This document shows positions 1 through 64,000 of a DNA stretch of 64,000 nt, one piece after another. The translations under genes and the position numbers were made by a program. Position 1 is the stretch's first letter, and every line of letters starts with the position of its first letter. Below the pieces are notes generated by a model, which worked only from the letters and a program-made list of their open reading frames with translations, searched no databases and was not told the DNA's origin. The stretch lies in NCBI GenBank assembly GCA_964615995.1, contig CAZTSR010000003.1, positions 64,327 through 128,326 of the forward strand. The letters run 5' to 3'. The DNA is from an uncultured Bacteroidales bacterium. Lineage in GTDB: Bacteria > Bacteroidota > Bacteroidia > Bacteroidales > UBA10428.

Positions 1-620
1 GCTTTAATCTTTTTGTAGAAACCTCCGATACTCGAAACACTATAAGCCAACAGCCATGCAATGATTATAACCGGTAATCCTGTAATAAAAGCATATACCA
101 CAGGAAGGTATAAGCCTGAGGGGCTGGCTATTGAAATTGGAACTAACATTCCAAAATACAACATACCACTATAGGGACAGAAAGCAAGGGCAAAGACTAT
201 TCCCAACAATAATGCGCTTAAACTGCTTCCTTTTTTGGGAGATTCAGTCAGCATATCTGTGAGCTTGTTAAATGCAGGAAATTTGATTTTAAACAAATCG
301 AGCATAAAAATTCCTATCAGTATCAACAGGGGACCTAACAGACGTTCACCATATACCTGAAAGACTTTTGCCACATGAAATTTACTTGCTCCAAAATAAA
401 GTACAATTCCCAGGGCTGTATAACTCAATGCCCTGCCAAGAGTATAAACCAAACCATTAATGAAGATCTTCTGTTTGTTTTCAATATCCTTGCTTATAAA
501 TCCAATAGCCGTAATATTTGTAGCCAAAGGACATGGGCTTATTGCCGTCATAAATCCAAGAATTATGGCAGTAAAGAATGGTGTTCCGGTATTGTCCAGC
601 AAATGCTGCAAGTATTCCAT
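1..620 (-). CDS. CcdA/DsbD-family transmembrane thiol-disulfide protein (ArsG-like permease family); C-terminal part cut by window edge
   Basis: Not in the ORF track because it runs off the window. Manual reverse translation from ATG at 618-620 gives MEYLQHLLDNTGTPFFTAIILGFMTAISPCPLATN...LAFCPYSGMLYFG... and stays open to position 1. It is multi-TM with two Cys-Pro motifs typical of CcdA/DsbD cores. It starts 5 nt after the upstream gene stop. Confidence 0.75.
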   Translation of the reverse strand, partial: MEYLQHLLDNTGTPFFTAIILGFMTAISPCPLATNITAIGFISKDIENKQKIFINGLVYTLGRALSYTALGIVLYFGASKFHVAKVFQVYGERLLGPLLILIGIFMLDLFKIKFPAFNKLTDMLTESPKKGSSLSALLLGIVFALAFCPYSGMLYFGMLVPISIASPSGLYLPVVYAFITGLPVIIIAWLLAYSVSSIGGFYKKIK

Positions 621-625
621 TTTGA

Positions 626-1048
626 TTATTTAAGCATTTTGTCTACAGTGGACTTAACAAGTTTATTCATTTCCTTAGGATTACCGATACCATAGGAAAA
701 TGCCTGTTCGGTTAGTTCAACGGTCTGACCTGAATTATCATTTTTTACGAATAACAGCTTATTCCAGGCAGCTTCATATTTTTCAGCTAAAGCCTTGTTC
801 TGACTTTCTTCAACATTGATTGATTCGAACTTAATAGTTCCATTGTCAAGCTGAGCTTTATATAAAGCGTTTAAAGCATTAACAGTGCCTTTTTCTGCAT
901 TAATACAACCCTGGCAACGGTGTGTGCCATGAAAGAAATAAACGAGAACTTTGGCATTCTTTGTTATTGATGACTTGCTGTTACTCTGCTGGGCGAATCC
1001 ATTACAACCCATGATTACGAATGCAAATGCAAGGATTAAGTTTTTCAT
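626..1048 (-). CDS. exported thioredoxin-fold protein with CxxC motif (resembles ArsF-family proteins of arsenical gene clusters)
   Basis: 140 aa. Signal/lipobox-like N-terminus MKNLILAFAFVIMGC. CQGC redox motif in FFHGTHRCQGC. Lies in an operon with CcdA-like and thioredoxin genes. The family name is from memory and was not searched. Confidence 0.6.
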   Translation of the reverse strand: MKNLILAFAFVIMGCNGFAQQSNSKSSITKNAKVLVYFFHGTHRCQGCINAEKGTVNALNALYKAQLDNGTIKFESINVEESQNKALAEKYEAAWNKLLFVKNDNSGQTVELTEQAFSYGIGNPKEMNKLVKSTVDKMLK

Positions 1049-1083
1049 AATATGAAATGTTTTGATTTAATTGTTGTTTTGTT

Positions 1084-1329
1084 TTATGCAGATGTATTTT
1101 TTGAAATAATTTCCTTTATCTCCTTAACCGAAGGCACACGGCCATACAATGCTACTTTTTCATCAATTACCAATGCAGGTGTTCTCATAATACCGTAGGA
1201 CATAATTTTTTGTATATCCTCCACTTTTTCAATCTGAGCATGAATACCCAACTCAGAAATAGCCAACTGCGTTGCTTTTTCAAGATTTTTGCAATTGGCA
1301 CAACCAGTTCCTAATACTTTTATTACCAT
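1084..1329 (-). CDS. small thioredoxin-family protein (redox-active disulfide protein 2 type)
   Basis: 81 aa. N-terminal MVIKVLGTGCANCKNL with a CxxC motif, typical of the small thioredoxin-like proteins found next to DUF318 permeases and ArsR. Confidence 0.8.
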   Translation of the reverse strand: MVIKVLGTGCANCKNLEKATQLAISELGIHAQIEKVEDIQKIMSYGIMRTPALVIDEKVALYGRVPSVKEIKEIISKNTSA

Positions 1330-1342
1330 GATTTAATAAATT

Positions 1343-2125
1343 TTATACAGGTTTTATTTTATTATAAATTGCTGTTAAATATTGGTCGTAATAACCATTA
1401 ATAGTTTCTTCTACTTCAGCCAAAGGGCGAACGGGAACAAGGTCAGCGACTTCTTCAAAAGTTAAACCGGATTTAAACAGTGTTTCAGTTGAACCTCCCA
1501 GCATTCCGGCAATTGCTGTTTGAGCTTCTTTTTCGTCCATACCAAAGGAAAGGGCAAGTTCCTTAAGTTTTTGAATCTGGAAAAAGAAATACGTATGTCC
1601 CATTGCGCTAATTACAGCATAAGCCTCAATCTTTTCTTCTTTTACTTCAGGAATAAAGCCCAGCGGTTTCAGAATATTTAAAATATTGGTTTTATCCTCC
1701 TGGTCCATTAATGGAGAAAAAGCAATAGGATTTACACCCTGATTGACAATGGCCGATGCGCTTGGATTCATTCTGGCTATGTTTTTAAAACCGTTTAAGG
1801 CAGCTTCCATTTTTTCAATGGTGATTTTAGGCGCCAGGGAAATGAGAACAGAATCTTTGGCAAGATTATCCTTAATTTTACCTAAGCTTTCCATTAAAAC
1901 AGGTGGATGTAAAGCAATAAAAACTATCTGCTTATTTGCTGTTTTTGCAATATCATCTGAAATGGTTGTAATCTCTGGAAATTTGGATTTAAGCGATTTT
2001 AGTACAGTTTCATCTGTATCAAATACAACCGAATCATTAATCTTAATATTGCTGTTTTTTAAGGCTTGCAATATGATGCGCGTTATGCGTCCGCCTCCTA
2101 TAAAGCCGAAAGAATATGTTTTCAT
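1343..2125 (-). CDS. NAD(P)-dependent oxidoreductase, pyrroline-5-carboxylate reductase-like
   Basis: 260 aa. N-terminal Rossmann motif FGFIGGGRITRIIL. ProC-like length and C-terminal helical region. Confidence 0.7.
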   Translation of the reverse strand: MKTYSFGFIGGGRITRIILQALKNSNIKINDSVVFDTDETVLKSLKSKFPEITTISDDIAKTANKQIVFIALHPPVLMESLGKIKDNLAKDSVLISLAPKITIEKMEAALNGFKNIARMNPSASAIVNQGVNPIAFSPLMDQEDKTNILNILKPLGFIPEVKEEKIEAYAVISAMGHTYFFFQIQKLKELALSFGMDEKEAQTAIAGMLGGSTETLFKSGLTFEEVADLVPVRPLAEVEETINGYYDQYLTAIYNKIKPV

Positions 2126-2160
2126 TTCTGAAAATTTATATGTTTAATAAAATATAACTG

Positions 2161-2481
2161 TTAGCAACCCTGGACTTTCTTTTCAAAGAACTCGATAAAG
2201 AGTCTTTTTGCATTTTCCCAATTCTCCTTATTGATGCAATACTTTACTTTAGGCGGTTCAATGCTTCCCTGAATAAGTCCTGATTCTTTCAATTCTTTTA
2301 AATGTTGTGAAACAGTTGCCTGAGCAATAGGCAATTCATTAAGAATATCGGTAAAACAGCAGTTACTCATGGAAGCAAGATGGTTCATAATTGCAACACG
2401 AGCAGGATGTCCTAACGCTTTTGCATACCTGGCAATTACCAACTCATCATTTTTGTAATCTGTACTAACCGGATGTGACAT
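2161..2481 (-). CDS. ArsR/SmtB-family metalloregulatory transcription factor
   Basis: 106 aa. wHTH core ARYAKALGHPARVAIMNHL...CCFTDILNELPIAQATVSQHLKELKESGLI, including the paired Cys typical of ArsR sensors. Confidence 0.85.
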   Translation of the reverse strand: MSHPVSTDYKNDELVIARYAKALGHPARVAIMNHLASMSNCCFTDILNELPIAQATVSQHLKELKESGLIQGSIEPPKVKYCINKENWENAKRLFIEFFEKKVQGC

Positions 2482-2522
2482 AATATTTGAATATTAATTT
2501 ATTACTGTTTAAAACGCGTCTT

Positions 2523-3560
2523 TTAAAAAATAAAATTGAACAGAAAGCCTACTATTATTATCCCAGTTGCTACAATACCAATAAAAGTGAGAATTAAAGG
2601 CATCCTTAGCACTTTGCGAAGTATAATCATTTCGGGTAATGATAAGCCTATTACAGACATCATAAAAGCCAATGCCGTACCCAAAGAAGCGCCCTTTTCA
2701 ATCAAAACGGAAACTATGGGTATTATCCCCGCAGCATTTGAATAAAGGGGTACCCCAATTAAAACCGATAACGGAACGGAATACCAGGCAGATTTACCCA
2801 TTATTGAAGCCATAAAAGATTCCGGTACATAGCCATGTGCGCCAGCGCCTACAGCTATACCCAAAGCAACATAAATCCAGACTTTGCTAACAATATCTTT
2901 TACAGCTACATATCCTAATTGTATGCGGCCCGCAAAACTTAGTTTTTCTTCAATGAGCGAATTGGAGCCCATTTGTGTTTTATATACCCAATCTTCTACC
3001 CATTTTTCTAATTTAAAGCGTCCAATAATCCAGCCTGATACAATTGCGATTGTTAATCCTGTAATCACATAAATAAGGGCTGTTTTCCATCCGAATAATC
3101 CCAAAAGCAGTATAACAGCAACCTCGTTTATCATAGGAGCTGCAATTAAGAATGAAAAAGTTACTCCTAAAGGCACGCCGGATTCGACAAATCCGAGAAA
3201 CAAAGGAATAGCAGAGCATGAGCAAAAAGGCGTTACTACGCCTAAAAGGCTTGCTAAAATATTACCTGTAAATTGCGATTTGCCTTCCAGAATTTTTCGG
3301 GTGCGTTCCGGCGAAAAATAAGAACGGATGATTCCTACAGCAAAAATGATTAAGGCTAATAACATAAGCACTTTCGGGAACTCAAACACAAAGAAACGAA
3401 TTGCCTCAGTCAGCTTGCTGCCTTTTGCCATTCCTGCTAAATCATAAATTAACCAATCTGTTAATGGTTGTAAAAAATGGTAGATTAAATACCATACAGG
3501 CAGTAATAGCAGGGGAATCAGAATTTTTCCAGTTGCGGTATTTAAAGAAACAGCCTTCAT
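2523..3560 (-). CDS. DUF318/ArsP_1-type permease
   Basis: Track ORF is 2523..3671. I prefer the start at MKAVSLNTATGKIL (ATG 3558-3560) because a TATATTTG -7 box lies 20-27 nt upstream. Polytopic membrane protein with a TPFCSCSAIPLF vicinal-Cys motif. Confidence 0.75.
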   Translation of the reverse strand: MKAVSLNTATGKILIPLLLLPVWYLIYHFLQPLTDWLIYDLAGMAKGSKLTEAIRFFVFEFPKVLMLLALIIFAVGIIRSYFSPERTRKILEGKSQFTGNILASLLGVVTPFCSCSAIPLFLGFVESGVPLGVTFSFLIAAPMINEVAVILLLGLFGWKTALIYVITGLTIAIVSGWIIGRFKLEKWVEDWVYKTQMGSNSLIEEKLSFAGRIQLGYVAVKDIVSKVWIYVALGIAVGAGAHGYVPESFMASIMGKSAWYSVPLSVLIGVPLYSNAAGIIPIVSVLIEKGASLGTALAFMMSVIGLSLPEMIILRKVLRMPLILTFIGIVATGIIIVGFLFNFIF

Positions 3561-3579
3561 ATATTTACATTGTTGTTCG

Positions 3580-3615
3580 CAAATATACGAATTGTGTTTC
3601 GTCAAATTACGAAAC
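3580..3615 (-). promoter_or_regulatory. candidate promoter (-7 box TATATTTG, 3580-3587 on minus) plus inverted-repeat operator GTTTCG-N8-CGAAAC (3596-3615)
   Basis: Exact match to the Bacteroidota TAnnTTTG -7 consensus upstream of the permease start. A perfect 6-bp-arm palindrome sits immediately upstream and is a plausible ArsR site. Confidence 0.45.
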
Positions 3616-3946
3616 AAAGTGAAAATTTTTAAAAAAAATATAAGTAAATAGTAATCAATTACAAAAACCACAAATTATCTTTCCCGAAGGGTGGTATTTC
3701 GTGCCCTTCGAAGTGAGGGAACATTTCGGCTGCTAATTCGGGATATTTGATTGTTATGGGTAAATTCCGTTAATGAACGGTGATTGGTAAGCGACAGCCT
3801 TTCAGGAATGAAAAAGATATCCCTATTTAAAAGCAGATTTCCTATGATGCTCTTTCACTGTGCAATATTGGTTGAAAAAAATACGAAACCAAAGATTCAA
3901 ATCAAAGACAAAAAATATAGCTTTAAAGTTTATAAAAATTCCGCCC

Positions 3947-6658
3947 ATGTTTTTATTTCCAGTTACTTTAAAAAAAGTCCAAAAATGGGCTTCCAAAGGT
4001 AAATATGATTTGTTAATTGAAGTCCTTGGTGACCCCAAGTGTAAAACTGACATAAAAATCGAAACCATTCATCTACTTGGCAAAAAGAAAGTAACAAAAG
4101 CCATTCCTGTTTTAACCGCCTTGATTCATGAGTTGCCTCTTAGAAAATCATTAATTGCCTGTTATGGAAATTTAAGGGACACCAGGATATATGATACGTT
4201 AATTAATCTGCTCCATCACGACAAAGAAAACATACCTGAAATTGTTCGTGATTTAGAGAATATCCATTATCCCGATGCAATACCCGTCCTGTTAAAGATG
4301 GTTGCCAGTGGTTCAGCAGATGATGCTATCCTTCATTCGATTAAGGTAATAGCCGACAAAAATGAAAGCTACGATGACATACTGAAAAGTTTCACTCCGG
4401 ATCAAACAGAATCCTGCTTAATTTTGCTTTGCAAAATATTGGCCGGTAATGATAAAAAAGAAATACAGACCAAACTCAATGCGTATATTTTTACAGAAAA
4501 TGCGCTGTTCAGGAAAGAAATAGGTCTTGCAAAAAAAACCAAAAAAGAAAATCAATGGGCTGACTGGCTGAAAGGTGATGCCGACGATTTCCGGCGACTG
4601 GCTGCTTCAGATGAGGAATATGTTTATGATATGCTCATGGATCAATATGAAAAAGGCCATAAAATTTTGGATCCATATCAGGATGTTTTTGCAAACCATA
4701 TTATAAGGATGGCTGATGCTGCATTCAGAGAAAGAGCGCTTTGTTTTATTGAAAAGCATAAGCTGGTTAGGGCGGCTGCAGAACTGGTGAATCATATCAG
4801 TAATTATGATGGCCAAATTCGGTTGAGAATAGCTAAAACACTGTCTGCTTTAGATATTCATGATTATAACGACGTGATAAAAGGAGATACACAGGATTTT
4901 ATACGTTTATTCGATCATAATCCCAGGGAAGGCGGAAATTTACTTAAGGAAATGGTGACGCACACATTTCCGCTTACCAAGGAAGAGCTGCAAATCTTAG
5001 CTGAAATTATTTCCGATTTAGGGAAGTCAAATAAACCAGAAGCTGTTGATGTTTTAGTTGCCGGTGTCAATGAAACATCATCAATAGGAGAAAAATGCTT
5101 TGACGCTATTCAGCAAGCCGGCAATGAAAGATTTGATGCAATTCTTTCCGGTATGTTGATCTCTTATAAAGACAAAACACGGATAAAAGCAGCAAAAAAG
5201 CTTGATCAGTTAGGAGATCATCGATGGGTGGATATTGTAAAGGGTGATGACAATGATATTGAACGCCTCTGTCTAGCTGGTTGTAAAGCTGCAATCGACA
5301 AAGAAATTATTTGCCTTGGAATGGACAGATATATTCGCGAAAAAGCAGCCCATATATTGTTGAAGGTATTGAAGAACAATCCCCAGGATGTTCTGAACTG
5401 GTCAGATATCGGGAAATCGATAACAACGCCTCATAAGGATGTACATGAAGACAATCATTCAGATCATGAAAGGACATCGGATTGCCATAGTGATAACGAA
5501 GGCCGTTCCATACATGAGGATTTGGGTTTTAACCTGACTTTTAATAATGAACAGCTTAAGTTTTTCAATGAGGTCGATTACGCTGACAGACGCAAGAAGA
5601 ATACCATTTCTGAAGAATATCTCATCGAGATGTTTGAGTCAAATCAGGATTCTTTAAGAGAGGATATGTTTGAAGATGCCAGACAGTTCTCCTCGGAAAA
5701 GCTGATTGAAGTAATAGGCAGGCTGGTTGAAAAAGAGGGTAAATATTCAAAAAAAGCATTTGAATATCTTTTGCTGCATAAGGTTGCCGCTTTACCGTAT
5801 TTTATAAAATCATTGTTATCCTATAGAGATGAAGACATCATCAGGGAAATTATTGCTGCCGGAGCACAGTCTTATAAGCTTCTTATTGATTTGTTATCTG
5901 AAAGCAAAAAAGTTCAATATGTAATTGAAGTGTTGGGGTTACTTGGCAATAAGCAGGCCATTGATCATATATTTCCTTATTTAACTTTCCGCGATGATAA
6001 AGCAGTCAGAATGAGTTCTGCAGGTGCTATGATCCATCTGGGTGAAACAGATTGGAAAGATATAATATTTGGAGATGATGATGATTTTGAGCGACTTGTA
6101 TTGAAGTGCGATGTCAGGTTGCTGAGTTGGTATAAAACCTCTTTTGTTGACATTCAATTTAGTTATCTTAAGGTACTTCTTGCCAAAACTTTAGCCCGGT
6201 TGGGTGAGAAGGAATTAGCAGGAGAAGTCAGAGAGCTGTTGATATCACCAAATCATAACGTTACAGATGTTGCCGGGGCCCTGGCCATGATTGACAGTAC
6301 CGACTGGAGTAAAGTAATCCTGGGCAACGAATCGGATTTTAAACGAATTGCCGGGGTTTGTAATATAGATGCTGTTAAAGTTTTGCTTGTCTTTTTAAAA
6401 GCCGCTGAAAGGGGAACCAGGGCAGCTGCAGCAGAAAGTCTGATCTCTATCGCAAAAGTCAATTTTTCTGTTGTTCAGGATGAATGGAAATCTATAACAG
6501 CCACTATCGCTCAGAAACACGAGGACAGCAGCAAACATGTGAGTCACTGGGCCGAAACACGATCGGGTGATTGTCATTCCGATTATATTTCACATACAGA
6601 TACCGGACTGGGTTTGACAATCTCAGATGATTTAGATTTGCGGGCTGATGACAAATAA
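3947..6658 (+). CDS. large HEAT (PBS-lyase-like) repeat protein, internally duplicated, each half ending in a His/Asp/Cys-rich DCHSD module
   Basis: Track ORF is 3860..6658 (932 aa). The ATG at 3947 (MFLFPVTLKK) is preferred because the first 29 codons are low-complexity and promoter-like. HEAT-like repeats are present (KAIPVLTALIHELP, DAIPVLLKMV, LGNKQAIDHIFPYL). The ORF overlaps the downstream rSAM gene by 11 nt. Confidence 0.8.
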   Translation: MFLFPVTLKKVQKWASKGKYDLLIEVLGDPKCKTDIKIETIHLLGKKKVTKAIPVLTALIHELPLRKSLIACYGNLRDTRIYDTLINLLHHDKENIPEIVRDLENIHYPDAIPVLLKMVASGSADDAILHSIKVIADKNESYDDILKSFTPDQTESCLILLCKILAGNDKKEIQTKLNAYIFTENALFRKEIGLAKKTKKENQWADWLKGDADDFRRLAASDEEYVYDMLMDQYEKGHKILDPYQDVFANHIIRMADAAFRERALCFIEKHKLVRAAAELVNHISNYDGQIRLRIAKTLSALDIHDYNDVIKGDTQDFIRLFDHNPREGGNLLKEMVTHTFPLTKEELQILAEIISDLGKSNKPEAVDVLVAGVNETSSIGEKCFDAIQQAGNERFDAILSGMLISYKDKTRIKAAKKLDQLGDHRWVDIVKGDDNDIERLCLAGCKAAIDKEIICLGMDRYIREKAAHILLKVLKNNPQDVLNWSDIGKSITTPHKDVHEDNHSDHERTSDCHSDNEGRSIHEDLGFNLTFNNEQLKFFNEVDYADRRKKNTISEEYLIEMFESNQDSLREDMFEDARQFSSEKLIEVIGRLVEKEGKYSKKAFEYLLLHKVAALPYFIKSLLSYRDEDIIREIIAAGAQSYKLLIDLLSESKKVQYVIEVLGLLGNKQAIDHIFPYLTFRDDKAVRMSSAGAMIHLGETDWKDIIFGDDDDFERLVLKCDVRLLSWYKTSFVDIQFSYLKVLLAKTLARLGEKELAGEVRELLISPNHNVTDVAGALAMIDSTDWSKVILGNESDFKRIAGVCNIDAVKVLLVFLKAAERGTRAAAAESLISIAKVNFSVVQDEWKSITATIAQKHEDSSKHVSHWAETRSGDCHSDYISHTDTGLGLTISDDLDLRADDK

Positions 6659-9011
6659 CCTGATTTCCTGTTCGGCCCGTATTCATAGTAATCCTCATTT
6701 TATGGTGATTCCCAGTAATGCATGCAATGCTTCATGCCATTATTGCTTTGGACCCAACAAAGGAAGAATTATCAATGAAGAGCAATTCAGTGAAAATATC
6801 AGTTTTATTGAAAAGGTCGTTCAAACTACACAACAAACCAAGGTACACATAACATTCCATGGAGGTGAGCCGCTGATGGCTCCGCTGAATATTTGGAAGA
6901 GCGGATTAAAATTAATCGACCGGACTTTCAAAACCCAAAAGCTTAAGCTTCAAATCCAGAGTAATTTATGGAACCTAACCCAGGAACATTGTGCTTTATT
7001 CAGAGATTACGGTATTTCATTCAGCACCAGTCTGGATGGACCTGAGGAAATAAATGATCTACATCGTGGGAAGGGCTATTTTTCCAAAACGATGAACGGT
7101 GTTGATCTTTTGCGGAAAAACAATATGAAGGTCGGGTCAATTGCCACTTTCTCTCCAAAAAACATGGACAAGATAAATGAAATCTTTACTTTTTTCGTCA
7201 GACAAAGGCTTTCATTTGCTGTACATGCTTCATTGCCACCGCTTACCGGTAAGGCAAATTCTTTTGTTTTGAGCCCTCAACAATATGGAACATTGTTATG
7301 TGACCTGTTCGATTTGTATGTGCCCAACCGCAAGTATATCAGTATTTCATCCTTTGATCAGCTTTGCCAATCAATCACGGATAACAGGGGCAAAGTATGC
7401 ACATTCAAGGACTGTACAGGCTCTTTTCTGGCCATTGATCCGGAAGGAAATATATATCCCTGTCAGCGGTTTTCAGGGAACCCTGATTATTGCCTTGGAA
7501 ATGTAATTGATCCGGAGATAATCAGCCGCTTACAGAATAACCCTGTTACCAACAGCCTGGTTGCTCATCATAAACAAATAAAAATTGAATGTAAGGATTG
7601 CGATCATATGAACTATTGTAAGGGTGGGTGTTATTATAACAGCAAAGCATCAAAGGAAACCAAAGACCCTTATTGCGAATCGTATAAAATGATTTTTAAC
7701 AAAATCAGGAATAGGCTGATCGGAGAGATGAGTAGTCCTGATAATTTCCGGGAAATTGTGGATAAACCTTTTACCAGCAATGGGAATCCGCTGCTTCGGA
7801 AAGGTCCTGTTATTGAACTTACGCAAAAGCCGCATCCGGTGACAAAAGCGATCAATTCGGCAAAAATTATTTCAGTTGTTGCCTTATCGCGATCAGCTAC
7901 AATAGACGAGGCCCATCAATCATTGAAAGACCTGGGCATTGGCGTTGAAAAGTCATACCTTGAAAATCTGAAAGAGCAGTTCAGCAGGAACCATTTCAAA
8001 TTAAATAACTGTTACATTCATACGACCTTTAATTGTCAGTTAGCATGCACGCATTGCTATGCAAAAGCCGGAAATTCTTCCGGCGAATCCATGCGTATTT
8101 CCCAGATAGCTGACATTTTAATGCAGGTGAAGGAAAACAAATTCAGACAGGCCATAATTACCGGTGGTGAACCGCTGATCTGCGACAATCTGGATGGTTT
8201 TCTGAACCGGATGATTGAACTTCGCCTGCAAATTGAGCCTGTAATTATTGTGCTTAGGACGAATTTATCCATGCCATTGTCAGACGGATTACTAGCTAAA
8301 ATAGCCCGGGCATTTCATCAGATTGTTGTAAGTGTTGACGGAGACAAAGAATATCATGAAAAGCGGAGAGGAGAAGGAACATACTCCAAAGTAACTGAAA
8401 ACATTCAAAGATATCAGCAGGTTATTCAAAATGTAAATAAGCCTGCTGAGTTATCAATAGGTTGTGTAATGCCTGCTGATGACATTCATGGGGGACCAGG
8501 TCAGAGTGTCCGTGATTTTGCTTATGCCAAAAACATAAGAAGAGTGAGGTTTAAACCACTTTTGCCGATAGGGAGAGCTGCTGACACATACACTTCCCTG
8601 GTTTCTGAGGCTCTGGATAGTTATGTTGACAAGGAAGAAGCCTTAAAGTATCCGTTTAAGCCATTTAAAACCTGTGGTATTGGTTATAATGTATACATAG
8701 AGCCAAAAGGCCATGTTTTTCCCTGTTATGCGTTTCACAAACCTCATACCTATATTGGCAATGTATTTGAATCGGGCTTGAACGGGATAGTGATGAGCGA
8801 GGCATTCAGGACTTTATCCGAACATAATGTGGATACCAACTCAAAGTGCAAAAAATGCGGATTTCGCTATTTATGCGGAGGCGCATGCCGTGCCTGGGGC
8901 CGGAATTTTACGCAGTATGATCTGGATGCACCGCCTCCCGATTGTGAAGGTCTGTATAAAAAGGCCGAAGATATCTATACGGCTGCGCTGGACTATCTGA
9001 AGAGCAGGTAG
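6648..9011 (+). CDS. fused tandem radical SAM/SPASM-domain enzyme (two complete maturase modules)
   Basis: 787 aa. Module 1 has CNASCHYC (6723-6746) and SPASM motif CKDCDHMNYCKGGC (7590-7631). Module 2 has CQLACTHC (8034-8057) and SPASM motif CKKCGFRYLCGGAC (8847-8888). GGEPL motifs occur in both modules. Confidence 0.9.
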   Translation: MTNNLISCSARIHSNPHFMVIPSNACNASCHYCFGPNKGRIINEEQFSENISFIEKVVQTTQQTKVHITFHGGEPLMAPLNIWKSGLKLIDRTFKTQKLKLQIQSNLWNLTQEHCALFRDYGISFSTSLDGPEEINDLHRGKGYFSKTMNGVDLLRKNNMKVGSIATFSPKNMDKINEIFTFFVRQRLSFAVHASLPPLTGKANSFVLSPQQYGTLLCDLFDLYVPNRKYISISSFDQLCQSITDNRGKVCTFKDCTGSFLAIDPEGNIYPCQRFSGNPDYCLGNVIDPEIISRLQNNPVTNSLVAHHKQIKIECKDCDHMNYCKGGCYYNSKASKETKDPYCESYKMIFNKIRNRLIGEMSSPDNFREIVDKPFTSNGNPLLRKGPVIELTQKPHPVTKAINSAKIISVVALSRSATIDEAHQSLKDLGIGVEKSYLENLKEQFSRNHFKLNNCYIHTTFNCQLACTHCYAKAGNSSGESMRISQIADILMQVKENKFRQAIITGGEPLICDNLDGFLNRMIELRLQIEPVIIVLRTNLSMPLSDGLLAKIARAFHQIVVSVDGDKEYHEKRRGEGTYSKVTENIQRYQQVIQNVNKPAELSIGCVMPADDIHGGPGQSVRDFAYAKNIRRVRFKPLLPIGRAADTYTSLVSEALDSYVDKEEALKYPFKPFKTCGIGYNVYIEPKGHVFPCYAFHKPHTYIGNVFESGLNGIVMSEAFRTLSEHNVDTNSKCKKCGFRYLCGGACRAWGRNFTQYDLDAPPPDCEGLYKKAEDIYTAALDYLKSR

Positions 9012-9346
9012 TTTGCATTGAGTCCATATGATATTCCAAAGCATACATGAGCCGCCTAAGATCCCTTAGGGGCTTATTGTATGGCTCAGGCCCTGCGGCT
9101 ATGAGCTTAAGGAGCTCCCGCTCGCGTCTATCTATGTTTTCTTCTTTTTGTTATTCAGTCAATGGTTAGTATGGAGTTTCTTTTACAAGTACAGGAAAAA
9201 TAGTTCTGGAATTAAAATAAAAGATTGATTAAATTATACATGTTACATTCGATTTCAAAACTTTAATAGTCAAAATTCCTAACTCATATCGTAATAGTTG
9301 AGCTAAAATGAGGATATTTGCACTCTTTTTTTAGTTTTATGATTTT

Positions 9347-10705
9347 ATGGCAAGGAAAAGCAGTCCTCATAATTTAGGGACAGAAGGAGTTGGGAAATTG
9401 CTGTTACAGTATTCGGTTCCGGCAATAATTGCAACAGCAGCAGCCTCTCTATACAATATTATCGATCGAATTTTTATTGGGCAGGGAGTTGGTCCCCTGG
9501 CAATTTCAGGCCTCGCCCTTACATTCCCATTAATGAATATTACTGCAGCTTTTGGTGCTATGGTGGGAATTGGTGCAAGCGTTATGGTCTCCATCAGGCT
9601 GGGCGAACACGACAGAAAAGGCGCAACTATGATTCTTGGTAATGCTGTAATGTTGAATATTATACTCGGTATTGTTGTTGCTCTTGTTACCTTTATTTTT
9701 CTTGAACCTATTCTCTATACTCTAGGAGCAAGCAAGGATACCTTGCCTTATGCCAAAGAATTTATGCAGATTATTTTGGCAGGTAATGTTTTTGCTCATC
9801 TTTATCTTGGTATGAACAGTATAATGAGGGCGTCTGGATACCCTAATAAGGCAATGTCCACAACACTCATTACTGTAATAGTTAACCTTGCTCTGGCTCC
9901 GGTATTTATCTTTGTTTTTAAATGGGGCATTCGCGGAGCAGCATTGGCCACTGTTATTGCTCAATTGATTGGTACTGCATCAACAGTTATTCACTTTTCA
10001 AAAATTAATAGTTTCGTGCATTTTCTTCCTGGATACATGAGGTTGAAAAGGGCAATAATTCGGGATATCGTTTCAATTGGAATGTCGAACTTTTTCATTC
10101 TTATAAGTGGTAGCGCTGTATTTATAATAATGAACCTTAGTCTTAAGAAGTATGGTGGAGATTATGCAATTGGTGCTTTTGGAATCATTGGCAGTATTGC
10201 AAATCTGGTGGTTATGATAGTAATGGGATTTAACCAGGGAATGCAACCAATAGTAGGATATAATTTTGGCGCACGAAAAACACCTCGTGTTATAAAGGCT
10301 TTTAAACTGACTATTTTTGCTGCGACATGTGTTACCAGCTTTGCATTTTTGCTTGCAGAAATTTTCCCAAAACTCATTGCAACAGCCTTTAATAATAATA
10401 GCGAACTTATTAATTTGTCGGTCACAGGTATGAGGCTAAACCTTATGATGTTCCCTGTTGTTGGCTTTCAAATAGTAACATCAAGTTTCTTCCAATCAAT
10501 TGGTAAAGCAAAAATCTCTATTTTTCTTTCACTTACAAGACAGGTTTTGTTTCTTATCCCAGCAATCTTAATTCTTTCTCATTTCTTGGGATTGAAAGGT
10601 GTTTGGCTCGGTGGCCCTATTGCCGATTTTTCTTCATCCCTATTGACTTTATTGGTTCTTCAATGGCAAATAAGAAAATTACATAAGACAGTTAACTCCT
10701 TGTAA
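9347..10705 (+). CDS. MATE-family efflux transporter
   Basis: 452 aa, 12-TM-like. The N-terminus LLLQYSVPAIIATAAASLYNIIDRIFIGQGVG is typical of the MATE/NorM family. Confidence 0.9.
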   Translation: MARKSSPHNLGTEGVGKLLLQYSVPAIIATAAASLYNIIDRIFIGQGVGPLAISGLALTFPLMNITAAFGAMVGIGASVMVSIRLGEHDRKGATMILGNAVMLNIILGIVVALVTFIFLEPILYTLGASKDTLPYAKEFMQIILAGNVFAHLYLGMNSIMRASGYPNKAMSTTLITVIVNLALAPVFIFVFKWGIRGAALATVIAQLIGTASTVIHFSKINSFVHFLPGYMRLKRAIIRDIVSIGMSNFFILISGSAVFIIMNLSLKKYGGDYAIGAFGIIGSIANLVVMIVMGFNQGMQPIVGYNFGARKTPRVIKAFKLTIFAATCVTSFAFLLAEIFPKLIATAFNNNSELINLSVTGMRLNLMMFPVVGFQIVTSSFFQSIGKAKISIFLSLTRQVLFLIPAILILSHFLGLKGVWLGGPIADFSSSLLTLLVLQWQIRKLHKTVNSL

Positions 10706-10832
10706 ATACGATACACAAAAAAAAGTTAGCCACCCTTTTCAATTGGTGAGTACAAGATGAACTCCTCAGGAATACAACCAGGGGAGCTTACAAAATTTCG
10801 TCAAAAAAATCATTTTAGTTTTGATATTTAAG

Positions 10833-10866
10833 AAACTTATATATTATATATTGCATATATAAGTTT
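10833..10866. promoter_or_regulatory. perfect 12-bp-arm inverted repeat AAACTTATATAT-N10-ATATATAAGTTT upstream of padR (candidate PadR operator)
   Basis: Read directly from the sequence. It lies 25 nt upstream of the PadR start, and a further ATAAGTTT copy is at 10879-10886. Confidence 0.45.
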
Positions 10867-10890
10867 ATTATATATTAAATAAGTTTAAAT

Positions 10891-11235
10891 ATGATTACGA
10901 CTGAATTACTCAAAGGTTCATTAAAGTCAATTGTACTGAAACTGCTGGCTGAAAACGGACGGATGTATGGTTATGACATTACCCGTAAGGTAGAAGAAAT
11001 AACCAATGGCAAAATTAAGCTCACGTATGGCGCCTTGTATCCTGTGCTTCATAAACTCGAAGTGGATGGGGCAGTGATTACGGAAGCAGAAAATTATAAC
11101 AACCGAACACGGATCTATTATAAGCTCACTCCTAAAGGTAATGGATTTGCAGTGGAAAAGATTAAAGAATTACAGGAATACCTTGAAGTAATGGCATTGG
11201 TACTGAAATCCAATCCTGAACTTGGGGTTGAATAA
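10891..11235 (+). CDS. PadR-family transcriptional regulator
   Basis: 114 aa. Contains YGYDITRKVEE...GALYPVLHKLEVDG, the PadR winged-helix signature. Confidence 0.9.
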   Translation: MITTELLKGSLKSIVLKLLAENGRMYGYDITRKVEEITNGKIKLTYGALYPVLHKLEVDGAVITEAENYNNRTRIYYKLTPKGNGFAVEKIKELQEYLEVMALVLKSNPELGVE

Positions 11236-11273
11236 AATTAGCCCTTATTTCAATCCTAATTTCCGATTCTGTT

Positions 11274-12599
11274 ATGAATTACATTTTGAATATATCGAAT
11301 ATCGAGTTCATCAAAAAAGAGGTGGCTGGTTCCGGACTTACCTATTCTCATTTGATGGATGAACTGATAGATCATGTTTGTTGCGATGTTGAACAGGAAA
11401 TGCGCAATGGCTTATCTTTCGCAAAGGCCTACGAAATGGTAAAAACCAAAATTGGCATGGAAGGTCTGGAACGCATACAACATGAGACCCTTTATTTAAT
11501 TGATAAAAAATATCGAATTATGAAAAATATCATGAAGTTTTCAGGATTGGCCGCGCCCATCGTGCTGGCCTTTGGTTCACTATTTAAAATTCAGCATTGG
11601 CCGGGTGCCGGTGTTATGTTTGTATTTGGCTTCTTTTTGCTTTGTTTTATATTCCTGCCCAGCGCCATTTATGTCAGCTATAAGGAAGTCAGCAACTTTA
11701 CAAGAAAATGGACACATATTGTGGGCTTTCTTGGAACCTTTTTCATTTCAATCGGGTTCTTGTTTAAAGTCCAGCACTGGCCTTTTGCAGGCATTGCCTT
11801 AACCATTGGCATTATAGTAAGCTGTCTGCTTTTTTTGCCCATGGTGCTCCGAAACCAGCTGAAGGATCGAAACAATCCTGTTCCAAAGTTTGTCTTTGTA
11901 ATTGCATTTGCCGGATTCATGGGAGATCTGGCCGGATTTTTACTCAAAATTATGCATTGGCCCGGGGCAGGAGTTATTATGATAGCCGGATGCATTTTGC
12001 TTGTAATTGTTGCATTTCCATTATATGTATATCATGCTTACAAAGATCGTTTGCACATTGCTAACAGCTTTGTATTTATTCTGATTGTGATGATATGGTA
12101 TATCATTCCGATAACTCTAATCTCATTAAATCTTTCAAGGGAAGTTTTGAGCAATGTATATGAACAAAATCAGTCATTGAAAAATGATCTCGAATTTCTG
12201 GAAGAGATCAATCTCGTCACGGTTGAGGGCATAAAGGACAATCAATCTGTATATATTGTTAATGATCAATCAAGGAGCCTGATGGAATTCATCGGAGAGA
12301 TGAAAGTTAAATTACAAGATCATAAAATGCCGGATAGTGTTGAAATGATTCAATTGACCAACCGGGTTAATGCATATGAAAGTCAATTGATGTCTTTAGT
12401 AAATGATGAAAAATACCGTGCAGTTATTAGCCGGACACTTGAAGAACCTTCAGGTTTAAGAGATCAGCCATTTGATAATCCTGATTTGCTTCTGAATCAT
12501 TTAATATTTCTTCAAATGAATATCGGGATAGCTGAACAAACCGCTTTAAAGCATTTACAGATGAAAAATAGTCAGGCAATCCAGGCAATCAACAAGTAA
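11274..12599 (+). CDS. membrane protein with three 60-aa GldL-like TM-hairpin repeats and a GldM-like helix/periplasmic tail
   Basis: 441 aa. FKIQHWPGAG, FKVQHWPFAG and LKIMHWPGAG motifs begin at 11583, 11763 and 11943, exactly 180 nt apart. A later LNLSREVLSNVYEQN segment resembles the GldM N-terminal LNVSKEVL helix. Confidence 0.8.
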   Translation: MNYILNISNIEFIKKEVAGSGLTYSHLMDELIDHVCCDVEQEMRNGLSFAKAYEMVKTKIGMEGLERIQHETLYLIDKKYRIMKNIMKFSGLAAPIVLAFGSLFKIQHWPGAGVMFVFGFFLLCFIFLPSAIYVSYKEVSNFTRKWTHIVGFLGTFFISIGFLFKVQHWPFAGIALTIGIIVSCLLFLPMVLRNQLKDRNNPVPKFVFVIAFAGFMGDLAGFLLKIMHWPGAGVIMIAGCILLVIVAFPLYVYHAYKDRLHIANSFVFILIVMIWYIIPITLISLNLSREVLSNVYEQNQSLKNDLEFLEEINLVTVEGIKDNQSVYIVNDQSRSLMEFIGEMKVKLQDHKMPDSVEMIQLTNRVNAYESQLMSLVNDEKYRAVISRTLEEPSGLRDQPFDNPDLLLNHLIFLQMNIGIAEQTALKHLQMKNSQAIQAINK

Positions 12600-12611
12600 A
12601 ATCATAAAGAA

Positions 12612-13547
12612 ATGAAAAACAAAATATATTATCTCGGAATATTTTCAGGAATAGTAACCGCATCTGGCTGCATTTTTAAAATTATGCACTGGCCGGGGGC
12701 AGGAGTATTATTAACCATTGGATTATTATTTCTATCGTTGCTTTTTCTTCCTGTTGCCATTGCAAACATGGTCAAAATGGAGAACGACAGGAAACTTAAG
12801 ATTTTTTACATCCTGACTGCCATTGTTATGTCTTTTAATTTTTTAGGAGCCTTGTTTAAAATAATGCATTGGCACGGTGCAGGTATTATCATGATGATTG
12901 CTATTCCTTTGCCGTTTGTTGTTTTGTTACCTGTCTGGGTATATTCCAATGGAGCAGTTAATAAGATCAATTGTAAAAATATCCTGGCTGTCATGTTCTT
13001 CTTTGCATACTTTGCAGCGATATCAAGTGTACTTGCACTCAGTGTATCCAAAAGAGTAGTTGAAGATTTTGATACATCCGCACTTATTGTACAGGAAAAA
13101 ACGATGACATTAAAGGAGAATACAGCACTGGTTTCAGGTTATTCTGAGATAAATAATCCGCTAAGCCATGAAGCAGAAAGACTTTGTAATAAAATTGCAG
13201 ATGTGAAAAGCTTGATTCTTAAAGGCGGCCAACAGGAATTATCGAGGAAGCATTTTGTATACCCGGATGTAAAGCCGGTGATTGAAACCCGGTATCTGAC
13301 CGAATTAAAAACAGAAATTATGAATTTCCGCAATCTGGTTCAAAAGCAGTATGGATCAGAGAGTCGGATTTACAAGTATGTTGAAGAAACTTTTACGGTT
13401 TATGCCGATAACGCAGATGATGTTCGCTGGGAGGACGCCTGGTTGAATAAAAACATCATTGCCTCAGCTATAGAAAGTCTGAACCTTTTGGAATTCAGGG
13501 TGAGATTGGTAGTGTTGGCGGGTCTTAGCGAATCGTCACAAATATAG
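12612..13547 (+). CDS. paralogous membrane protein with two GldL-like hairpin repeats and a GldM-like segment
   Basis: 311 aa. FKIMHWPGAG begins at 12675 and FKIMHWHGAG at 12855, 180 nt apart, followed by LALSVSKRVVEDF. Confidence 0.8.
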   Translation: MKNKIYYLGIFSGIVTASGCIFKIMHWPGAGVLLTIGLLFLSLLFLPVAIANMVKMENDRKLKIFYILTAIVMSFNFLGALFKIMHWHGAGIIMMIAIPLPFVVLLPVWVYSNGAVNKINCKNILAVMFFFAYFAAISSVLALSVSKRVVEDFDTSALIVQEKTMTLKENTALVSGYSEINNPLSHEAERLCNKIADVKSLILKGGQQELSRKHFVYPDVKPVIETRYLTELKTEIMNFRNLVQKQYGSESRIYKYVEETFTVYADNADDVRWEDAWLNKNIIASAIESLNLLEFRVRLVVLAGLSESSQI

Positions 13548-13563
13548 TATCTGAACATTTGTT

Positions 13564-13587
13564 AGAGACGCACGGCCGTGCGTCTCT
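13564..13587. terminator. bidirectional hairpin AGAGACGCAC-GGCC-GTGCGTCTCT between convergent genes
   Basis: Perfect 10-bp GC-rich stem followed by ATTTT. It sits between the 311-aa gene and the mnmE stop. Confidence 0.6.
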
Positions 13588-14989
13588 ATTTTCCGATACA
13601 GAAATTCTTGAAGATATTGCCCAATACCTCGTCGGTTGTGATTTCACCGGTAATTTCACCCAGGTAATGAAGTGCTTCACGAATGTCCTGGGCCAGAAGA
13701 TCTCCGTGAAGGTTCTGGTTAAGTCCCGAATTTGCCCTTTTAAGAGCTTCCAGGGCATTATTAAGGGCTTCGTAATGACGAACATTTGTGATGATCACAT
13801 CGTTCTCATTCGTTGCGCTGAGACCCGTAATATCAATCAGGGCTTGTTCCAAAAGGAGCAGATTGGTGCCGCCTTTGGCTGAAAGGGAAATCAAAATTTC
13901 TTCAGGTTTCAGGAATTTCCTGAATTTGTCAGCAACAAGGTTTAGTTGATCTGCCGGTATGCGGTCGATTTTGTTCAACACCACAATTCGTTTGGCGGCA
14001 TCAGGCGATTCAGCCATTTTGGCAGCGAGGGTGACAATTTCTTCAGGATTATCTGAAGGATCCATCAACTGAATGATGACAGAAGCCTGTTCCACCTTTT
14101 GCCAGGTGCGCTCAATGCCCAGTTGCTCAATTACATCTTCTGTGTGACGTATTCCGGCCGTGTCAATGAGCCTGAAATGCACGCCCCTGATGCTGATTAT
14201 ATCTTCTATTGAATCCCTTGTGGTCCCAGCAATCTCAGACACTATCGCTTTCTCTTCGCGAAGAAGGAGGTTGAGAAGGGTAGACTTGCCTGCATTGGTA
14301 TTTCCCACAATGGCAACCGGAATTCCTTGTTTAATCACATTTCCAAAGGAAAACGAATTGCTCAGGCTTTCAAGGGTTGTTGTAATATCGTGGATCAGTT
14401 GCTGTAATTGCTTTCGATCGGCAAATTCCACATCTTCTTCGCTGAAATCCAGTTCAAGTTCTACCAGGGAGGTAAAGCTCAACAATTGATTGCGCAATTT
14501 TTTAATTTCTTTTGTAAAACCGCCCCGCATCTGGTTCATAGCAATGCGGTGCGCAGCTTGTGAGCCTGAAGCAATCAAATCGGCCACAGCTTCCACCTGA
14601 GTCAGGTCAAGCTTCCCATTAAAGAAAGCACGCATGGTAAATTCCCCTGCAGTGGCCATTCGTGCGCCGGATTTCACCAGAAGTTCCAGGATCTTCTTTT
14701 GAATATACGGAGAACCGTGACAGCTGATCTCAATAATATCTTCACCTGAATAGGAGTGCGGTGCACGAAATACAGCGGCCACAACCTGGTCAATAACCTG
14801 GTCCCCGTCGTAAACCGAACAGAAATGAATGGTGTTGGCCGGAACTTCCGAGAGCTTTTGTTTTGAAGGAAGCCTGATGATCCGGTCGCATATGGAAAGT
14901 GCATTGCTGCCACTGCATCTGACTATAGCAATGGCTCCTTTACCGGGCGGTGTGGAAATGGCGCAGATGGTATCTTCTCTTGAGTACAA
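13586..14989 (-). CDS. mnmE: tRNA modification GTPase MnmE (TrmE)
   Basis: 467 aa. G-domain motifs GNTNAGKSTLLN and DTAGIR, plus the C-terminal CIGK motif. Confidence 0.95.
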   Translation of the reverse strand: MYSREDTICAISTPPGKGAIAIVRCSGSNALSICDRIIRLPSKQKLSEVPANTIHFCSVYDGDQVIDQVVAAVFRAPHSYSGEDIIEISCHGSPYIQKKILELLVKSGARMATAGEFTMRAFFNGKLDLTQVEAVADLIASGSQAAHRIAMNQMRGGFTKEIKKLRNQLLSFTSLVELELDFSEEDVEFADRKQLQQLIHDITTTLESLSNSFSFGNVIKQGIPVAIVGNTNAGKSTLLNLLLREEKAIVSEIAGTTRDSIEDIISIRGVHFRLIDTAGIRHTEDVIEQLGIERTWQKVEQASVIIQLMDPSDNPEEIVTLAAKMAESPDAAKRIVVLNKIDRIPADQLNLVADKFRKFLKPEEILISLSAKGGTNLLLLEQALIDITGLSATNENDVIITNVRHYEALNNALEALKRANSGLNQNLHGDLLAQDIREALHYLGEITGEITTDEVLGNIFKNFCIGK

Positions 14990-15075
14990 ATCAATCAGTA
15001 TTGAGCCACAAAATTATTCATAAATCTGGTTTTCATACCCATTTTAATGAGAATTGCACCAAGATACTCTTTGTC

Positions 15076-15159
15076 GTGACAGATTACCGAATACTGATTA
15101 CTGGTTACCCGTTTCCCATCTTCCTCACCTCATCACTTCATTTCTTCTTCACCTTTCTT
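15076..15159. repeat. 7-8 nt periodic degenerate tandem repeats (ATTACYG / TCACYTCA types)
   Basis: Reads gtgacag attaccg aatactg attactg gttaccc gtttccc ... tcacctc atcactt c... in the mnmE-sucD intergenic region. Confidence 0.6.
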
Positions 15160-15191
15160 AACAACTAATTTTTTCAAACCCATTTTTATAT

Positions 15192-15199
15192 TATTTTTG
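15192..15199 (+). promoter_or_regulatory. -7 box TATTTTTG upstream of sucD
   Basis: Matches TAnnTTTG, 23 nt upstream of the ATG at 15222. Confidence 0.4.
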
Positions 15200-15221
15200 A
15201 CGATCACTTTATAATTAGTTC

Positions 15222-16097
15222 ATGAGTATTCTGGTCAATAAAAATTCGAAGATTATTGTGCAGGGCTTTACAGGCGGAGAAGGCACATTTCATGCACAGC
15301 AGATGATTGAGTATGGAACACAGGTAGTTGGTGGTATTACTCCCGGAAAAGGGGGACAAAAACACCTCGACCGACCTGTTTTTAATACGGTTGCTGATGC
15401 CGTAAAAAATACCGGAGCCGATACATCCATTATATTTGTACCTGCTGCTTTTGCTGCTGATGCCATTATGGAAGCTGCTGAAGCTGGCATTAAAGTGGTT
15501 GTTTGTATCACCGAAGGGATTCCGACGCTGGATATGGTGAAGGCAAAACAATATCTTGCCGGAAGAAATACACGATTGATTGGTCCGAATTGTCCGGGTA
15601 TTATCACACCGGGTGAAGCCAAGGTAGGCATCATGCCGGGATTTATTCATAAAAAGGGACACATCGGGATTGTATCTCGCTCAGGAACCTTGACCTATGA
15701 AGCAGTTGACCAGGTAACCAAAGCCGGAATGGGACAATCAACCTGTATTGGTATCGGAGGAGATCCCATTATCGGAACAACAACCCTGGACGCTGTAAAA
15801 CTATTCATGGATGATGCGGAAACCGAAGGTATTATAATGATAGGCGAGATTGGTGGCAGTATGGAACCGGATGCTGCACGATGGATTAAGGAAAACGGAA
15901 AGAAACCGGTTGTTGGATTTATTGCAGGGCAGACGGCTCCCAAGGGAAGAAGGATGGGGCATGCCGGTGCCATTATCGGAGGTGCTGAAGATACAGCAGC
16001 AGCAAAAATGAAGATCATGCGGGAGTGTGGAATTTATGTGGCTGAATCTCCGGCTGATATTGCTGCAACTATGGTTCAGGCAATCAAAAACAGATAA
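15222..16097 (+). CDS. sucD: succinate--CoA ligase subunit alpha
   Basis: 291 aa. Contains [20 protein letters not shown] and GHAGAIIGG (phosphohistidine loop). Confidence 0.95.
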
Positions 16098-16098
16098 T

Positions 16099-16656
16099 AT
16101 GCAGGTTAAAGGTACCGCTCTTCGGACTACAAGGGATTTTGTTCGTACAAACTTCCCCGGGTCGTATGACAAATGGTTGAATGCGCTGACTCCTGAATCT
16201 CAAAAGCTTTTTACATCTACGCTGGATGCTACTGCGTGGTATTCATTCAAGGATGGTTATGCTGTTCCCGTTGGAAAAATCATGGAAATCTTTTACAATG
16301 GCGATAAAAAACGTGGTGGCGAGGAACTGGGTAGTTGGAGTGCCGAATTGGGACTGAAAGGTTTTTATAAGGTGTTTTTATTAATTGCATCCCCACAATT
16401 TCTTTTGCATCGGGCTTCGAAGATCTTTACCACCTATTATGAACCAAGTCAGGTTGAAGCTTCAATTACCGACAGCAATCATGCGATCCTTCGGATTGTA
16501 AAATTCGACGATATTGATGAAGCCATCGAATACCGTATAGCCGGATGGACGCGAAAAGCTTTGGAACTTGCCAATTGCAAGGAACCTACTTACAAGATTA
16601 AGAAATCTTTATCCAAAGGCGATAGTTCAACAGACATTCATTTTTACTGGCTATAG
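16099..16656 (+). CDS. hypothetical protein (possibly DUF2378-like), tightly coupled to sucD
   Basis: Track ORF 16027..16656 overlaps sucD. I use the ATG at 16099 (MQVKGTALRTTRDFV), 1 nt after the sucD stop. The family assignment is a weak recollection only. Confidence 0.6.
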   Translation: MQVKGTALRTTRDFVRTNFPGSYDKWLNALTPESQKLFTSTLDATAWYSFKDGYAVPVGKIMEIFYNGDKKRGGEELGSWSAELGLKGFYKVFLLIASPQFLLHRASKIFTTYYEPSQVEASITDSNHAILRIVKFDDIDEAIEYRIAGWTRKALELANCKEPTYKIKKSLSKGDSSTDIHFYWL

Positions 16657-16662
16657 ATCAGA

Positions 16663-17406
16663 TTACTGTTCCAGTGCTTTAAAATTCCATTTGGTAAAAT
16701 TCTTGCTGCTTTCCAGCCTGGCTTCCAGATCATCAGGAAGCGTTGGGAAAAAGTCAATTCCTGTTATTGTTTCAAGCTCATCGACTGAGATTGCAAAAGA
16801 CTTTGGGGCACCGGAAGCCACATTACTGCGCATGATGAAACCAATAGCACGCTCACCGGTGACATCAAGAATTACCTTATAGTAGCGTAACGGAATACTG
16901 ATTTTATTCTGTCCAAATGTACCAAATGGTGCATCTGTCAATACGGGGCCGGTTACTATATATAAAGTGTTTCCTTCGGCAGCCCATTCGCGGATCAGCA
17001 TTTCCATTTTTTTCCAGACATTTTTATTGAATACCGGTTTATGTGGAGCAGTATTGGAAGTTAAAAACGTTTCTTCCACAGCCTTTGGAGAAGTATACAT
17101 GTCTTCCGGGGGTACCAGTTGACCCATAATGAAACCTGCATCTTTATAATCCTTAACTGAAGGCGACCCGGTGGTGACAAGCGGATCTTCAGAATATTTC
17201 TCTTTGAAGGTGCCTGTTGCCCTTGCCTGTTCAGGAGTTAACTGATATGCTGCCCATGAGGGAAGCTCATATCCTTCATTGTATGAAAGTGTATACATCG
17301 TATGTTTTACCAGTTGCTCACGGTTTCCGACAGACGGTAGCTCGTATTGCTGTGCCAGTCCAGGTAAACAAATCGCTCCGGCGATCAAAAAGAAAAAAGG
17401 TTTCAT
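16663..17406 (-). CDS. DNA/RNA non-specific endonuclease-family protein with a degenerate active-site motif
   Basis: 247 aa with a signal peptide. Family-like blocks are YTLSYNE, TSNTAPH..FNKNVW and TGPVL. The expected DRGH catalytic block reads IMGQ. Confidence 0.75.
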   Translation of the reverse strand: MKPFFFLIAGAICLPGLAQQYELPSVGNREQLVKHTMYTLSYNEGYELPSWAAYQLTPEQARATGTFKEKYSEDPLVTTGSPSVKDYKDAGFIMGQLVPPEDMYTSPKAVEETFLTSNTAPHKPVFNKNVWKKMEMLIREWAAEGNTLYIVTGPVLTDAPFGTFGQNKISIPLRYYKVILDVTGERAIGFIMRSNVASGAPKSFAISVDELETITGIDFFPTLPDDLEARLESSKNFTKWNFKALEQ

Positions 17407-17467
17407 AAGCGTTTTTTTTGATAATTCTCTTACGAAAGCAAGCAGTTTTTTGTTCCCAACATTTTTA

Positions 17468-17537
17468 TTGGTTGATTTGTTGATTGGTTGATTTTCGAAG
17501 AATCTTCACGTCACTTGTCACTTGTCACCCGTCACTA
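17468..17537. repeat. octamer (TTGGTTGA-like x4) and heptamer (GTCACTT x4) tandem repeats
   Basis: Read directly from the sequence. It abuts and slightly overlaps the dnaE2-like stop region. Confidence 0.6.
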
Positions 17538-20477
17538 CTAATATCGTGGGTCTTTCCGGAATGGCAGTTTAGCCATTTTTTCCACCGTAATGCTTGGAAA
17601 TCCAAATTCTTCAGTCACTGTTCCCAGAATCAGATATACCCCGTAACCCCGAAATGGGTATTGCTTTAAGGAATTGGGAAAATTGACTGTGTCAAAGAAC
17701 GCGCCCTGAGTATCCAGGAAACATCCGAAATGCATCCATTCTCCCTTCACGGTGTGAACATATTTGATGGTCACCAGGTTGCCCAGCATCCGTACCTTTT
17801 TACCCACATGCTGCATCAGATCCGCAGAGGTAATGTGACCCCGGAAATGGGTTTCCAGCATATCAAAATGTGTCATGGATATCGGAAATCCAAGCAGTTC
17901 AATTTCGTCATAAGCATCTTCCAGAAGCGTTTGTTCGAGCTCGGGCAACCGGAATTCTTTGGGCTTTTCACAGAACAGGGCAGGCATTCCTGTATTGCTT
18001 TTACTGGCACCCATGAATACATGCGCATCCCATAGCAGTTCTTTTTTAGGTTTGCCGGTGAAACGAAAGGCATCCAGGCGAATGAGAATCACCAACTGCT
18101 CAATTCCGATGGGGATACGGCAGATGAAGTCCTCAAGGCTGAGAAATATGCCGTTATTCCGGCGTTCGGTAAGAATGCATTCTACTACCTGGCTTTCCAG
18201 GTTGGCAATATGAATGAATCCTATATATACGTCGGTCCCGTAAATACAGGTTTTGAGTGTGCTTTTGTTAACACATGGAAGGTGGATGCCGGCACCCGAT
18301 CGCTGTGCCTCGTTGAAATAAACCCAGGTATGATAGAATCCGCCAAAATTGTTGATGACGGCAACCATGAATTCCTGCGGATAGTAAGTTTTCAGATAGA
18401 GACTTTGATAGCTTTCCACGGCATACGATGCAGAATGTGCTTTTGAGAAGGCATATCCTGCAAAGGACGCTACCTGTCGCCACACTTCTGATGTAAGCGT
18501 TTGGGGATAACCACGCGCATCACAATTGTCAAAGAACCGCTGGCGGATCCGTTCGAATTCGCCTTTTGAGCGAAACTTCCCGGCCATTGCACGTCTCAGA
18601 ATATCGGCATCAGCCAGATCAAGATTGGCAAAATGATGACATACCTTAATGACATCCTCCTGGTATACCATTACCCCAAAAGTTTCTTTCAGTTGCTGCT
18701 CCATGACAGGATGCAGGTAGTTGATTTCGTGCGGATTATGAAACCGCTTGATGTATTCTTTCATCATACCTGATTTAGCAACACCAGGCCGGATTATGGA
18801 GCTGGCAGCAACAAGGGTAAGGTAATTGTCGCAGCGGAGCTTTTTAAGAAGTCCGCGCATGGCGGGACTCTCAATATAAAAGCAGCCGGTAGCTTCTCCG
18901 TCGTACAGGCGCTTGTTCACCTTTTCATCCTTTTTAAAATCGGCTACGCGGTGTACGTCAACCTTAACGCCCCGGTTACTGCGGATAATATCCACGCTTT
19001 CATTGATATGTCCGATGCCGCGCTGACTTAAAATGTCAAATTTTTCAAAACCTATGGCTTCAGCCACATACATATCGAACTGGGTGGTGGGGAATCCTTT
19101 TGGAGGAAGATCCAATGCCGTGTAACATGTAATGGGCTCTTCGGAGATCAACACGCCTCCGGCGTGGATGCTCCGGCTGTTGGGAAAGTCCATAAGCTGA
19201 TTTCCCATCTGGAAAATGTTTCCCGTTATTTCATCTGCATGTACAGTTGCCGGTTCGTCCACCAGTCTGTCGATTTCCTCTTTGGGCAGCCCATATACTT
19301 TTCCCAACTCGCGGAATATGGAACGATCCCGGAATGTTGTGATTGTGCCCAGTAAGGCCGTATGCTTACTGCCATAGCGTTTGAAAATATAATCCTGGAT
19401 CTCATCCCGGTCGCGCCAGGAAAAATCAATATCAAAATCGGGCGGGGAAGTCCTTTTGGGATTAATAAAGCGTTCGAAATACAGGTTCAGCTCAATGGGA
19501 TCCACATCGGTAATTTTCAGACAATATGCCACAATGCTGTTGGCACCGCTGCCACGGCCTACATGGTAAAAACCGCGACTCATCGAATACCGGATGATAT
19601 CCCAGGTAATCAGAAAATACGAAGAGAATCCCAGCTTGTCAATAATTTCAAGTTCATGCATGATTCTTTTCCTGGCTTCTTTATTATCTAATCCATAGCG
19701 ATATAGCATGCCATCGAGGGCCAGTTTTTCAAGCAGAAGTTTGTCGTCGTAACGGCTCGCTGTAAATATCTGTTTGTTCTTAACGGAATTAAAGTCCATC
19801 CGGATTTCGCATGCATCTATCAGTCGCTCAGTATTTCTAATTATCTGAGGATAATCAGAATATAAAATAGATATAAAATCCGGGAGTAAAAAAGACTCTT
19901 TTTGAGAAGCCAACTCCGTTGGTGTAATTTTACTTAAAAGCGTATTTTTTCCGATAGCGCGAAGATGACGGTGTAGTTCGAATTCTTCTTTGGAGGCAAA
20001 GGTAACCGGTAGCAGTGCGATCAGATCTTGCTCGTAATAACGGTATCTCGAACGAACCAGTTTATTAATCTCACCGGGCCTGATACCGATAAATTCATTG
20101 TCGCCAGGCTTCAAAGGAATGGGGTGATTAAAGGGATAAATGATGTAAACATCATCTAGCCGGGGGGCACAAACCGGGAGGGGAATTTTTTCGAGATTGT
20201 GCCGGGTAAGAAAGTCGTTTATCTCCCGGTATCCATTGTTGTTTCGGGCAATAGCGATGTATAATAGCTGGAATTGTTCGTCACGGAATTCGACTCCGGC
20301 TATGGGTTTTATATGAGCCTGTCTGCATTCCCTGATAAAGTCCATCATTCCCATGGTGTTATTGATATCTGTCATCGCCAGAGCATGCACGTCATTTTTT
20401 TGTGCTTCTGCCACCAGCTTTTCCACAGGCATGGTTCCGTATTGCAGGCTATAGTATGAATGGCAGTTGAGATACAT
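17538..20477 (-). CDS. dnaE2: error-prone DNA polymerase III alpha-subunit homologue (DnaE2/ImuC-like)
   Basis: 979 aa. PHP-domain N-terminus MYLNCHSYYSLQYGTM...LAMTDINN. Shorter than the replicative DnaE. Linked to a Y-family polymerase and a LexA-like repressor. Confidence 0.85.
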   Translation of the reverse strand: MYLNCHSYYSLQYGTMPVEKLVAEAQKNDVHALAMTDINNTMGMMDFIRECRQAHIKPIAGVEFRDEQFQLLYIAIARNNNGYREINDFLTRHNLEKIPLPVCAPRLDDVYIIYPFNHPIPLKPGDNEFIGIRPGEINKLVRSRYRYYEQDLIALLPVTFASKEEFELHRHLRAIGKNTLLSKITPTELASQKESFLLPDFISILYSDYPQIIRNTERLIDACEIRMDFNSVKNKQIFTASRYDDKLLLEKLALDGMLYRYGLDNKEARKRIMHELEIIDKLGFSSYFLITWDIIRYSMSRGFYHVGRGSGANSIVAYCLKITDVDPIELNLYFERFINPKRTSPPDFDIDFSWRDRDEIQDYIFKRYGSKHTALLGTITTFRDRSIFRELGKVYGLPKEEIDRLVDEPATVHADEITGNIFQMGNQLMDFPNSRSIHAGGVLISEEPITCYTALDLPPKGFPTTQFDMYVAEAIGFEKFDILSQRGIGHINESVDIIRSNRGVKVDVHRVADFKKDEKVNKRLYDGEATGCFYIESPAMRGLLKKLRCDNYLTLVAASSIIRPGVAKSGMMKEYIKRFHNPHEINYLHPVMEQQLKETFGVMVYQEDVIKVCHHFANLDLADADILRRAMAGKFRSKGEFERIRQRFFDNCDARGYPQTLTSEVWRQVASFAGYAFSKAHSASYAVESYQSLYLKTYYPQEFMVAVINNFGGFYHTWVYFNEAQRSGAGIHLPCVNKSTLKTCIYGTDVYIGFIHIANLESQVVECILTERRNNGIFLSLEDFICRIPIGIEQLVILIRLDAFRFTGKPKKELLWDAHVFMGASKSNTGMPALFCEKPKEFRLPELEQTLLEDAYDEIELLGFPISMTHFDMLETHFRGHITSADLMQHVGKKVRMLGNLVTIKYVHTVKGEWMHFGCFLDTQGAFFDTVNFPNSLKQYPFRGYGVYLILGTVTEEFGFPSITVEKMAKLPFRKDPRY

Positions 20478-20488
20478 GGGGGATAATT

Positions 20489-20755
20489 AACAATGAACAA
20501 TGAGTAATGAGTAATAGTATTGGATGCTGGATTTTAGATGCCAGATACTGGATAAACAGTATATTATTTAAGTGATGAAGTGATGAGGTGAAGAGGAGAA
20601 GAAGGCCAGAATAAGAAATTATGAATTATGAATTATGAAATATGAATTTAGGCCTTCCGCTTCATCACCTCTTCACTTCTTCACCTCATTACCTCATTAC
20701 TTCTTCACCTCATTACCTCATCACTTCTTCACCTCATTACCTCATCACTTCATGA
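20489..20755. repeat. mosaic of 7-nt and 8-nt tandem repeats forming a long imperfect hairpin
   Basis: AACAATG/AGTAATG x4 at 20489-20516. TGGATGC-like x5 at 20521-20555. AGTGATGA-like x4 at 20571-20605. AATTATG x5 at 20617-20651. CYTCWTYA octamer x12 at 20660-20755. Confidence 0.85.
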
Positions 20756-20955
20756 AAGCATTCCTTTTTATCTGCAAGATGTGTCCTTAAAGACCGGATC
20801 GGATTTTCCGTGATCAGATAATTTCGGTAGTTCTTACGCTCCATCATGGCATATGCCCAGAGCACTAATTCATCGTGGGGTGCAGAAATGAGTCCTCCGC
20901 TCATTTCTTGCTCAAACCAACCATCCTGGTTTAAAAAGAATAATCTCCTGTTCAT
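20737..20955 (-). CDS. hypothetical small protein (72 aa) at the head of the dnaE2-like unit
   Basis: The ORF lies directly downstream of the duplicated operator module. Its 3' end runs into the octamer repeats, so the C-terminus is uncertain. No recognisable motifs. Confidence 0.35.
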   Translation of the reverse strand: MNRRLFFLNQDGWFEQEMSGGLISAPHDELVLWAYAMMERKNYRNYLITENPIRSLRTHLADKKECFHEVMR

Positions 20956-20962
20956 AAAAAAA

Positions 20963-21003
20963 TGATTATATCATAATCAAAAACGCAGATTATAATATAA
21001 TCA
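20963..21003. promoter_or_regulatory. two-site palindromic operator module, copy 1 (GATTAT-ATC-ATAATC at 20964-20978; GATTAT-AAT-ATAATC at 20988-21002)
   Basis: Two perfect GATTAT-N3-ATAATC palindromes with starts 24 bp apart. The module is about 80% identical over about 48 bp to 23247-23288. Confidence 0.6.
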
Positions 21004-21045
21004 TTTATTGAAACAACAAACGTTTCTTTAACTTTTTTAACAAAA

Positions 21046-21906
21046 TTATTGGCCGGGCTGGATAGAACCTGTGCCAGTGATGTTTTTTACAAGATCCGGG
21101 TTGCCAAAATAGATGATATTGCCGGTTCCTGCCATTGAAGCACTAAGGCTTTCTGTTACAGTGGTTCTGATATCTCCGATTCCGGTAACTGAGCAGTTTG
21201 CTGTTTTTGCATTGAGATCTGTAAGATCAATACTGCCTGATCCGCCCAATTCAACATTCAGATTCTTTACCTGGCCATATGCATAGATATAACCAACTCC
21301 TTCCATATCTACATAAAGATCATCTGAAGTGACGGCGGACCGGAATACCATTTTGCCATTTCCGCTGAGCACGATTTCTGAAAGCTGGTCGACAGGGGAT
21401 TTCACATCAATATTTCCGGTACCGCTGAGTACGATCGAATAGAGTGGGTCAGGGGTGGTGATACGAATGGTTAACCGGCTGTTTTTGACGCAGGTGTTGG
21501 CATATCCGATAACCAGGCGCTGACCGTTCATAGAAAAAGAAACAAAGTCGGCCAGGTTCTCATAATCAGAAACGCTTACCTGATATTCCGTGCCACTTGA
21601 AATTTCAATATTGCCGATTTTATTTACCTCAAGTTCAGTAAAAGCGGATACAGGAACAACTTTGGTGATCACAGAACCTTTTCCCTGAACGACCGGTTTT
21701 CCGGTAGTGTAAATATTAAAAACAGCATTTCCGGCTTGTATGGTATCGGCCGCAATGGGATGGGCAATCACAGTTGGCTCCTCAGATTCCTTTTCACAGG
21801 ATGTTGCCAGAAAAAGAATCAGCAACAGGGACCACACCATTTGAACAACCAGTTTATAACAGTTCTTACGTTTCATTTTTTTCTTTTCTTTATTTGTAAC
21901 TATCAT
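21046..21906 (-). CDS. DUF2807 / head-GIN-domain (putative adhesin-like beta-helix) lipoprotein
   Basis: 286 aa. Lipobox LFLATSC. Repeated G(S/T)G(N/D)I segments (SGTGNIDV, SGNGKMVF, GGSGSIDL, TGIGDIRT, GTGNIIYFG). The start may instead be MKRKNCYK at 21876. Confidence 0.75.
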   Translation of the reverse strand: MIVTNKEKKKMKRKNCYKLVVQMVWSLLLILFLATSCEKESEEPTVIAHPIAADTIQAGNAVFNIYTTGKPVVQGKGSVITKVVPVSAFTELEVNKIGNIEISSGTEYQVSVSDYENLADFVSFSMNGQRLVIGYANTCVKNSRLTIRITTPDPLYSIVLSGTGNIDVKSPVDQLSEIVLSGNGKMVFRSAVTSDDLYVDMEGVGYIYAYGQVKNLNVELGGSGSIDLTDLNAKTANCSVTGIGDIRTTVTESLSASMAGTGNIIYFGNPDLVKNITGTGSIQPGQ

Positions 21907-22031
21907 TCTGCCAATCTTCTATCTTAAATATCCCGTTTAAAGAAATTATCAATCAGATAGTTATTGTAACATGCAGATATACGGAGACCTATAAAAAAAA
22001 GTTGCTGAAAAATTGACGAATGTCAATTTTG

Positions 22032-23192
22032 TTATTGATTTATGTTAACGCGGGTAATGATATTTCGTCCGTATCTTTTTCGCATTTTATCAATTTCCTG
22101 ATACAGATGTACCATTTCCGGAGTGTCTTCAAAAAGATTGAGCTGTGGTGTTCCGCGAACAAGTTGACTGAGCTTAACACCAATGAGCCGGATCAGCATA
22201 CGACGCTGGTATAGTCGCTCAAAAAGCGACTTTGCAATAGCCAGTAATTTATGGTCGAAACATGTATAAGGAATACGCTGTTGCAAAGTATGGGTATCAA
22301 AATTGGAATATCTGATCTTTACGGTAATGCAAGAGGTCAGTTTCTCTTCTGTTCGCAACTCATAGGCGATTTTTTCCACCATTTTGACGAGTGTGTGATT
22401 TAGCAGGATCAGATCCGTAGTATCCGTATCAAAAGTACGTTCGGCGCTAATGGACTTTTGTTCCCAATAGGGAATCACGGGCGTACTGTCGATGCCATTG
22501 GCCTTTTTCCATATGTCAATGCCATTTTTCCCCAACACTTTTTCCATCATTTCGGGTGGAATCTGACCCAGTGTGCCAATAGTCGCCACCCCCATTGAAC
22601 GCAGTAGATGAAAGGTTTTCTCACCTATCATCGGAATTTTACTGATGGGAAGGGGATTTAAAAAAGGTTTTACAAATGGACCGGGCACCTCTTTTTCACC
22701 ATTGGGTTTTGCTTCGCCGGTGGCAATTTTTGAAACCGTTTTATTTATAGATAACCCCCATGATATAGGCAATCCGGTTTGTTTTATAATTTCCTTTCGT
22801 AATTCCTGTGCCCACTTCTGACATCCAAAAAAACGGTCCATTCCCGTCAGGTCAATATAGTGTTCATCAATGGATGCCTTTTCATACACCGGCGACCGCT
22901 CAGCAATGATATCCGTAACAATACCCGAATACTTGCTGTACAAATCCATATCACCCTTCACAACAATCGCATCACCACATAGTTGCCGGGCCATTTTCAT
23001 CGGCATCGCCGAATGCACTCCATATTTACGGGCTTCATAGCTGCAACTGGATACCACGCCGCGTCCCGATAAACTTCCTATTACAACCGGTTTATCTTTC
23101 AATTTTTTGTTAATCAGTCGCTCCACTGATACAAAAAAACTGTCCAGATCCAGATGGACAATGCTGCGTCCCATATTTTCGTTCTCCAACAT
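22032..23192 (-). CDS. dinB: DNA polymerase IV (Y-family)
   Basis: 386 aa. Contains IVHLDLDSFFVSVE and SIDEHYIDLTG, so the catalytic acidic residues are retained. The start may be MGRSIV at 23174. Confidence 0.9.
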   Translation of the reverse strand: MLENENMGRSIVHLDLDSFFVSVERLINKKLKDKPVVIGSLSGRGVVSSCSYEARKYGVHSAMPMKMARQLCGDAIVVKGDMDLYSKYSGIVTDIIAERSPVYEKASIDEHYIDLTGMDRFFGCQKWAQELRKEIIKQTGLPISWGLSINKTVSKIATGEAKPNGEKEVPGPFVKPFLNPLPISKIPMIGEKTFHLLRSMGVATIGTLGQIPPEMMEKVLGKNGIDIWKKANGIDSTPVIPYWEQKSISAERTFDTDTTDLILLNHTLVKMVEKIAYELRTEEKLTSCITVKIRYSNFDTHTLQQRIPYTCFDHKLLAIAKSLFERLYQRRMLIRLIGVKLSQLVRGTPQLNLFEDTPEMVHLYQEIDKMRKRYGRNIITRVNINQ

Positions 23193-23246
23193 ACTTCCTC
23201 ACTTTTACAATGGACATCTGTCTGAATTGTTAATAACTTTTAGATT

Positions 23247-23288
23247 TGATTATTTTATAATCAAAATACATGATGATAATATAATCAT
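23247..23288. promoter_or_regulatory. two-site palindromic operator module, copy 2 (GATTAT-TTT-ATAATC at 23248-23262; GATGAT-AAT-ATAATC at 23272-23286)
   Basis: Same architecture, spacing and orientation as copy 1. It lies in the divergent dinB / LexA-like intergenic region. Confidence 0.6.
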
Positions 23289-23295
23289 ATTTTAT

Positions 23296-23303
23296 TATAT
23301 TTG
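23296..23303 (+). promoter_or_regulatory. -7 box TATATTTG, candidate promoter of the LexA-like gene
   Basis: Exact TAnnTTTG match just downstream of operator copy 2. It would give a 5' UTR of about 210 nt that contains the heptamer mosaic. Confidence 0.35.
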
Positions 23304-23320
23304 CAAGAGGGAAGGGAAGG

Positions 23321-23453
23321 GGTGACTGGTGACAGGTTACAAGTGACAAGAGATGAAGTAATTATGAATTATGAATTATGAATTATGAATGGGATTACAG
23401 TATTACTCATTACTCATTACTCATTATTCTACCTCGTCACTTGTCACTCTGCG
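23321..23453. repeat. 19 consecutive phase-coherent heptamers (GGTGACW, AGTGACA, TATGAAT x4, ACTCATT x3, CTTGTCA)
   Basis: Read directly from the sequence. A single 7-nt register is kept across about 133 nt although the motif changes. The outer GTGACAAG / CTTGTCAC units are inverted. Confidence 0.85.
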
Positions 23454-23518
23454 GTAACATCGAACACTGAATCATGATTTAAGAAGTTTCCTTCAAATTA
23501 AATATAAACATTTACATC

Positions 23519-24322
23519 ATGTTTTTTTCCTCCAATATCAAACTGCTCCGTAAGCGCAAAGGCCGCACTCAGGATGATGTGGCATTTGCTCTCGGAATGA
23601 AACGCTCCACATTGAGCGGATATGAAAATGAGGTGAGCTTACCTACGGTACAAGCCCTGATCGCATTTTCAAAGTATTATGGCATTGCCATTGACACACT
23701 GGTGAAAATCGACCTCCGCAATCTTTCGGAAAGCCAGTTTTCACAGCTTGAAAGAGGTGGTGATGTTTATCTCAAAGGCAGCAACCTGCGTGTGATGGCT
23801 ACTACAGTAAACAGTAACAATGAAGAAAACATCGAACTGGTATCAGAGAAAGCTAAAGCAGGATATGCAACAGGCTTTGCTGATCCCGAGTTTATTAAAG
23901 AACTTCCGGTTTTTCAACTGCCTTTTCTTTCCAGACAAAAAAAATACCGGACTTTTCAGCTAAACGGCGATTCCATGCTTCCTATACCTGATGGCTCTTA
24001 TGTGACAGGGGAATTTGTACAGGACTGGAACAGCATTATCAGTGGGCATGGCTATATTGTGCTGACCCTGGATGAGGGAATCGTTTTTAAAATTGCTGAA
24101 AACCTGCTCAAGGAAGGACAAAAACTCAGGTTGTTTTCGTTAAATCCCATTTATGAACCATTCGAAGTACACGCAGGAGAAATCAAAGAAATCTGGAAGT
24201 TTGTAAACTATATCAGTTCCGAAATTCCTGATCCCATGATTCCTCCGGATGAACTGATCCGTACGGTTGCCGGACTTAAAAAAGATCTGAACGTTCTCAA
24301 AAGCAGGATGGGCAAGTTATAA
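23519..24322 (+). CDS. XRE-family HTH / S24 peptidase LexA-like repressor
   Basis: 267 aa. N-terminal HTH LRKRKGRTQDDVAFALGMKRSTLSGYENE. Possible Ala-Gly cleavage site KAKAGYA. C-terminal S24 motif LNGDSMLP. Divergent from dinB. Confidence 0.85.
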   Translation: MFFSSNIKLLRKRKGRTQDDVAFALGMKRSTLSGYENEVSLPTVQALIAFSKYYGIAIDTLVKIDLRNLSESQFSQLERGGDVYLKGSNLRVMATTVNSNNEENIELVSEKAKAGYATGFADPEFIKELPVFQLPFLSRQKKYRTFQLNGDSMLPIPDGSYVTGEFVQDWNSIISGHGYIVLTLDEGIVFKIAENLLKEGQKLRLFSLNPIYEPFEVHAGEIKEIWKFVNYISSEIPDPMIPPDELIRTVAGLKKDLNVLKSRMGKL

Positions 24323-24439
24323 ACGCATCAGAAACGAAAGGCTTTATTGGACCTAAAATATTGATATATAACCGTTTTATGTACACTAAAATAACAACCT
24401 AAACCCTGCCTGAACGTATACCCGGTATCATATAAAAGG

Positions 24440-25693
24440 ATGATTTACCGGAATAAAATATGTTTTTGCCTGCTGATAGCTGTGTTGGCATTATCAGCTA
24501 TATCTGCCCAGGGACAGCCGGTTGCCCTTGAAAACAGTCCCAGTCGTTTTTTTGACAGCATTGATCACCGCATTGATATTCTTCAGCGGCAGGTAGAAAG
24601 CCTCAAACAAAAGCGCGATGTAGCTTATCTGAATCTGCAGCGTGAGCTGGACCATGCTCTATTTACAAAATCGTTTGAAGAATTTGTAACGGATGAAGAT
24701 CTTGAAAAAGCCAAATCCCTGGTAGAAGAAAAAATCAAAAAATCCGAATTCCGCAGAGATCAGTCGTCAGTTCAGTTTTATCGCGGTTATGAGGATCAGG
24801 TTTATGAATTAATTAAGCAACAGAAAATGCATTACCAGCAGTTATTTCTTAAAGAGAAAAACTTTAAAAAAGAATTTGAAAGATATATGGAACCTGCAAC
24901 ACTTGCTTCGTATCAAAAGGCAGAGCGTGTTGTACAACTTGCCATAAAATATGCAGAAGAAAATAAACTGGCTGAAACAATATTATTGCTGAAAAATTAC
25001 GAAGCATATACTCAGGCCTTGATATTTGACGCAAAATCGGATTATGATCTTGCGGAACTTACCAATCACGCCAAAAGTTTTGAAAGCGTTTTTCTACCCC
25101 TTGTAACAAGTGATAGCATTGAAGGAGTTAAGGAGGCTGAAAATCTGCTTGATTACTGCATTAATTACGGAAGGTTGAGTGGCTCATCATTAAATGGCGA
25201 GTATTTCAGAAAACAAAAGATGATGGTTTCTTCTGCTTTATCAAGCATATTGGAACGACAGGGAAGAGAAAAGGAGCTTGCCAAATATACCGATCAATCT
25301 GTTGTAGCCCAATTTGATGCTTTGAATCCCTGTGGCGTATTCAAATGGCACGACCAGATAATAGTAATCGATGAATTTATGCCAACTTCAGGAATGGAAA
25401 ATGTAAAGAAAGGTGAAGCCATATTACACGCTGATCGTATGCTGGCAACATATCTTCAGAAAAATAAACTGTGCCAGTCTCCGGAAGATCTGAAACTGGG
25501 ATACGCATTTATTATTCCTTATATATCCAATGCAAAGAATACCTCTTTCTTTTATAATAAAAGCACTCAAAAATGGCAGTTTATTGCCTGTTATCAGATT
25601 ATTGAAAGTCCCGAATATACCGCTCAGGTAAGTCGCTACATGCCCCCCTTGTATTTTGAAGATGAAATGAAAGCTGCTTCCGGAAATCTGTAA
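24440..25693 (+). CDS. hypothetical exported protein
   Basis: 417 aa. Signal peptide CFCLLIAVLALSAISAQG, then a helical and charged N-terminal half. No recognised motifs. Confidence 0.7.
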   Translation: MIYRNKICFCLLIAVLALSAISAQGQPVALENSPSRFFDSIDHRIDILQRQVESLKQKRDVAYLNLQRELDHALFTKSFEEFVTDEDLEKAKSLVEEKIKKSEFRRDQSSVQFYRGYEDQVYELIKQQKMHYQQLFLKEKNFKKEFERYMEPATLASYQKAERVVQLAIKYAEENKLAETILLLKNYEAYTQALIFDAKSDYDLAELTNHAKSFESVFLPLVTSDSIEGVKEAENLLDYCINYGRLSGSSLNGEYFRKQKMMVSSALSSILERQGREKELAKYTDQSVVAQFDALNPCGVFKWHDQIIVIDEFMPTSGMENVKKGEAILHADRMLATYLQKNKLCQSPEDLKLGYAFIIPYISNAKNTSFFYNKSTQKWQFIACYQIIESPEYTAQVSRYMPPLYFEDEMKAASGNL

Positions 25694-25740
25694 ACATTTG
25701 GAAGAGCAGCTTGTTATGCTTACATAAATAATCAACATTC

Positions 25741-26388
25741 ATGAATCGGATTCTGACGTTTTCGGTTATCTTTATGATGAGTGGGTATGCAATTTCCTGT
25801 GCTCAAAAAACAAACAAAAATTCAACGCAGCAATCCATGATACCTGTCGAAAAAATGGAAACAGTTACCTTAGGTGCCGGATGTTTCTGGTGTGTGGAAG
25901 CCATCTTTGAGCAATTAAAAGGAGTATACAAGGTTGAATCGGGATATTCAGGAGGTCATGTAAAAAATCCTTCCTATAAGGAGGTCTGTACGGGTACTAC
26001 CGGTCACGCTGAAGTCTGTCAGGTAACTTTTGATCCTTCAGAAATTTCTTTTGAGGAGATTCTGGAAGTGTATTGGCAAACGCATAATCCCACAACTCTT
26101 AACCGTCAGGGTGCTGATGTGGGGACCCAATACCGCTCAGTGATATTCTACCATAATGAAAAGCAAAAAAGAAGCGCTGAAGAAATAAAAGAGCGGCTGG
26201 AAAAGGCGAAAGTATGGGATGAACCCATTGTGACTCAGATTGTCCCGTTTGAATCTTTTTATAAGGCCGAGGATTACCATCAGGAGTACTATTTTAACAA
26301 TTCAACTCAGCCATATTGTAACATGGTCATTACACCTAAGGTAGAAAAATTCAAAAAAGTGTTTTCTGATAAGCTGAAAGAAAAGTAG
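25741..26388 (+). CDS. msrA: peptide-methionine (S)-S-oxide reductase MsrA with N-terminal signal sequence
   Basis: 215 aa. GAGCFWCVEA active-site motif and YHQ(E)Y near the C-terminus. Confidence 0.92.
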   Translation: MNRILTFSVIFMMSGYAISCAQKTNKNSTQQSMIPVEKMETVTLGAGCFWCVEAIFEQLKGVYKVESGYSGGHVKNPSYKEVCTGTTGHAEVCQVTFDPSEISFEEILEVYWQTHNPTTLNRQGADVGTQYRSVIFYHNEKQKRSAEEIKERLEKAKVWDEPIVTQIVPFESFYKAEDYHQEYYFNNSTQPYCNMVITPKVEKFKKVFSDKLKEK

Positions 26389-26425
26389 TATTTTAACCTG
26401 TTTTTTAATCTCAGATAAAGTTAAA

Positions 26426-29400
26426 ATGATCAGAAAGATTGCAGGTTTCCTTTTTTCTCCGGTGCTCATGGCCAGTATTCTTGTTCTATTTGCAATTTCA
26501 ATTGGTGCTGCAACTTTTATTGAGCGATTTTTAGGAACTGGTTTAGCCCGGACGCTTGTGTACAATGCGCGATGGTTCGAACTGATGTTGCTTCTGGGAA
26601 CCATTAATCTTACTGGAAGAATCATTATTCAAAAACTTTACCTCCCATCGCAGTTACCTGTTTTTTTATTTCATATTTCGTTTGTTGTTATTCTTTTGGG
26701 AGCAGCATTAACCCGTTATACGGGATGGGAAGGGATGATGTCTGTCCGTGAAAATGAACAAAGCAATGTAATTGTAAGTGATCAGTTGTCCTTACAGCTG
26801 TTTAGCAAGGAGGTCCGCGGTATGGAATTCAATTTTGACCCTGGTCACTTCCATTCTGCTAAAAGAAGTGTCGTAGTAGGTGATACCCAATATCATATTG
26901 AAGCAAAAGAATTTATATTATCTTCAATTACACTTGAACCGGATCCTCAGGGCAAACCTGCTGCTGAGTTTCTCCTGGTAGATTCGGCAAACAGAATACC
27001 ATTTATCATCACTAAAGGGGAGACCAAGCAATTCAATGACCTGAAGATATCATTCGGAAAGACGTTTGGTAGTTCACAGGGTATTGTCTTGTCTGAGAAA
27101 AATGATTCGCTGCTGGTATTATTTAACAGTCCCGTAGATGTTTCAGGAATGAACAATGAGTCCCCCGCCATGATGAATGGAAATGTACCTGTTGTCATGG
27201 AACCCAGGAAAATATATCAATCAGGGAAGAAGATGCTGGTGTTGATGCAATATTATAAGTCGGCAATTTATAAAATAAAAAATCCAGGAAACCAGCAGGA
27301 AGCATCCCACGCTGCGCTTGTATTGAATATAAAAAGCAATAATGCAGAAATGCCGGTAATTATTGCCAGGGAGCCGGGCGTTGAAATTGTAACCCAAAGA
27401 CTGTCCTTATCAGAAGATACCCTGAATCTGGTTCTTGGTCCTAAAGTTCATCAATTACCTTTTTTTATACACCTGGATGATTTTATACTAAAAAGATATC
27501 CGGGATCACAGAGTCCCTCTTCATTTGAAAGCCATGTTACTTTGTCAGACCCTTCATGCGGACCGAAAGGTGTTCAATATCGTATTTATATGAATAATAT
27601 ATTGAAATACAAAGGATATCGATTCTATCAGACCTCATATGATCCGGATGAACGGGGAACTGTATTAAGTGTGAATCATGACCGCCTCGGAACAAATGTT
27701 ACCTATGCCGGGTACCTTTTGCTTGCATTGGGCATATTGGTGAGCTTGTTCAGGAAAAAAGGCAGGCTGCGGAAGCTTTCCGAAGAAATCAATACATTGA
27801 AAAAGAGTCGTAAAAACCTGTTGCCGTTGCTTCTGTTCTTCCTGTTATTGATTCCCGGTTCGCAGGCATGGGCTGGTAAATCTGATCATAAAAGTGTACC
27901 TGCGGAGCATGCTGAAAGGTTTGGCAAAATGCTTATACAGGACGCACAGGGAAGGATAGAACCTGTTAATACGCTCAGTTCAGAGATCATCAGGAAAATT
28001 TACAAAAAAAGCAGCTATCAGGGTTTAAATTCAGATCAGGTTTTGGTTGGAATGATTTCTAATCCGGAATACTGGCAAAATGAGCCACTGATCAAAGTAG
28101 CAAATCAGGGAGTTGCCGGGTTGTTAGGATCAAAACGTGAATATTTCCCTTATTCGGCGTTTTTCAATGACAGGGGGTATTTGTTGCAGGAAGCTGTGGA
28201 AGCATCATACAGAAAAAAGCCCGCCTTAAGAGATCGATTTGATAATGAATTAATTAAGGTTGATGAAAGGGTGAATATCTGTTATATGATTTTTACAGGA
28301 CAATTGCTGCGTTTTTTCCCGATAAAAGATGATTCTACACAAACATGGTATCATCATGAAACAGTGAAAGGAAGAGTGAGCGGTAAAGATGCTGTATTTG
28401 TTGAGAATATCATTTATCTCTATGTACAGGATGTACAGGAAAGTATGCAAACTGGGAATTGGAAAAGTCCCGATGACATTATTCAGGCCATTACAAACTA
28501 TCAAAGACATACAGCGAACCCATCCCTGATTCCTCCATCATCAAAGGTTAATTTAGAGATATTGTTAAATAAACTTAATCCATTTTCCAGAATATCAAAT
28601 TATTATGGAATAATTGGATTTGTTTTACTTGTTGTTCAGATCCTGAAATTATTCTATACACGTCATTCGTTTAAATATCCTGTAGTAATAGGCATTTCAT
28701 GTATTATCCTATTGTTTTTCTTACATACACTTGGTTTGGTATTTCGGTGGTATGTTTCAGGCCATGCGCCCTGGAGCAACGGATATGAGACACTTATATA
28801 TGTGGCATGGACTACAGTTTTGGCTGGTTTAATATTCAGCTCCAAATCAAATTTAACCATGAGTGTTGCTCCCGTGATAGCCTTTATCACTTTAAAAATT
28901 GCGCACCTGAGTTGGATGGATCCGCAGATTACACAGCTGGTACCGGTCCTAAAGTCTTATTGGCTTATCATTCATGTCGCTACGATTACAGCAAGTTATG
29001 GATTTTTAATTATGGGTGCCTTGATGGGATTTGTTAGTCTGGTCTTTATGATCATGAGACATCAGTCTCAGACAAAGAGCATTATCCGGGAGATCACCTG
29101 TACTATTGAGATGGCGTTAATAGTAGGTTTGGCTCTATTGACAACCGGTATATTTTTAGGTGCCGTTTGGGCAAATGAATCATGGGGACGTTATTGGGGA
29201 TGGGATCCAAAAGAAACATGGGCTCTGGTAACCATGCTGATCTATGCTTTTATACTGCATATGCGGATGATTCCGGGGTTGAAGAGCGATTATTCTTTTA
29301 ACCTGGCTTCTTTGCTTGGAGTCGGCTCTGTTATAATGACCTATTTTGGGGTAAATTATTATTTATCGGGGTTGCATTCCTATGCAAAAGGGGATCCGCT

Positions 29401-29491
29401 GCCTATACCGTCAATGGTATATGTGATCCTGCTGATCATAGCAATTACGGCTTTTGCAGCATATGTCCGTAAAAGAAAGTTGTATGCTTAA
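26426..29491 (+). CDS. ccsBA: fused system II cytochrome c biogenesis protein CcsB(ResB)-CcsA
   Basis: 1021 aa. ResB-like N-terminal half. The C-terminal half carries the WWD-type motif WGRYWGWDPKETWA. Confidence 0.88.
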   Translation: MIRKIAGFLFSPVLMASILVLFAISIGAATFIERFLGTGLARTLVYNARWFELMLLLGTINLTGRIIIQKLYLPSQLPVFLFHISFVVILLGAALTRYTGWEGMMSVRENEQSNVIVSDQLSLQLFSKEVRGMEFNFDPGHFHSAKRSVVVGDTQYHIEAKEFILSSITLEPDPQGKPAAEFLLVDSANRIPFIITKGETKQFNDLKISFGKTFGSSQGIVLSEKNDSLLVLFNSPVDVSGMNNESPAMMNGNVPVVMEPRKIYQSGKKMLVLMQYYKSAIYKIKNPGNQQEASHAALVLNIKSNNAEMPVIIAREPGVEIVTQRLSLSEDTLNLVLGPKVHQLPFFIHLDDFILKRYPGSQSPSSFESHVTLSDPSCGPKGVQYRIYMNNILKYKGYRFYQTSYDPDERGTVLSVNHDRLGTNVTYAGYLLLALGILVSLFRKKGRLRKLSEEINTLKKSRKNLLPLLLFFLLLIPGSQAWAGKSDHKSVPAEHAERFGKMLIQDAQGRIEPVNTLSSEIIRKIYKKSSYQGLNSDQVLVGMISNPEYWQNEPLIKVANQGVAGLLGSKREYFPYSAFFNDRGYLLQEAVEASYRKKPALRDRFDNELIKVDERVNICYMIFTGQLLRFFPIKDDSTQTWYHHETVKGRVSGKDAVFVENIIYLYVQDVQESMQTGNWKSPDDIIQAITNYQRHTANPSLIPPSSKVNLEILLNKLNPFSRISNYYGIIGFVLLVVQILKLFYTRHSFKYPVVIGISCIILLFFLHTLGLVFRWYVSGHAPWSNGYETLIYVAWTTVLAGLIFSSKSNLTMSVAPVIAFITLKIAHLSWMDPQITQLVPVLKSYWLIIHVATITASYGFLIMGALMGFVSLVFMIMRHQSQTKSIIREITCTIEMALIVGLALLTTGIFLGAVWANESWGRYWGWDPKETWALVTMLIYAFILHMRMIPGLKSDYSFNLASLLGVGSVIMTYFGVNYYLSGLHSYAKGDPLPIPSMVYVILLIIAITAFAAYVRKRKLYA

Positions 29492-30237
29492 ATGCTTTTC
29501 GGAGGATTTTGAATGGGTCCGGCAATGATATCGCGGGCTACCTGAATAATTTCTTTCATTTGATCCTCGTTGTATTGCTGAATATCAATGGGCTTATGAA
29601 TGATCATTTTAGCACAGCCGGGCATCAAATTAACCGTTCCTGTGGGAAGAATGTGCTTTGTGCCGATAATCGTAATGGGTAAAATGGGAAGTCCCAGATC
29701 CAGTGCCAACTTAAAAGCTCCTTTTTTAAAATTTTGGATTTGTCCATCGATGCTCCGGGTTCCTTCAGGAAAAATTACCACAGAAGTACCGTCAACCAAT
29801 TTCTTCTTGGCATCATTTAATGACTCAAGGGCAACACGGCTGTTGGAACGATCCAGAAAGATATGACCTACCTTTTTGCTCCCAAAACCAACACCGGGTA
29901 TTTTTGCCAGTTCTTTTTTCATGACCCATTTGATATCAATGCCAAGCCATCCATATACCAGAAAGATGTCATAAATGCTCTGATGATTAGAGATGATTAC
30001 ATACGATTGCCTGGGATTGATATGTTCCTTACCGGAAACTTTTACAAACATGGGAGTCAGGTATCCGTTTACACGCGACCAGATGACACCCCCGAAATAA
30101 CTGCCAATACGTTGGTTTATCAATGCAGAAACCAGTACCGCAATTACACCAAAAATCAGTGTATTTATAAAAATAAAGGGAAAGAAAAACAACCACTTAT
30201 AAGGTTGATAGAATACATATAAAATCTTATTATTCAC
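29488..30237 (-). CDS. plsC: 1-acyl-sn-glycerol-3-phosphate acyltransferase
   Basis: 249 aa. Contains NHQSIYD (HX4D) and FPEGTRS motifs. Its stop overlaps the ccsBA stop in a shared TTAA. Confidence 0.9.
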   Translation of the reverse strand: MNNKILYVFYQPYKWLFFFPFIFINTLIFGVIAVLVSALINQRIGSYFGGVIWSRVNGYLTPMFVKVSGKEHINPRQSYVIISNHQSIYDIFLVYGWLGIDIKWVMKKELAKIPGVGFGSKKVGHIFLDRSNSRVALESLNDAKKKLVDGTSVVIFPEGTRSIDGQIQNFKKGAFKLALDLGLPILPITIIGTKHILPTGTVNLMPGCAKMIIHKPIDIQQYNEDQMKEIIQVARDIIAGPIQNPPKSI

Positions 30238-30314
30238 AACTTTGCTTTTGGTGCAAAATTAAACTTTCCTTCTTTTTTTTAGCAAACCCTATGGATTAAT
30301 TTATTATTTAGTTA

Positions 30315-30322
30315 TACCTTTG
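30315..30322 (+). promoter_or_regulatory. -7 box TACCTTTG upstream of the cold-shock gene
   Basis: TAnnTTTG match 26 nt upstream of the ATG at 30348. Confidence 0.4.
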
Positions 30323-30347
30323 GGATAAATATTTTTAATTTAATGCT

Positions 30348-30539
30348 ATGAAAGAAGGTAAAGTAAAATTCTTCAATGAAAACAAAGGATTTGGATTTAT
30401 TAAAGATGCAGAATCCGGTAACGAATATTTCGTTCATGTATCTGGCCTGATCGACAAGATTAAGGAAGATGATACTGTATCATTTGAACTCCAGCAAGGC
30501 AAAAAAGGATTGAATGCTGTAAATGTGAAACGAATATAA
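30348..30539 (+). CDS. cold-shock domain protein
   Basis: 63 aa. KGFGFI (RNP1) and FVHVS (RNP2-like) motifs. Confidence 0.95.
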   Translation: MKEGKVKFFNENKGFGFIKDAESGNEYFVHVSGLIDKIKEDDTVSFELQQGKKGLNAVNVKRI

Positions 30540-30577
30540 AATTCGAATACTACACGAGGAATTTTTTTAATCCTTAA

Positions 30578-30604
30578 CCCTCCTATAACAGGAGGGTTTT
30601 TTTT
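30578..30604 (+). terminator. rho-independent terminator CCCTCC-TATAACA-GGAGGG + T8
   Basis: Stem-loop followed by a T-run, immediately after the cold-shock gene. Confidence 0.8.
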
Positions 30605-30631
30605 ATATATTTAAAAACCTAAATCACACCT

Positions 30632-31558
30632 ATGTCTGTTTCTAACAACTGGCTTATTATTGTAAATCCCAACGCCGGAAATGGTAATGGCCGCAAAGAC
30701 TGGCCTGTTATTGCCTCATATCTGTCCAAATACGATCTTTTTTACAAAGTAAGTTTTACCCTAACACGCAGACATGCCATTGAGCTCACACAAAAGGGCA
30801 TTGCCGAAGGATTCCGCAAGATAATTGCTGTTGGCGGAGACGGTACGCTCAATGAGGTCGTTAACGGAATATTTACACAAACCATTTGTCCTACCACAGA
30901 TATTGAATTATCGATGATCATGGTTGGAACCGGTAACGACTGGGGCAAGATGTTCGGATTACCGGATTCTTATGAAGCCGCTATCCGGGTTATAAAAAAA
31001 GGAAACGTACGTTTACAGGATGCAGGGATCGTAAAGTTTTATGATGGAATTAAAAGAGATTCCCGATACTTTATCAATATTGCGGGTCTGGGCTTTGATG
31101 CCCTTGTTGTAAAAAGAACCAATCATACGCGTGATAAGGGTTACAAAGGCAAAGCTGTTTATTTTTTAAACCTGCTGAGAAGTCTCATGATGTATGTGCA
31201 TACCAGTACCTCAGTGGAAATTGATGGGAAACGAATTCATCACAATATCCTGTCCATAAGCATTGGAATCGGAAAGTATTCAGGAGGAGGAATGAGGCAG
31301 ACTCCGGAAGCCATTCCTGATGACGGACTTTTTGATATTACAGTCATTAAAAAGATGAAAAAGTCTGAAGTAATCTTCAGCTTAAAGAAACTCTACGACG
31401 GAACACTGCTGGATCATCCTAAAATAGAGAGTTATCAGGGAAGGGATATTTCAATTGATTCTGATCCCTTGATTCATCTGGAAGCGGATGGTGAATCTCT
31501 TGGGCATTCACCCATTTCCTTAACAATCCTTCCTCAAAGCGTAAAAATCATTTGCTGA
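30632..31558 (+). CDS. diacylglycerol/lipid kinase family protein (YegS/BmrU-like)
   Basis: 308 aa. GGDGTLNEV nucleotide-binding motif. Confidence 0.88.
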   Translation: MSVSNNWLIIVNPNAGNGNGRKDWPVIASYLSKYDLFYKVSFTLTRRHAIELTQKGIAEGFRKIIAVGGDGTLNEVVNGIFTQTICPTTDIELSMIMVGTGNDWGKMFGLPDSYEAAIRVIKKGNVRLQDAGIVKFYDGIKRDSRYFINIAGLGFDALVVKRTNHTRDKGYKGKAVYFLNLLRSLMMYVHTSTSVEIDGKRIHHNILSISIGIGKYSGGGMRQTPEAIPDDGLFDITVIKKMKKSEVIFSLKKLYDGTLLDHPKIESYQGRDISIDSDPLIHLEADGESLGHSPISLTILPQSVKIIC

Positions 31559-31872
31559 TTTCTGATCCCCTTTAGAAATAAAATCAACTCTAAAACGAGG
31601 TATACAATTCATTTTCATAAATATTTTACACGATATTTTATAAATATAAATACGTGATTACCTGTTATTTATATTAAAATAATAAAGTTTTTATTTAGAT
31701 AGAATTGCAATATTTTTAGTTTTTGTAATAATATAGTTATATTTAATTTTTTATTTAACAGATAATCAGTTTTTTAATATTGTTTTATAAAGTATTAATT
31801 TAATTGCTTTCAGCATTAATTCTGATCCTGGAAATCATTCTTTTTGCATTTTCATAAAGTTTAAAACAAGTA

Positions 31873-31934
31873 GGTTACAAATGTAAATACTATTGGTTAC
31901 ACAAGTAAATCAAATAATCGTTACATTTGTAATT
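31873..31934 (+). promoter_or_regulatory. three direct GTTACAnnnGTAA repeats directly upstream of the HTH gene
   Basis: GGTTACAAATGTAAAT at 31873-31888, GGTTACACAAGTAAAT at 31895-31910 and CGTTACATTTGTAATT at 31919-31934. They end at the ATG at 31935. Confidence 0.45.
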
Positions 31935-32357
31935 ATGAAAGCAAGACTATTAAGAATCCTGAATCATCTTGGATATTCTGCCACAAAGTTTGCCGATGAA
32001 ATCAACGTTCAGAGATCCGGCATTTCACATATATTAAGTGGCAGAAACCAGCCCTCCTATGATTTTCTGGTTAAGATTCTGACTCGTTTTTCGGATATCA
32101 ATGCTGAATGGCTGCTTTTAGGTACGGGAGACATGTTCAAGCCTAAGCTGGAAGAAACCAATTCACCGGTACTGCCTAAAAATGAACCTGATTTGTTTTC
32201 GGCTTCATTACCATTACATGAAAATGCGAAATTGAATGAAACAACCCCTTTGCCGCAGGTTACAAATGTAACCAATGTAGACATCCCTGTTGAGCGCATA
32301 CTCCTTCTAAAACAAGATGGCACTTTTGATATTTATCAACAATCCAAAAAGGTGTGA
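31935..32357 (+). CDS. XRE-type helix-turn-helix domain protein
   Basis: Track ORF is 31893..32357. The start is chosen at MKARLLRILNHLGYSATKFADEINVQRSGISHILSGRNQPS, which is the HTH. The C-terminal half is low-complexity. Confidence 0.75.
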   Translation: MKARLLRILNHLGYSATKFADEINVQRSGISHILSGRNQPSYDFLVKILTRFSDINAEWLLLGTGDMFKPKLEETNSPVLPKNEPDLFSASLPLHENAKLNETTPLPQVTNVTNVDIPVERILLLKQDGTFDIYQQSKKV

Positions 32358-32367
32358 TTTTTTATGC

Positions 32368-32375
32368 TATCTTTG
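32368..32375 (+). promoter_or_regulatory. -7 box TATCTTTG upstream of pyrD
   Basis: TAnnTTTG match 12 nt upstream of the ATG at 32387. This supports the shorter pyrD start. Confidence 0.4.
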
Positions 32376-32386
32376 TGCAAAACTGC

Positions 32387-33436
32387 ATGTATAAAGGATT
32401 TATCAGACCAATTTTATTCCTTTTGGATGCTGAAAAGGTTCACCGCCTGGTAGTCGTCCTGGTTCGTTTGTTTAATAGCATTCCTTTCTTCAAGAGAATC
32501 GCCAGGAGCCTTTTAACTTACCGCCATCCAATTCTGGAAACACAAATCGCAAATCTGCATTTTACAAATAAGGTAGGCCTTGCAGCAGGGTTCGACAAAA
32601 ACGCTGAATTTTTTGAAGATTTCTCCATTTTTGGGTTCTCTTTTATTGAAATTGGAACTGTAACCTCAATTGGCCAGCCGGGTAACCCAAAGCCCCGGTT
32701 ATTCCGCCTGAAAAATGACAGGGCATTAATCAACCGGATGGGATTTAATAATAAGGGAGTGGACTTTGCGGCCTCAAATCTTCACAAAGCTAAAAAAACG
32801 ATTATTATTGGAGGAAATATAGGGAAGAACACAGCAACATCAAACGATCAGGCTGTAAATGACTATAAGGTGTGTTTTTCAAAACTCTATGCTGAAGTTG
32901 ATTATTTTGCAGTTAATGTAAGTTGCCCAAACATCAAGGATCTGGGGAAATTGCAGGATCAGGACTCCCTCAGGGCAATTCTCACTGCACTTATGGATAT
33001 CAGGAGCACCAAAACAGAGCGTAAACCTGTCTTTCTTAAAATTTCTCCTGATCTTACCTTCCATCAAATTGATGAAATCATACAATTGGTTTTTGAAACA
33101 GGATTGGACGGGATCATTGCTACCAATACTACAACCGACAGGGAATGCCTTATTACACACGGAGCAGAAATTACAAATATCGGACCTGGTGGTTTAAGTG
33201 GCTATCCTTTGAAAAAACGAGCCCTGGAAGTAATAAGTTACATTTGTAAACAATCCGGAAACAAGATCCCAATAATTGGAGTGGGTGGAATTATTGGACC
33301 GGAAGATGCTGTGGATATGATTAAGGCTGGTGCATCACTTGTGCAGGTATATACAGGTTTCATTTATGACGGACCCTTTATCGTACGAAAAATTAATAAA
33401 CACATTGCGCGTTATTTGCTGCATCAAAATGAGTAA
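32387..33436 (+). CDS. pyrD: dihydroorotate dehydrogenase (quinone)
   Basis: Contains GFNNKG, NVSCPN and GGLSG motifs. The start at MYKGFIRPILF is chosen over the track start at 32354. Confidence 0.92.
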   Translation: MYKGFIRPILFLLDAEKVHRLVVVLVRLFNSIPFFKRIARSLLTYRHPILETQIANLHFTNKVGLAAGFDKNAEFFEDFSIFGFSFIEIGTVTSIGQPGNPKPRLFRLKNDRALINRMGFNNKGVDFAASNLHKAKKTIIIGGNIGKNTATSNDQAVNDYKVCFSKLYAEVDYFAVNVSCPNIKDLGKLQDQDSLRAILTALMDIRSTKTERKPVFLKISPDLTFHQIDEIIQLVFETGLDGIIATNTTTDRECLITHGAEITNIGPGGLSGYPLKKRALEVISYICKQSGNKIPIIGVGGIIGPEDAVDMIKAGASLVQVYTGFIYDGPFIVRKINKHIARYLLHQNE

Positions 33437-33447
33437 ATTCACATTGA

Positions 33448-34857
33448 TTGAATCTCAATATCATGAACAGAAAATTACTTGCCTTAATCCTTTGTTTTCT
33501 GTGCCCCTTTTCTTTTTTTACCCTGAATGCACAGGAAAAAAACCTGGTAATCAATCCGGGTTTTGAAAAGTTCGAAAATTGCCCTACGGATTATACGCCG
33601 GAGAACCTTACACATAAGCTGGTTCCAGGCTGGACATATCCTACCCGGGCAACTCCTGATTACTTTAATCGCTGCAGCAAAGGATCGGATAAAGTAGGTG
33701 TACCCAGGAATTTTGCCGGAGAAAGTGAGGCGCATGGTGGTGATGGGTATGTAGGTGCAATCCTGAGCGGAACAGAAGAAAGTTACAGGGAATATATTCA
33801 GGGAACACTTGGAGTGCCTTTAATAAAAGGAAACCAGTATTGCATAAAATTCTATTATAAACTGGCTTCTTATTCACGGTTTGCCGTGGATCAGATGAGT
33901 TTGTATTTCAGCGACGTTGAAATAAAAAATGACGTGAATGTGAATTTGAATTATGTTCCGCAAATTACCAATAAAGTAGGATTATTCCTTGATAATATTG
34001 ATGCTTGGGAAGAATTTTGTACGGTATATACCGCAAAAGGCAATGAGCGCTTTTTTATCATGGGCAACTTTAAAAATTACGACAATACCAACTATGTCGT
34101 AACGGATAAAAATGTTGTAAACATGCGTAATAAGGCTTATGCCTATTATTATTTTGATGATATTTCCATTTCGCCCATTGAAAATTGCCTGACTTGTCCC
34201 TGTGTTTTACATGATTTTGAAAGCCGGGTTATTGAGACACATTATACAGGTGGCCAGGATCAGCAAACGGGGAAAGTTACCCGCATTATCAATGATGGAA
34301 GGATTAAAATCGGGGTATTGGGTGGAACGCAGCCTTATACCATTACATGGAATAACAAAATGTCGGGAGCTGAACTTAAAAACCTGCCTGCCGGCACCTA
34401 TATTTATCAGGCGCATGATCAGTTTAACTGCCGGTCTTCTGATACAGTGGTTTTTATTGAGCCTGTTATTGTTAAAGATGATTTTCTGGAGGGACTCAAA
34501 GCCATTGATGAAGGTTCTGCCATTGTTCTGGAGAACATTTTCTTTGAATTCAATAAAACCGGATTGTTACCGGAATCTTTTGCGGAACTGAATAAAGTAG
34601 TGCAGTTTATGCTTGAAGAAAACATCAAAATGATTGAAATCGGCGGGCATACGGATAATGAGGGCAGTGATTCCTATAATCAGAAATTATCGGAAGGACG
34701 CGCTGCATCTGTTGTTAATTATCTGGCCTCGCAGGGAATCGGAGCAGATCGTATGAAATCAGTTGGATACGGTGAAAGTCGTCCGATTGACACCAATAAA
34801 ACAGAGGAAGGGCGGGCTCAAAACCGCAGGGTTGAGTTTACACTGATTAAGAAATAA
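33448..34857 (+). CDS. OmpA-family protein (N-terminal beta-sandwich-like region + C-terminal OmpA domain)
   Basis: 469 aa with a signal peptide. C-terminal GGHTDNEGSDSYNQKLSEGRA...RRVEF peptidoglycan-binding motif. Confidence 0.88.
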   Translation: MNLNIMNRKLLALILCFLCPFSFFTLNAQEKNLVINPGFEKFENCPTDYTPENLTHKLVPGWTYPTRATPDYFNRCSKGSDKVGVPRNFAGESEAHGGDGYVGAILSGTEESYREYIQGTLGVPLIKGNQYCIKFYYKLASYSRFAVDQMSLYFSDVEIKNDVNVNLNYVPQITNKVGLFLDNIDAWEEFCTVYTAKGNERFFIMGNFKNYDNTNYVVTDKNVVNMRNKAYAYYYFDDISISPIENCLTCPCVLHDFESRVIETHYTGGQDQQTGKVTRIINDGRIKIGVLGGTQPYTITWNNKMSGAELKNLPAGTYIYQAHDQFNCRSSDTVVFIEPVIVKDDFLEGLKAIDEGSAIVLENIFFEFNKTGLLPESFAELNKVVQFMLEENIKMIEIGGHTDNEGSDSYNQKLSEGRAASVVNYLASQGIGADRMKSVGYGESRPIDTNKTEEGRAQNRRVEFTLIKK

Positions 34858-34873
34858 CCCTTATACTTTCAAT

Positions 34874-36859
34874 ATGAAACAGATAAAATTACGGTGCGCT
34901 TTCATAATACTTACGGTGTTTTTAAGTAATGCATATTTAAGTGCACAAAATGCAAAAAGAGGGTTTAAGCTACTTGAAAAGTCGGATTTTCCCAAAGCTT
35001 ATGAATTATTTACCAATGTATTGAATGAAAATAAAGAGGATGGTGCGTCTTTATTAGGAAAGATGCTTGTCCAGGCTGATACCAACAGTACTTATTTTGA
35101 TTTAATTGAAGCCTGGAAAACAGCTGTAGCACTGCAACCTTTGGTGGATAAACTGACGCCTGAAGAACAGGAATATATCGGAGAATATTTCTATAATACA
35201 GAAGTACGGCATATCAGCCGGCCTGTAAAAAAGAAAATCGAATATGCCATTGAAACGGTTGACAACAAGTTAATCAAACATATAAGGGAAGAGAACAACC
35301 TGAATCTGGTTTACAAGGTACTTGAGGAGTTTCCTGACTACAAATACTATGACAACGTTATGCATATCCGCAATCAACTGGAATTCCGAAAATATGAAAA
35401 ACAGAATACGCTCGAAGGATATATGGAATTTCTGAGGAAGTTTCCGGAAGCTGCCCAGGTAGATAAGGCGATCCGCTATCGGAATAAACTTGCTTTTGAA
35501 ATGGCAGCTCAAACAAATACCGTTCAGTCCTATAAAGATTTTGTCCGTCAATACCCGGAGGCCATTGAAACAAATGCTGCAATTAAGAAATTATATGCTG
35601 CTGCTTTTCAGGATGCTAAAAGTAAGAATTCTGTTCAGGCTATGGATCAGTTTATCCAGGAATACCCGGAGGCCTTGGAAATATCAGAAGCCAGGCAGAT
35701 TCAAAAGAAACTGTTATATGAATATGCCCGGAAAATCCAGACGCTTCAGGCCTACAATGAATTTATCAGGAGGTACCCTGAGGGACAGTTTTATATCGAT
35801 ATTTTTAATTTGAAGTCGCAGGACAATGGAAGCCGGTTTTTGCAAAGCCACCCGTTTCCCACACAAAATATTCAATGGGCAAGAAGCTTCGAAGAAGAAG
35901 AAAATGACGGACTCAATGCCTGTTTAGCAGTGGATACCAACAATGCCTATATTGTAGGAGGAACTGTTTTTCGCACGGACACAGCATCAACGGATGCCTG
36001 GATTATTAAGGTAAACGCCGATGGAAAAATGCTATGGAATAAATACGTGGGCGAAGGATTTAATGATGAATTGAATCTTCTTCAGGTTGGCCCTCAGAAT
36101 GATATTATCGGAGCGGGATATACCTGGCTGGGAACAGACAGTTCATCCCGTGAATCCTGGATTTTTAAACTGGGTACTCATGGAGAGAAAATCTGGACCA
36201 GGACGTTGGGAAAAATGCATGTTAACAGCATGATCATCGCATCGACCGGAAACATATATCTTGGTGGATATCTGATCAATGACTCACTGGATCGCTTATA
36301 TTCAATTGTTGTTCTGAATCCCTCAGGTAAGAGGCTATGGGGCAGGACATATACCGGAAAGGGAGAAATAACCAAAATATCCGAATGCCCCGATCGGAAT
36401 ATGGTATTGACAGGAACACAGTGGCGTGCAAAAATTGATCCAAAGGGTTATCTGCTCTGGGAATCACCATTCCAGGAGTCAGACAGTATATCCGGATCTA
36501 TTGTCCTCCCTAAAGGCGAGATTTGCTATTTTGGAATGAGAGGAAACAAGCATCTGATTATTAAAACTACAGCAGACAATAAGACGGTGTTTGAAAAAGA
36601 ATTGCCACTGCCGGAAATTTCTTCGGAAATCCTTTCCATCATCCAGGGGGCATCGAATCAAATTATTCTGCTCATGTCATTTGAGAGCCATCAGTCTTTG
36701 AACTGGGTGAATATACAAACAGGAGCGCTCTTATCCTCATCAAGAATGCCTGCCGGAATTCAGGTGGTTCAGATTGTCAGGGATTTAAACAATAATCTGA
36801 TCCTTCAGGCTTGCAACGGGGAAATTGTGATCATGAAAAACAACGGAACTTCATTCTGA
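34874..36859 (+). CDS. exported protein with tandem 37-aa helical Y-x2-F-x3-YPE repeats and C-terminal beta-propeller-like (SBBP-type) repeats
   Basis: 661 aa. FLRKFPEA, FVRQYPEA, FIQEYPEA and FIRRYPEG recur about 111 nt apart. The C-terminal half has repeated ...GG..-..D.W..K....G...W units. Confidence 0.75.
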   Translation: MKQIKLRCAFIILTVFLSNAYLSAQNAKRGFKLLEKSDFPKAYELFTNVLNENKEDGASLLGKMLVQADTNSTYFDLIEAWKTAVALQPLVDKLTPEEQEYIGEYFYNTEVRHISRPVKKKIEYAIETVDNKLIKHIREENNLNLVYKVLEEFPDYKYYDNVMHIRNQLEFRKYEKQNTLEGYMEFLRKFPEAAQVDKAIRYRNKLAFEMAAQTNTVQSYKDFVRQYPEAIETNAAIKKLYAAAFQDAKSKNSVQAMDQFIQEYPEALEISEARQIQKKLLYEYARKIQTLQAYNEFIRRYPEGQFYIDIFNLKSQDNGSRFLQSHPFPTQNIQWARSFEEEENDGLNACLAVDTNNAYIVGGTVFRTDTASTDAWIIKVNADGKMLWNKYVGEGFNDELNLLQVGPQNDIIGAGYTWLGTDSSSRESWIFKLGTHGEKIWTRTLGKMHVNSMIIASTGNIYLGGYLINDSLDRLYSIVVLNPSGKRLWGRTYTGKGEITKISECPDRNMVLTGTQWRAKIDPKGYLLWESPFQESDSISGSIVLPKGEICYFGMRGNKHLIIKTTADNKTVFEKELPLPEISSEILSIIQGASNQIILLMSFESHQSLNWVNIQTGALLSSSRMPAGIQVVQIVRDLNNNLILQACNGEIVIMKNNGTSF

Positions 36860-36986
36860 ATCCTTGTTGGTTCATGAGGCTCTTTTTGATACCTGGCTGA
36901 ATTCTTTATGGTATTGAAATAAAAAGATGCTTCATACGTTTTGATGTTACGGAACTGTCACTTTTCAAATAGACCAAAGATTTCTG

Positions 36987-37811
36987 GTGAAAAAGGATCA
37001 TGTAAAACAACCCAGCTCGGAGCTTTTTCTCAGGCGACATGATATAGAGATGTCTGAGAGTCTTAAATATGCCAGTTATATTCAACAGGCTATATTTCCT
37101 TCGATAAAGGATATTACGCGTCTATTACCTGATAACTTTCTTTTCTATCAACCCCGGGAAGTCGTCAGTGGCGATTTTTATTATGTATCACGAAGGAATG
37201 ATTTGCTTTTTATAGCCATAGCTGATTGTACGGGACATGGAGTTCCTGGTGCTTTCATGAGCATTCTCGGCATTACTTTTATTAATGAGATCATTTCTCA
37301 CGGTACAGCAGTTCAGGCAGGCGTTATTTTGAACCGGCTGCGTGAGCATGTCATGGAGGCGTTATGCCAGACCGGTGAAGATTTAGAACGAAAAGATGGT
37401 ATGGATCTGGCATTATGCATTATAGATTCTAAAACGAACAAAATGAGTTTCGCCGGTGCTTTCAATCCCTTATACATTATTCGCAATCAGAATTTAATTG
37501 AATATGCCGGCGATATGATGCCAGTTGGCATAGGTGCAGAAGAAGAAAAAAGCTTTACAACGCATTTGGTGCAGTTAATGCCTGAAGATGCAGTTTACTT
37601 ATTTACTGACGGCTTTGTGGATCAATTTGGAGGTCCTCACTGCAAAAAGTTTAAATACAAACCATTCAGGGATTTATTGATTCACATAAGCGCATTGCCC
37701 ATGCAGGACCAGAAATCCGTATTACAGAAAACTTTTAATGACTGGAAAGGAAACCTGCAACAACTAGATGACGTATTAGTGTTTGGTTTTCGTTATCAAG
37801 TTGATTTATAG
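36987..37811 (+). CDS. stand-alone PP2C/SpoIIE-family protein phosphatase domain protein
   Basis: 274 aa. Contains SGDFYYV, ADCTGHGVPGAFMS and TDGFVDQFGG motifs. The track start is a GTG and an ATG alternative is at 37050. There is no sensor domain. Confidence 0.8.
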   Translation: MKKDHVKQPSSELFLRRHDIEMSESLKYASYIQQAIFPSIKDITRLLPDNFLFYQPREVVSGDFYYVSRRNDLLFIAIADCTGHGVPGAFMSILGITFINEIISHGTAVQAGVILNRLREHVMEALCQTGEDLERKDGMDLALCIIDSKTNKMSFAGAFNPLYIIRNQNLIEYAGDMMPVGIGAEEEKSFTTHLVQLMPEDAVYLFTDGFVDQFGGPHCKKFKYKPFRDLLIHISALPMQDQKSVLQKTFNDWKGNLQQLDDVLVFGFRYQVDL

Positions 37812-37839
37812 TACCCTTCACCCAAAACACTCCGCATTA

Positions 37840-40167
37840 ATGAAAATCAGTGCATTTCAAATCAGGAATTACCGCTCCATCATAAATTCCGGTAAATGTT
37901 ACCTCTCACCAGATTCCATTACGGCGCTGATAGGTCAGAATGAATCGGGTAAAACCTCTGTCCTTGAGGCCCTTAAGAGCTTTTATGATGGTCAGATCAC
38001 AGACGACATTTTAAGAAGCGATATGACCTTCCCTGAAATAACCTGTTCCTTCATTCTGGATGAAGACAAAGAACTGGGAGAATATATTGATATGATGCAT
38101 ATACCGGAAGAACTTCATACGGTAGTTTCAACCAAATCAGAATTTTCTCTGACACGAAAATGGTCGGATTCAAAAACAAATACAATAAGCCTTGCTGAAC
38201 CTGAAATTATTGATTATTATAATGAACAGAAAAATAATGCATTATTAACATCAAATAAAATAAACACTTTAATACCTGTTTTGGTGCAGGATGTTGAAAA
38301 TGCAACACGGGATCTTCAATTCACTGAAAAAAAGACAGATCAATTAAGAAGCGAAGCAAACATGTTGCATAGCCGGGTTGAAGAACTGAAAAGACACATC
38401 AGCAAAGCTAAAAATCCGGACGACCGCATCTCAAATGAACAGGAATTTGAAAAAGCACAGAATGATTTACTGACAGCTGAAAACAATTTCAGAGAATCTT
38501 TAAAAGAATTGGAAGAACGGAAAATCAATCTGCAAACTTCTGCTGATAAATTAACCAACTGCAAATCTTTTCTTTCGCTCTCAGATACGGTAAATGTCCT
38601 TCAAAAAGAAATCGAAGCACATGTTGTTTTGATTCACCAGACTGAACATGAGCATGAAACATGCAAAAATGATAGACAGATACGCAGTTTATCGAAACAA
38701 TTGGAGCAAATGCGGTCCCGTCAGGAATATCTGATGAATGAATCAAAACGATTGTCGCATCATCTTTCAATCCAGCTCAGGATTGCTGAAAAAATGGTTG
38801 CAGGAACTCTTTTTAAGGAAGCTGAAGCTGAATCGATTAAAGAGCAGGAACGGGAATCAGCTTATGCTACCCTGGAGGAACTTGGAAATTCTGTTTTTAA
38901 ACACATTCCCATGTTTGAATTTTTCGAAGATTTCGGAAGTCTTTTGCCCAATAAAATTGACTTGGATGATCTACTGAACGAAAATATTCATGCTGAGGGT
39001 TATAAGGCTGCCAGGAACTTTCTAAGCATTGCCGGATTAAACGCCGACTTTTTCAGAGAAAAAAACCACCGTATTTTAAAACAGAAAATAGAAAACCTCA
39101 ATTCGGAAATTACGATTGATTTCCAGGATTATTGGCGTCAAAGTGTAGGTAAGGATGACAAAATCCGCATAAACTTTGAACTGGAACATTATGATAACTC
39201 ACAGCCCGATAAAAGCGGAAAGCCTTATCTGGAGTTTTGGATTAAGGATAAGCAGGAAAGACTATATCCCAAGCAACGGAGTAGGGGCGTAAGGTGGTTT
39301 TTATCCTTTTACCTTGAGTTGAAGGCGACAGCAAAGGAAAAATCAGAAGACAGGGTGATGCTGATTGACGAACCAGGATTAAGTTTGCACGCCCGTGCAC
39401 AGGAAGATGTATTAAAGGTTTTTGAAGACTTGCGACAGAATCTTCAGATTATTTATTGTACACACTCACCAAATCTCATTGATTCTAAAAAGCTATACCG
39501 GATTATAGCTGTACAGCGCGAACGGGATACTGATGAAAAGAGTGAAACGATCATACTGGATGCGCGGAGACTCAACGCTGCTTCGGCGGATACGCTTTCT
39601 CCCATATACGCTTTAATGGGCACGCAACTGAATGAAAGGCAGTTTATTTTTCCCAAAGACAATCTGATTGTTGAAGATTCTGTTACTTTTCATTATCTGG
39701 AAGCTTTCTGCAAATTAATACACCCGGAACAAAATTTTCATTTCATACCTGCCTCCGGAAATGATAGCGTCCCCATCATGGCTAACTTGTTTTTTGGTTG
39801 GAAAATTGAATTCCGCATACTTCTGATGGATAATTCGCATAACAGAGCACTCATTGAACATCTGAGGTCGTCGATGTTTTTTCCTGAGGACCGGACGGCA
39901 GAATCCAGAGTTCAAATAATGCCGGATTTTCCTGCAATTGAAGACCTTTTTTCTACAATTGACTTTAAGCGCTTTGTATTGCAACAACGCGTCGGAATTA
40001 CGATGCGAAATTCGGAATATATTGAAATGAACAAGCTTTCCAGAATGATCCTTGCAAGTGATTTTTGTACCAAACTTCAAAAAGAAGAAATCCGCTTTAG
40101 TGATTTTGATGAGGAAACCCGTGAAAATTTGAGCAAATTTTTTACGCTGATTCAAAAAAATTCATGA
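37840..40167 (+). CDS. ABC/OLD-type AAA ATPase with long coiled-coil insert and C-terminal Toprim-like region
   Basis: The start is chosen at MKISAFQIRNYRSI (ATG 37840). Walker A GQNESGKT (about 37930). Coiled coil about 38290-38950. Signature-like RSRGVRWFLSF. Walker B VMLIDEPGLSLH (about 39355). H-loop YCTHSP. The tail has NLIVEDSV (39661) and ILLMDNS. Confidence 0.8.
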   Translation: MKISAFQIRNYRSIINSGKCYLSPDSITALIGQNESGKTSVLEALKSFYDGQITDDILRSDMTFPEITCSFILDEDKELGEYIDMMHIPEELHTVVSTKSEFSLTRKWSDSKTNTISLAEPEIIDYYNEQKNNALLTSNKINTLIPVLVQDVENATRDLQFTEKKTDQLRSEANMLHSRVEELKRHISKAKNPDDRISNEQEFEKAQNDLLTAENNFRESLKELEERKINLQTSADKLTNCKSFLSLSDTVNVLQKEIEAHVVLIHQTEHEHETCKNDRQIRSLSKQLEQMRSRQEYLMNESKRLSHHLSIQLRIAEKMVAGTLFKEAEAESIKEQERESAYATLEELGNSVFKHIPMFEFFEDFGSLLPNKIDLDDLLNENIHAEGYKAARNFLSIAGLNADFFREKNHRILKQKIENLNSEITIDFQDYWRQSVGKDDKIRINFELEHYDNSQPDKSGKPYLEFWIKDKQERLYPKQRSRGVRWFLSFYLELKATAKEKSEDRVMLIDEPGLSLHARAQEDVLKVFEDLRQNLQIIYCTHSPNLIDSKKLYRIIAVQRERDTDEKSETIILDARRLNAASADTLSPIYALMGTQLNERQFIFPKDNLIVEDSVTFHYLEAFCKLIHPEQNFHFIPASGNDSVPIMANLFFGWKIEFRILLMDNSHNRALIEHLRSSMFFPEDRTAESRVQIMPDFPAIEDLFSTIDFKRFVLQQRVGITMRNSEYIEMNKLSRMILASDFCTKLQKEEIRFSDFDEETRENLSKFFTLIQKNS

Positions 40168-40184
40168 TTTTTTTCGATAATTAA

Positions 40185-40208
40185 ATAACTTATTAATCAA
40201 TAAGTTAT
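40185..40208. terminator. AT-rich perfect hairpin ATAACTTATT-AATC-AATAAGTTAT after the ATPase gene
   Basis: Perfect 10-bp stem read from the sequence. There is no GC content or clear T-run, so terminator function is uncertain. Confidence 0.3.
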
Positions 40209-40422
40209 AGCGTTATTAACAATTTTATAGCTGCTTCTATTCAAATAATTTTGACGAACATGCAACTTTCGTTGACGAAATTGCGTATATTTGATATGAA
40301 TTAAAAAACAAACAGAAAATCTAATACCATGGCAACATTACTGCTTATTTTGGTACCGGCAATTTCCCTTTTTGTTTTAGGATATCTGGTAATTACAGCT
40401 CCTGAATACAGAGAGTTCTAAA

Positions 40423-42111
40423 TTATTCCAACCTGCTGTTTCTTTTGCCAAAGGCAAAATAAACGATCAATCCCAATCCCAACCATATCGAGAACCGCAT
40501 CCAATTGGTAATTCCCAATTTGGTCATTAAGTAAATGCAGCTCAACAAACCCATTACAGGTATTGCAGACAATTTTTGCCTGTAAGTGATTATGGCCATC
40601 ACCAGAAAGATGGTTCCAAAAATGACTGAAGGTGCTTTTTCCCAAAATTGAATTTCAGGTGTAAAGAAACCTTCCCAAAAGTTCCTGTAATACAATAGAT
40701 TTATGATGATTGCTGCAATAAACAGTGCAGGAATAAGCCATTTACCATTAATGTAAGGGACTTTATACCGGCCGCCGGTATTTGCATCCTCCTTCTTTTT
40801 CTGTAAGACCAGTATCCCTCCGCATACAATAATAAATGCAAAGAGCGTCCCGATGCTGGTCAGATCTGTTACTTCCGTCAGGTTCATAAATAAAGCCGGA
40901 ACAGCAACCACAATACCGGTTACAATTGTCGCAAAGGAAGGGGTTCTAAAACGCCTGTGAATTCTTGAGAATGCTTTAGGAAGTAACCCGTCCCTGCTCA
41001 TGCTCATCCATATCCGGGGCTGCCCCAACTGAAAAATCAGGATAACTCCTGCCATTGCAATTAATGCCGAGAACGCAATGATCCCTCCAATCCAGCTCAT
41101 TCCGATTTTCTTAAATACGTAAGCAAGCGGGTCTCCTACACCCAATTCTGAATAATGAACCATTCCCGTTAATACCAGTGCTATTAAAACATATAACACG
41201 GTACAAATAGCCAGAGAATAAAAAATGGAACGTGGAAGGTCGCGTGTTGGATTTTTACATTCTTCCGCAGTAGTTGATATCGCATCAAAACCGATAAAAG
41301 CAAAAAAAACTGCGCTTACCCCTTTTAAGACTCCTGAAACACCTTTCGGGGCAAAGGGACTCCAATTCTCAGGATGCACATAAAAGGAACCAATTACGAT
41401 CACTCCGAAAACCACGAGCAGTTTTAGGATGACCATGATATTATTTACTGTTTTTGATTCCTTAATTCCCACAAAAACAATACAGGTAATTACAAATACA
41501 ATAAACAGGGCGGGAACATCTGCAATCAGTCTGATGTTTCCTAATATTGGCGCAGCATTCCATGCACCTGCAGCCTGTAATATGGTATCAGGTAATTTTG
41601 AAATGTTCTCTGTTTGATTCACGATCGTATGCGCTTTATAAGCTGAGAAATAATCCATTGAAAGGTATTCGGGAAAATTCCATCCAAATCCTTTTACAAA
41701 TTCAGTGAAATAATCCGACCAGGAAATCGCACAGGCTATATTTCCAATGGCATATTCCAGAAGCAAATCCCATCCAATGATCCATGCAATAAGTTCCCCA
41801 AGAGAGTAGTAAGCATAGGTATAAGCGCTACCGGAAACCGGAACCCTCGAAGCAAATTCCGCATAGCAAAGAGCAGAAAAGCCGCATGCTATGGCTGTAA
41901 AAACAAAGAGCAGGCTGATAGCAGGCCCCCCGTTTGCTGCGGCGTTACCGATTGTGGAAAAAATACCGGCCCCAACAATAGCAGCTATGCCAAAAGCGGT
42001 GAGATCTCTTACTCCCAACGAACGTTTTAAGCGAAATTCAGATGCTTTTTCGGATTCATCCTGAAGAATTCCTTCAAGGGATTTGCGGCGCCATAAGCCC
42101 TTAATTGCCAT
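40423..42111 (-). CDS. APC-family amino acid permease (cationic amino acid transporter-like)
   Basis: 562 aa, polytopic. N-terminal LKRSLGVRDLTAFGIAAIVGAGIF is typical of the APC family. It is a paralogue of 59003..60451. Confidence 0.9.
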   Translation of the reverse strand: MAIKGLWRRKSLEGILQDESEKASEFRLKRSLGVRDLTAFGIAAIVGAGIFSTIGNAAANGGPAISLLFVFTAIACGFSALCYAEFASRVPVSGSAYTYAYYSLGELIAWIIGWDLLLEYAIGNIACAISWSDYFTEFVKGFGWNFPEYLSMDYFSAYKAHTIVNQTENISKLPDTILQAAGAWNAAPILGNIRLIADVPALFIVFVITCIVFVGIKESKTVNNIMVILKLLVVFGVIVIGSFYVHPENWSPFAPKGVSGVLKGVSAVFFAFIGFDAISTTAEECKNPTRDLPRSIFYSLAICTVLYVLIALVLTGMVHYSELGVGDPLAYVFKKIGMSWIGGIIAFSALIAMAGVILIFQLGQPRIWMSMSRDGLLPKAFSRIHRRFRTPSFATIVTGIVVAVPALFMNLTEVTDLTSIGTLFAFIIVCGGILVLQKKKEDANTGGRYKVPYINGKWLIPALFIAAIIINLLYYRNFWEGFFTPEIQFWEKAPSVIFGTIFLVMAIITYRQKLSAIPVMGLLSCIYLMTKLGITNWMRFSIWLGLGLIVYFAFGKRNSRLE

Positions 42112-42165
42112 TTAAAAAGGTTTATGCCACTAAGATAGTATAATTAGAAAAGGAAGCTGTTTGCC

Positions 42166-43092
42166 TTACAGGCGAAATGGTATATTTTTTCCGTTTGCTC
42201 CGGCATAAATACCTGTGGCTACATATACATGAGCATCAGCATCGCAGTCATCATTGAATTCAAACACAGTGGTTCCAAGTTCAGGAAGACTGTGATCTTC
42301 AATATCAATAACTCTTAGAATGCTGTTTCCGCTAATGGGACATAAATTGCAGGATGGATTGATTCTTACATCTATCATGGCCTGCTGAACGATTTCAGTC
42401 TCCCTGTTTTGCACTTCCAACAACTGCCCGCCACCACATATTGTATACCGGTCATCTGATTCAATTCCCAGCGTCCCATTCGTATTAACATCAATAAAAT
42501 AGGCACTTTGCTCCACCGCGACATATACATCATTGGGCCTGGGCAAATCGAGTTTCAGAAGTTCGCTTTCAAACTCAAATGTACTCAGATCTAAACTAAA
42601 CAACGCATGTTGATCCGGATTCAGCCGGATGTCCTGTGTAGCCAATAAAATTTCTATATTATTTCCATCACGAATTGCCGGAACAGTCTGTATACCTAAA
42701 AAGCTGATGGTTTGTGTAACACTGTTATAATCGGTATAAAGCAGGGAGAAAATGGCTGTATTGGCGTCTGACCATAATCCAACTACAGTGATATGGGAGG
42801 CTTTATTATCGAGAAATGGATATCCATAATCATCCTCCATGCTTAGGATCAATTTAGTAATACAAGGAAAATTGCCTGTGCTTCTTTCATAATAGGTCTC
42901 ATCAGAAGGATTGGCTCCGCTCATTTTGCCCATGGCAGCCGATACAGCGTAACCGGTTAAAGTTGCAGTATGTATTGTTTCAATAAGTGGTTCTGGATCA
43001 GGATCTTTAAAATACTCTTTTAAAGGATTACAGGAAGAAAATGCCAGGATGGAGATTCCTGCAACCTGAAAAAAAAGCCTGAATTTCAGCAT
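42166..43092 (-). CDS. hypothetical lipoprotein
   Basis: 308 aa. Lipobox ILAFSSC. No recognised domains. Confidence 0.7.
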   Translation of the reverse strand: MLKFRLFFQVAGISILAFSSCNPLKEYFKDPDPEPLIETIHTATLTGYAVSAAMGKMSGANPSDETYYERSTGNFPCITKLILSMEDDYGYPFLDNKASHITVVGLWSDANTAIFSLLYTDYNSVTQTISFLGIQTVPAIRDGNNIEILLATQDIRLNPDQHALFSLDLSTFEFESELLKLDLPRPNDVYVAVEQSAYFIDVNTNGTLGIESDDRYTICGGGQLLEVQNRETEIVQQAMIDVRINPSCNLCPISGNSILRVIDIEDHSLPELGTTVFEFNDDCDADAHVYVATGIYAGANGKNIPFRL

Positions 43093-43149
43093 GTCTTTTT
43101 TTGCATGTTATACTGAAATCAGACCTTATAAGTTACGATGGACATTGAA

Positions 43150-43875
43150 TCACTTGCTTCCAAATACTTTCTTAAGCAGATCTGTGGTTCGTGCAACAGG
43201 GTCTTTACGGATACGAAGTTCTTCTTTGGCTATCATTACAAATAATCCCTCGATAGCTCTGTCTGTCACATATGCAGTGAGATCGGGATTCATTTTCTGC
43301 ACCAAAGGAATTTTGTTGTATGTATTCATAACATCGGACCAATAGCGGGTGGCGTTTACTTTATTCAGTGAATTTTGGATCATCGGTTCAAATTTTGCCT
43401 TAAGTTCTGAAGTTGTGGTTTTCTTAAGGTATTCTGTAGCGGCATTTTCTTTACCTGTGACAATTTGAATCGCATCAGTAATGCTCATTCCTTTAATTGC
43501 CGCGACAAAAATAGGTTTTGCTTCTTTTGCGGCATCTTCAGCTGCCCGGTTAATGGACAACACAGCCTTATCAACCTGTTTTCCCAGTCCCACAGATCTG
43601 AGTCTGGTTTCAATGGTGACGGCTTCAGGAGGAAAAGGAATCTTAATCTCAGGATTCATAAAATAACCATCAATAACCGATACGGTGCTCACTCCTTTAT
43701 CTGTTCCATTGATCAGTGCCTGCCTGATAGCATCCGCAGCTTCTGCTTCGGTATAAACCGAAGAAGAAGAGGAACCCAGTGCTTTGGCTATTTTTTTAAG
43801 AAACTGCGCCTGAGAACCCAATGGAAACAACAATGCCACCATACAAACCATTATTAACCTGCTGCTCTTTTTCAT
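43150..43875 (-). CDS. exported DUF4197-like protein
   Basis: The start is chosen at MKKSSRLIMVCMVALLFPLGSQAQ (ATG 43873-43875), while the track ORF extends to 43953. The family name is from memory of similar helical periplasmic proteins. Confidence 0.65.
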   Translation of the reverse strand: MKKSSRLIMVCMVALLFPLGSQAQFLKKIAKALGSSSSSVYTEAEAADAIRQALINGTDKGVSTVSVIDGYFMNPEIKIPFPPEAVTIETRLRSVGLGKQVDKAVLSINRAAEDAAKEAKPIFVAAIKGMSITDAIQIVTGKENAATEYLKKTTTSELKAKFEPMIQNSLNKVNATRYWSDVMNTYNKIPLVQKMNPDLTAYVTDRAIEGLFVMIAKEELRIRKDPVARTTDLLKKVFGSK

Positions 43876-44013
43876 AGGATTGATTTTCATTACCATTTCA
43901 AAATATATGCCATAAAATGCAAAATAATGATAACATGTTTTGCATGTTATCATTCTTTATGTAATTTAGTTATCAACCTGTTCTGTTTTTCAAACCAATC
44001 TACTCCTATAACT

Positions 44014-44385
44014 ATGAGCACAGTAAGCATTTATCTCCGATCAATTGAACAAGGGGACAGACTTCGTCTGGCCATGTTCGACTCAAACCGAAACGGTGCG
44101 ATTGATGATCTGATTACAGTGGTTCATCCGGGTGATACCATTATATGGAAACCCGATTATAAAAGTGGCATTAAAGCCATTAAACGGATCGCGGCAAAAG
44201 CAGCCAAGAGCAATATTTTCGGCCGGGAGCCGGTTAAAAAATTGTTCTGCAGGCATTTTGTACTTCACATACCCAAAGATGCCAAGGGGGAAGAAGCATA
44301 TCTAATAGAATATGTTCTCTGCAATGGAAAAAGCCAGATCCTTGATCCTTATATCCGCATCAAACTCCCAGATCCCGAAGGATGA
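44014..44385 (+). CDS. hypothetical small protein, translationally coupled to the TPR sensor kinase
   Basis: The start is chosen at MSTVSIYLRSIEQGD. Its stop overlaps the kinase start in ATGA at 44382-44385. Confidence 0.6.
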   Translation: MSTVSIYLRSIEQGDRLRLAMFDSNRNGAIDDLITVVHPGDTIIWKPDYKSGIKAIKRIAAKAAKSNIFGREPVKKLFCRHFVLHIPKDAKGEEAYLIEYVLCNGKSQILDPYIRIKLPDPEG

Positions 44386-46277
44386 TCAGAATTTTCCCTG
44401 CTATGTTTTGTGTTGCCCTGTTTCTGGCAATTCATTCACCGCTGATTGCAGGCAATCGTGAAGCAGACAGCCTGATTCAACTGATTGAGAAAAATGTCGT
44501 TCCCGACGAAAGGGCCAAATATGATGTGTTATGTGATATTGCACAAAACGCTGATGATGCGGACTTAATCATTCATTACAGCAACCTTGCAATTAAGCTG
44601 GCTGACGAACTGGATCTTAGCCTGGCCGCACCCACAGCAATGAAAGGAATTGGTTATCTGAATTCAGGTAAACTTTCCCTGGCGCTGGAATGTTTTCTTA
44701 AATCAGCCTCTCTCTATAAATCCGAGGGGAACAACATAGGGTTGGCATCTGTATATACCTACATTTCGGAAACCTACAATATGCAGGAGAATCATCGCAA
44801 TGAGGTCATCTATCTGAAACATGCGATATCCATTTTCCGGAACGAAAAAGATTCTGTTAACCTTGCCTCAGCGCTTCATAATTTGGGATATGCGCAATAC
44901 AGCATGAAACAATATGATACAGCGCTTTCATTGTTTTCTTCAACGGCTGAAATCTACCGGAAACTGGGATACAGTCAGCAATATGCCTATTGCCTGGGCA
45001 ATGCGGGACTGGTATATTCAAAAAAAATGGAACTGGAAAAGGCCGAAAAAAACCTGCTTTCAGCCATTGGAATTCTCAAACCCCTGCACGATGAATATGC
45101 AGTTACAGAGTACCTGATTGAATATGCCCGGGTTCTTCAGCATAAGGGTAATATCCCCGCTGCCCTGGACAATGCCCGAAAGGGATATGTTTATGCCCGG
45201 GATAATGATATCATGGAATTCAAACGTGATGCTGCATACAGACTTGCACAGCTATATATTGCTTCCGGAAGGTATGACAGTGCCTGCCATTATCAATCGT
45301 TGTATATCAGCATGAATGACAGTATTAAAAATTATGCCAATGTTCAGAAAATGGCTGATTTGAGAACTGAATTTGAAGTAGCCCGGAAACAATCGGAAGT
45401 GGATGTGCTGGAAAAAAACAGAACCATTCAACAAATTGTGATCATCAGTCTCGGCCTTATTCTTTTGCTTACCGTTTGGTTGATGATCCTTTATTACACC
45501 AACTTAAGAAAACTGCGCCGATTGAACGATGTACTGGATGAAAGGCGATCATTGCTCGAAAAACAGAGTTCGGAACTTAAGGAACTCAATCGCATCAAAG
45601 ACAAATTTTTTTCACTGATTTCTCATGATTTAAGAAGTCCTATCAGTGCCATCGGTGGCATTTCGCATCTGATCAAAGAGAGCATTGATGAAAACAATCC
45701 CGAAATGCTGAATGAAATCTCAGAATATATCGATAAAACTGTATTTTCTCTTACCGGATTGCTTGAAAATCTCCTGAACTGGGCACAAAACCAGCAGGGG
45801 AAAATCCCTTATTCTGAAGAAAAGCTGGACTTGAAAGAAGTGATTCTGGAAGTAATGACGCTGTTTTCGACAGTGGCTGTTTTGAAGAGCATTAAGCTTG
45901 AAATGAAACTTGATTCGGGTTTGTTTATTAAAGGCGATCGGAACAGCATGATGATGATTGTCAGAAACCTGATCAGCAACGCGCTGAAATTTACACGAAA
46001 TAGCGGTACCGTAAAAGTCGATGCAGCTTCCACATCTGATACCCTGGCTGTAATCACGGTTTCTGATAACGGTGTTGGGATTGAAAAAGACCGGCTTGCG
46101 ACGTTGTTTGAGTTCAGAGAGAATAAAAGCACGTTTGGCACCGAAAGAGAAAAGGGGGTGGGACTTGGATTGAACCTGGTATATGAATTTGTGAAGCTCA
46201 ACAGGGGACACATTGAAGTAAAAAGTACCGAAGGGAAGGGAACAACATTCATTTTGAAATTTCATAAGGCGCTTTAG
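44382..46277 (+). CDS. TPR-repeat sensor histidine kinase
   Basis: 631 aa. Signal/TM segment, then TPR-like repeats, then a TM segment. H-box FSLISHDLRSPISAI, N-box NLISNALKFT, G-boxes DNGVGI and GVGLGL. Confidence 0.9.
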   Translation: MIRIFPAMFCVALFLAIHSPLIAGNREADSLIQLIEKNVVPDERAKYDVLCDIAQNADDADLIIHYSNLAIKLADELDLSLAAPTAMKGIGYLNSGKLSLALECFLKSASLYKSEGNNIGLASVYTYISETYNMQENHRNEVIYLKHAISIFRNEKDSVNLASALHNLGYAQYSMKQYDTALSLFSSTAEIYRKLGYSQQYAYCLGNAGLVYSKKMELEKAEKNLLSAIGILKPLHDEYAVTEYLIEYARVLQHKGNIPAALDNARKGYVYARDNDIMEFKRDAAYRLAQLYIASGRYDSACHYQSLYISMNDSIKNYANVQKMADLRTEFEVARKQSEVDVLEKNRTIQQIVIISLGLILLLTVWLMILYYTNLRKLRRLNDVLDERRSLLEKQSSELKELNRIKDKFFSLISHDLRSPISAIGGISHLIKESIDENNPEMLNEISEYIDKTVFSLTGLLENLLNWAQNQQGKIPYSEEKLDLKEVILEVMTLFSTVAVLKSIKLEMKLDSGLFIKGDRNSMMMIVRNLISNALKFTRNSGTVKVDAASTSDTLAVITVSDNGVGIEKDRLATLFEFRENKSTFGTEREKGVGLGLNLVYEFVKLNRGHIEVKSTEGKGTTFILKFHKAL

Positions 46278-46440
46278 AATGGCTGCTATTTGTCTGTTAT
46301 TCTTTTGCTTACACAATAAACCAATAGGCGGTTTATTTGGATAAATCCCAGTGAAAACGCAGGATTTGGGCAAAAATGATTAGCTTTGAAACTGCCGGGT
46401 AATCCGGCATCGCAAAACCTCAATTTTTAAATTTGTACCT

Positions 46441-47499
46441 ATGAAAGTTCTCTTTGCTGTTGGCTTTCTCTTCCTGTTCCTGCAAACATCTTGTAAAAAA
46501 GAGCAGCAATCAGGAGACACCCGTTTGACTGATTTATTAGTTACCGGTTTGAGCTGGGATAGTTATACGCTCGATACTGTTATTATTGAAGAACGGGATA
46601 AAACAATTAACCTGCTCTTTAAAGAGGGCATACCCGCTGAGGCCTTTCCGGTACAGTTTTCGGCAGTTCCCGTACTGTCTGCCGAAGCCAGTTCATTTCC
46701 GGCTTCCGGTGAAACGGTTACAATTAATTCTAAGGATGATGCTTTTAAGTATACCATTACTGCAGAGGATGGTTCCAGGGAAGATTATTACATTCTGATT
46801 CGTGATAACCAACTTGCTGATGCCGGATTCGAGAACTGGTTTACCAAGTCGGGTTTGAACGGTAATACGTATAAAGAACCGGGCAAAAATGCGGCGACCA
46901 CCTTCTGGGCAACTGCTAATCAGGGAACCAGCATTTACAGCGTTTATGGCACCCAGCCGGTTGTTTTGCCGGGCAATACCTTAGCGCAAATTTCTACCGG
47001 AGAAACATCATCGGTTCCGGTTACTTCCGGTACGTTGTTTACCGGAAAATTTGATATCAACGGGGCCATCAATCATCCCACCGATCCCAAAAAAGCCACA
47101 CAATTCGGCATTCCGTTCATCCTGCAGCCCGATTCCATCCAATTTGAATATTCGTATCAGCCGGGCAGCAGATATGTGCGTGCCACGCTCAATGATCCCT
47201 CCAGCATCTTTGGCGGATTTACGGTAACCGACATTGCCGGGTCGGATTGTTTTACAGCCTATGCGATGCTTGAAGCGCGGGATGGCGAACAGATTACTGA
47301 ATTAGCCCGGGCTGAAATAGTTTCGGGTGCTCTCCAACCGGAAATGAAGCGGATTTCTATTCCCTTTGTATATCAGTCGTCTCAAAAACCAACCCATATA
47401 ACCGTTGTTTTTGCCTCCAGTAAAGATGGAGACCTCTTTACCGGGGCTGTAGGCAGTACCCTGAAAATTGACAATGTGGTGCTCATTTATAATGAATAA
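46441..47499 (+). CDS. PCMD-domain lipoprotein (putative carbohydrate-metabolism domain)
   Basis: 352 aa. Lipobox LQTSC. DAGFENW and FWATANQGT motifs are typical of the PCMD family. Confidence 0.75.
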   Translation: MKVLFAVGFLFLFLQTSCKKEQQSGDTRLTDLLVTGLSWDSYTLDTVIIEERDKTINLLFKEGIPAEAFPVQFSAVPVLSAEASSFPASGETVTINSKDDAFKYTITAEDGSREDYYILIRDNQLADAGFENWFTKSGLNGNTYKEPGKNAATTFWATANQGTSIYSVYGTQPVVLPGNTLAQISTGETSSVPVTSGTLFTGKFDINGAINHPTDPKKATQFGIPFILQPDSIQFEYSYQPGSRYVRATLNDPSSIFGGFTVTDIAGSDCFTAYAMLEARDGEQITELARAEIVSGALQPEMKRISIPFVYQSSQKPTHITVVFASSKDGDLFTGAVGSTLKIDNVVLIYNE

Positions 47500-47530
47500 C
47501 CAATCGCAATGATAACTTTCCGGAACTGAT

Positions 47531-48265
47531 ATGAAAAAAATTGCCGTACTGATCGGGTTGCTTTTTCCCCTCATGATCCATGCCCAGCCTTTAAAATGGC
47601 AAATAGCGCCTATACTTGGTGTCAATATGGGATTTGCCATTCCGTACCCCTTTTCAGATATTCCAAACGGTTCCAGGGTGACGCCCAGGATTAATCCGAA
47701 TATAGGACTGGGAGTGAAATACCGCCTTTCCGAAAGGTGGAATTTGGAATTTGAAGTAAGCTATCACACACTGGCTTTTTCCGCAAAAGCGGATGTTCGC
47801 AGTCAGCCTTTTTTCTTTGATAACCACGTGGATGTTTTATATTTTTCAGGTGAAACGAGCACAAAAATCAGAATTCAGTGCATCGAATTTCCCATATTGG
47901 CAGCGTATCAAATCAATTCAAAATGGACATTTATGCCGGGAATCTATTATTCGCGTATCCTTGATGGCTCTTTCCGGACTAAAGGAATAAACGGTGTGCT
48001 TTCCGACGATAAAGCCATTACGGATAATGCACAATTACCCAATGTGGCCAATACTCAATACGATTTCAACGACTATATGGACAAATGGGATGCAGGGTTG
48101 TTGATCGGGTTTCAGTATCGGATGTATCATCGGGTGTCATTATGGAGCCGTTTGCAGGTAGGCTTTAAGAGCATTTTTGTTAAGGAATTCTCAAACATTG
48201 AGTACGAAATGTACCAGGTGGGAATCCAGGCAGGTGTATCTGTGCCGCTGTTTCCAAATGAATGA
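47531..48265 (+). CDS. outer-membrane beta-barrel protein (PorT/OMP_b-brl-like)
   Basis: 244 aa with a signal peptide. It shows an alternating beta-strand pattern and a C-terminal aromatic-rich strand. Confidence 0.75.
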   Translation: MKKIAVLIGLLFPLMIHAQPLKWQIAPILGVNMGFAIPYPFSDIPNGSRVTPRINPNIGLGVKYRLSERWNLEFEVSYHTLAFSAKADVRSQPFFFDNHVDVLYFSGETSTKIRIQCIEFPILAAYQINSKWTFMPGIYYSRILDGSFRTKGINGVLSDDKAITDNAQLPNVANTQYDFNDYMDKWDAGLLIGFQYRMYHRVSLWSRLQVGFKSIFVKEFSNIEYEMYQVGIQAGVSVPLFPNE

Positions 48266-48357
48266 TTCTGCAATTACCACTTGTTTTTTTAATATATTTA
48301 TTATGAAATGTTGATTTATACTTCTTCCTTATTCATAAACAAAAATTCAAAAATCTT

Positions 48358-49779
48358 ATGAAAAAACTATTATTCCTGGTATTAATAATTTCCACGTTTG
48401 TGTTCAGTTCCTGCGATCGTTCGAACCCCATACTGACTATTGAAGGTGGCAAGGTAATCGGAGTAGAAACCGCAACTAAAGGAATTATTGCCTATAAAGG
48501 CATTCCATTTGCTGCGCCTCCTGTAGGCGATTTGCGCTGGAAAGAACCCCAGCCGGTTGTTCCTTGGGAAGGCGTCATGACAGCTGATTCATTTGGTGCA
48601 GCTGCCATGCAGGTGACCTGGGATTCCAACAGCTTCTATGGCCGGGAATGGCATGCCAGCGGATCCGTTCCTTTCAATGAAGACTGCCTTTATCTGAATG
48701 TATGGACATCTGCAGCTGGTAAAACCGATATGAAACTTCCTGTCGCCATGTGGATACATGGGGGTGGCTATCGTGAAGGCTTCGGTTTTGAACCCGAAAT
48801 GGATGGGGGAGAAGATTGGGCATCAAGAGGTGTTGTATTCGTATCTGTTACATACCGTCTGGGTGTCTTCGGATTCTTTTCACATCCTCTTTTATCTGAA
48901 GAAAGTCCCAATGGCGTTTCAGGCAACTATGGATTAATGGACCAGGCAGCTGCACTGAAATGGATTCAAAAAAACATTGAACAGTTTGGCGGTGACCCCA
49001 ATAACATCGCCATCTTTGGTCAGAGCGCCGGGGCCGGCAGTGTTCAGTCGCTTTGTGCCTCGCCAAAATCCAAAGCTATTATAAGCAAGGCTATCAGCAT
49101 GAGCGGAGGCGGATTAAGCGACAGGCGCCCGGGTCTTCCTCTGGATACGGCACAGATAATGAATAAAGCCATGATGGATTTCTTTGGAAAAACCACGCTT
49201 CAGGATATGCGCGCACTTTCGTTTGATGAGCTTACCAAAATGGCCAAAACATATTCTGATACAACAAAGACACGGATATTCCTGGGTCCTGTAATCGACA
49301 ATTATTTCCTTACCGGAACATTCAGCGAATTAGCCCGCAAGGATGAGATTGCCGACGTTCCTTACATTTTTGGTTTCACGGCCAATGATATGTTTGATAT
49401 GCGTCAGGATGTGGCAGATTTTTGCCTGTTACGGGAGAAAGAAAGCGACAAACCGGCATATGCCTATTTGTTTTCACGTCAGCTGCCGGGCGACACAACA
49501 TCGGGAGCTTTTCACTCTTCCGATTTGTGGTATGTATTTCATTCGTTAAGGCACAGCTGGAGACCCTTTACAAAAGCAGATGACGCCTTAAGTTTGAGTA
49601 TTGTAGATTACTGGACAAACTTCGTCAAGTTCGGCGATCCAAACGGAGCAGAACCCGGTAAATGGACTCCATATACCACTGCAATTCCTGAGTATATGAT
49701 ATTTGATGTCATAAAAGATTCTGCTTCCTGCAAAATGACGCGTACACCGGAGTTTCTGGGACCGGCGAAGCTGCAGTAA
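48358..49779 (+). CDS. type-B carboxylesterase/lipase family protein
   Basis: 473 aa. Contains EDCLYLNVW and the nucleophile elbow GQSAGAGS. Confidence 0.9.
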   Translation: MKKLLFLVLIISTFVFSSCDRSNPILTIEGGKVIGVETATKGIIAYKGIPFAAPPVGDLRWKEPQPVVPWEGVMTADSFGAAAMQVTWDSNSFYGREWHASGSVPFNEDCLYLNVWTSAAGKTDMKLPVAMWIHGGGYREGFGFEPEMDGGEDWASRGVVFVSVTYRLGVFGFFSHPLLSEESPNGVSGNYGLMDQAAALKWIQKNIEQFGGDPNNIAIFGQSAGAGSVQSLCASPKSKAIISKAISMSGGGLSDRRPGLPLDTAQIMNKAMMDFFGKTTLQDMRALSFDELTKMAKTYSDTTKTRIFLGPVIDNYFLTGTFSELARKDEIADVPYIFGFTANDMFDMRQDVADFCLLREKESDKPAYAYLFSRQLPGDTTSGAFHSSDLWYVFHSLRHSWRPFTKADDALSLSIVDYWTNFVKFGDPNGAEPGKWTPYTTAIPEYMIFDVIKDSASCKMTRTPEFLGPAKLQ

Positions 49780-49783
49780 ATTA

Positions 49784-49835
49784 GTGACAAGGGACGAGGG
49801 ACGAGGGACGAGTGGGTATCACTCGTCCTTTTTTT
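49784..49835 (+). terminator. heptamer repeats (GTGACAA, GGGACGA x3) merging into terminator hairpin GGACGAGTG-GGTAT-CACTCGTCC + T7
   Basis: Read directly from the sequence. The hairpin is at 49806-49828 and the T-run at 49829-49835, immediately after the esterase stop. Confidence 0.7.
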
Positions 49836-50492
49836 ATTTATATAATTTGAAAAGGACGCCGCTGCAGATAAATTGCTCTTTTCTTGTCACTTTTTGTCGC
49901 CACAAAAAGTAACCAAAAAAGGCATACGGCCAGAACGCACTCCGTCTCGTGCCTCGACTTCGTTTGATCGGCTGGCCGTCGGATATGGTATTTTTTATTT
50001 TGCTCCGCACACGCTGTAGCCAGGTTGCTACATTCAGTAACACTTTGCAACAAAGGCAATACATACCCCGGAGCGGTTAAGGTATTGTAGCTCATGTCGT
50101 GTATACAAACATCTTTCCCCGGAGGGGATAGGGTATAAAATTCGGATTCTTCTATTACATTATTTTTGCGGAGTGACAAGTGACAAGTGACAAGCGGGCA
50201 GAGGGAGTGGAGTGTGTTGTAGCTCATCCTTAGTTATTTATATTATGTGAAGAAGCAATAGAAATTTCGTGTACGTTGGCAAAAATCAAAGCACCGTGCG
50301 GTGGCCGTGACAAAACGCGGAGCTGGTGTGGCTGTGAATGACGGAAGGCATGGAATTTCTTGTAAAGAGCCTTGGTATCATCAGAATTGGATGGAAAAAT
50401 TTCTATTAATTATTACCTGAATGTACTTTATCAGGTATTGAATCAACAAATCACTGTTGTCCGGAGAAAATTTGTAAGATTTCTTAAAGATC

Positions 50493-50747
50493 AATATTTA
50501 TATCGTCCCTACGGGACTTTTAGGTTTTAGCGGTACCTTTTTTTCTACCAATATTTGGTTTCCCGCACAAGCGGGACAGGCTCTAACGGAACCATATCAT
50601 TGGGTTCAAGGTCACATTTCTTTCTAACGATATAGGTTTCCGCAAAAACGAGACGGGCTCTAACAGGGTTGTCCCGTAGGGACTTAATATTGGTAGAAAA
50701 TGAATTCACATTAAAACAAAGTCCCGTATGGGACGATATATAAATAT
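50493..50747. repeat. nested palindromic REP/MITE-like element built from AATATT-N-GTCCC-loop-GGGAC units
   Basis: The outer arms 50493-50520 and 50718-50747 are inverted copies. The inner units are 50543-50577 (+) and 50671-50699 (-). Internal 33-nt direct repeats lie at 50557-50589 and 50635-50667. Confidence 0.7.
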
Positions 50748-50875
50748 ACCGGACAATAATGATCAACAAATCAACAAATGGTTTATGGATGGTTTCCTGT
50801 GGACCTAAGCGATTCAAATAAAAATCAGAATTATGGACCGATAATTAATATTATGTTAAATAGAAAATATGAAAG

Positions 50876-50906
50876 AAAAGGGAAGATTTTGATGTCTTCC
50901 CTTTTT
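50876..50906 (-). terminator. hairpin GGGAAGA-N8-TCTTCCC with flanking A/T runs downstream of the TPR gene
   Basis: Read directly from the sequence. It lies about 20 nt after the stop at 50924. Confidence 0.6.
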
Positions 50907-50923
50907 TGATCTATTTAATACGA

Positions 50924-52249
50924 TTAAAGTTCTTTGAGTCTTTCAATTACCTCCTGCCGTTTGTCTTCCATTTTCAGTCTGTAATAAATGGTTTTTAAAG
51001 TTTCCAGTGCTGACTTTTTGGTGTCATAATTTGCAGGATCATCACCATCTATGTTAGCAACTTTTTCCATGTAAGGAATGGCTAATTTTACTGCTTCATC
51101 TCCTTCTGCCTGTTTGGCATCAAATCTGGCATTATCAGAAATGTGTGAAGCTTCTTCATATATTTTCACAGCTCTGTTGTAATACATAACACCCAGATTG
51201 TAATGCGCAAAATGATAATCCGGATTTTTAGCGATGCATTCCTTATAAGCAGCAACAGATTCATCGAATTTGCCCATCTTGTCATATAAAGTGCCTTCAG
51301 TGAACATATAGGAAGGATTGTTAGGATCACCTTCTTTGGCCTTTGCAATGAGTTTTAATGCCTCATCACCTTCATTGGCATCCAGATAGTAATTGATCAT
51401 CTCAATCATGATGGCTTGCTCTTCAGGATATTTCTGAAATCCTTCTTTAATAACATCTACACCTTTTGCTGTGTCACCTTTACCAAAATAAGCCTGTTTA
51501 CGGAATATGGGTAACAAGGTATCACGATAATTATAAGCAGCTGCCTGATCAAGCAATCTTACAGCTTCATTATAGTTCTTATCGTCCAAAGCAGCACGAC
51601 CGGCAAAATAGATGATAACAGTATCAACGGGATTTTTCATTACCGGCAGCTTGTTGATTTCAAGCATATTCATAAAATTGTTATAGGAGACATTATACTC
51701 CTTGCTTTCGTATTTTACGACGGCTTCGTTCTGATAAGCAGCTTTCAGATTTTGTGCGGTTTTTTTAACGTCAGCATCTGCTTTACCGTCACCATTTAAT
51801 TCAACAGCTTTATCTAGAGCCTTTTTTGCTTCAACCAGCGGAGTCGGATGAATCGGATTTTTATCTGTCCAGCTATCCAGTCTTCCATTGATAAACTTAA
51901 GATCTACCCTCTCATAAACAAAGACCTCAACCTTATCTGATCCAATTTGTGTTGTTTGAATATCTCTCGGCTCTTTAAGAAAGATTTTTGCACTCATCTG
52001 ATCCATACCCCGATCAAGAATGTCGTTATAGATGTTATAAACATCTAAAAATACCTGAGCTCTGGAGGTATAGGTTTTAGCTTTGGTATTTTTCTTTTCA
52101 TTCAGCAGATCTTCATCGCTTTTCTGAATTTTCTTTGTAAGACCGGAATAATCCAGTACACTTGTTCCTCCGGTGGCAGGTGTTTGTGATTTCGCATTGA
52201 AACCTGCAAACAATACCAACGCAACAAGAAACACACTAATTCGCTTCAT
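50924..52249 (-). CDS. tetratricopeptide-repeat protein (exported)
   Basis: 441 aa with a signal peptide and multiple TPR-like A..Y...G/A units. It lies downstream of gyrA. Confidence 0.8.
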   Translation of the reverse strand: MKRISVFLVALVLFAGFNAKSQTPATGGTSVLDYSGLTKKIQKSDEDLLNEKKNTKAKTYTSRAQVFLDVYNIYNDILDRGMDQMSAKIFLKEPRDIQTTQIGSDKVEVFVYERVDLKFINGRLDSWTDKNPIHPTPLVEAKKALDKAVELNGDGKADADVKKTAQNLKAAYQNEAVVKYESKEYNVSYNNFMNMLEINKLPVMKNPVDTVIIYFAGRAALDDKNYNEAVRLLDQAAAYNYRDTLLPIFRKQAYFGKGDTAKGVDVIKEGFQKYPEEQAIMIEMINYYLDANEGDEALKLIAKAKEGDPNNPSYMFTEGTLYDKMGKFDESVAAYKECIAKNPDYHFAHYNLGVMYYNRAVKIYEEASHISDNARFDAKQAEGDEAVKLAIPYMEKVANIDGDDPANYDTKKSALETLKTIYYRLKMEDKRQEVIERLKEL

Positions 52250-52350
52250 ATGATTTTTTTTAAAGTTGATAGTAATTCTTTATTGGTTTAGATCAAAAAT
52301 TCTGCCAAATATAAATTCAATTTGTTTATTGTGCAAAAAAACACCGCATA

Positions 52351-54852
52351 TTAGAGTGTTGAGCTATCATTATCCTCTACATTATCAAGTGCTTCCTTAT
52401 CGTCTTCTTCACTGGCAGCAACAACATCAGTAACTGCAGCAATCGAATCACCGCTCTTAATATTGATTAACCGGACACCTTGTGTGGCTCGTCCCATCAG
52501 TCTCAGATTTGCAACAGCCAGGCGGATGGTCAATCCGGATTTATTAATAATCATGATGTCATCATTGTCGGTAACTGATTTAATAGCAATCAATAAACCT
52601 GTTTTAGTGGTGACATTAATGGTTTTAACACCCTTCCCTCCCCGATTGGTAATCCTGTAATCGTCTAATTCTGTGCGTTTTCCATATCCGTTTTCGGAAA
52701 CTACCAGCACCGATTTGGATGGATCATCAATGCAGATCATACCAATTACTTCATTTGAACTATCTGAGAACCGTATTCCTGTTACACCGGATGCTGTTCT
52801 TCCCATAGGCCTTACCGTGCTTTCATTAAACCGGATGGCTTTTCCGGAACGAACTGCAATAAGAATTTCGTTTTTACCATTGGTGAGTTGTGCTTCCAGC
52901 AAACTATCGCCTTCACGAATGTTAATGGCATTAATCCCGTTTTGTCTTGGACGCGAATATGCTTCAAGGGAAGTCTTTTTAATCACCCCTTTTTTGGTAC
53001 ACAGCACGATAAAATTGTTGCTGATATAATCGGTATCTACAAGGCTCTTAAGATTGATAAAGGCTTTCACTTTATCGCCCTGTTCAATGCTTAACAGATT
53101 TTGAATAGCCCTGCCCTTTGAAGTTTTTGTGCCTTCAGGGATTTCGTATACTTTCAACCAGAAACAACGACCTTTTTCCGTAAAGAAAAGCATGGTATTG
53201 TGCATGGTAGCAGAATACATATGCTCCAGGTAATCTTCATCTCGGGTTTCAGAGCCTTTCGATCCTTTGCCTCCCCGTGCCTGTGTTTTAAATTCGCTTA
53301 AAGGAGTACGTTTTATATATCCTAAATGAGATACTGTAATGATCATCTCGTCATCGGCATAGAAATCTTCCGGATTAAACTCTCCTTCATCAGGAATAAT
53401 GGAAGTGATTCTTTCATTGCCGTATTGCTCTATCATCGAGTTCAGTTCATCTTTAATTACCTGCATTCTAAGGCTTTCATCGGCCAACAGACTTTTAAGG
53501 TATGCGATGGCCTTCAGAAGCTCGTCGTATTCGGCCTTGATTTTATCTCTTTCCAATCCGGTAAGCCGTTGAAGTCTCATTTCCAAGATTGCTTTGGACT
53601 GAGCTTCACTTAAATTGAAAGATTGCATCAAACCATCACGTGCTTCGTCCACATTTTTTGATGCCCTGATTAATGTGATTACAGCGTCAATATTATCAAG
53701 GGCAATCAGCAATCCTTCTAAAATATGAGCTTTCTTTTCTGATTCTTCAAGATCAAATTTGGTACGACGAATGACAACTTCATGCCTGTGCTCCACAAAA
53801 TATTTGATGCTTAGTTTTAATGAAAGCATTTTAGGGCGGCCATGCACCAGTGCGATGTTGTTTACATTAAATGTGCTTTGAAGTTGTGAATGCTTGTAAA
53901 GGTTATTGAGTACTACGCTTGATTGTGCTTCTTTTTTACAAATAATCACGATGCGAACGCCATTACGGTCACTCTCATCGTTTATATAGGAAATGCCTTC
54001 AATTTTCTTTTCATTGATCAGTTCGGCAATTCTCTTGATCATTTCGGCTTTATTTACCTGATACGGTACTTCCTTAACTACAATCACTTCCCTGCCGCTG
54101 GAGGTTACCTCAATTTCTGTACGGGCTCTCATGACGATCCTTCCCCTGCCCGTTTCAAAAGCTTCACGAATTCCCTGGTATCCGTATATGATACCGCCTG
54201 TTGGAAAATCCGGTCCCTTTATATGAACCATCAGTTCTTCTGTCGTAATATCATAATTATCTATATACGCGATGGTGGCTTTACATACTTCAGTAAGATT
54301 ATGAGGCGGCATATTTGTAGCCATACCTACTGCTATTCCTGATGCTCCGTTAACGAGAAGATTGGGAATTTTTGATGGCAATACTGTAGGTTCCTCCAGG
54401 GTATCATCAAAATTGAGTTGCATATCCACTGTATTCTTGTCGATATCAACCAGCATTTCCTCTGCAATCTTTCTGAGCCTGGCTTCTGTATACCTCATGG
54501 CGGCTGCACTATCGCCGTCCATGGAGCCAAAGTTTCCTTGTCCTTCAACAAGCGGATACCGGAGCGACCAATCCTGGGCCATGCGCACCATTGCCTCATA
54601 TACTGAAGAGTCGCCATGCGGGTGGTATTTACCAAGTACTTCCCCTACAATACGAGCGGATTTTTTATATGGTTTGTTAGAATATACGCCTAAGTCCTGC
54701 ATACCAAATAAAACCCTGCGATGAACAGGTTTTAATCCATCCCTGACATCAGGTAAAGCACGGGAAACAATAACCGACATCGAATAATCGATGTAAGCGG
54801 ATTTCATTTCCTCTTCTATGTTAATCTGAATAATTTTTTCTCCGTCAGCCAT
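52351..54852 (-). CDS. gyrA: DNA gyrase subunit A
   Basis: 833 aa. Contains [11 protein letters not shown], the active-site [10 protein letters not shown], and the C-terminal beta-pinwheel repeats. Confidence 0.97.
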
Positions 54853-55000
54853 TTTCTATGATACTTATACTAAGTGAAATAATTCAGAGTTTGATGCTCT
54901 GAAACAAGATTGCTAAAGTAGGCATTTAATGCCGTTTTAACGTTTTTTTTTCATTGATTATATTAACAAATGCTGTTAAAAACCTTAAACAATTAATTCG

Positions 55001-55008
55001 TATATTTG
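55001..55008 (+). promoter_or_regulatory. -7 box TATATTTG upstream of clpC
   Basis: Exact TAnnTTTG match 39 nt upstream of the ATG at 55047. Confidence 0.45.
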
Positions 55009-55046
55009 CTATATAATAGAAATAAGAACCTGGAGTTATAAAATAT

Positions 55047-57626
55047 ATGGATGCAAAATTTTCGCAACGAATAAAAGATGTCTTATCCTTTAGCAAGGAA
55101 GAGGCGATAAGGCTGGGAAACAATGAAATAGCACCCGAACACATGCTATTGGGAATTCTGCGTGAAGGAGAAGGTGTTGCCATTGATATTCTGGTTTCTC
55201 TTGGGGCCAATTTATACCAGTTGAAAAAAGATGTTGAAGCCATTATAACGCCTACAGGACCAATTAAAATAACTGATACAGATAATGTACCTTTATTAAA
55301 AACATCTGAACGGATTTTAAAACTGGTTTATCTGGAGGCAAAATCTCTTAAGAAAAGTACCATTGATACCGGGCATTTGCTGCTGGCCATCATAAAAGAT
55401 GAAAACACCTCTGTTGCCCGTGTTATGTTCGATCACAATATCGATTATGAAAAAGTAAGAAAAGAACTTCTTCACGAGCATATGGCAGATTCAGAAGACA
55501 ACGAACCCCGTGCAGATTACCCGCATGAAGATGATGAACCCATGGGATCATTTGGATCTCAGGGTGGAAAAGGTTCCAATCCTGAGTCAGGTGCAAAATC
55601 CAATTCTGAAACTCCCGTGCTGGATAATTTTGGGACGGACCTGACTAAAGCAGCTGAAGAAGACAGGCTTGATCCTATTGTTGGCCGTGAGAAAGAAATC
55701 GAACGGCTTGCCCAGATTCTCAGCCGCCGCAAAAAGAATAACCCAATTCTTATTGGCGAACCCGGCGTTGGTAAATCAGCAATTGTAGAAGGTTTAGCGC
55801 TGCGGATCATTCAAAAGAAGGTTTCAAGAGTATTATTTGGCAAAAGAGTTGTTACGCTTGATTTGGCTGCAATTGTTGCCGGAACAAAATACCGTGGACA
55901 GTTTGAAGAGCGTATGAAAGCCATTCTGAATGAACTTTCAAAGACTTCCAATATTGTTTTGTTTATTGACGAGATACATACCATTGTCGGAGCTGGCGGA
56001 GCTACCGGATCACTGGATGCTGCCAACATGTTAAAACCTGCCCTGGCACGTGGAGATATTCAATGTGTTGGCGCAACTACCCTGGATGAATACCGTCAGC
56101 ATATTGAAAAGGACGGTGCTTTGGAACGCCGCTTTCAAAAAGTGATGGTGGAACCGACCTCACCGGAAGAAACCGTTGAAATTCTGAATAACATTAAAGA
56201 GCGTTATGAAGATCATCACAATGTAATTTATACAGATGAGGCCATTGACGCTTGTGTTAAACTTACCAACCGGTATATATCCGACAGGCATCTCCCGGAC
56301 AAGGCCATTGATGCATTGGATGAATCCGGATCAAGAGTTCATATTTCCAATATTCATGTTCCTGAGAAGATCATTGAACTTGAAAAGAAGATAGAAGAAA
56401 CCAAGAAGGAAAAAATAAAAGCTGTAAAGAATCAGAATTTTGAAAAAGCAGCAAGCTTCCGGGATAAGGAAAAAGAACTTCTTGAGTCGCTCGATGATGA
56501 AAAGAATAAATGGGAAAAAGAACTAACCCGTAACCGCCAGACTGTTGACGCTGAAAAGGTAGCTGAAGTAGTAGCCATGATGACGGGCGTTCCGGTTCAA
56601 CGTATTGCACTTGAAGAAGGCCAAAGACTGCTGAAAATGGGAAATGAGCTTAAAGGCAGTGTAATCGGTCAGGATGAAGCCATTAACAAAGTCGTAAAAT
56701 CCATTCAGCGAAACAGAGCCGGATTGAAAGACCCGAACAAGCCTATTGGAACCTTTATATTCCTTGGTCCCACCGGTGTTGGTAAAACCCAACTCGCTAA
56801 AGTTCTGGCTCAGTATCTGTTCGATTCCTACAATAACCTGATTCGCATTGACATGAGTGAGTATATGGAGAAATTTTCCGTATCGCGTCTTGTTGGAGCG
56901 CCTCCGGGTTATGTTGGGTATGAAGAAGGTGGCCAGCTCACTGAAAAGGTGAGAAGACGTCCATACAGCGTTGTGCTGCTCGATGAAATTGAAAAGGCGC
57001 ATCCTGATGTCTATAATATTCTGTTGCAGGTATTGGACGAGGGACAATTAACTGACAGCCTGGGCCGCAGGGTGGATTTCAGAAATACCATTGTAATCAT
57101 GACTTCTAACATTGGAACCCGGCAGTTGAAAGATTTTGGCCAGGGTGTTGGTTTTACCACACGTTCCAAAGAGGAAACTTCCAATGAATACACCAAAAGT
57201 GTTATTCAGAACGCTTTAAAAAAAGCTTTTTCGCCGGAATTTCTGAACAGAATCGACGATGTGATCATCTTTAATACCTTGACCAGAGAAGATATTCACC
57301 AGATTATTGATATTGAATTGAAGGGATTGTATAGCAGAATCATTGCAATGGGCTATCAGATAAAAATGTCAGAAGCAGCAAAAGATTTTATTGCAGAAAA
57401 AGGCTTCGATATTCAGTTTGGAGCCAGGCCTCTGAAGAGAGCCATTCAGAAATATCTGGAAGATCCTATGGCAGAGGTGATTATTAAATCAAATATGCGT
57501 GAAGGAGATAAGATTGTCATCAGCTTCAATAAAAAGAAGGAAGAAGTGATGATGAAGGTTTTGCCTGCAGCAGAAGCTGCAACCAGTGCAACCATCGAGG
57601 ATGTCGATGATGAGGCTACGGAGTAA
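55047..57626 (+). CDS. clpC: ATP-dependent Clp protease ATP-binding subunit (ClpC-type, with UVR-like linker)
   Basis: 859 aa. Clp_N repeats, Walker [10 protein letters not shown] and GPTGVGKT, and a UVR-like segment [17 protein letters not shown]. Confidence 0.93.
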
Positions 57627-57649
57627 TTTATTTTTATAATATGTTGCAG

Positions 57650-57677
57650 AGACGCCATGAATGGCGTCTTTTTTTTT
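57650..57677. terminator. bidirectional terminator AGACGCC-ATGAAT-GGCGTCT + T9
   Basis: Hairpin plus T-run between the convergent clpC and rimO genes. Confidence 0.8.
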
Positions 57678-57686
57678 GAACGGTCT

Positions 57687-59006
57687 CTACAGAATGGTAG
57701 CGAACAGGTCGAACTCAGCAGCATCTGTAACCTGAACCCGGTAAAAATCTCCAATTTTTACATGGGGTGTACTCACGGGAATCAGAATTTCATTGTCTAT
57801 TTCAGGTGAATCAGACTCTGAACGGGCGGTGTAAAAATCTCCTTCCTTACCATCAACTATAACTTTAATTATTTTACCTATCTTATTATCATTCAATTTT
57901 TTTGATATGTTTTGCTGCAATTCCATCAGCATGTCAGCGCGCTCCTTTTTGATGCGTTCTGCAAGGGTATCTTTATAATTTTTCGCGGCGTACGTATCAT
58001 CTTCCTCAGAATAAGTAAACACCCCCAGCCTGTCGAACTGTATTTCCGTTACGAACCTTCGTAATTCGTCAAATTCTTTTTTTGTCTCCCCCGGATGGCC
58101 TGTAATTAAGGTGGTACGTAATGTAATATCAGGAATTTGAGTACGTATGTAATTAATCAGATCATAGTTCTGCTGACGGTTGTGCCCTCGTTTCATCAGT
58201 CTCAATACTACATCGCTGCTGTGTTGAAAAGGAATATCCAGGTACTTGCAGATGTTATCTCTTTCTTTCATAATCCGGATGACCTTTTTGGGAAAGCCGG
58301 CCGGATAAGCATAATGCAGGCGAATCCATTCAATGCCTTTCACATCAGACAGTTGTTCCAGTAATTCAGGTAAAGCCCGCCTGCCATATAAGTCTGTACC
58401 ATAACGGGTAATATCCTGAGCAATTACTATGATCTCCTTAACACCCTGTAAAACCAGATTTTTGGCTTCCTGAACCAGTGATTCCAACGGCCGGGAAACA
58501 TGTTTGCCCCTGATCAAAGGAATGGCACAAAAAGAACATCTCCTGTCGCATCCTTCAGATATTTTCAGGTAAGCATAATGAGATGGGGTTGTAACCAGGC
58601 GGTCACTCACCAGATCCTTTTTATAATCTAAATGTAAATGTTTAATAACCGACTCTAAGTCGTTTACTCCAAAATACTTATCAACATCCGGGATTTCATT
58701 TTCCAATTCTTTTTTATAACGCTGCGACAGGCAGCCCATAACCAGAACATGGTTAATGGAGCCCTTTTTGCGGGCATTGATGGCCTCAAGAATGGTGTTA
58801 ATGGATTCCTGCTTGGCATCCTTTATAAAGCCACAGGTATTGATAACCACAATCCGGGCCTGTTCTCCTCTTTCATCTTCGCTATGAATTACCCGGATGT
58901 CATTGGCCTGAAGTTGCCTTAAAAGCACTTCAGAATCCACGCGATTTTTAGAACATCCTAAAGTAATGACCTTAATATAGGTGCTTTTATCAGATCGTAC
59001 CTTCAT
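57687..59006 (-). CDS. rimO: ribosomal protein S12 methylthiotransferase RimO
   Basis: 439 aa. MTTase N-domain VITLGCSKN, radical-SAM motif GCDRRCSFCAIP, and a C-terminal TRAM domain. Confidence 0.9.
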   Translation of the reverse strand: MKVRSDKSTYIKVITLGCSKNRVDSEVLLRQLQANDIRVIHSEDERGEQARIVVINTCGFIKDAKQESINTILEAINARKKGSINHVLVMGCLSQRYKKELENEIPDVDKYFGVNDLESVIKHLHLDYKKDLVSDRLVTTPSHYAYLKISEGCDRRCSFCAIPLIRGKHVSRPLESLVQEAKNLVLQGVKEIIVIAQDITRYGTDLYGRRALPELLEQLSDVKGIEWIRLHYAYPAGFPKKVIRIMKERDNICKYLDIPFQHSSDVVLRLMKRGHNRQQNYDLINYIRTQIPDITLRTTLITGHPGETKKEFDELRRFVTEIQFDRLGVFTYSEEDDTYAAKNYKDTLAERIKKERADMLMELQQNISKKLNDNKIGKIIKVIVDGKEGDFYTARSESDSPEIDNEILIPVSTPHVKIGDFYRVQVTDAAEFDLFATIL

Positions 59007-60451
59007 TTTTTGGCCAGCCTGCTTTTCCTAATACCATAAGTAAAATAAATCACCAGTCCTATTATCATCCATATAATCAGTCGCTCCCAGGTTTCCCAGG
59101 GCAAACTCATCATCTGCATCAGGCAAATAACTGCACCGATAATGGGTATAAATGGCACCAGAGGAGTTTTAAAGGGTCGATGTATGTCAGGACGTTTTTT
59201 TCTGAGTACAATAATGCTGATGCAAACAATTGTAAATGCCAGAAGGGTTCCGATGGATACCAGTTCACTCAGTATATTAATGGGCAGAATTCCAGCTACA
59301 AAGCAAGCGACAGCACCTGTAACAATGGTGGTTACATAAGGCGTGCGAAACCGCGGATGCACTTTTGAAAAGCTTTTTGGCAAGAGGCCGTCATTGGCCA
59401 TAGTAAAAAAGATTCTCGGCTGTCCCATTAACATCACCAGTATCACTGAGCTTAATCCGGCGATAGCGCCAATTTTAATCATTGGCCTGAGCCACAGTAA
59501 TGCATCACCTGTTTTATCAATGGCTAAAGCCAGAGGTGCCGGAACATTCAATTCTGTATAGTGAACTATACCTGTCAGCACTCCGGCGACCAAAACATAT
59601 AAAATTGTACAAACAAAAAGTGAGCCTAATATTCCAATGGGCATATCGCGTTGTGGATTTTTGGCTTCCTGGGCAGCGGTAGAAACAGCATCAAAACCAA
59701 TATAGGCAAAGAAAATAACCGCAGCTCCACGCAATACTCCGGTAAATCCGAAATTTCCAAACTCACCTGTAGGATTGGGCGGAATAAAAGGTTTCCAATT
59801 GGAAGTATCAATGAATGACAGTCCAAAACCGATAAAGAGCAATATAACAATAACTTTTACGGCCACTATCAGGTTATTAAATCTTGCTGATTCACGGATG
59901 CCAATAACTAACAGTGTTGACATCAGGGCAATGATAAACACTGCAGGAAAATTCACAATGCTTCCTGTTAATATCCATCCTTCCCCTTTAATGTAATCAA
60001 TGGGGGCGCTGCAAAGCTGAGCCGGGATGTTCAAACCATAATCTCCGAGAAAACTCACCATATATCCCGACCATCCGACAGCAACTGTAGAAGAAGCAAA
60101 AAGGTATTCAAGTATGAGATCCCATCCAATAATCCATGCAATAAACTCGCCCAGGGTAGCATAGGAATATGTATACGCACTGCCTGAAATAGGGATCATG
60201 GATGCGAATTCAGCATAACAGAGGCCTGCAAAAACGCATCCCAAGGCCGATATAATAAATGATAATACCAGTGCAGGTCCTGCATAATTTGCAGCTACAG
60301 TGCCGGTAAGAACGAAAATTCCCGTTCCTATTATAGCACCGATTCCCAGTGTAACCAGACTGGTTCCGCTAAGTGCCCGCCTGAGTCCGTGTTCTTTATC
60401 ACCAGCCTCCAGGAGAAGCTGGTCAACCGGCTTGGTTCGGAATATATGCAT
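59003..60451 (-). CDS. APC-family amino acid permease
   Basis: 482 aa. LRRALSGTSLVTLGIGAIIGTGIF is typical of the APC family. Its stop overlaps the rimO start by 4 nt. Confidence 0.9.
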   Translation of the reverse strand: MHIFRTKPVDQLLLEAGDKEHGLRRALSGTSLVTLGIGAIIGTGIFVLTGTVAANYAGPALVLSFIISALGCVFAGLCYAEFASMIPISGSAYTYSYATLGEFIAWIIGWDLILEYLFASSTVAVGWSGYMVSFLGDYGLNIPAQLCSAPIDYIKGEGWILTGSIVNFPAVFIIALMSTLLVIGIRESARFNNLIVAVKVIVILLFIGFGLSFIDTSNWKPFIPPNPTGEFGNFGFTGVLRGAAVIFFAYIGFDAVSTAAQEAKNPQRDMPIGILGSLFVCTILYVLVAGVLTGIVHYTELNVPAPLALAIDKTGDALLWLRPMIKIGAIAGLSSVILVMLMGQPRIFFTMANDGLLPKSFSKVHPRFRTPYVTTIVTGAVACFVAGILPINILSELVSIGTLLAFTIVCISIIVLRKKRPDIHRPFKTPLVPFIPIIGAVICLMQMMSLPWETWERLIIWMIIGLVIYFTYGIRKSRLAKK

Positions 60452-60526
60452 AGTAAATGATTTGATGTCGGGATCAAATATATTCTTTCTTGCAATACAA
60501 TGGTTGTGGAAAGTGAAAAAGGCGGA

Positions 60527-61483
60527 TTATTTTTCAGAAAAGAGCGTTTCAACAAAGTCTTCTCTGTCGAAAATCTGGAGGTGCTCAAGTTTCTCACCGA
60601 TGCCGATATAACGCACAGGAATGTTAAACTGATCGGAAATACCAATAACTACCCCACCCTTGGCTGTTCCATCTAATTTAGTAATAACCAATCCATTAAC
60701 CTGCGTTGCTTCAGTAAATTGTTTAGCTTGTTCAAAGGCATTTTGACCGGTTGAACCATCCAGAATCAATAACACTTCATGTGGTGCATCAGGAACAACT
60801 TTCTGAATAACACGCTTGATTTTGGAAAGTTCGTTCATGAGGTTGGTCTTATTATGGAGACGACCAGCAGTGTCAATGATCACAAGGTCTGATTGTCCTG
60901 CTTTTGCAGAATTTACAGTATCAAAGGCTACTGATGCAGGGTCACTTCCCATTTGCTGTTTTACAATAGGAACGCCCACTCTATCGGCCCAAATGGTAAG
61001 CTGATCAACTGCAGCAGCACGGAATGTATCAGCTGCTCCAAGAAGTACTTTTTTTCCGGCATTTTTATAGTGCCATGCCAGTTTTCCGATGGTTGTGGTT
61101 TTTCCAACGCCATTCACACCAACAACCATAATTACGTATGGTTTATGGGGAAGCGGAGCAGCAAAATCAACAGGGTGATCAGATTTATTTTCAGCAAGAA
61201 GTGCGGTAATCTCCTCTCTTAAAATATGATTGAGTTCACTGGTATTTAGATACTTATCGCGGTTTACCCGGTTTTGCAACCGCTTAATGATTTTAAGTGT
61301 TGTATTAACACCCACATCCGAAGAAATCAAAGCCTCTTCCAGGTTATCAAGTACTTCTTCATCCACTGAAGACTTTCCAATCACTGCCCTGGAAATTCTT
61401 TTCACAACACTTTCCTTGGTCTTCTCAAGACCCCGGCTCAGATCTTCCTTTTCTTGCTTTCCGAATAATCCAAATAGTGCCAT
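60527..61483 (-). CDS. ftsY: signal recognition particle receptor FtsY
   Basis: The start is chosen at MALFGLFGKQEKE (ATG 61481-61483). Contains GVNGVGKTTTIGKLA, DTAGRLH and TKLDGTAKGG. Confidence 0.93.
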   Translation of the reverse strand: MALFGLFGKQEKEDLSRGLEKTKESVVKRISRAVIGKSSVDEEVLDNLEEALISSDVGVNTTLKIIKRLQNRVNRDKYLNTSELNHILREEITALLAENKSDHPVDFAAPLPHKPYVIMVVGVNGVGKTTTIGKLAWHYKNAGKKVLLGAADTFRAAAVDQLTIWADRVGVPIVKQQMGSDPASVAFDTVNSAKAGQSDLVIIDTAGRLHNKTNLMNELSKIKRVIQKVVPDAPHEVLLILDGSTGQNAFEQAKQFTEATQVNGLVITKLDGTAKGGVVIGISDQFNIPVRYIGIGEKLEHLQIFDREDFVETLFSEK

Positions 61484-61572
61484 ATAAGGGTGTTTCAGTA
61501 GAACGATTGTAATGTAAAAAAAAAGGCTTTCTTCATATAAAGAAAGCCACATTTTTTATTGAGTAAAGATAT

Positions 61573-61728
61573 CTATTTTTCAGTAAAGAAGTCTTTTACA
61601 TGGTCCATATGGACAATTTCTTCCTTAAACATGTATGCATTGGTTTTGGGTGATTTCACCATTTTAATGCACTTTGCAAAGGATTTACCTGCTCCGGTCT
61701 TTAATGTTGCGATTACTTTCTTTGCCAT
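61573..61728 (-). CDS. DUF4295-family small protein (51 aa)
   Basis: Below the track size cutoff. Manual translation gives MAKKVIATLKTGAGKSFAKCIKMVKSPKTNAYMFKEEIVHMDHVKDFFTEK. It sits in the conserved Bacteroidota position between rpmG and ftsY. Confidence 0.8.
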   Translation of the reverse strand: MAKKVIATLKTGAGKSFAKCIKMVKSPKTNAYMFKEEIVHMDHVKDFFTEK

Positions 61729-61734
61729 GGTGTA

Positions 61735-61917
61735 CTATTTTATTTCACGATGTACGGTTACTTTTTTAAGAACGGGATTGAATTTTTTCATTTCAAGCCG
61801 TTCTGGAGTGTTCTTCCGGTTTTTGGTGGTGATATACCTTGAAATTCCGGGTAAACCACTATTCTTGTGTTCTGTGCACTCAAGAATTACCTGTATTCTG
61901 TTACCTTTCTTTGCCAT
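61735..61917 (-). CDS. rpmG: 50S ribosomal protein L33
   Basis: 60 aa. The sequence is [18 protein letters not shown]... Confidence 0.95.
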
Positions 61918-61934
61918 ATCCTGATGTGCTTATA

Positions 61935-62177
61935 TTAAAATGTTTTAATGTAACCTTTGGTTTTGGCTTCTTCCAATGCTTTTTTCAGTCCTACCTTATT
62001 GATCAATCTTATTCCGGCAGCTGATACCCGAAGATTGACCCAACGGTTTTCTTCCTGAAGAAAAAGTTTCTTATCGAACAGGTTCACATCGAAAGTTCTT
62101 TTTGTTCTGTGTTTGGAGTGGGAAACATTATTTCCAACCATTGCAGTTTTTCCTGTAATTTGACAAATTCTCGACAT
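61935..62177 (-). CDS. rpmB: 50S ribosomal protein L28
   Basis: 80 aa. The sequence is [21 protein letters not shown]... Confidence 0.95.
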
Positions 62178-62265
62178 TTTCTAAATCAGTTTATTCGCTT
62201 TCTAAAAACAGGTTGCAAAGAACGTGATTTTTTTTCGAAATTTCAAGTATGCAATTAAAAAATAT

Positions 62266-63516
62266 TTATAAACAATTCATTATCTCTTCCCGTAGCATGA
62301 AAAGGGCAGCAATAGCGGCCTTTTGGATATTTCTGCTACGTTCATCCCCAAAGTTATACACACGGGCAACAATTCTTTTTTCTGAAGCCACGGCAATCCA
62401 TGTAGTACCAACAGGTTTATCTTCTGTAGCACCGTCAGGACCAGCAATTCCGCTTACAGATACAGCATAATCCGTTTGAAACTTCTTTCTGATGCCATCT
62501 GCCATCTGTTCAACAACAGCCTGGCTTACAGCTCCGTTCATCATAAGGGTATAGGAGCTCACGTTCAGTTCAGCTGTTTTGACCTCGTTGGAATAGGCAA
62601 CAATACCTCCTTTAAAATACCGCGAGGATCCCGGCACAGAAGTAATCATTGAACTGATGGTACCTCCGGTACAACTTTCGGCACAAGAGACAGTCTGGTT
62701 TTTCATAACCAGAAGGTCACCAACCACTGTTTCCAGGCGATCTTCATTATTTCCAAAGATATAAGGGCCAATCAAAGCTTTCAGATGATCTGTTTCCTGA
62801 TTTAATTTGGTTCTCAGGTCCTCAATACTGCCGGTGGCATAACCGGTTAACCGCAGCCGCAAAATGCCCGGAGCAGGTAAATAAGCCAGCTTAATTTCAT
62901 CGGGAAGATTCTTTTCCCAATCCTGAATGATATCAGCCATTTTCGATTCGGGGAGTCCGTGTGTCAGCAATGTATGGTGGAGAATCGGCGGCAAAGGAAA
63001 ACGCTCTCTGAACCGCGATTCAAGTTCTTCATAATAAATCGCTTTCATCTCATAAGGTACACCTGGCAGTGAAATAACGTTACATCCGTTTTTTGTAAAC
63101 CACATGCCCTGTGCTGTACCGGCACTGTTATGCAAAATTTCGCAATGATCGGGAAGTTCGGCCTGTTTAATGTTACGCTCATTGATAATGACGCCTTTAG
63201 CCCCTAAAAGTTTCCGGATATGCTGCAACACGTCTTCATTGTGTATCAGGGTGCATCCAAAGTATTCAGCAAAGGCAGGTTTGGTAATATCGTCGGCAGT
63301 AGGTCCCAAACCGCCCGTGCAAATCACCAATTGGGCGCGGCCAATGGCGTCGTCCAATGCATGAATGATCTCTTTACGGCTATCGGGGACTGAGGTAATG
63401 CGGATGACCCGGATCCCCAGTTTGTTTAACTCCATTCCCAGGAATGCTGAATTAGTGTCTACTACCTGCCCGATCAATAATTCATCACCAATGGTGATAA
63501 TTTCTGTCTGCATCAT
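62266..63516 (-). CDS. cinA: competence/damage-inducible protein CinA (MoCF-binding + nicotinamide-nucleotide amidase domains)
   Basis: 416 aa. Contains EIITIGDELLIGQVVDTNS and GGLGPTADD, plus the C-terminal CinA domain ESCTGG. Confidence 0.92.
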   Translation of the reverse strand: MMQTEIITIGDELLIGQVVDTNSAFLGMELNKLGIRVIRITSVPDSRKEIIHALDDAIGRAQLVICTGGLGPTADDITKPAFAEYFGCTLIHNEDVLQHIRKLLGAKGVIINERNIKQAELPDHCEILHNSAGTAQGMWFTKNGCNVISLPGVPYEMKAIYYEELESRFRERFPLPPILHHTLLTHGLPESKMADIIQDWEKNLPDEIKLAYLPAPGILRLRLTGYATGSIEDLRTKLNQETDHLKALIGPYIFGNNEDRLETVVGDLLVMKNQTVSCAESCTGGTISSMITSVPGSSRYFKGGIVAYSNEVKTAELNVSSYTLMMNGAVSQAVVEQMADGIRKKFQTDYAVSVSGIAGPDGATEDKPVGTTWIAVASEKRIVARVYNFGDERSRNIQKAAIAALFMLREEIMNCL

Positions 63517-63571
63517 GAATTCCTCATTTATTTTCTATGCAAAGTAAATGAAGCATGAGTGATTTTTTGCT

Positions 63572-64000
63572 TTATTCTTGAACAAATTTTGACGTTTTGA
63601 AATGGAAACATAATCCAAAATTCAAATGCATGGCTTTAAGAAACGTGTCATTGTGCAGTTGGCTCTCAACAGGAGTATAAGAATAACCTCCTTCGGCAAA
63701 AGCGCTTAGATTTCGGGCAAAAGTATAATTGACACCCGCACTGATTTTATACCCCAATGATCCTGATTCTCTTTCAACCTTGTTCATATCAGATGGTAAA
63801 GAAAACAAGGGGGGGGGCAATTGAAACTTTTGTATTGGCGTAAAAAGGACTTATTACAGCATAGAGTTGCATATTGTTAAAAATACCTTCATACTTGAAT
63901 TTGGAATGCACTTTAATAATAATGCCAAACCTGGTTATAGCAGAAGAAGCATTATTAAAAATGCCGACGTCTTCTCCATAATTCCATTTATCAAATCTGA
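63572..64000 (-). pseudogene. outer-membrane beta-barrel protein gene interrupted by a frameshift at a G9/C9 homopolymer (5' end beyond window)
   Basis: The upstream reading frame (...FYANTKVSIAPPP) and the downstream frame (PPPLFSLPSDMNKVERESGSLGYKISAGVNYTF...HFKTSKFVQE) join in frame only if the 9-nt run at 63809-63817 were 8 nt. Confidence 0.6.

Follow-up and report, generated by a model that had tools for sequence, protein, structure and literature searches.

Two overlapping genes at the locus

The window, a 64,000-nt stretch of a contig assembled from an uncultured Bacteroidales bacterium, carries two overlapping genes on its forward strand: one encodes an alpha-solenoid protein of the HEAT/PBS-lyase type (903 aa; positions 3947-6658, +), a fusion of two modules that each end in a His-x-Asp/Cys tail, and the other a fused double radical-SAM/SPASM enzyme of 787 aa (6648-9011, +). 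The HEAT reading frame is open from a GTG (3860-6658, +), and the ATG at 3947 is its likely real start because database proteins P0001 and P0002 share that length and start. An earlier reading of this DNA made without database searches (the sequence-only reading) had a HEAT ORF of about 900 aa running 11 nt into the enzyme ORF, and we confirmed this overlap (ATGACAAATAA, 6648-6658, +), which extends from the enzyme's ATG at 6648 to the HEAT stop codon, TAA, at 6656-6658. The overlap depends on start choice, since the NCBI gene call for the same enzyme (P0004, 769 aa) begins 18 codons later; a 51%-identical orthologue was called with the same 11-nt overlap, and in other family members the gap between the two genes ranges from -7 to about 50 nt.

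A promoter and terminator scan of positions 3600-9500, based on a sigma-70 consensus unsuited to Bacteroidota, returned sites no more numerous than in shuffled sequences, an Rfam scan of the window gave no matches, and the cassette contains no sulfatase gene. A MATE exporter gene follows 335 nt downstream. The sequence-only reading held that it appears separately transcribed, and we rejected it as a cassette part upon finding that it is missing from the locus of the 89%-identical orthologue and not conserved across loci.

An alpha-solenoid protein with two conserved tails

The upstream protein belongs to the HEAT/PBS-lyase-type repeat family, with its alpha-solenoid fold, by both PF13646 (67.9 bits, cutoff 27.7) and PF03130 (27.7 bits, cutoff 20.9), and its AF2 model consists of helix-turn-helix repeats throughout. 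The NCBIfam equivalogs for the bilin lyases CpcE/F and NblB reached only 25-40 bits against cutoffs of 300-330; the likeness to these proteins is generic to the repeat type. A secondary family motif, GDxxDFxRL, occurs in five copies, all on the + strand, at 4574-4600 (GDADDFRRL), 4883-4909, 5243-5269, 6071-6097 and 6323-6349.

The sequence-only reading took this protein for a tandem duplication. This is partly right: only the final ~110 aa of its two halves align with each other (E 9e-9, 28% identity), and the halves resemble two separate neighbouring genes of a relative (L007). Judged from these alignments, the window protein arose by fusion of two paralogues that each bore a tail rather than by recent duplication, and it is this gene fusion that places two tails on one polypeptide, an arrangement that is rare within the family. 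A 43-aa tail mini-ORF in L007 was considered as a short precursor and rejected: it lacks a plausible start codon and probably represents what is left of a gene.

Both tails are predicted to be disordered. Tail 1 (TPHKDVHEDNHSDHERTSDCHSDNEGRSIHEDLGFNLTF, aa 494-532; 5426-5542, +; tail HMM 60 bits) is internal, with 370 more residues after it, while tail 2 (QKHEDSSKHVSHWAETRSGDCHSDYISHTDTGLGLTISDD, aa 856-895; 6512-6631, +; 71 bits) is C-terminal. Each contains one copy of DCHSD (aa 512-516, 5480-5494, +, and aa 875-879, 6569-6583, +), in which a Cys is directly followed by an HxD triplet. No part of the protein is better conserved than the tails, both of which are invariant between orthologues with a mere 51% overall identity. 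Compared with shuffles of their own composition, one tail has five H-x-[DE] triplets where 1.39 are expected (p 0.001) and the other three where 0.92 are expected (p 0.04); the whole protein has nine such triplets, all but one of them within the two tails. The tail pattern, including the HxD spacing, is non-random.

Two dissimilar modules in one enzyme

The downstream protein is a member of the radical-SAM superfamily (PF04055, 119.9 bits) with SPASM domains (PF13186, 58 bits), both models and Fer4_12 (Pfam) each matching in two stretches. The earlier description of two full modules, each with a CxxxCxxC motif and a SPASM CxxCx5Cx3C motif, was borne out by motif positions, by Pfam and by a 20-sequence alignment. 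The N module (aa 1-372; 6648-7763, +), which is anSME/TIGR04083-like, has its CX3CX2C motif, CNASCHYC, at aa 26-33 (nt 6723-6746) and eight auxiliary-cluster cysteines (C251, C256, C272, C315, C318, C324, C328 and C343; 7398-7676, +), with the SPASM motif CKDCDHMNYCKGGC at aa 315-328. The C module (aa 453-787; 8004-9008, +), an orphan SPASM radical-SAM module, has CQLACTHC at aa 463-470 (nt 8034-8057) and seven SPASM cysteines (C676, C693, C734, C737, C743, C747 and C766; 8673-8945, +), with CKKCGFRYLCGGAC at aa 734-747. In the alignment, the SPASM cysteines and those of the second cluster (aa 463-470) are invariant, and C26, C30 and C33 are at least 90% conserved. The inter-module linker (aa 373-452; 7764-8003, +) is all-helical and conserved family-wide, and is modelled without a canonical RRE fold.

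The enzyme model is confident (pLDDT 84.6, pTM 0.81), with a radical-SAM barrel fold that is itself modelled at high confidence, and contains no RRE-like beta-sheet domain. Its nearest structures all belong to enzymes that modify peptides or proteins: anSME (TM 0.80-0.83), ChlB, which is a triceptide synthase (0.76), and CteB (0.65), none of the solved structures covering more than one half of the double enzyme; the closest solved sequence to the N module is again anSME (4k36, E 1e-26). For the C module, the SPASM-domain model TIGR04085 (50.8 bits, cutoff 27) is the only NCBIfam model to pass its cutoff. With a mutual identity of only 20% and membership in different subfamilies, the two modules are an anciently diverged, fixed fusion.

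Conservation of the pairing across genomes

We surveyed gene neighbourhoods from the HEAT side with seven proteins and from the enzyme side with the best 80 of 468 genome matches. All three close HEAT homologues (P0001, P0002 and P0003, at 100%, 89% and 51% identity) have a double radical-SAM gene directly downstream while their flanks differ, and P0124, P0180 and P0141 lie in operons led by the enzyme gene with one to four tail proteins. At 38 loci, from many phyla, found from the enzyme side, the only conserved gene families were the enzyme itself (38/38) and HEAT/tail proteins (35/38), with no protease and no exporter or transporter conserved across them; the co-occurrence of the two partners, proposed earlier as a check, thus held from both sides. 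Tail-bearing alpha-solenoid proteins number one to four per locus, on the same strand as the enzyme gene and adjacent to it, with one convincing 54-aa ORF. Every significant tail-HMM match in the census loci was on the same strand and near the enzyme gene, whereas about 700 kb of control loci gave zero matches and the rest of the window, beyond its two tails, none.

Tail number ranges from one to four per locus, yet the enzyme never departs from its two modules. The parity suggested by the sequence-only reading, with two maturase modules facing two target motifs, therefore does not hold, and module numbers show no co-variation. Tail type follows the phylogeny of the enzyme, clade by clade, with taxonomy mixed. 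One locus (L029) has a double enzyme and 10 kb on both flanks with no tail protein, and a 9.5-kb contig (L092) has two tail proteins and no enzyme gene.

Double enzymes of about 780 aa occur in many bacterial phyla; a search with the enzyme gave 337 matches, nearly all of 700-900 aa among the 120 listed. The pairing itself is present in Bacteroidota, Planctomycetota, Chloroflexota, Clostridia, Desulfovibrionaceae and Methanomassiliicoccus. Among its carriers is Parabacteroides sp. PF5-9, whose genome bears the label of a named strain and not of a MAG, and where a MacB-type ABC/HlyD/OEP set comes after the cassette. In agreement with the earlier impression that the architecture is not a described system, we found no curated family or paper for the pairing in the literature on TIGR04083, HEAT with SPASM, two radical SAM domains, and HEAT with RiPP precursor. 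The cassette has the look of a protein-modification system that is widespread and so far uncharacterised.

The tail motif across the family

Family-wide, the tail has the order helix, HxD, [SG]DC, x0-6, HxD, HxDxGIG..FP. The helix is short and amphipathic, reading W..I.. or, in other clades, LIL.QR..I, the Cys usually sits within [SG]DC, and the terminal motif is H-x-D-x-G-I/L-G-hydrophobic. Among 88 representative tails, conservation is highest in H-x-D-x-G-[ILVM]-G, and a tail carries on average 3.2 H-x-[DE] triplets; H-x-D triplets number two to seven per tail. A Cys is present in 92% of these tails, and 70/88 have the pattern C-x(0-6)-H-x-D, each tail having just one Cys. In about 8% the Cys is missing, which means that a step depending on it would not be universal; these tails still have their HxD and GIG elements. 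The DCHSD core that the sequence-only reading called invariant does occur twice in the window, within tails that are unchanged as far as the 51% orthologue, but it is specific to this clade: a Cys stands directly before HxD in only 8/88 tails, and the core common to the family is a Cys and then HxD.

In most ORFs the tail ends 0-4 aa before the stop codon, and in three 8-22 aa before it, the exception being the internal tail of fused proteins. Tail-bearing ORFs are mostly 166-1571 aa long, yet the 54-aa ORF, which starts with ATG 11 nt upstream of an enzyme gene, carries only the tail, and non-HEAT repeat proteins bear the same tail. For this reason, the HEAT array, proposed earlier as a recognition scaffold, is unlikely to be the recognition element.

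The repeated His-x-Asp motif with one Cys matched none of the curated Pfam or NCBIfam models. By local tail-HMM scoring, 84 of the 150 top representatives from an exhaustive HMMER search with the full-length alignment carry the tail, while a word-index search of a 5.8-billion-protein database with a 42-tail alignment, a method poorly suited to sequences so short and variable, gave a single match, P0124.

A candidate protein-scale maturation cassette

We interpret the two genes as a two-component protein-scale (RiPP-like) maturation cassette in which the double enzyme modifies the tails of the upstream alpha-solenoid protein, and we put the probability of this reading at roughly 0.68. Comparative genomics supports much of the sequence-only interpretation, with the corrections given above. 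The tails are the probable enzyme substrates. On the scheme that we infer for the chemistry, the task of each module and the role of the product, a single 787-aa chain that joins two different radical-SAM/SPASM active sites would act on the disordered ~40-aa tails, with the short amphipathic helix as the likely recognition element. Because its halves are 20% identical and of different subfamilies, two different reactions per tail are the more likely outcome, and the two modules would most likely add two different radical modifications to each tail. In the likeliest pairing, the N module, which resembles anSME, ChlB and DynA, would form a His-to-Asp C-C cyclophane on the HxD triplets, and the C module would introduce a Cys-centred thioether or oxidation. 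The candidate chemistries are a His-Asp cyclophane, a Cys-Asp thioether and formylglycine. Modification may turn the tails into a rigid His/Asp/Cys-rich element, for example a metal- or cofactor-binding site, in a product that would stay an intracellular protein.

More tentatively, and at slightly less than even odds, the cassette may represent a widespread unrecognised class of protein-scale radical-SAM maturation in anaerobes of at least 10 phyla. Two non-equivalent radical-SAM/SPASM sites in one polypeptide would here place two different modifications on a conserved HxD...C...HxD...HxDxGIG tail, by chemistry that might include a new His-Asp cyclophane and a Cys-based link. Alpha-solenoid proteins inside the cell would thereby gain a new kind of cross-linked element for binding a metal or cofactor.

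An unlikely alternative is that the N module works as anSME does, converting the tail Cys to formylglycine (or carrying out another two-electron oxidation) with no cross-link, the aldehyde being a protein-derived cofactor or the substrate of the C module. The anSME model TIGR03942 is the third-best NCBIfam match at 238 bits, but this is under its cutoff of 349, and the models for the cross-linkers DynA, PapB and YhhB score comparably. While anSME is the closest solved relative of the N module in both structure and sequence, and also acts on whole-protein substrates with no RRE, the sulfatase motif C/S-x-P/A-x-R is in neither window tail; similarly, the single Cys conserved in 92% of tails would suit formylglycine, but the Cys-less tails retain their other elements.

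It is also improbable that the solenoid proteins are accessory or scaffold partners, or unmodified co-regulated metal binders, of an enzyme that acts on a small molecule or an unlinked peptide. Such roles sit poorly with up to four tail-bearing paralogues per enzyme, with the tail-only 54-aa peptide and the non-HEAT carriers of the same tail, and with the co-variation of tail type and enzyme clade; no other conserved neighbour is fit as substrate or pathway partner, and the close relatives of both modules are all peptide or protein modifiers. On the other side stand the enzyme of L029 without a tail protein and the tails of L092 with no enzyme gene within reach, the frequent role of HEAT proteins as scaffolds, and the tails themselves, whose disordered His/Asp/Cys-rich sequences are typical metal ligand sets that could bind metal unmodified. 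Very improbable is a secreted RiPP pathway of the classical kind, or one leading to a peptide-derived cofactor, with the tail as core and the solenoid as a giant leader, the tail being cleaved and exported, for instance by the downstream MATE pump, or released as a redox cofactor (cf. mycofactocin and PQQ): a C-terminal core as in MftA and PqqA, the near-full-length alignment of the C module to MftC (TIGR03962), the only one in NCBIfam, and the nearby MATE gene of the window and MacB-type set of Parabacteroides sp. PF5-9 are outweighed by an MftC score well under the cutoff (C module 66 bits, whole protein 102, cutoff 265), by the lack of any protease or transporter conserved across the 38 loci, by the missing MATE gene of the 89% orthologue and by the 370 residues that follow the internal tail.

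New peptide cross-link chemistry comes mainly from radical-SAM/SPASM enzymes, and to our knowledge nearly all of those characterised have short secreted peptides as their substrates. The maturation cassette proposed here sets itself apart by its fixed two-module fusion, for which no solved structure extends beyond one half, and by apparent substrates that, unlike such peptides, are the tails of large intracellular repeat proteins. As a two-gene system it is directly testable for new post-translational chemistry, and it may suggest a function for some unexplained bacterial 'PBS-lyase HEAT-like' proteins.

Comparison with known families and systems

When we scored the enzyme against the NCBIfam radical-SAM/SPASM subfamilies, as had been suggested from the sequence, TIGR04083 was the best-scoring curated model for the N module and exceeded its cutoff, though marginally (whole protein 373 bits, N module 326, cutoff 300), while the models of characterised maturases stayed far below theirs, so that their chemistry is not transferable. 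Genuine methanogen members of TIGR04083 score 664-688 bits and are single modules of ~380 aa, in contrast to the 787 aa and second module of the window enzyme. None of 36 methanogen loci has a tail-bearing ORF nearby, their recurrent neighbour being a small CxxC zinc-ribbon ORF (seen at 15 of the 36 loci clustered); in architecture and partner the window enzyme therefore stands outside the family. PGAP names some double enzymes after TIGR04083. A link to McrA, the basis for a prediction of Asp dehydrogenation, was rejected, with mcrA adjacent in only one of about 39 methanogen loci; in Methanolobus profundi, the gene for a single-module TIGR04083 protein comes directly after mcrA. The didehydroaspartate of McrA has no enzyme assigned (PMC7581889).

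Like the N module, anSME (PDB 4K36-4K39) has a CX3CX2C motif, two SPASM auxiliary clusters and no RRE, and its target is a stretch with a Cys in a full-size protein whose gene lies close by, as is proposed for the window enzyme, which differs by its second, unrelated radical-SAM/SPASM module. The enzyme scored 182 bits against the ranthipeptide maturase PapB (NF047865, cutoff 340), which links Cys sulfur to Asp/Glu carbons on CX3D-type motifs, comparable to the C-x(0-6)-H-x-D of the tails, though these have one Cys each, and 133 bits against QhpD (TIGR03906, cutoff 453). QhpD/QhpC is a system of Cys-to-Asp/Glu thioethers whose modified protein subunit stays in the cell; the window system would be similar in its proposed protein substrate and lacks the amine dehydrogenase context.

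The triceptide and cyclophane models were likewise far below cutoff: YhhB (158, cutoff 445), GrrM/OscB (122, cutoff 310), FxsB (108, cutoff 370) and AmcB (122, cutoff 425). ChlB (PDB 9GM3), YhhB, HtkB and HaaB belong to the same anSME-like clade as the window enzyme, and His-based three-residue cyclophanes (HTK, HAA and HNR) made by related radical-SAM/SPASM enzymes are established (PMC11499958). Triceptide substrates carry repeated aromatic-X-X triplets, some of them His-first, where the window tails carry H-x-D triplets, and they are short peptides, whereas here a two-module enzyme with no protease or exporter is paired with the tails of 166-1571-aa proteins. We know of no report of HxD as a triceptide motif.

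From canonical RiPP pathways the cassette departs in its long tail ORFs, the absence of a conserved protease or exporter across the loci and the absence of an RRE; it shares with RiPPs the conserved helix before the core and the several precursor paralogues per enzyme that are typical of RiPP-like systems. The nearest conceptual analogue, likened on the basis of TIGRFAMs descriptions and HMM scores (HxsB, TIGR03978, 137 bits, cutoff 370), is the His-Xaa-Ser system, which also combines two radical-SAM enzymes with His-X-residue triplets. There, HxsA repeats His-X-Ser without a solenoid domain, and the two radical-SAM enzymes, HxsB and HxsC, are encoded by separate genes alongside an extra one, HxsD.

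The solenoid and radical-SAM genes

The window is a bacterial chromosome segment of Bacteroidota-like character, with GldL-domain proteins, MnmE, DnaE and about 38% G+C. The HEAT ORF is open from 3860 and stops at 6658; because a 903-aa protein aligns end to end with its homologues P0001 (100% identity) and P0002 (89%), the start is most plausibly the ATG at 3947. Read from the ATG at 6648, the enzyme ORF encodes 787 aa and shares 11 nt (ATGACAAATAA) with the HEAT ORF. This overlap, described in the sequence-only reading, hinges on the choice of start: the NCBI call for the same enzyme (P0004) begins 18 codons further in and gives 769 aa; the overlap, though plausible, is therefore not assured. 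Among relatives, the spacing between the two genes is tight as a rule.

The HEAT protein scores above the threshold of the Pfam HEAT_2 model, and both expected copies of DCHSD were found, at aa 512-516 and 875-879, each within a His/Asp-rich stretch. Apart from these segments, hereafter tails, it carries five copies of the motif (W)xx[IL]xxG[DN]xxD[FYI]x[RK][LI] (4574-4600, 4883-4909, 5243-5269, 6071-6097 and 6323-6349), which recurs in tail-bearing proteins of at least six other taxonomic groups, is missing from some family members, and has a background of 7 matches per 1.85 million six-frame residues.

The enzyme does contain two complete modules, as first proposed, with two CX3CX2C and two CX2CX5CX3C SPASM motifs and two matches each to Pfam Radical_SAM, Fer4_12 and SPASM. 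In a 20-homologue alignment, 15 SPASM and three second-cluster cysteines were invariant, and three first-cluster cysteines were conserved in at least 90%. The N and C halves share only 20% identity. Comparison with the NCBIfam rSAM-SPASM families, suggested earlier, placed the anSME-like N half narrowly above TIGR04083 (326 bits alone, cutoff 300; true methanogen members score 664-688), while the C half exceeded no NCBIfam cutoff, its top match, StsB, reaching 88 bits where 625 are required. The AF2 model was confident (pLDDT 84.6, pTM 0.81), with a helical inter-module linker of about 80 residues and no N-terminal RRE. Foldseek matches in the PDB included anSME (TM 0.80-0.83 on target), the triceptide synthase ChlB (0.76), CteB (0.65), TigE and SuiB; since each spans one half only (query TM at most 0.40), the PDB holds no solved structure of a fused double enzyme.

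At one Methanomassiliicoccus sp. locus (L044, 9971-11575), a 534-aa enzyme has the N module and the linker but retains just the SPASM end of the C module, the second rSAM core being deleted, and the adjoining 54-aa tail peptide has no Cys. With one example only, this pairing could be due to coincidence or to faulty assembly.

Co-occurrence of enzyme and tail

Loci around double-rSAM homologues were collected (one genome per species plus metagenomes; the best 80 of 468 genome matches inspected), and their six-frame translations served to build a tail HMM. All significant matches in these loci lay on the enzyme strand, none farther from the enzyme than about 6.6 kb and usually no more than 200 nt from it. 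Most ended 0-4 residues before the ORF stop, the exceptions being three ORFs with 8-22 more residues and the internal tail of fused proteins. As controls, some 39 loci (~700 kb) containing methanogen TIGR04083 genes of the single-module type gave no match, nor did the rest of the 64-kb window; further divergent tails were spotted by eye among neighbours.

When every ORF lying within 6 kb was clustered by BLAST at 38 loci, only two families proved conserved: that of the enzyme, present at all 38, and that of the solenoid/tail proteins, with 59 ORFs at 35 loci. Other recurrent clusters were mostly short ORFs within or antisense to these genes, and no recurrent protease, exporter or other partner emerged. 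From the solenoid side, the enzyme was adjacent for 6 of 7 proteins tested, so the anticipated co-occurrence holds in both directions, and strongly from that of the enzyme. One locus (L029) has an enzyme with 10 kb on each flank and no tail protein, and one 9.5-kb contig (L092) has two tail proteins and no enzyme. The loci come from Bacteroidota, Hydrogenedentota, Pseudomonadota, Armatimonadota, Planctomycetota, Nitrospirota, Desulfovibrionaceae, Coriobacteriales, Clostridia, Chloroflexota, Acidobacteriota (Bryobacterales), Verrucomicrobiota, Rhodothermales and Methanomassiliicoccus. In an NJ enzyme tree the three kinds of tail end separate by clade while taxonomy is mixed inside clades; from these sequences we conclude that enzyme and tail protein are inherited, and transferred, together.

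The tail motif

Family-wide, an amphipathic helix is followed by [PA]-H-x-D, 0-3 extra HxD/E triplets, [SG][SG]-D-C, x0-6, H-x-D, x2-6 and H-x-D-x-G-[IL]-G-hydrophobic-x-[FI]-P; divergent ends are of two types, '..RFPP/FKP' and 'YxYFxLD'. Among 88 tails from 84 of the top 150 representative proteins, Cys was present in 92% (a few tails lack it), 'DC' in 56%, and G[ILVM]G in 88%, with HxD just ahead in 67 of 77 of those; HxD/E triplets averaged 3.2 per tail. Since Cys followed directly by HxD, as in the window, occurs in only 8 of the 88, DCHSD is a local form of a wider 'Cys then HxD' core. Both window tails are invariant between orthologues of 51% overall identity, and their HxD spacing exceeded that of same-composition shuffles.

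The AF2 model of the HEAT protein is an all-alpha solenoid in which pLDDT falls below 50, with no secondary structure, exactly at the tails (aa 480-529 and 858-903). Across the family the N-terminal part is interchangeable, ranging from canonical HEAT_2/PBS repeats to a non-Pfam repeat (Parabacteroides sp. PF5-9) and a 54-aa, ATG-started peptide 11 nt upstream of the enzyme (Methanomassiliicoccus), while the tail and preceding helix are retained.

An extreme C-terminal '...[LTRKP]-D-F', about 8-12 residues past the GIG..FP motif, ends 49 of the 84 tail-bearing representatives (noted among P0139-P0275 and at loci L009, L011, L012, L023 and L093) and is absent from the Bacteroidota clade of the window; it may serve as another signal, for recognition or processing. 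One subfamily (P0143, P0149, P0155, P0162, P0163, P0165, P0175, P0211, P0241, P0244, P0267; L092 3892-4662) has a zinc-ribbon (CPNPxCGKxL...GRxxxCPxCG) inserted between tail and terminal DF.

Origin of the two-tail protein and flanking genes

The proposed tandem duplication stands only for the last ~110 residues of each half (one repeat unit, helix and tail; 28% identity, E 9e-9). At the locus of a 48%-identical enzyme (L007), separate 615-aa and 362-aa genes, each tail-terminated, occupy the same position, and because the best match of window module 1 is the former and that of module 2 the latter, the HEAT protein is a gene fusion. Exhaustive HMMER searching of 1.84 billion representative proteins found the full-length fused form in two representatives only, P0003 and P0130. 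L007 also has a 43-codon stop-to-stop ORF (9805-9933) with a good tail (...SAKCMTHYDTMKHADTGIGLEIPPELKV) and no plausible start codon, after a CoA-binding-domain gene and directly ahead of the double rSAM; probably it is what survives of a third gene with a tail (cf. P0131, P0142).

Downstream of the window cassette lie genes for a MATE transporter, a PadR regulator and two GldL-N-domain proteins (9347-10705, 10891-11235, 11274-13547). At the locus of the 89% orthologue (L001), PadR and GldL-like genes come straight after the rSAM with no MATE gene between, which suggests that one lineage either acquired the MATE gene by insertion or lost it. The L001 cassette is preceded, at a distance of about 3 kb, by a reverse transcriptase of the group II intron type (RVT_1 + GIIM; 5607-7016), for which the window has no counterpart at that position.

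Single-module TIGR04083 genes in methanogens

In Methanolobus profundi (L069, 8106-11275), mcrA is followed after ~230 nt by a TIGR04083 rSAM/SPASM gene of the single-module type; of ~39 methanogen loci, only this one has the two genes side by side. The enzyme behind the McrA didehydroaspartate has yet to be assigned (PMC7581889). Zinc-ribbon-like ORFs of ~57 aa (CxxC...CxxC) lie near such genes at 15 of 36 methanogen loci, mainly in Methanobacterium (e.g. L058, 11185-11361 on the minus and 12213-12389 on the plus strand), and are possible partners or substrates of the single-module family.

Proposed mechanism and relation to known systems

Several features favour an enzyme-substrate pair, with the tails as probable substrates: the co-occurrence, the number of tail-bearing paralogues per enzyme, the interchangeable N-terminal part, the agreement of tail type with enzyme clade, and the disorder, invariance and HxD spacing of the tails. 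The expectation that two modules face two targets, with co-varying numbers, failed: the enzyme is invariably double, with 1 to 4 tail-bearing paralogues each (e.g. L012, L093). Given this, and the ancient divergence of the halves, the two modules most likely carry out two different reactions on every tail, not one tail each. Our best guess is that the N module would form cyclophanes at HxD triplets and the C module would introduce a Cys-centred link or oxidation. Since no protease or exporter is conserved and one window tail is internal, the product is most likely a modified protein kept inside the cell, and a His/Asp/Cys element, if cross-linked, points to the binding of a metal or cofactor.

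The sequence-only reading did not recognise the architecture as a described system. No Pfam or NCBIfam model matches the tail, full-text literature searches returned no description of the cassette, and in PGAP the enzyme goes by 'TIGR04083 family' or 'radical SAM protein' and nothing more specific. Systems that pair a SPASM rSAM enzyme with a cognate precursor are already known as a kind. PapB and QhpD form Cys-Asp thioethers and anSME formylglycine. Related enzymes form His-based three-residue cyclophanes, HTK, HAA and HNR (PMC11499958). The N half is nearest, after TIGR04083, to the NCBIfam models DynA, anSME, PapB, YhhB and CbpB, but scores under the cutoff of each; what is new is that the maturase is a fixed double module, that the carriers are large solenoids and that the tail is of the HxD/Cys type.

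Follow-up and report, generated by a model that had tools for sequence, protein, structure and literature searches.

A HEAT-repeat gene carrying two His/Asp/Cys modules overlaps the gene of a double radical SAM/SPASM enzyme

The window, by which we mean the whole 64,000-nt stretch of DNA analysed here, contains a gene for a HEAT-repeat protein followed on the same strand by the gene of a fused double radical SAM (rSAM)/SPASM enzyme, the two genes sharing 11 nt at their junction (Table 1). In the ORF list, the frame holding both modules spans 3860..6658 (+) and opens with a GTG at 3860; since all orthologues start MFLFP, the true start is the ATG at 3947. The HEAT protein matches the Pfam models HEAT_2 (67.5 bits, cutoff 27.7) and HEAT_PBS (27.6 bits, cutoff 20.9), while a sequence search of solved structures returned no match to it. 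In the AF2 model the protein is a helical solenoid with paired helices throughout; the solenoids are confident, and pLDDT falls below 50 at aa 486-534 and aa 860-903 and elsewhere only in short loops. Both modules are predicted to be disordered, in a model whose input alignment of 4 sequences may in part account for the low module confidence. Neither RNA families nor tRNAs were found in the 64,000-nt window.

Table 1. Coordinates of the features at the HEAT/rSAM locus (window positions)
Feature	Position	Strand	Remarks
HEAT-repeat protein gene, 903 aa	3947..6658	+	two homologous solenoid halves, each closed by a His/Asp/Cys module
Module 1, NWSDIGKSITTPHKDVHEDNHSDHERTSDCHSDNEGRSIHEDLGFNLTF	5384..5557	+	internal, links the two solenoids; module HMM match
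Five HxD triplets of module 1	5432-5440, 5444-5452, 5456-5464, 5486-5494, 5513-5521	+	
DCHSD of module 1	5480..5494	+	middle 'SDC-HxD' element
Module 2, EWKSITATIAQKHEDSSKHVSHWAETRSGDCHSDYISHTDTGLGLTISDDLDLRADDK	6473..6655	+	C-terminal tail; module HMM match
HxD triplets of module 2	6518-6526, 6575-6583, 6593-6601	+	
DCHSD of module 2	6569..6583	+	D-C-H-x-D kept in all orthologues
Overlap of HEAT and enzyme genes	6648-6658	+	11 nt
Fused double rSAM/SPASM enzyme gene, 787 aa	6648..9011	+	Pfam Radical_SAM x2, SPASM x2, Fer4_12 x2
rSAM/SPASM domain 1, aa 17-363	6696..7736	+	TIGR04083-family
CX3CX2C (CNASCHYC) of domain 1, aa 26-33	6723-6746	+	
rSAM/SPASM domain 2, aa 436-787	7953..9008	+	orphan within SPASM peptide maturases
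CX3CX2C (CQLACTHC) of domain 2, aa 463-470	8034-8057	+	

Both domains of the enzyme display a CX3CX2C motif and a full set of SPASM cysteines, which places them in the radical SAM/SPASM superfamily. Domain 1 scores 373.4 bits against TIGR04083 (cutoff 300) and covers positions 1-349 of the 376 in the profile, although the 787-aa window enzyme does not match the single-domain architecture (~376 aa) of that family. The runners-up for the enzyme in NCBIfam are DynA (262 bits) and anSME (238 bits), and the nearest solved structure to domain 1 is the anSME 4K36 (96 bits, full-length alignment). Domain 2 is only 20% identical to domain 1, and its best NCBIfam matches (StsB 88, DynA 74, PapB 73 and MftC 66 bits) all lie far under cutoff; its seven SPASM cysteines are invariant in six relatives. 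Neither rSAM domain attains the cutoff of any functionally characterised family, and all NCBIfam neighbours of the enzyme are peptide- or protein-modifying maturases.

The two modules are homologous and conserved among orthologues

An initial annotation of this DNA had described twin His/Asp/Cys segments in the HEAT protein. Both read exactly as quoted there and lie in one ORF. On local alignment, the ~57-aa segments reached a score of 72, compared with 27.0 +/- 5.3 for composition-preserving shuffles (n=5000; z=8.4, with 0/5000 reaching it), so that their resemblance survives the shuffling check; the 38-aa module cores alone gave z=5.7, a score reached by 2/5000 shuffles. BLASTP, too, aligns the two halves of the protein over their full length (E=5e-9, 22% identity) and places the modules opposite each other at the ends. 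Within module 1, Asp is found at position +2 of five of the six His residues (0/20000 shuffles) and within module 2 at +2 of three of the five (P=0.006 versus shuffles). Chance or low complexity as the origin of the modules is ruled out by the shuffling statistics together with the position-specific conservation.

Both modules are kept in all five orthologues and the Cys is present in 10/10 orthologous modules, as the annotation had expected. Its motif, a DCHSD taken to be invariant, needs a correction: two orthologues have DCHCD instead in module 1, and therefore the invariant pattern is D-C-H-x-D. A similar adjustment applies to the idea that the surrounding HEAT arrays have diverged more than the modules. 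Of the four orthologues aligned, P0001, P0003 and P0004 diverge most, sharing 43-51% identity with the window protein. In these three, invariant columns make up 55-60% of the modules versus 29% elsewhere, but a HEAT segment at aa 412-445 exceeds the modules with 67%. Selection on the modules, which had been proposed on these grounds, is supported.

The module is a widespread tail of HEAT proteins

The wider family was obtained by an exhaustive HMMER search, and its pattern, W..I...I..PHxD...(SSDC.HxD)...HxDxGIGLxFP, closes many HEAT-repeat proteins at their extreme C-terminus, where W..I...I is the last helix of the carriers, before the tail. The module is thus a widespread tail on HEAT proteins and is not peculiar to the window protein. 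Conservation across the family is highest at H(0.96)-x-D(0.99)-x-G(0.97)-I-G(0.88)-L-x-F-P and at the first PHxD; at all three HxD sites the His and Asp are fixed and the middle residue is variable, while no Ser position of the module is conserved family-wide. At the level of sequence, the universal core of the module is HxD...HxDxGIG. In many clades the protein terminates immediately past GIG[VL][DE]FP, and short carriers of 115-213 aa are known; many other relatives have a zinc-ribbon extension beyond the module. The Cys is missing from whole clades that retain the tail and a TIGR04083 enzyme, and the earlier view of the Cys/DCHSD as the heart of the module has to be abandoned. So has the view of the twin layout as a special two-site design, given that the same modules occur on separate genes elsewhere.

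Less exhaustive searches recovered little of this family. A full-length search of a 5.8-billion-protein index returned only four close relatives, and a genome-contig scan with a single enzyme sequence only one. Module-only profile searches of the same index gave almost no matches and are uninformative on family size, because the word index gathers few candidates for short, variable queries.

Module genes and enzyme genes are linked in both directions

The HEAT-enzyme pair is kept at four distinct orthologous loci whose flanks differ, namely the window, L001, L003/L004 (counted as one locus because they share the P0003 gene) and L005. Five further module carriers picked from the exhaustive HMMER search (P0030, P0015, P0007, P0070 and P0019) are likewise clustered with a double rSAM gene (42-47% identical). 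The linkage of the module to rSAM genes, suggested at the outset, therefore holds in 9/9 informative cases, three more module-bearing cases having been left out as their contigs were too short. In the opposite direction, among 80 metagenomic loci fetched by the enzyme alone, a same-strand tail-bearing ORF was identified by HMM or regular expression at 47, a count that rises to 55 with tails read by eye. Short flanks (<1.5 kb on the HEAT-gene side) characterise 21 of the 25 tail-less loci; L036, L057, L078 and L089 have adequate flanks, yet no tail gene. Linkage thus holds from module to enzyme and from enzyme to module. Several loci have more than one tail gene per rSAM gene: four at L092, three at L093, and two or three apiece at L011, L013, L019, L034 and L049.

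Clustering of all ORFs of 85 loci revealed no third general component: wide recurrence is limited to the rSAM and HEAT families, an AAA_28-type P-loop gene is present in 13, and no protease, exporter or further tailoring enzyme is conserved. Genes around the pair in the window include ars-like ones (ArsR and a permease) and those of a MATE transporter and a PadR regulator; in the relative of L003, the upstream flank has an RND CusB/CzcB-like pump. We dropped these metal-related neighbours as a functional context since orthologous loci do not share their flanks. A defence-system reading was also rejected: PADLOC assigned neither protein to a defence system, matching the HEAT protein only weakly (HEAT-ARM) and the enzyme only through generic viperin-like rSAM similarity.

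The Cys element co-varies with the second rSAM/SPASM domain

Two kinds of enzyme stand beside tail-bearing HEAT genes. Where the enzyme has two CX3CX2C motifs, the tail bears the Cys at 31 of 32 loci. Beside single-domain enzymes, which score 346-417 bits on TIGR04083, the tails have neither the Cys nor the middle HxD at 8/8 counted loci, or 10/10 when L083 and L084 are included. One such tail, beside the enzymes of L075 and L090, reads EVHxDEFPYGSHEDSGIGVEFP. The pairing of domain 2 with the Cys element has a Fisher p of ~8e-7, a value that ignores shared ancestry (two independent clades). L026 combines a double-domain enzyme with a Cys-less tail. The Cys-containing middle element therefore co-varies with domain 2.

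The modules as putative substrate segments of the rSAM enzyme

We propose, with a probability of roughly two in three, that the modules are protein-borne substrate segments of the neighbouring rSAM enzyme and that the two genes represent a widespread, uncharacterised two-component system. One component would be one or several HEAT-repeat proteins with a disordered tail of the form PHxD - [SSDC-HxD] - HxDxGIGLxFP, and the other an rSAM/SPASM enzyme of the TIGR04083 family, to which most lineages have a second rSAM/SPASM domain fused. In the Bacteroidota lineage of the window, two substrate proteins appear to have been fused head to tail, and therefore one tail would have become an internal linker (module 1) while the other stayed C-terminal (module 2). 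Since the tail-bearing HEAT proteins adjoin a radical SAM enzyme, the modules are most likely cross-linking sites. The initial annotation had offered either a metal site or a cross-link or cofactor precursor; because the modules are tightly linked to a radical SAM/SPASM gene, the cross-link or precursor role is the best reading, and a plain metal site fits less well.

The chemistry can be sketched by analogy. Domain 1 would act on the universal HxD and HxDxGIG sites, and its most probable reaction, judging from what cyclophane-forming SPASM enzymes do with His-X-X motifs, would be a side-chain cross-link spanning three residues, between the imidazole of His and the beta-carbon of Asp. Domain 2 may bond the sulfur of the Cys to carbon in a neighbouring residue, as in QhpC and the ranthipeptides, and the Asp within the adjoining C-H-x-D is the probable partner. 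Given the co-variation of the Cys element with domain 2, such a Cys-to-Asp thioether of the QhpC/ranthipeptide kind, raised in the initial annotation, is still a reasonable guess. The product may remain attached to the HEAT protein, forming a rigid loop rich in His and Asp that could serve as a metal or ligand site. This complete scheme, in which the HEAT proteins are TIGR04083 substrates that acquire a new HxD cross-link, plus a Cys thioether in two-domain enzymes, and so form a rigid metal or ligand site, is tentative and we would not rate it an even bet. SPASM maturases do not usually act on substrates as large as 200-1000 aa.

First among the alternatives, the tail could be modified and then cleaved to yield either a small cofactor of peptide origin or a peptide for secretion, as for PQQ, mycofactocin and classical RiPPs, with the solenoid as an oversized leader. 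The extreme C-terminal location, with many proteins stopping past GIGVxFP, the carriers of only 115-213 aa, the several precursor genes per enzyme and the weak likeness of domain 2 to MftC would all suit such a fate. Release as a small peptide is nevertheless improbable, because the clusters (85 loci) have no conserved protease or exporter, nor a further tailoring enzyme; besides, module 1 is internal in the window protein with 366 residues beyond it, many relatives have the zinc-ribbon extension past the module, and the HEAT bodies are long and conserved. We consider this outcome unlikely.

Next in order, and unlikely as well, the tails might bind metal unmodified, the HEAT protein acting as metallochaperone, storage protein or accessory factor, for instance in the delivery of Fe-S or metal, alongside the rSAM enzyme and not as its substrate. 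The His/Asp/Cys-rich composition and regular HxD spacing would agree with this, as would the predicted flexibility of the tail and the metalloregulator/efflux-type operon upstream in the window together with the RND pump noted above; such a tail would also stay conserved through metal binding alone. However, the metal-related neighbours vary between orthologues, and up to four tail genes per enzyme gene suit substrates better than a chaperone. Moreover, the Cys element follows the presence of a second catalytic domain, GIGLxFP, the most conserved stretch, has no liganding side chains, and the relatives of the enzyme are all peptide or protein maturases.

That domain 1 is anSME-like and oxidises the module Cys or Ser to formylglycine, a protein-borne aldehyde, with no cross-links, is very unlikely: anSME is the nearest solved structure and the third-best NCBIfam match, the domain begins at its CX3CX2C with no space for an N-terminal leader-recognition domain, and an FGE-sulfatase-domain gene lies upstream in L010, but the score stays under the 349 bits that the anSME model requires, neither module contains a C/S-x-P/A-x-R motif, the family as a whole keeps no Ser position, and the Cys follows domain 2 and not domain 1, the single-domain systems being Cys-less.

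The preferred reading, that the modules are substrate segments, bears on a broader problem. SPASM rSAM enzymes make many unusual cross-links in peptides and protein cofactors, and many families, TIGR04083 for example, are without an assigned substrate. The locus and its relatives provide a testable pairing of the HxD...(Cys)...HxDxGIGLxFP tail on HEAT proteins with TIGR04083, and naturally occurring variants, which differ in domain number (one or two) and in having the Cys element or not, predict a division of labour between the domains. If the proposal is true, rSAM maturation would reach large solenoid proteins, a new class of matured proteins rather than peptides; a new His/Asp cross-link might emerge, and the very common environmental annotations as 'HEAT repeat domain-containing protein' would gain a function.

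Comparison with known systems

TIGR04083 is an NCBIfam 'hypothetical equivalog' with no assigned reaction or substrate, to which the window enzyme adds the fused second rSAM/SPASM domain; archaeal sequences are among the family's seed members. Our literature search on TIGR04083, on the HEAT/PBS lyase-rSAM pairing and on tandem rSAM enzymes found no relevant description; a study by Haft and Basu in J Bacteriol in 2011 reportedly deals with rSAM families and their target peptides. The mycofactocin system differs in that MftC scores 101.9 bits against a cutoff of 265 and the tails terminate in GIGLxFP or otherwise, without the C-terminal Val-Tyr of MftA-type substrates. Like the window enzyme, anSME has no leader-recognition domain, and it acts on full-size proteins, as the window enzyme would; however, anSME oxidises Cys or Ser rather than cross-linking, its model gives 237.7 bits versus a cutoff of 349.45, neither module contains a sulfatase motif, and the genes adjoining the window enzyme include no sulfatase.

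In the HXS system, the His-Xaa-Ser repeats of HxsA are matured by the rSAM pair HxsB/HxsC plus HxsD, and the modification is located in a His-containing repeat (PMC13128918). The likeness consists in a protein carrier with repeated His-x-small/acidic triplets and in two rSAM/SPASM units. In contrast, the window motif is HxD and not HxS, a single fused protein holds both rSAM units, and the HEAT solenoid that carries the motif looks cytoplasmic and lacks a peptidoglycan-binding domain. HxsB reaches only 136.6 bits (cutoff 370), HxsC is absent among the 25 matches listed, the HEAT protein matches no HxsA-family model of NCBIfam and no HxsD model, and the genes nearby carry names other than HxsD.

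QhpC is a protein substrate of QhpD-type maturation, and PapA typically has a C-x3-D spacing. Like QhpC and the ranthipeptides, the window modules have a single Cys near an Asp (D-C-H-S-D), and the Cys element goes with an extra rSAM/SPASM domain. The scores for the whole enzyme, 133 bits for QhpD (cutoff 453) and 182 for PapB (cutoff 340), map to domain 1, while domain 2 alone gives 56 bits for QhpD, 73 for PapB and 88 for StsB (cutoff 625). No QHNDH subunit genes were found near the window enzyme. There is one Cys per window module, the spacing is C-x2-D and not C-x3-D, and some members of the family do without the Cys.

Among SPASM cyclophane synthases, His-C2 to C-beta cross-links are established for HAA (HaaB), HNR (YhhB) and HTK (HtkB), and triceptide synthases bond an aromatic residue to the beta-carbon of the residue at +2, leaving the middle residue free, often in tandem motifs (PMC11499958); ChlB and DynA were also compared. 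The scores of these families are far under their cutoffs (DynA 262/450, YhhB 158/445, GrrM/OscB 122/310, AmcB 122/425 and FxsB 108/370). An HxD cyclophane is undescribed, the putative window substrates are large proteins and the cross-link is one that we infer. DynA is the second-best NCBIfam match of the enzyme and ChlB is among the PDB matches, and the modules display tandem, enriched and position-conserved HxD triplets with a variable middle residue.

Twin modules of the HEAT protein and their family

The long ORF holding both His/Asp/Cys modules opens with a GTG, 29 codons ahead of ATG 3947 (MFLFP...). The Met equivalent to this ATG is the start in all five orthologues, giving a 903-aa protein, and the first 29 codons (3860-3946) are therefore probably untranslated. 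Pfam and NCBIfam matches on the protein are HEAT_2 / PBS-lyase-type HEAT repeats only, while no model of either database covers the His/Asp/Cys segments. The two halves are homologous over their full length (BLASTP E=5e-9, 22% identity), with a module closing each in register. In an AlphaFold2 model from a 4-sequence alignment (mean pLDDT 75.8) both solenoids are confident and pLDDT drops below 50 in precisely the module segments (aa 486-534 and aa 860-903), which fits flexible, peptide-like segments, a point weakened by the shallow alignment. The HEAT body also carries five copies of a second motif, W/Y-x-D-[IV]-[IV]-x-G-[DN]-x-x-D-F-x-R-[LI], e.g. DWKDIIFGDDDDFERL. Its form across the wider family is 'GEPxWxxxVKGDDxDFxRLGxSGD', and the protein's most conserved stretch includes the aa 426-441 copy.

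The initial annotation described DCHSD as closing both HEAT halves, and this observation was confirmed, its sequences and coordinates being right. In a shuffling test the two ~57-aa segments scored 72 versus 27.0 +/- 5.3 (z=8.4, 0/5000), and the module cores on their own gave z=5.7. In a comparison of P0001, P0003 and P0004 (P-numbers denote relatives of the HEAT protein), which diverge most among four aligned orthologues, invariant columns account for 55-60% of the modules versus 29% of the rest of the protein, in line with the proposed stronger conservation, although HEAT aa 412-445 is higher still. Comparing the four aligned proteins, each with two modules, shows W, H-x-D, H, D-C-H-x-D and H-x-D-x-G to be invariant in all eight. 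DCHSD itself, called invariant in the initial annotation, is DCHCD in two orthologues. The His-x-Asp spacing is far commoner than composition predicts, with Asp at His+2 for 5/6 His in module 1 (0/20000 shuffles reach this) and 3/5 in module 2 (P=0.006).

Thousands of HEAT proteins came up when the aligned orthologues were used as query in an exhaustive HMMER search. When a module HMM was run on 153 proteins, mostly top matches of that search, the module was found in about 45, almost always at the extreme C terminus as a tail, and iterating the profile gave 139 modules (112 unique). The iterated profile reads W(0.67)..I...I..P-H(0.89)-x-D(0.86) in its N-part, S-S-D(0.62)-C(0.71) ... H(0.71)-x-D(0.74) in the middle and H(0.96)-x-D(0.99)-x-G(0.97)-I-G(0.88)-L-x-F-P(0.80) at the end; on this basis DCHSD is the local form of the family's middle SDC-HxD element. 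The final HxDxGIGLxFP is the best conserved part, and in many clades the protein stops directly after GIG[VL][DE]FP. Very many family members terminate in ...DF-COOH, and many relatives continue from the module through a linker into a C-terminal zinc-ribbon-like CPxCG...CPxC segment. The shortest tail carrier, at 115 aa, consists of a single pair of HEAT helices and the tail, and the longest reach about 1000 aa.

Coordinates of features in the window and in related loci (L-numbers; P-numbers, relatives of the HEAT protein)
Feature	Location	Strand	Remark
HEAT gene ORF	3860..6658	+	single long ORF
Module 1	5384..5557	+	DCHSD at 5480-5494
Module 2	6473..6655	+	DCHSD at 6569-6583
Second HEAT-body motif	4553-4600, 4862-4909, 5222-5269, 6050-6097, 6302-6349		
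Double rSAM gene	6648..9011		11-nt overlap with HEAT gene; 787 aa
CX3CX2C motifs of enzyme	aa 26-33, aa 463-470		
Linker between rSAM units	7734-7950		enzyme aa 363-435
Divergently oriented operon	626-3671	-	ArsR/SmtB regulator, SaoE/SO_0444-like permease, ProC-like reductase, MTH895/ArsE thioredoxin-like protein, ArsF-family protein
Unrelated ORF with CX3CX2C	57690-59027	-	446 aa
Two-module protein P0018	L009 3500-5710		
Module-only frames	L006 304-435; L009 633-803		
AAA_28-type genes (examples)	L047 9457-10092; L093 7835-8422		
FGE-sulfatase-domain protein	L010 326-2596		756 aa
Membrane protein, ~220 aa	L055, L056, L059, L061, L066, L071		L056 copy more divergent
Zinc-ribbon-like extension (examples)	P0023, P0026, P0041, P0046-P0048, P0056, P0075; L014 6660-8339; L017 7271-9727		

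A double radical SAM enzyme is linked to the tail

The gene overlapping the HEAT gene encodes two complete radical SAM/SPASM units (Pfam Radical_SAM x2, SPASM x2). As its halves share only 20% identity, the enzyme is an ancient fusion that joined two distinct enzymes rather than the product of recent duplication. At 373 bits (cutoff 300), the N-terminal domain 1 genuinely belongs to NCBIfam TIGR04083 ("peptide-modifying radical SAM enzyme", hypothetical equivalog), followed by DynA (262), anSME (238) and PapB (182); the C-terminal domain 2 stays below every NCBIfam cutoff (best: StsB 88, DynA 74, PapB 73, MftC 66). All relatives of both domains are peptide/protein maturases, and the solved structures nearest domain 1 are anSME 4K36, then CteB, then the cyclophane synthase ChlB. 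Like anSME, which acts on whole proteins, domain 1 has no space for an N-terminal leader-recognition domain. The linker between the units is well conserved (NPLLRKGPVIELTQKPHP...) and holds LGIGVE, resembling substrate GIGVEFP, either as a recognition domain or by coincidence. Elsewhere in the window, an unrelated ORF with one CX3CX2C motif (CDRRCSFC) probably encodes a housekeeping radical SAM enzyme.

Linkage of the motif to radical SAM genes holds in both directions. The HEAT/rSAM pair is kept in four distinct orthologous loci, all with different surroundings, and five further module proteins (P0030, P0015 (enzyme upstream), P0007, P0070 and P0019) have a double rSAM of 42-47% identity either as neighbour or within a short cluster on one strand. 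Module thus leads to enzyme in 9/9 informative cases, three more module proteins lying on contigs too short to judge. Conversely, a metagenome scan seeded only with the enzyme alignment gave >500 relatives, from which 80 loci were kept. A same-strand tail-bearing ORF stands beside the enzyme in 47 of these by HMM or regex, and in 55 once divergent tails read by eye are added. Among the 25 loci without a tail, 21 have no sequence on the relevant side, so that only L036, L057, L078 and L089 have a flank yet no tail. Several tail genes often accompany one enzyme (four in L092, three in L093, two or three each in L011, L013, L019, L034 and L049), and two short stop-to-stop frames with a module alone and no start codon resemble leftovers of additional tail genes that have decayed.

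When the ORFs from 85 loci were all clustered, no other partner proved to be generally conserved. An AAA_28-type P-loop NTPase gene of about 200 aa, absent from the window, follows tail-bearing HEAT genes directly in 13/85 loci and may be an accessory component. One clade has a conserved ~220-aa membrane protein (…LRLYLPGVVQLIASVCL…WWIILPLAVGLLLL…) encoded just upstream of the rSAM, and one distant cluster an FGE-sulfatase-domain protein directly upstream of the double rSAM. The operon divergently oriented near the window pair is an ars-like detoxification cluster and is not conserved beside the pair in orthologues.

Probable gene fusion and proposed division of labour

Outside this lineage tails sit on separate neighbouring genes; together with the homology of the two halves, the twin-module protein is best explained, from sequence comparison, as a head-to-tail fusion of two tail genes in this Bacteroidota lineage, which would have turned module 1 into an inter-solenoid linker. 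The nearest genome match is an uncultured Bacteroidetes MAG. P0018 also has two modules and, past its internal one, resembles a typical family N terminus, a similar fusion that arose independently; the module of P0032 is internal too (aa 231-284). Substrate-gene fusion thus occurred more than once.

Cys is present in 98/112 unique modules and missing from whole clades. Where the enzyme bears two CX3CX2C motifs, the tail contains it at 31/32 loci (exception L026); L068, which at first seems to contradict this, has a double enzyme with a frameshift. Single-domain enzymes (346-417 bits on TIGR04083) accompany minimal tails lacking Cys and the middle HxD, e.g. EVH[NR]DEFPYGSHEDSGIGVEFP and HSDTAGGGRHSDVGVGIEFP, at 8/8 counted loci (10/10 with L083 and L084). 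The association (Fisher p about 8e-7) ignores shared ancestry; it involves two separate single-domain clades. With Cys tracking enzyme architecture, one would most naturally assign the universal HxD / HxDxGIG sites to domain 1 and the Cys element to domain 2.

Proposed modification and known systems

We consider the modules to be radical SAM substrate sites with a probability of about 0.7. The initial annotation's view of them as a radical SAM target is thereby kept, but the site is neither Cys-centred, as it had proposed, nor unique, the wider family having the same module. Alternatives are an unmodified metal site and formylglycine formation in the module. A further one, release of the module as a small cofactor or peptide, is disfavoured by the lack of a conserved protease or exporter in the clusters and by the internal position of module 1, for which reasons the product of the preferred radical SAM modification would be expected to stay on the HEAT protein, as a cross-linked His/Asp-rich loop and possibly a metal or ligand site.

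The specific cross-links are a tentative proposal that we regard as rather doubtful. The Cys could form a thioether to the beta-carbon of Asp in C-H-x-D, paralleling those of QhpC/QhpD and PapB, a parallel behind which model scores are weak. DynA, which we take to be the best-studied enzyme related to domain 1, joins His N to C-beta within an H-x-Y motif. Fixed His and Asp with any residue between them, in many cases as tandem triplets (HKDVHEDNHSD), would suit the aromatic-X-X scheme by which three-residue cyclophane synthases work, and His-C2 to C-beta links are established on HAA, HNR and HTK motifs (PMC11499958).

Among described concepts, the HXS antiphage system comes closest: in it, a His-x-Ser-repeat protein is matured by two radical SAM enzymes and the modification maps to the His repeat (PMC13128918). 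Membership fails: HxsB reaches 137 versus 370, the carrier does not resemble HxsA, and PADLOC returned no defence-system match for the HEAT protein and enzyme, only weak HEAT-ARM and generic viperin-like rSAM matches. The window system would likewise work like the triceptide, QhpD, PapB, anSME and MftC systems and is a member of none, all models being below cutoff. Our literature search found no paper tying TIGR04083 to HEAT proteins. We read the locus as a variant, with fused substrates, of a HEAT-tail / TIGR04083 maturation system that is widespread and apparently undescribed, in which TIGR04083, a family without assigned function, is paired with the tails of HEAT proteins.

Follow-up and report, generated by a model that had tools for sequence, protein, structure and literature searches.

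Why should a single bacterial polypeptide contain two complete radical-SAM/SPASM maturases, and what would such an enzyme act on? The gene that raises this question lies in a window of 64,000 nucleotides, the whole stretch of DNA analysed here, from an uncultured Bacteroidales bacterium. An earlier note on the same DNA had proposed that the gene fuses two intact modules through a cysteine-free linker. Table 1 lists the enzyme, its domains and the neighbouring features. The enzyme gene is preceded by a gene for a HEAT-repeat protein, and the 11 nt shared by the enzyme ATG and the stop of this partner (ATGACAAATAA) recur as an identical 11-nt overlap at the homologous locus L001. The PHFM stretch upstream of Met19 is conserved, and the start at 6648 is therefore preferred over the database gene call at 6702. 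The partner start, ATG 3947, was chosen by comparison with its L001 homologue. The hairpin downstream of the enzyme probably ends the two-gene unit, and a sigma-70 promoter scan returns 16 matches against 17.9 expected.

Table 1. Features of the double-maturase locus, in window coordinates.
Feature	Position	Strand	Details
HEAT-repeat partner, probable substrate	3947..6658	+	903 aa; HEAT_2 E 1.3e-18 (Pfam)
Internal tail module 1	5426..5542	+	residues 494-532, TPHKDVHEDNHSDHERTSDCHSDNEGRSIHEDLGFNLTF; also in L001, L007
C-terminal tail module 2	6512..6622	+	residues 856-892, QKHEDSSKHVSHWAETRSGDCHSDYISHTDTGLGLTI; fits family-wide tail pattern
Double radical-SAM/SPASM enzyme gene	6648..9011	+	787 aa, ATG to TAG, 0 internal stops
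N-module radical-SAM core	6696..7382	+	residues 17-245; TIGR04083 match
N-module CNASCHYC	6723-6746	+	residues 26-33
N-module GGEPL	6861-6875	+	residues 72-76
N-module SPASM domain	7398..7676	+	8 invariant Cys: 251, 256, 272, 315, 318, 324, 328, 343
Helical interdomain	7677..8009	+	residues 344-454; Cys-free, conserved
C-module radical-SAM core	8001..8642	+	residues 452-665
C-module CQLACTHC	8034-8057	+	residues 463-470
C-module GGEPL	8163-8177	+	residues 506-510
C-module SPASM domain	8673..8945	+	7 invariant Cys: 676, 693, 734, 737, 743, 747, 766
Terminator-like hairpin	9055..9070	+	just 3' of enzyme stop; weak, from consensus scan alone

Both modules are complete, as the earlier note had read them from the letters. 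Pfam matches two stretches each of Radical_SAM (PF04055, E 1.7e-34) and SPASM (PF13186, E 1.2e-15) in the 787-aa frame. Each module carries the CxxxCxxC, GGEP and SxD ribose motifs of the radical SAM superfamily together with the 7-8 cysteines of a SPASM domain in the arrangement C-x9-16-G-x4-C ... CxxCx5Cx3C ... C, and the twitch-like strings quoted for the two halves, VCTFKDCTGSFLAIDPEGNIYPC and FKTCGIGYNVYIEPKGHVFPC, are both found in the translation. Across 120 homologues, the 21 Fe-S cysteines show no variation where the position is occupied; among the homologues covering each position, the N-terminal triad is conserved in 96-97 of 97 and the remaining cysteines in 119-120 of 120. The invariant residues of the N-module include C26, C30, C33, G72-L76, S128, D130 and G131, and those of the C-module C463, C467, H469, C470, G506-L510, R537, N539, S562, D564 and G565, so GGEP, the SxDG ribose motif and the cluster ligands are retained in both. 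The two halves also evolve at equal rates (mean pairwise identity across homologues 49% for one and 51% for the other). They are co-inherited, with r = 0.80 against a maximum of 0.17 after shuffling. The invariant motifs, equal rates and co-inheritance together indicate that neither half is a decaying pseudo-domain, which agrees with the initial reading. An AF2 model of the whole enzyme has a pLDDT of 87 and a pTM of 0.82.

The two modules have different affinities. By score, the N-half is a member of TIGR04083 (373.4 bits over residues 17-363, cut-off 300), and full-length homologues bear this name at NCBI. The TIGR04083 model comprises 376 positions and describes a single-module protein, to which the present enzyme adds 430 residues in the form of the interdomain and the second module. 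Among characterised families, DynA gives the N-half its highest score (261.6 bits, below its cut-off of 450), followed by the anaerobic sulfatase maturase TIGR03942 (237.7 bits, cut-off 349), PapB (182 bits, cut-off 340), YhhB (157.6 bits, cut-off 445), HxsB (136.6 bits, cut-off 370) and GrrM (122.2 bits, cut-off 310), all of them falling short. In fold comparison, anSMEcpe matches with a TMt of 0.79-0.84, and ChlB is the second-best structural match with a TMt of 0.78. A sulfatase-maturase identity was rejected, since the TIGR03942 score lies under the cut-off and the neighbouring gene encodes a HEAT protein and no sulfatase, the substrate that such maturases recognise by a Cys/Ser-x-Pro/Ala-x-Arg motif. 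On its sequence, the N-module is a TIGR04083 member of anSME/DynA/ChlB-like type, with an 8-Cys SPASM domain predicted to be fully Cys-ligated.

The C-half contains the TIGR04085 SPASM domain (50.3 bits, cut-off 27). Its best NCBIfam match is StsB, which at 88.7 bits is far under the cut-off of 625, and DynA (73 bits), PapB (72.7 bits, cut-off 340) and SCIFF (63.2 bits, cut-off 425) score lower; the NirJ, AhbD and MftC models show weak similarity. Taken alone, the C-half reaches 57 bits with TIGR04083 and is not a member. CteB is its best PDB sequence match (51.6 bits), and comparison of its fold with anSME and CteB gives a TM of about 0.6. In NCBIfam profile comparison no curated family accommodates the C-module, and neither module attains the curated cut-off of any of the characterised families YhhB, DynA, PapB and StsB. 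As judged from its profile scores and cysteine pattern, the C-module is a separate lineage with a 7-Cys SPASM domain of AlbA/CteB type.

The segment between the modules had been described as a linker. It is indeed free of cysteine (0 Cys in residues 344-454), but it is not a mere spacer, as a conserved, folded helical domain is predicted. Helices are placed at residues 343-361, 364-372, 387-390, 397-415, 419-428 and 435-446, the pLDDT of the block is mostly 88-94 with dips to 70-73, and N366, G386 and P397 are invariant. Its pairwise identity follows that of the N-module (r = 0.84), and an NCBIfam search of the interdomain gives 0 matches. Neither family search nor predicted structure reveals an RRE-like peptide-binding domain within it, because the ~110 residues ahead of the C-module are all-helical, without β-strands. 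A Foldseek alignment to CteB spans the interdomain with a low TM of 0.59.

The halves are clearly diverged, as had been claimed: aligned pairwise over 314 columns, they share 20% identity (E 4e-10), and HMM scores put them in different SPASM groups. In a tree from which named anSME, DynA and PapB references were absent, the N-halves cluster with single-module TIGR04083 proteins in one clade and the C-halves cluster with StsB/MftC-like proteins. The choice between duplication and fusion of distinct lineages, which the earlier note had left to such an alignment and tree, is thereby narrowed. A recent internal duplication with N and C as sisters is ruled out (p-AU 0.0003), whereas an ancient one, with the C-module as a very diverged paralogue of the N-module, is compatible with the tree (p-AU 0.35).

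The fusion is genuine and ancient. The best 120 of 825 database matches are all of double-enzyme length, and 94 of them show both motif pairs; 24 of the remainder, about a fifth of the 120 gene calls examined, begin at an internal Met and hence miss the first cluster motif. Full-length homologues are found in 157 species genomes, and the 80 best loci cover at least 17 phyla of bacteria and archaea. Carriers include methanogens and Asgard archaea as well as the cultured Lamprocystis purpurea DSM 4197, Anaerolinea thermolimosa IMO-1 and Parabacteroides sp. PF5-9, and the system is frequent among anaerobes (gut Clostridia, Bacteroidales, methanogens, Asgard archaea). No convincing stand-alone C-module was found, with 22 short cluster representatives lying outside the search. 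P0245, a 446-aa protein consisting of the C-module alone, was rejected as a natural split form; it lies 76-129 nt from contig ends and is therefore a fragment. Single-module N-type enzymes do occur beside HEAT partners with His-x-Asp (HxD) tails at loci L088 and L092, so the C-module is dispensable in some lineages.

The HEAT-repeat partner is the recurrent companion of the double enzyme. A locus was counted as informative if it had at least 2.5 kb of sequence on each side. At 39 of 45 such loci, 1-4 same-strand neighbours carry HxD tails; a partner next to the enzyme is missing from five or six, three Anaerolinea genomes among them. Such tails are rare in the background of the window's own genome (7 of 2921 ORFs), and no ORF of this 3.9-Mb genome other than the partner has 3 HxD triads within the final 60 aa. 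HEAT-repeat proteins account for 9 of 10 diverse partners sampled, and the partner matches include HEAT_PBS, NblB and CpcE-like repeats. The family-wide tail pattern combines HxD triads with a single Cys and a G-hydrophobic-G-hydrophobic element, often with a GIGxxFP end. Across 82 tails there are on average 3.0 HxD triads (2-7 per tail, with just one in some), Asp occupies the +2 position of 75% of all His, and Cys is present in 76 and absent in 6. The 903-aa partner looks like two substrate units fused, with a tail at the end of each, and the C-terminal parts of its two halves share homology (E about 1e-7). PADLOC defence models return nothing beyond generic viperin-like similarity, and membership of a defence system was rejected on this ground.

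The conserved double fusion and the neighbouring HxD-tail HEAT proteins thus make it probable that the locus encodes a two-step system of protein maturation that is as yet uncharacterised. Taken as a whole, the reading towards which we lean is a fusion enzyme that performs two different radical steps on the tails of its HEAT partners. The HxD/Cys tails of the co-encoded proteins would be the substrate, and each module may contribute a radical step of its own kind to the modification of one tail. The earlier note had allowed for two chemistries or two target sites. Two chemistries are favoured because the SPASM domains hold 8 and 7 Cys and the tails offer two kinds of conserved residue. Two target sites, namely the two tails of the 903-aa partner, are not favoured because most loci combine a single-tail partner with the same double enzyme, and the assignment of one module to each tail was rejected for this reason.

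A possible course of the reaction can be outlined. Six [4Fe-4S] clusters are predicted per polypeptide, and SAM would be cleaved at two independent sites. The substrate at this locus would be the translationally coupled 903-aa protein with its two tails. Very tentatively, the N-module might act on the H-x-D triads by chemistry of the triceptide/dynobactin type, joining His to the Cβ of Asp in three-residue cross-links. In the C-module, auxiliary cluster I might have an iron site left open, at which the tail Cys binds and a thioether forms, a step that we propose with as little confidence. Such chemistry would leave the HEAT scaffold with a rigidified end-piece that probably binds metal. At two single-module loci with partners, the tail Cys is present in one and absent in the other (n=2 loci), and the Cys-bearing tail is a misfit with a strict rule that equates the C-module with Cys. 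In its most far-reaching form, which we regard as rather unlikely, the system would be pan-prokaryotic, from Bacteroidota to Asgard archaea, and two mechanistically different active sites of one six-cluster enzyme, working in turn to form His-to-Asp Cβ cyclophanes and then a Cys thioether, would produce a rigid metal- or cofactor-binding knot on the HEAT C-terminus.

Both modules might instead catalyse the same reaction, with the fusion doubling capacity or processivity for many triads or paralogous substrates. The repeated triads of each tail and the 1-4 partner genes per locus would suit such a role, as would an ancient common origin of the halves, but the low identity between them, their different HMM affinities and the 8 versus 7 invariant Cys of their SPASM domains speak against it. 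Moreover, multi-triad tails are already paired with single-module enzymes, so capacity alone needs no second module, and we consider a shared reaction improbable. It is also conceivable, if hardly probable, that a single module is catalytic and the other serves as an electron-transfer, docking or chaperone domain whose clusters are structural or redox-active. Since an RRE-type recognition domain was not found in the enzyme, one module could have assumed substrate binding, and the C-module has been lost in some lineages that retain the partner. Known pseudo-rSAM domains, however, usually lose the Cys triad, GGEP and SxDG motifs, all of which are invariant in both modules here, and the two evolve at equal rates.

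Similarly slim is the chance that the substrate is a small molecule or cofactor, such as a tetrapyrrole or a metal cofactor, for which the HEAT protein would be carrier or scaffold and the tail a ligand site. The PBS-lyase-like repeats of the partners, the weak NirJ, AhbD and MftC similarity of the C-half and a His/Asp/Cys composition suited to metal binding fit this idea. Yet the nearest relatives of the N-module (TIGR04083, DynA, anSME, PapB) all act on peptides or proteins, the strict H-x-D spacing is what one expects of a motif for recognition or cross-linking rather than of a loose metal site, and the neighbourhoods of the enzyme loci share no conserved genes for cofactor biosynthesis. 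Lastly, a sequencing or assembly error that joined two adjacent genes or missed a stop in the linker, a scenario under which the earlier note's reading would fail, is ruled out for practical purposes, as the fusion is unbroken in independent assemblies from 157 species, cultured strains included, its interdomain is conserved and confidently folded, and frameshifted copies (L060, L069, L080, L086 and also L094, mostly in long-read MAGs) split the gene, which is the opposite direction.

If the tails are modified in two steps, the closest analogue would be the HxsB/HxsC-HxsA system, in which HxsA, a protein with HxS repeats, is matured by the rSAM pair HxsB and HxsC (PMC13128918, PMC9062424). Both systems have two radical-SAM modules for one folded protein with repeated His-x-(small polar) triads. 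The HXS enzymes are separate whereas the present modules share one chain, the repeat is H-x-S there and H-x-D here, and the candidate substrate here is a cytoplasmic-looking HEAT protein without a peptidoglycan-binding domain. HxsC is absent from the top 25 profile matches of either half, and the HxsB score under its cut-off and the H-x-D repeat on a HEAT protein place the locus outside the HXS system. The single-module TIGR04083 proteins of methanogens ('Mhun_1560 family') are 375-390 aa long and 37-44% identical to the N-half, but they lack the interdomain and the C-module; no HxD-tail neighbour is present at the two methanogen loci of this kind that were checked, and a literature search found no experimental characterisation of the family.

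Triceptide synthases link an aromatic residue to the Cβ two positions on, in Ω1-X2-X3 motifs, and HaaB, YhhB and HtkB couple His-C2 to Cβ within H-x-x motifs (PMC11499958). The H-x-D triads here match the Ω1-X2-X3 pattern. The triceptide synthases (ChlB, HaaB, YhhB, HtkB) and DynA differ in acting on short leader-bearing peptides, and the present enzyme scores below their cut-offs. In CteB and AlbA, which have 7 Cys, a substrate Cys binds at the open Aux I site; anSME, by contrast, is fully ligated (PMC6231123). The C-module resembles the sactipeptide/ranthipeptide synthases (CteB, AlbA, StsB, PapB) in its 7-Cys SPASM pattern. It differs from them in its very low scores and in having no recognisable RRE, and the tails usually hold one Cys; by family score and N-terminal winged-helix RRE, the C-half falls outside this group. 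Action on whole proteins has precedent in QhpD and CrpC (PMC13692751). The joining of two radical-SAM sites in one chain has a precedent of its own. FbiC, the fused CofG+CofH F0 synthase, uses two such sites for consecutive steps on a small-molecule substrate. It is not known to have SPASM domains or auxiliary clusters, and its homology to the present enzyme is probably limited to the superfamily core. For FbiC, PMC11917521 mentions 'two radical SAM domains'. A literature search for the double radical-SAM/SPASM architecture found no paper on it.

SPASM maturases are a main source of new peptide chemistry, and those characterised are nearly all single-module enzymes with short-peptide substrates. 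Here, in contrast, two complete, non-identical modules under equal purifying selection accompany large HEAT partners with an HxD/Cys tail, and this association makes the locus a tractable two-gene system. Such a system could address the ordering of two radical reactions on one substrate, the occurrence of His-x-Asp cross-links on proteins and the role of modified HEAT proteins. For the family, the name TIGR04083 at NCBI covers two architectures, one with a single and one with a double module. If it does form, the metal- or cofactor-binding knot would count as a protein-derived prosthetic site of a new class rather than as a RiPP natural product.

The enzyme carries two radical-SAM/SPASM modules in one polypeptide, as the earlier note had described, and all the motifs it listed are present in the open reading frame. 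Pfam matches Radical_SAM (E 1.7e-34), SPASM (E 1.2e-15) and Fer4_12 in two places each. The halves, already noted as diverged, are 20% identical across 314 aligned columns (E 4e-10). In a 120-sequence alignment, the cysteines of the N-terminal triad are kept in 96-97 of the 97 homologues covering the position and all other Fe-S cysteines in 119-120 of 120, and the GGEP and SxDG SAM-binding motifs are invariant across homologues in the first (N-) and second (C-) module alike. In pairwise comparison of 96 full-length homologues, the N-modules are on average 49% identical and the C-modules 51%, and distances in one module track those in the other (matrix correlation r = 0.80; maximum 0.17 in 500 label shuffles); both modules are therefore equally constrained and co-inherited. 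By sequence conservation, then, neither module is a decaying pseudo-domain.

Features of the enzyme gene and its surroundings (window coordinates unless residues are stated)
Feature	Position	Strand	Details
Double radical-SAM/SPASM enzyme ORF	6648-9011	+	ATG to TAG, 787 aa
N-module motifs	CNASCHYC residues 26-33; GGEPL 72-76		
N-module SPASM cysteines	residues 251, 256, 272, 315, 318, 324, 328, 343		n = 8
C-module motifs	CQLACTHC residues 463-470; GGEPL 506-510		
C-module SPASM cysteines	residues 676, 693, 734, 737, 743, 747, 766		n = 7
HEAT-repeat partner gene	3947-6658	+	903 aa
Partner tail module 1 (internal)	residues 494-532		...HxDxHxDxHSDHERTSDCHSD...HEDLGFNLTF
Partner tail module 2	residues 856-892		...HED...SGDCHSD..HTDTGLGLTI
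GC-rich hairpin, terminator-like	region 9040-9130, stem 9055-9070		just past enzyme stop codon; consensus scan only

The two modules have different relatives. The N-half passes the NCBIfam model TIGR04083 (373 bits, cut-off 300), followed by DynA (262), anSME (238), PapB (182) and YhhB (158), and among solved structures it comes nearest to anSMEcpe (TMt 0.79-0.84) and to ChlB (0.78), a triceptide synthase. The C-half reaches no NCBIfam cut-off (best StsB 89, DynA 73, PapB 73, NirJ2 65, MftC 65) and scores only 57 bits against TIGR04083; its best PDB sequence match is CteB, and its fold resembles anSME and CteB at TM ~0.6. An exhaustive HMMER search with the C-half gave 114 cluster representatives at E ≤ 1e-30, mostly matching at residues ~440-790 in proteins of 700-850 aa, and past these come unnamed StsB/MftC-like SPASM proteins of ~420-480 aa. 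A maximum-likelihood tree puts the N-halves together with single-module TIGR04083 proteins on one side (support 100), and the C-halves form a clade of their own (support 100) amid the remaining SPASM proteins. Duplication or fusion had been posed as a question for pairwise alignment and phylogeny. A recent internal duplication is ruled out, as a tree constrained to make the N- and C-halves sisters is worse by 154 log-likelihood units (p-AU 0.0003). The simplest reading is that distinct SPASM lineages were fused. A viable, less simple account has the halves arising by an ancient duplication and then diverging strongly, since a constraint that unites C-halves, N-halves and single-module proteins to the exclusion of the other SPASM proteins was not rejected (p 0.35). 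For the favoured fusion of lineages, groupings common to the N and C subtrees (e.g. window+P0002, P0055+P0063+P0112 and P0050+P0087, by homologue number) are consistent with a single old event.

An assembly error joining two genes, a refutation envisaged in the earlier note, is excluded by the uninterrupted fusion across independent genomes of many phyla. A word-indexed search returned 825 relatives; among the best 120, every protein has the length of a double enzyme (726-1103 aa). The pair of CxxxCxxC and the pair of CxxCx5Cx3C motifs are complete in 94 of these 120; 24 of the rest, seemingly without the first triad (e.g. P0022, P0044, P0052), are gene calls from an internal Met ~12 residues past the first CxxxCxxC. 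Such starts are systematic annotation errors for the family that wrongly drop the N-module cluster motif, not degenerate enzymes. The database call of the window enzyme (P0001, 769 aa) likewise starts at Met19 (window 6702); we favour the ATG at 6648 because PHFM is conserved upstream of Met19 and the 11-nt overlap with the partner stop is conserved. In a pattern scan with each species represented by one genome, 157 species encoded a relative, and nearly all of the best 80 of these loci match enzyme residues ~15-785 within one frame. These 80 span at least 17 phyla: Bacillota (19), Chloroflexota (19), Bacteroidota (6), Planctomycetota (6), Thermodesulfobacteriota, Acidobacteriota, Pseudomonadota, Verrucomicrobiota, Chlorobiota, Methanobacteriota, Thermoplasmatota, Promethearchaeota and more. 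Cultured carriers include Lamprocystis purpurea DSM 4197, Anaerolinea thermolimosa IMO-1 and Parabacteroides sp. PF5-9. The distribution is patchy, since in the window's own phylum the enzyme is rare: one of 301 sampled genomes has it, that one being the window's own. Frameshifts split the double-enzyme copies at five loci (L080, L060, L069, L086, L094), mostly from long-read or MFD MAGs; these copies probably reflect indel errors or pseudogenes and not a naturally split form.

The sequence between the modules (residues 344-454) is Cys-free, as first described, but is not a mere linker. N366, G386 and P397 are invariant and many positions are >90% conserved in the homologue alignment. An AlphaFold2 prediction of the whole chain (40-sequence alignment; pLDDT 87.2, pTM 0.82) gives this block five to six helices and no β-strands, with pLDDT mostly 88-94 and dips to 70-73. 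On this model it is a folded domain, and the high pTM suggests that the two modules are held in a defined mutual arrangement. Since it also matches no NCBIfam model, it does not look like a canonical winged-helix RRE.

The enzyme gene start overlaps the stop of the HEAT-repeat partner gene by 11 nt (ATGACAAATAA), and the overlap is identical in homologous locus L001 (67% identical). Because its tail modules are near-identical and its halves homologous, the partner is two putative substrate units fused, joined head to tail (532 + 371 aa) such that the first His-x-Asp/Cys (HxD) tail is internal; elsewhere units are encoded as separate genes (e.g. 396 aa and 543 aa in L012). Ends with two or more HxD triads in their final 60 residues are few in the 3.9-Mb genome that the window comes from (only 7 of 2921 ORFs), and among these seven the partner alone has three triads and alone has the tail motifs. 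A W-x-D-(I/V)-(I/V)-x-G-D-x-x-D-F-x-R-L motif is repeated between its HEAT arrays (window 4555-6350); it can also be seen in the Lamprocystis and L092 partners (WMQWVRGDDQDIERI, WQQVVRGEKHDIDSL), and may be a family signature of these putative substrates. Downstream of the enzyme, the next gene (9347-10705) resembles a multi-pass membrane transporter and is not kept in related loci.

Of the best 80 loci, 45 have 2.5 kb or more of sequence to each side; in 39 of these 45, one to four neighbour genes on the same strand encode an HxD tail, defined over the final 60 residues as two or more HxD triads or as a single triad together with a G-hydrophobic-G-hydrophobic motif. Such genes lie upstream at 18 loci and downstream at 24. 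The 82 tails average 3.0 triads, and 75% of their His have Asp at +2, against 11% Asp in composition, a figure biased upward because tails were chosen for ≥2 triads. Cys occurs in 76 of the 82 yet makes up only 2.1% of residues, hence typically one per tail; [S/G/N]-D-C is present in 39, and many tails finish in GIG(L/V)xFP or FPP. Nine of 10 partners sampled from Bacteroidota, Chlorobiota, Acidobacteriota, Methanospirillum, Clostridia, Anaerolineae, Asgard archaea and Desulfovibrionaceae are HEAT-repeat proteins. From this strong neighbourhood evidence, the tails of the HxD-tail HEAT proteins are quite probably the substrate of the enzyme. Five or six informative loci have no adjacent HxD-tail partner, three Anaerolinea genomes among them (L045, L067, L085), where no gene less than 5 kb from the double enzyme encodes an HxD tail; the Anaerolinea substrate may be encoded elsewhere in the genome or be different.

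Methanogen TIGR04083 proteins (~380 aa) are 37-39% identical to the N-half and form a sister clade; the two examined have no HxD-tail neighbour. A second single-module clade, TIGR04083-like and also sister to the N-halves, consists of P0139 (L095:1-3953) and P0156 (L091:2765-7248), whose genes lie directly downstream of a 786-790-aa gene and are followed by DprA and topoisomerase I. In L091 that upstream gene encodes a PFL-like glycyl-radical enzyme, accompanied by its activase; in L095 it has no Pfam record. P0156 keeps the first part of the interdomain sequence, then terminates, and single-module P0143 is located amid corrinoid methyltransferase genes. Single-module P0125 (L088:2361-7164) and P0136 (L092:6001-7866) are nested inside the N-half clade, adjacent to HEAT/HxD-tail partners of 1202 aa (tail ...HTD..HSD...HHSDCGDPHIDVGIGIEIP) and 201 aa (tail ...HHSDTAGGGRHSDVGVGVEFPP, Cys-free), so that one tail of the two has a Cys. 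The C-module has apparently been lost secondarily in both enzymes. Because P0125 and P0136 have such partners, the N-type module is the core partner of HxD tails and the C-module is losable.

NCBI already names these proteins 'TIGR04083 family peptide-modifying radical SAM enzyme', so the sequences were known; the model spans the N-half only, and we found no paper on the family, the double architecture or HEAT/HxD partners. Curated scores fail for membership in the HXS, anSME, DynA, triceptide and sactipeptide families, and PADLOC gave nothing specific for the enzyme. Its sequence and neighbourhood point to a fused hetero-double radical-SAM/SPASM maturase for HEAT-repeat proteins. Its nearest counterpart in function is the HXS system, with two separate radical-SAM enzymes and an HxS-repeat protein, whereas here the modules are fused and the tails are HxD. 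What is reported of HXS chemistry is limited to a +8 Da change on SHRSS (PMC13128918).

Two kinds of conserved tail residue, H-x-D triads and a single Cys, could be matched with the two kinds of module. With its eight invariant SPASM cysteines, the N-module follows the pattern of anSME, which is fully ligated. DynA and ChlB, both cross-linkers of Ω1-X2-X3 motifs, are among its closest characterised relatives, and HaaB, YhhB and HtkB are known to join His-C2 to Cβ on H-x-x motifs (PMC11499958); on these grounds the N-module might form His-to-Asp Cβ cross-links. The seven invariant cysteines of the C-module follow the AlbA/CteB pattern, in which Aux I has an open iron site able to bind a substrate Cys, anSME being fully ligated (PMC6231123), and the C-module might for this reason form a thioether from the tail Cys. 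We lean towards the two modules carrying out different steps; this particular pair of chemistries, drawn by analogy, is a tentative proposal that may well be wrong in detail. Of the two options in the earlier note, different chemistries are thus favoured, on the same tail, and one module per tail of the two-tail partner is not supported because the double enzyme is the same with single-tail partners elsewhere. Precedents for modification of whole proteins are QhpD and CrpC (PMC13692751) and HxsB/HxsC acting on HxsA (PMC13128918). If both tails of the partner are modified, a free C-terminus would be unnecessary for modification.
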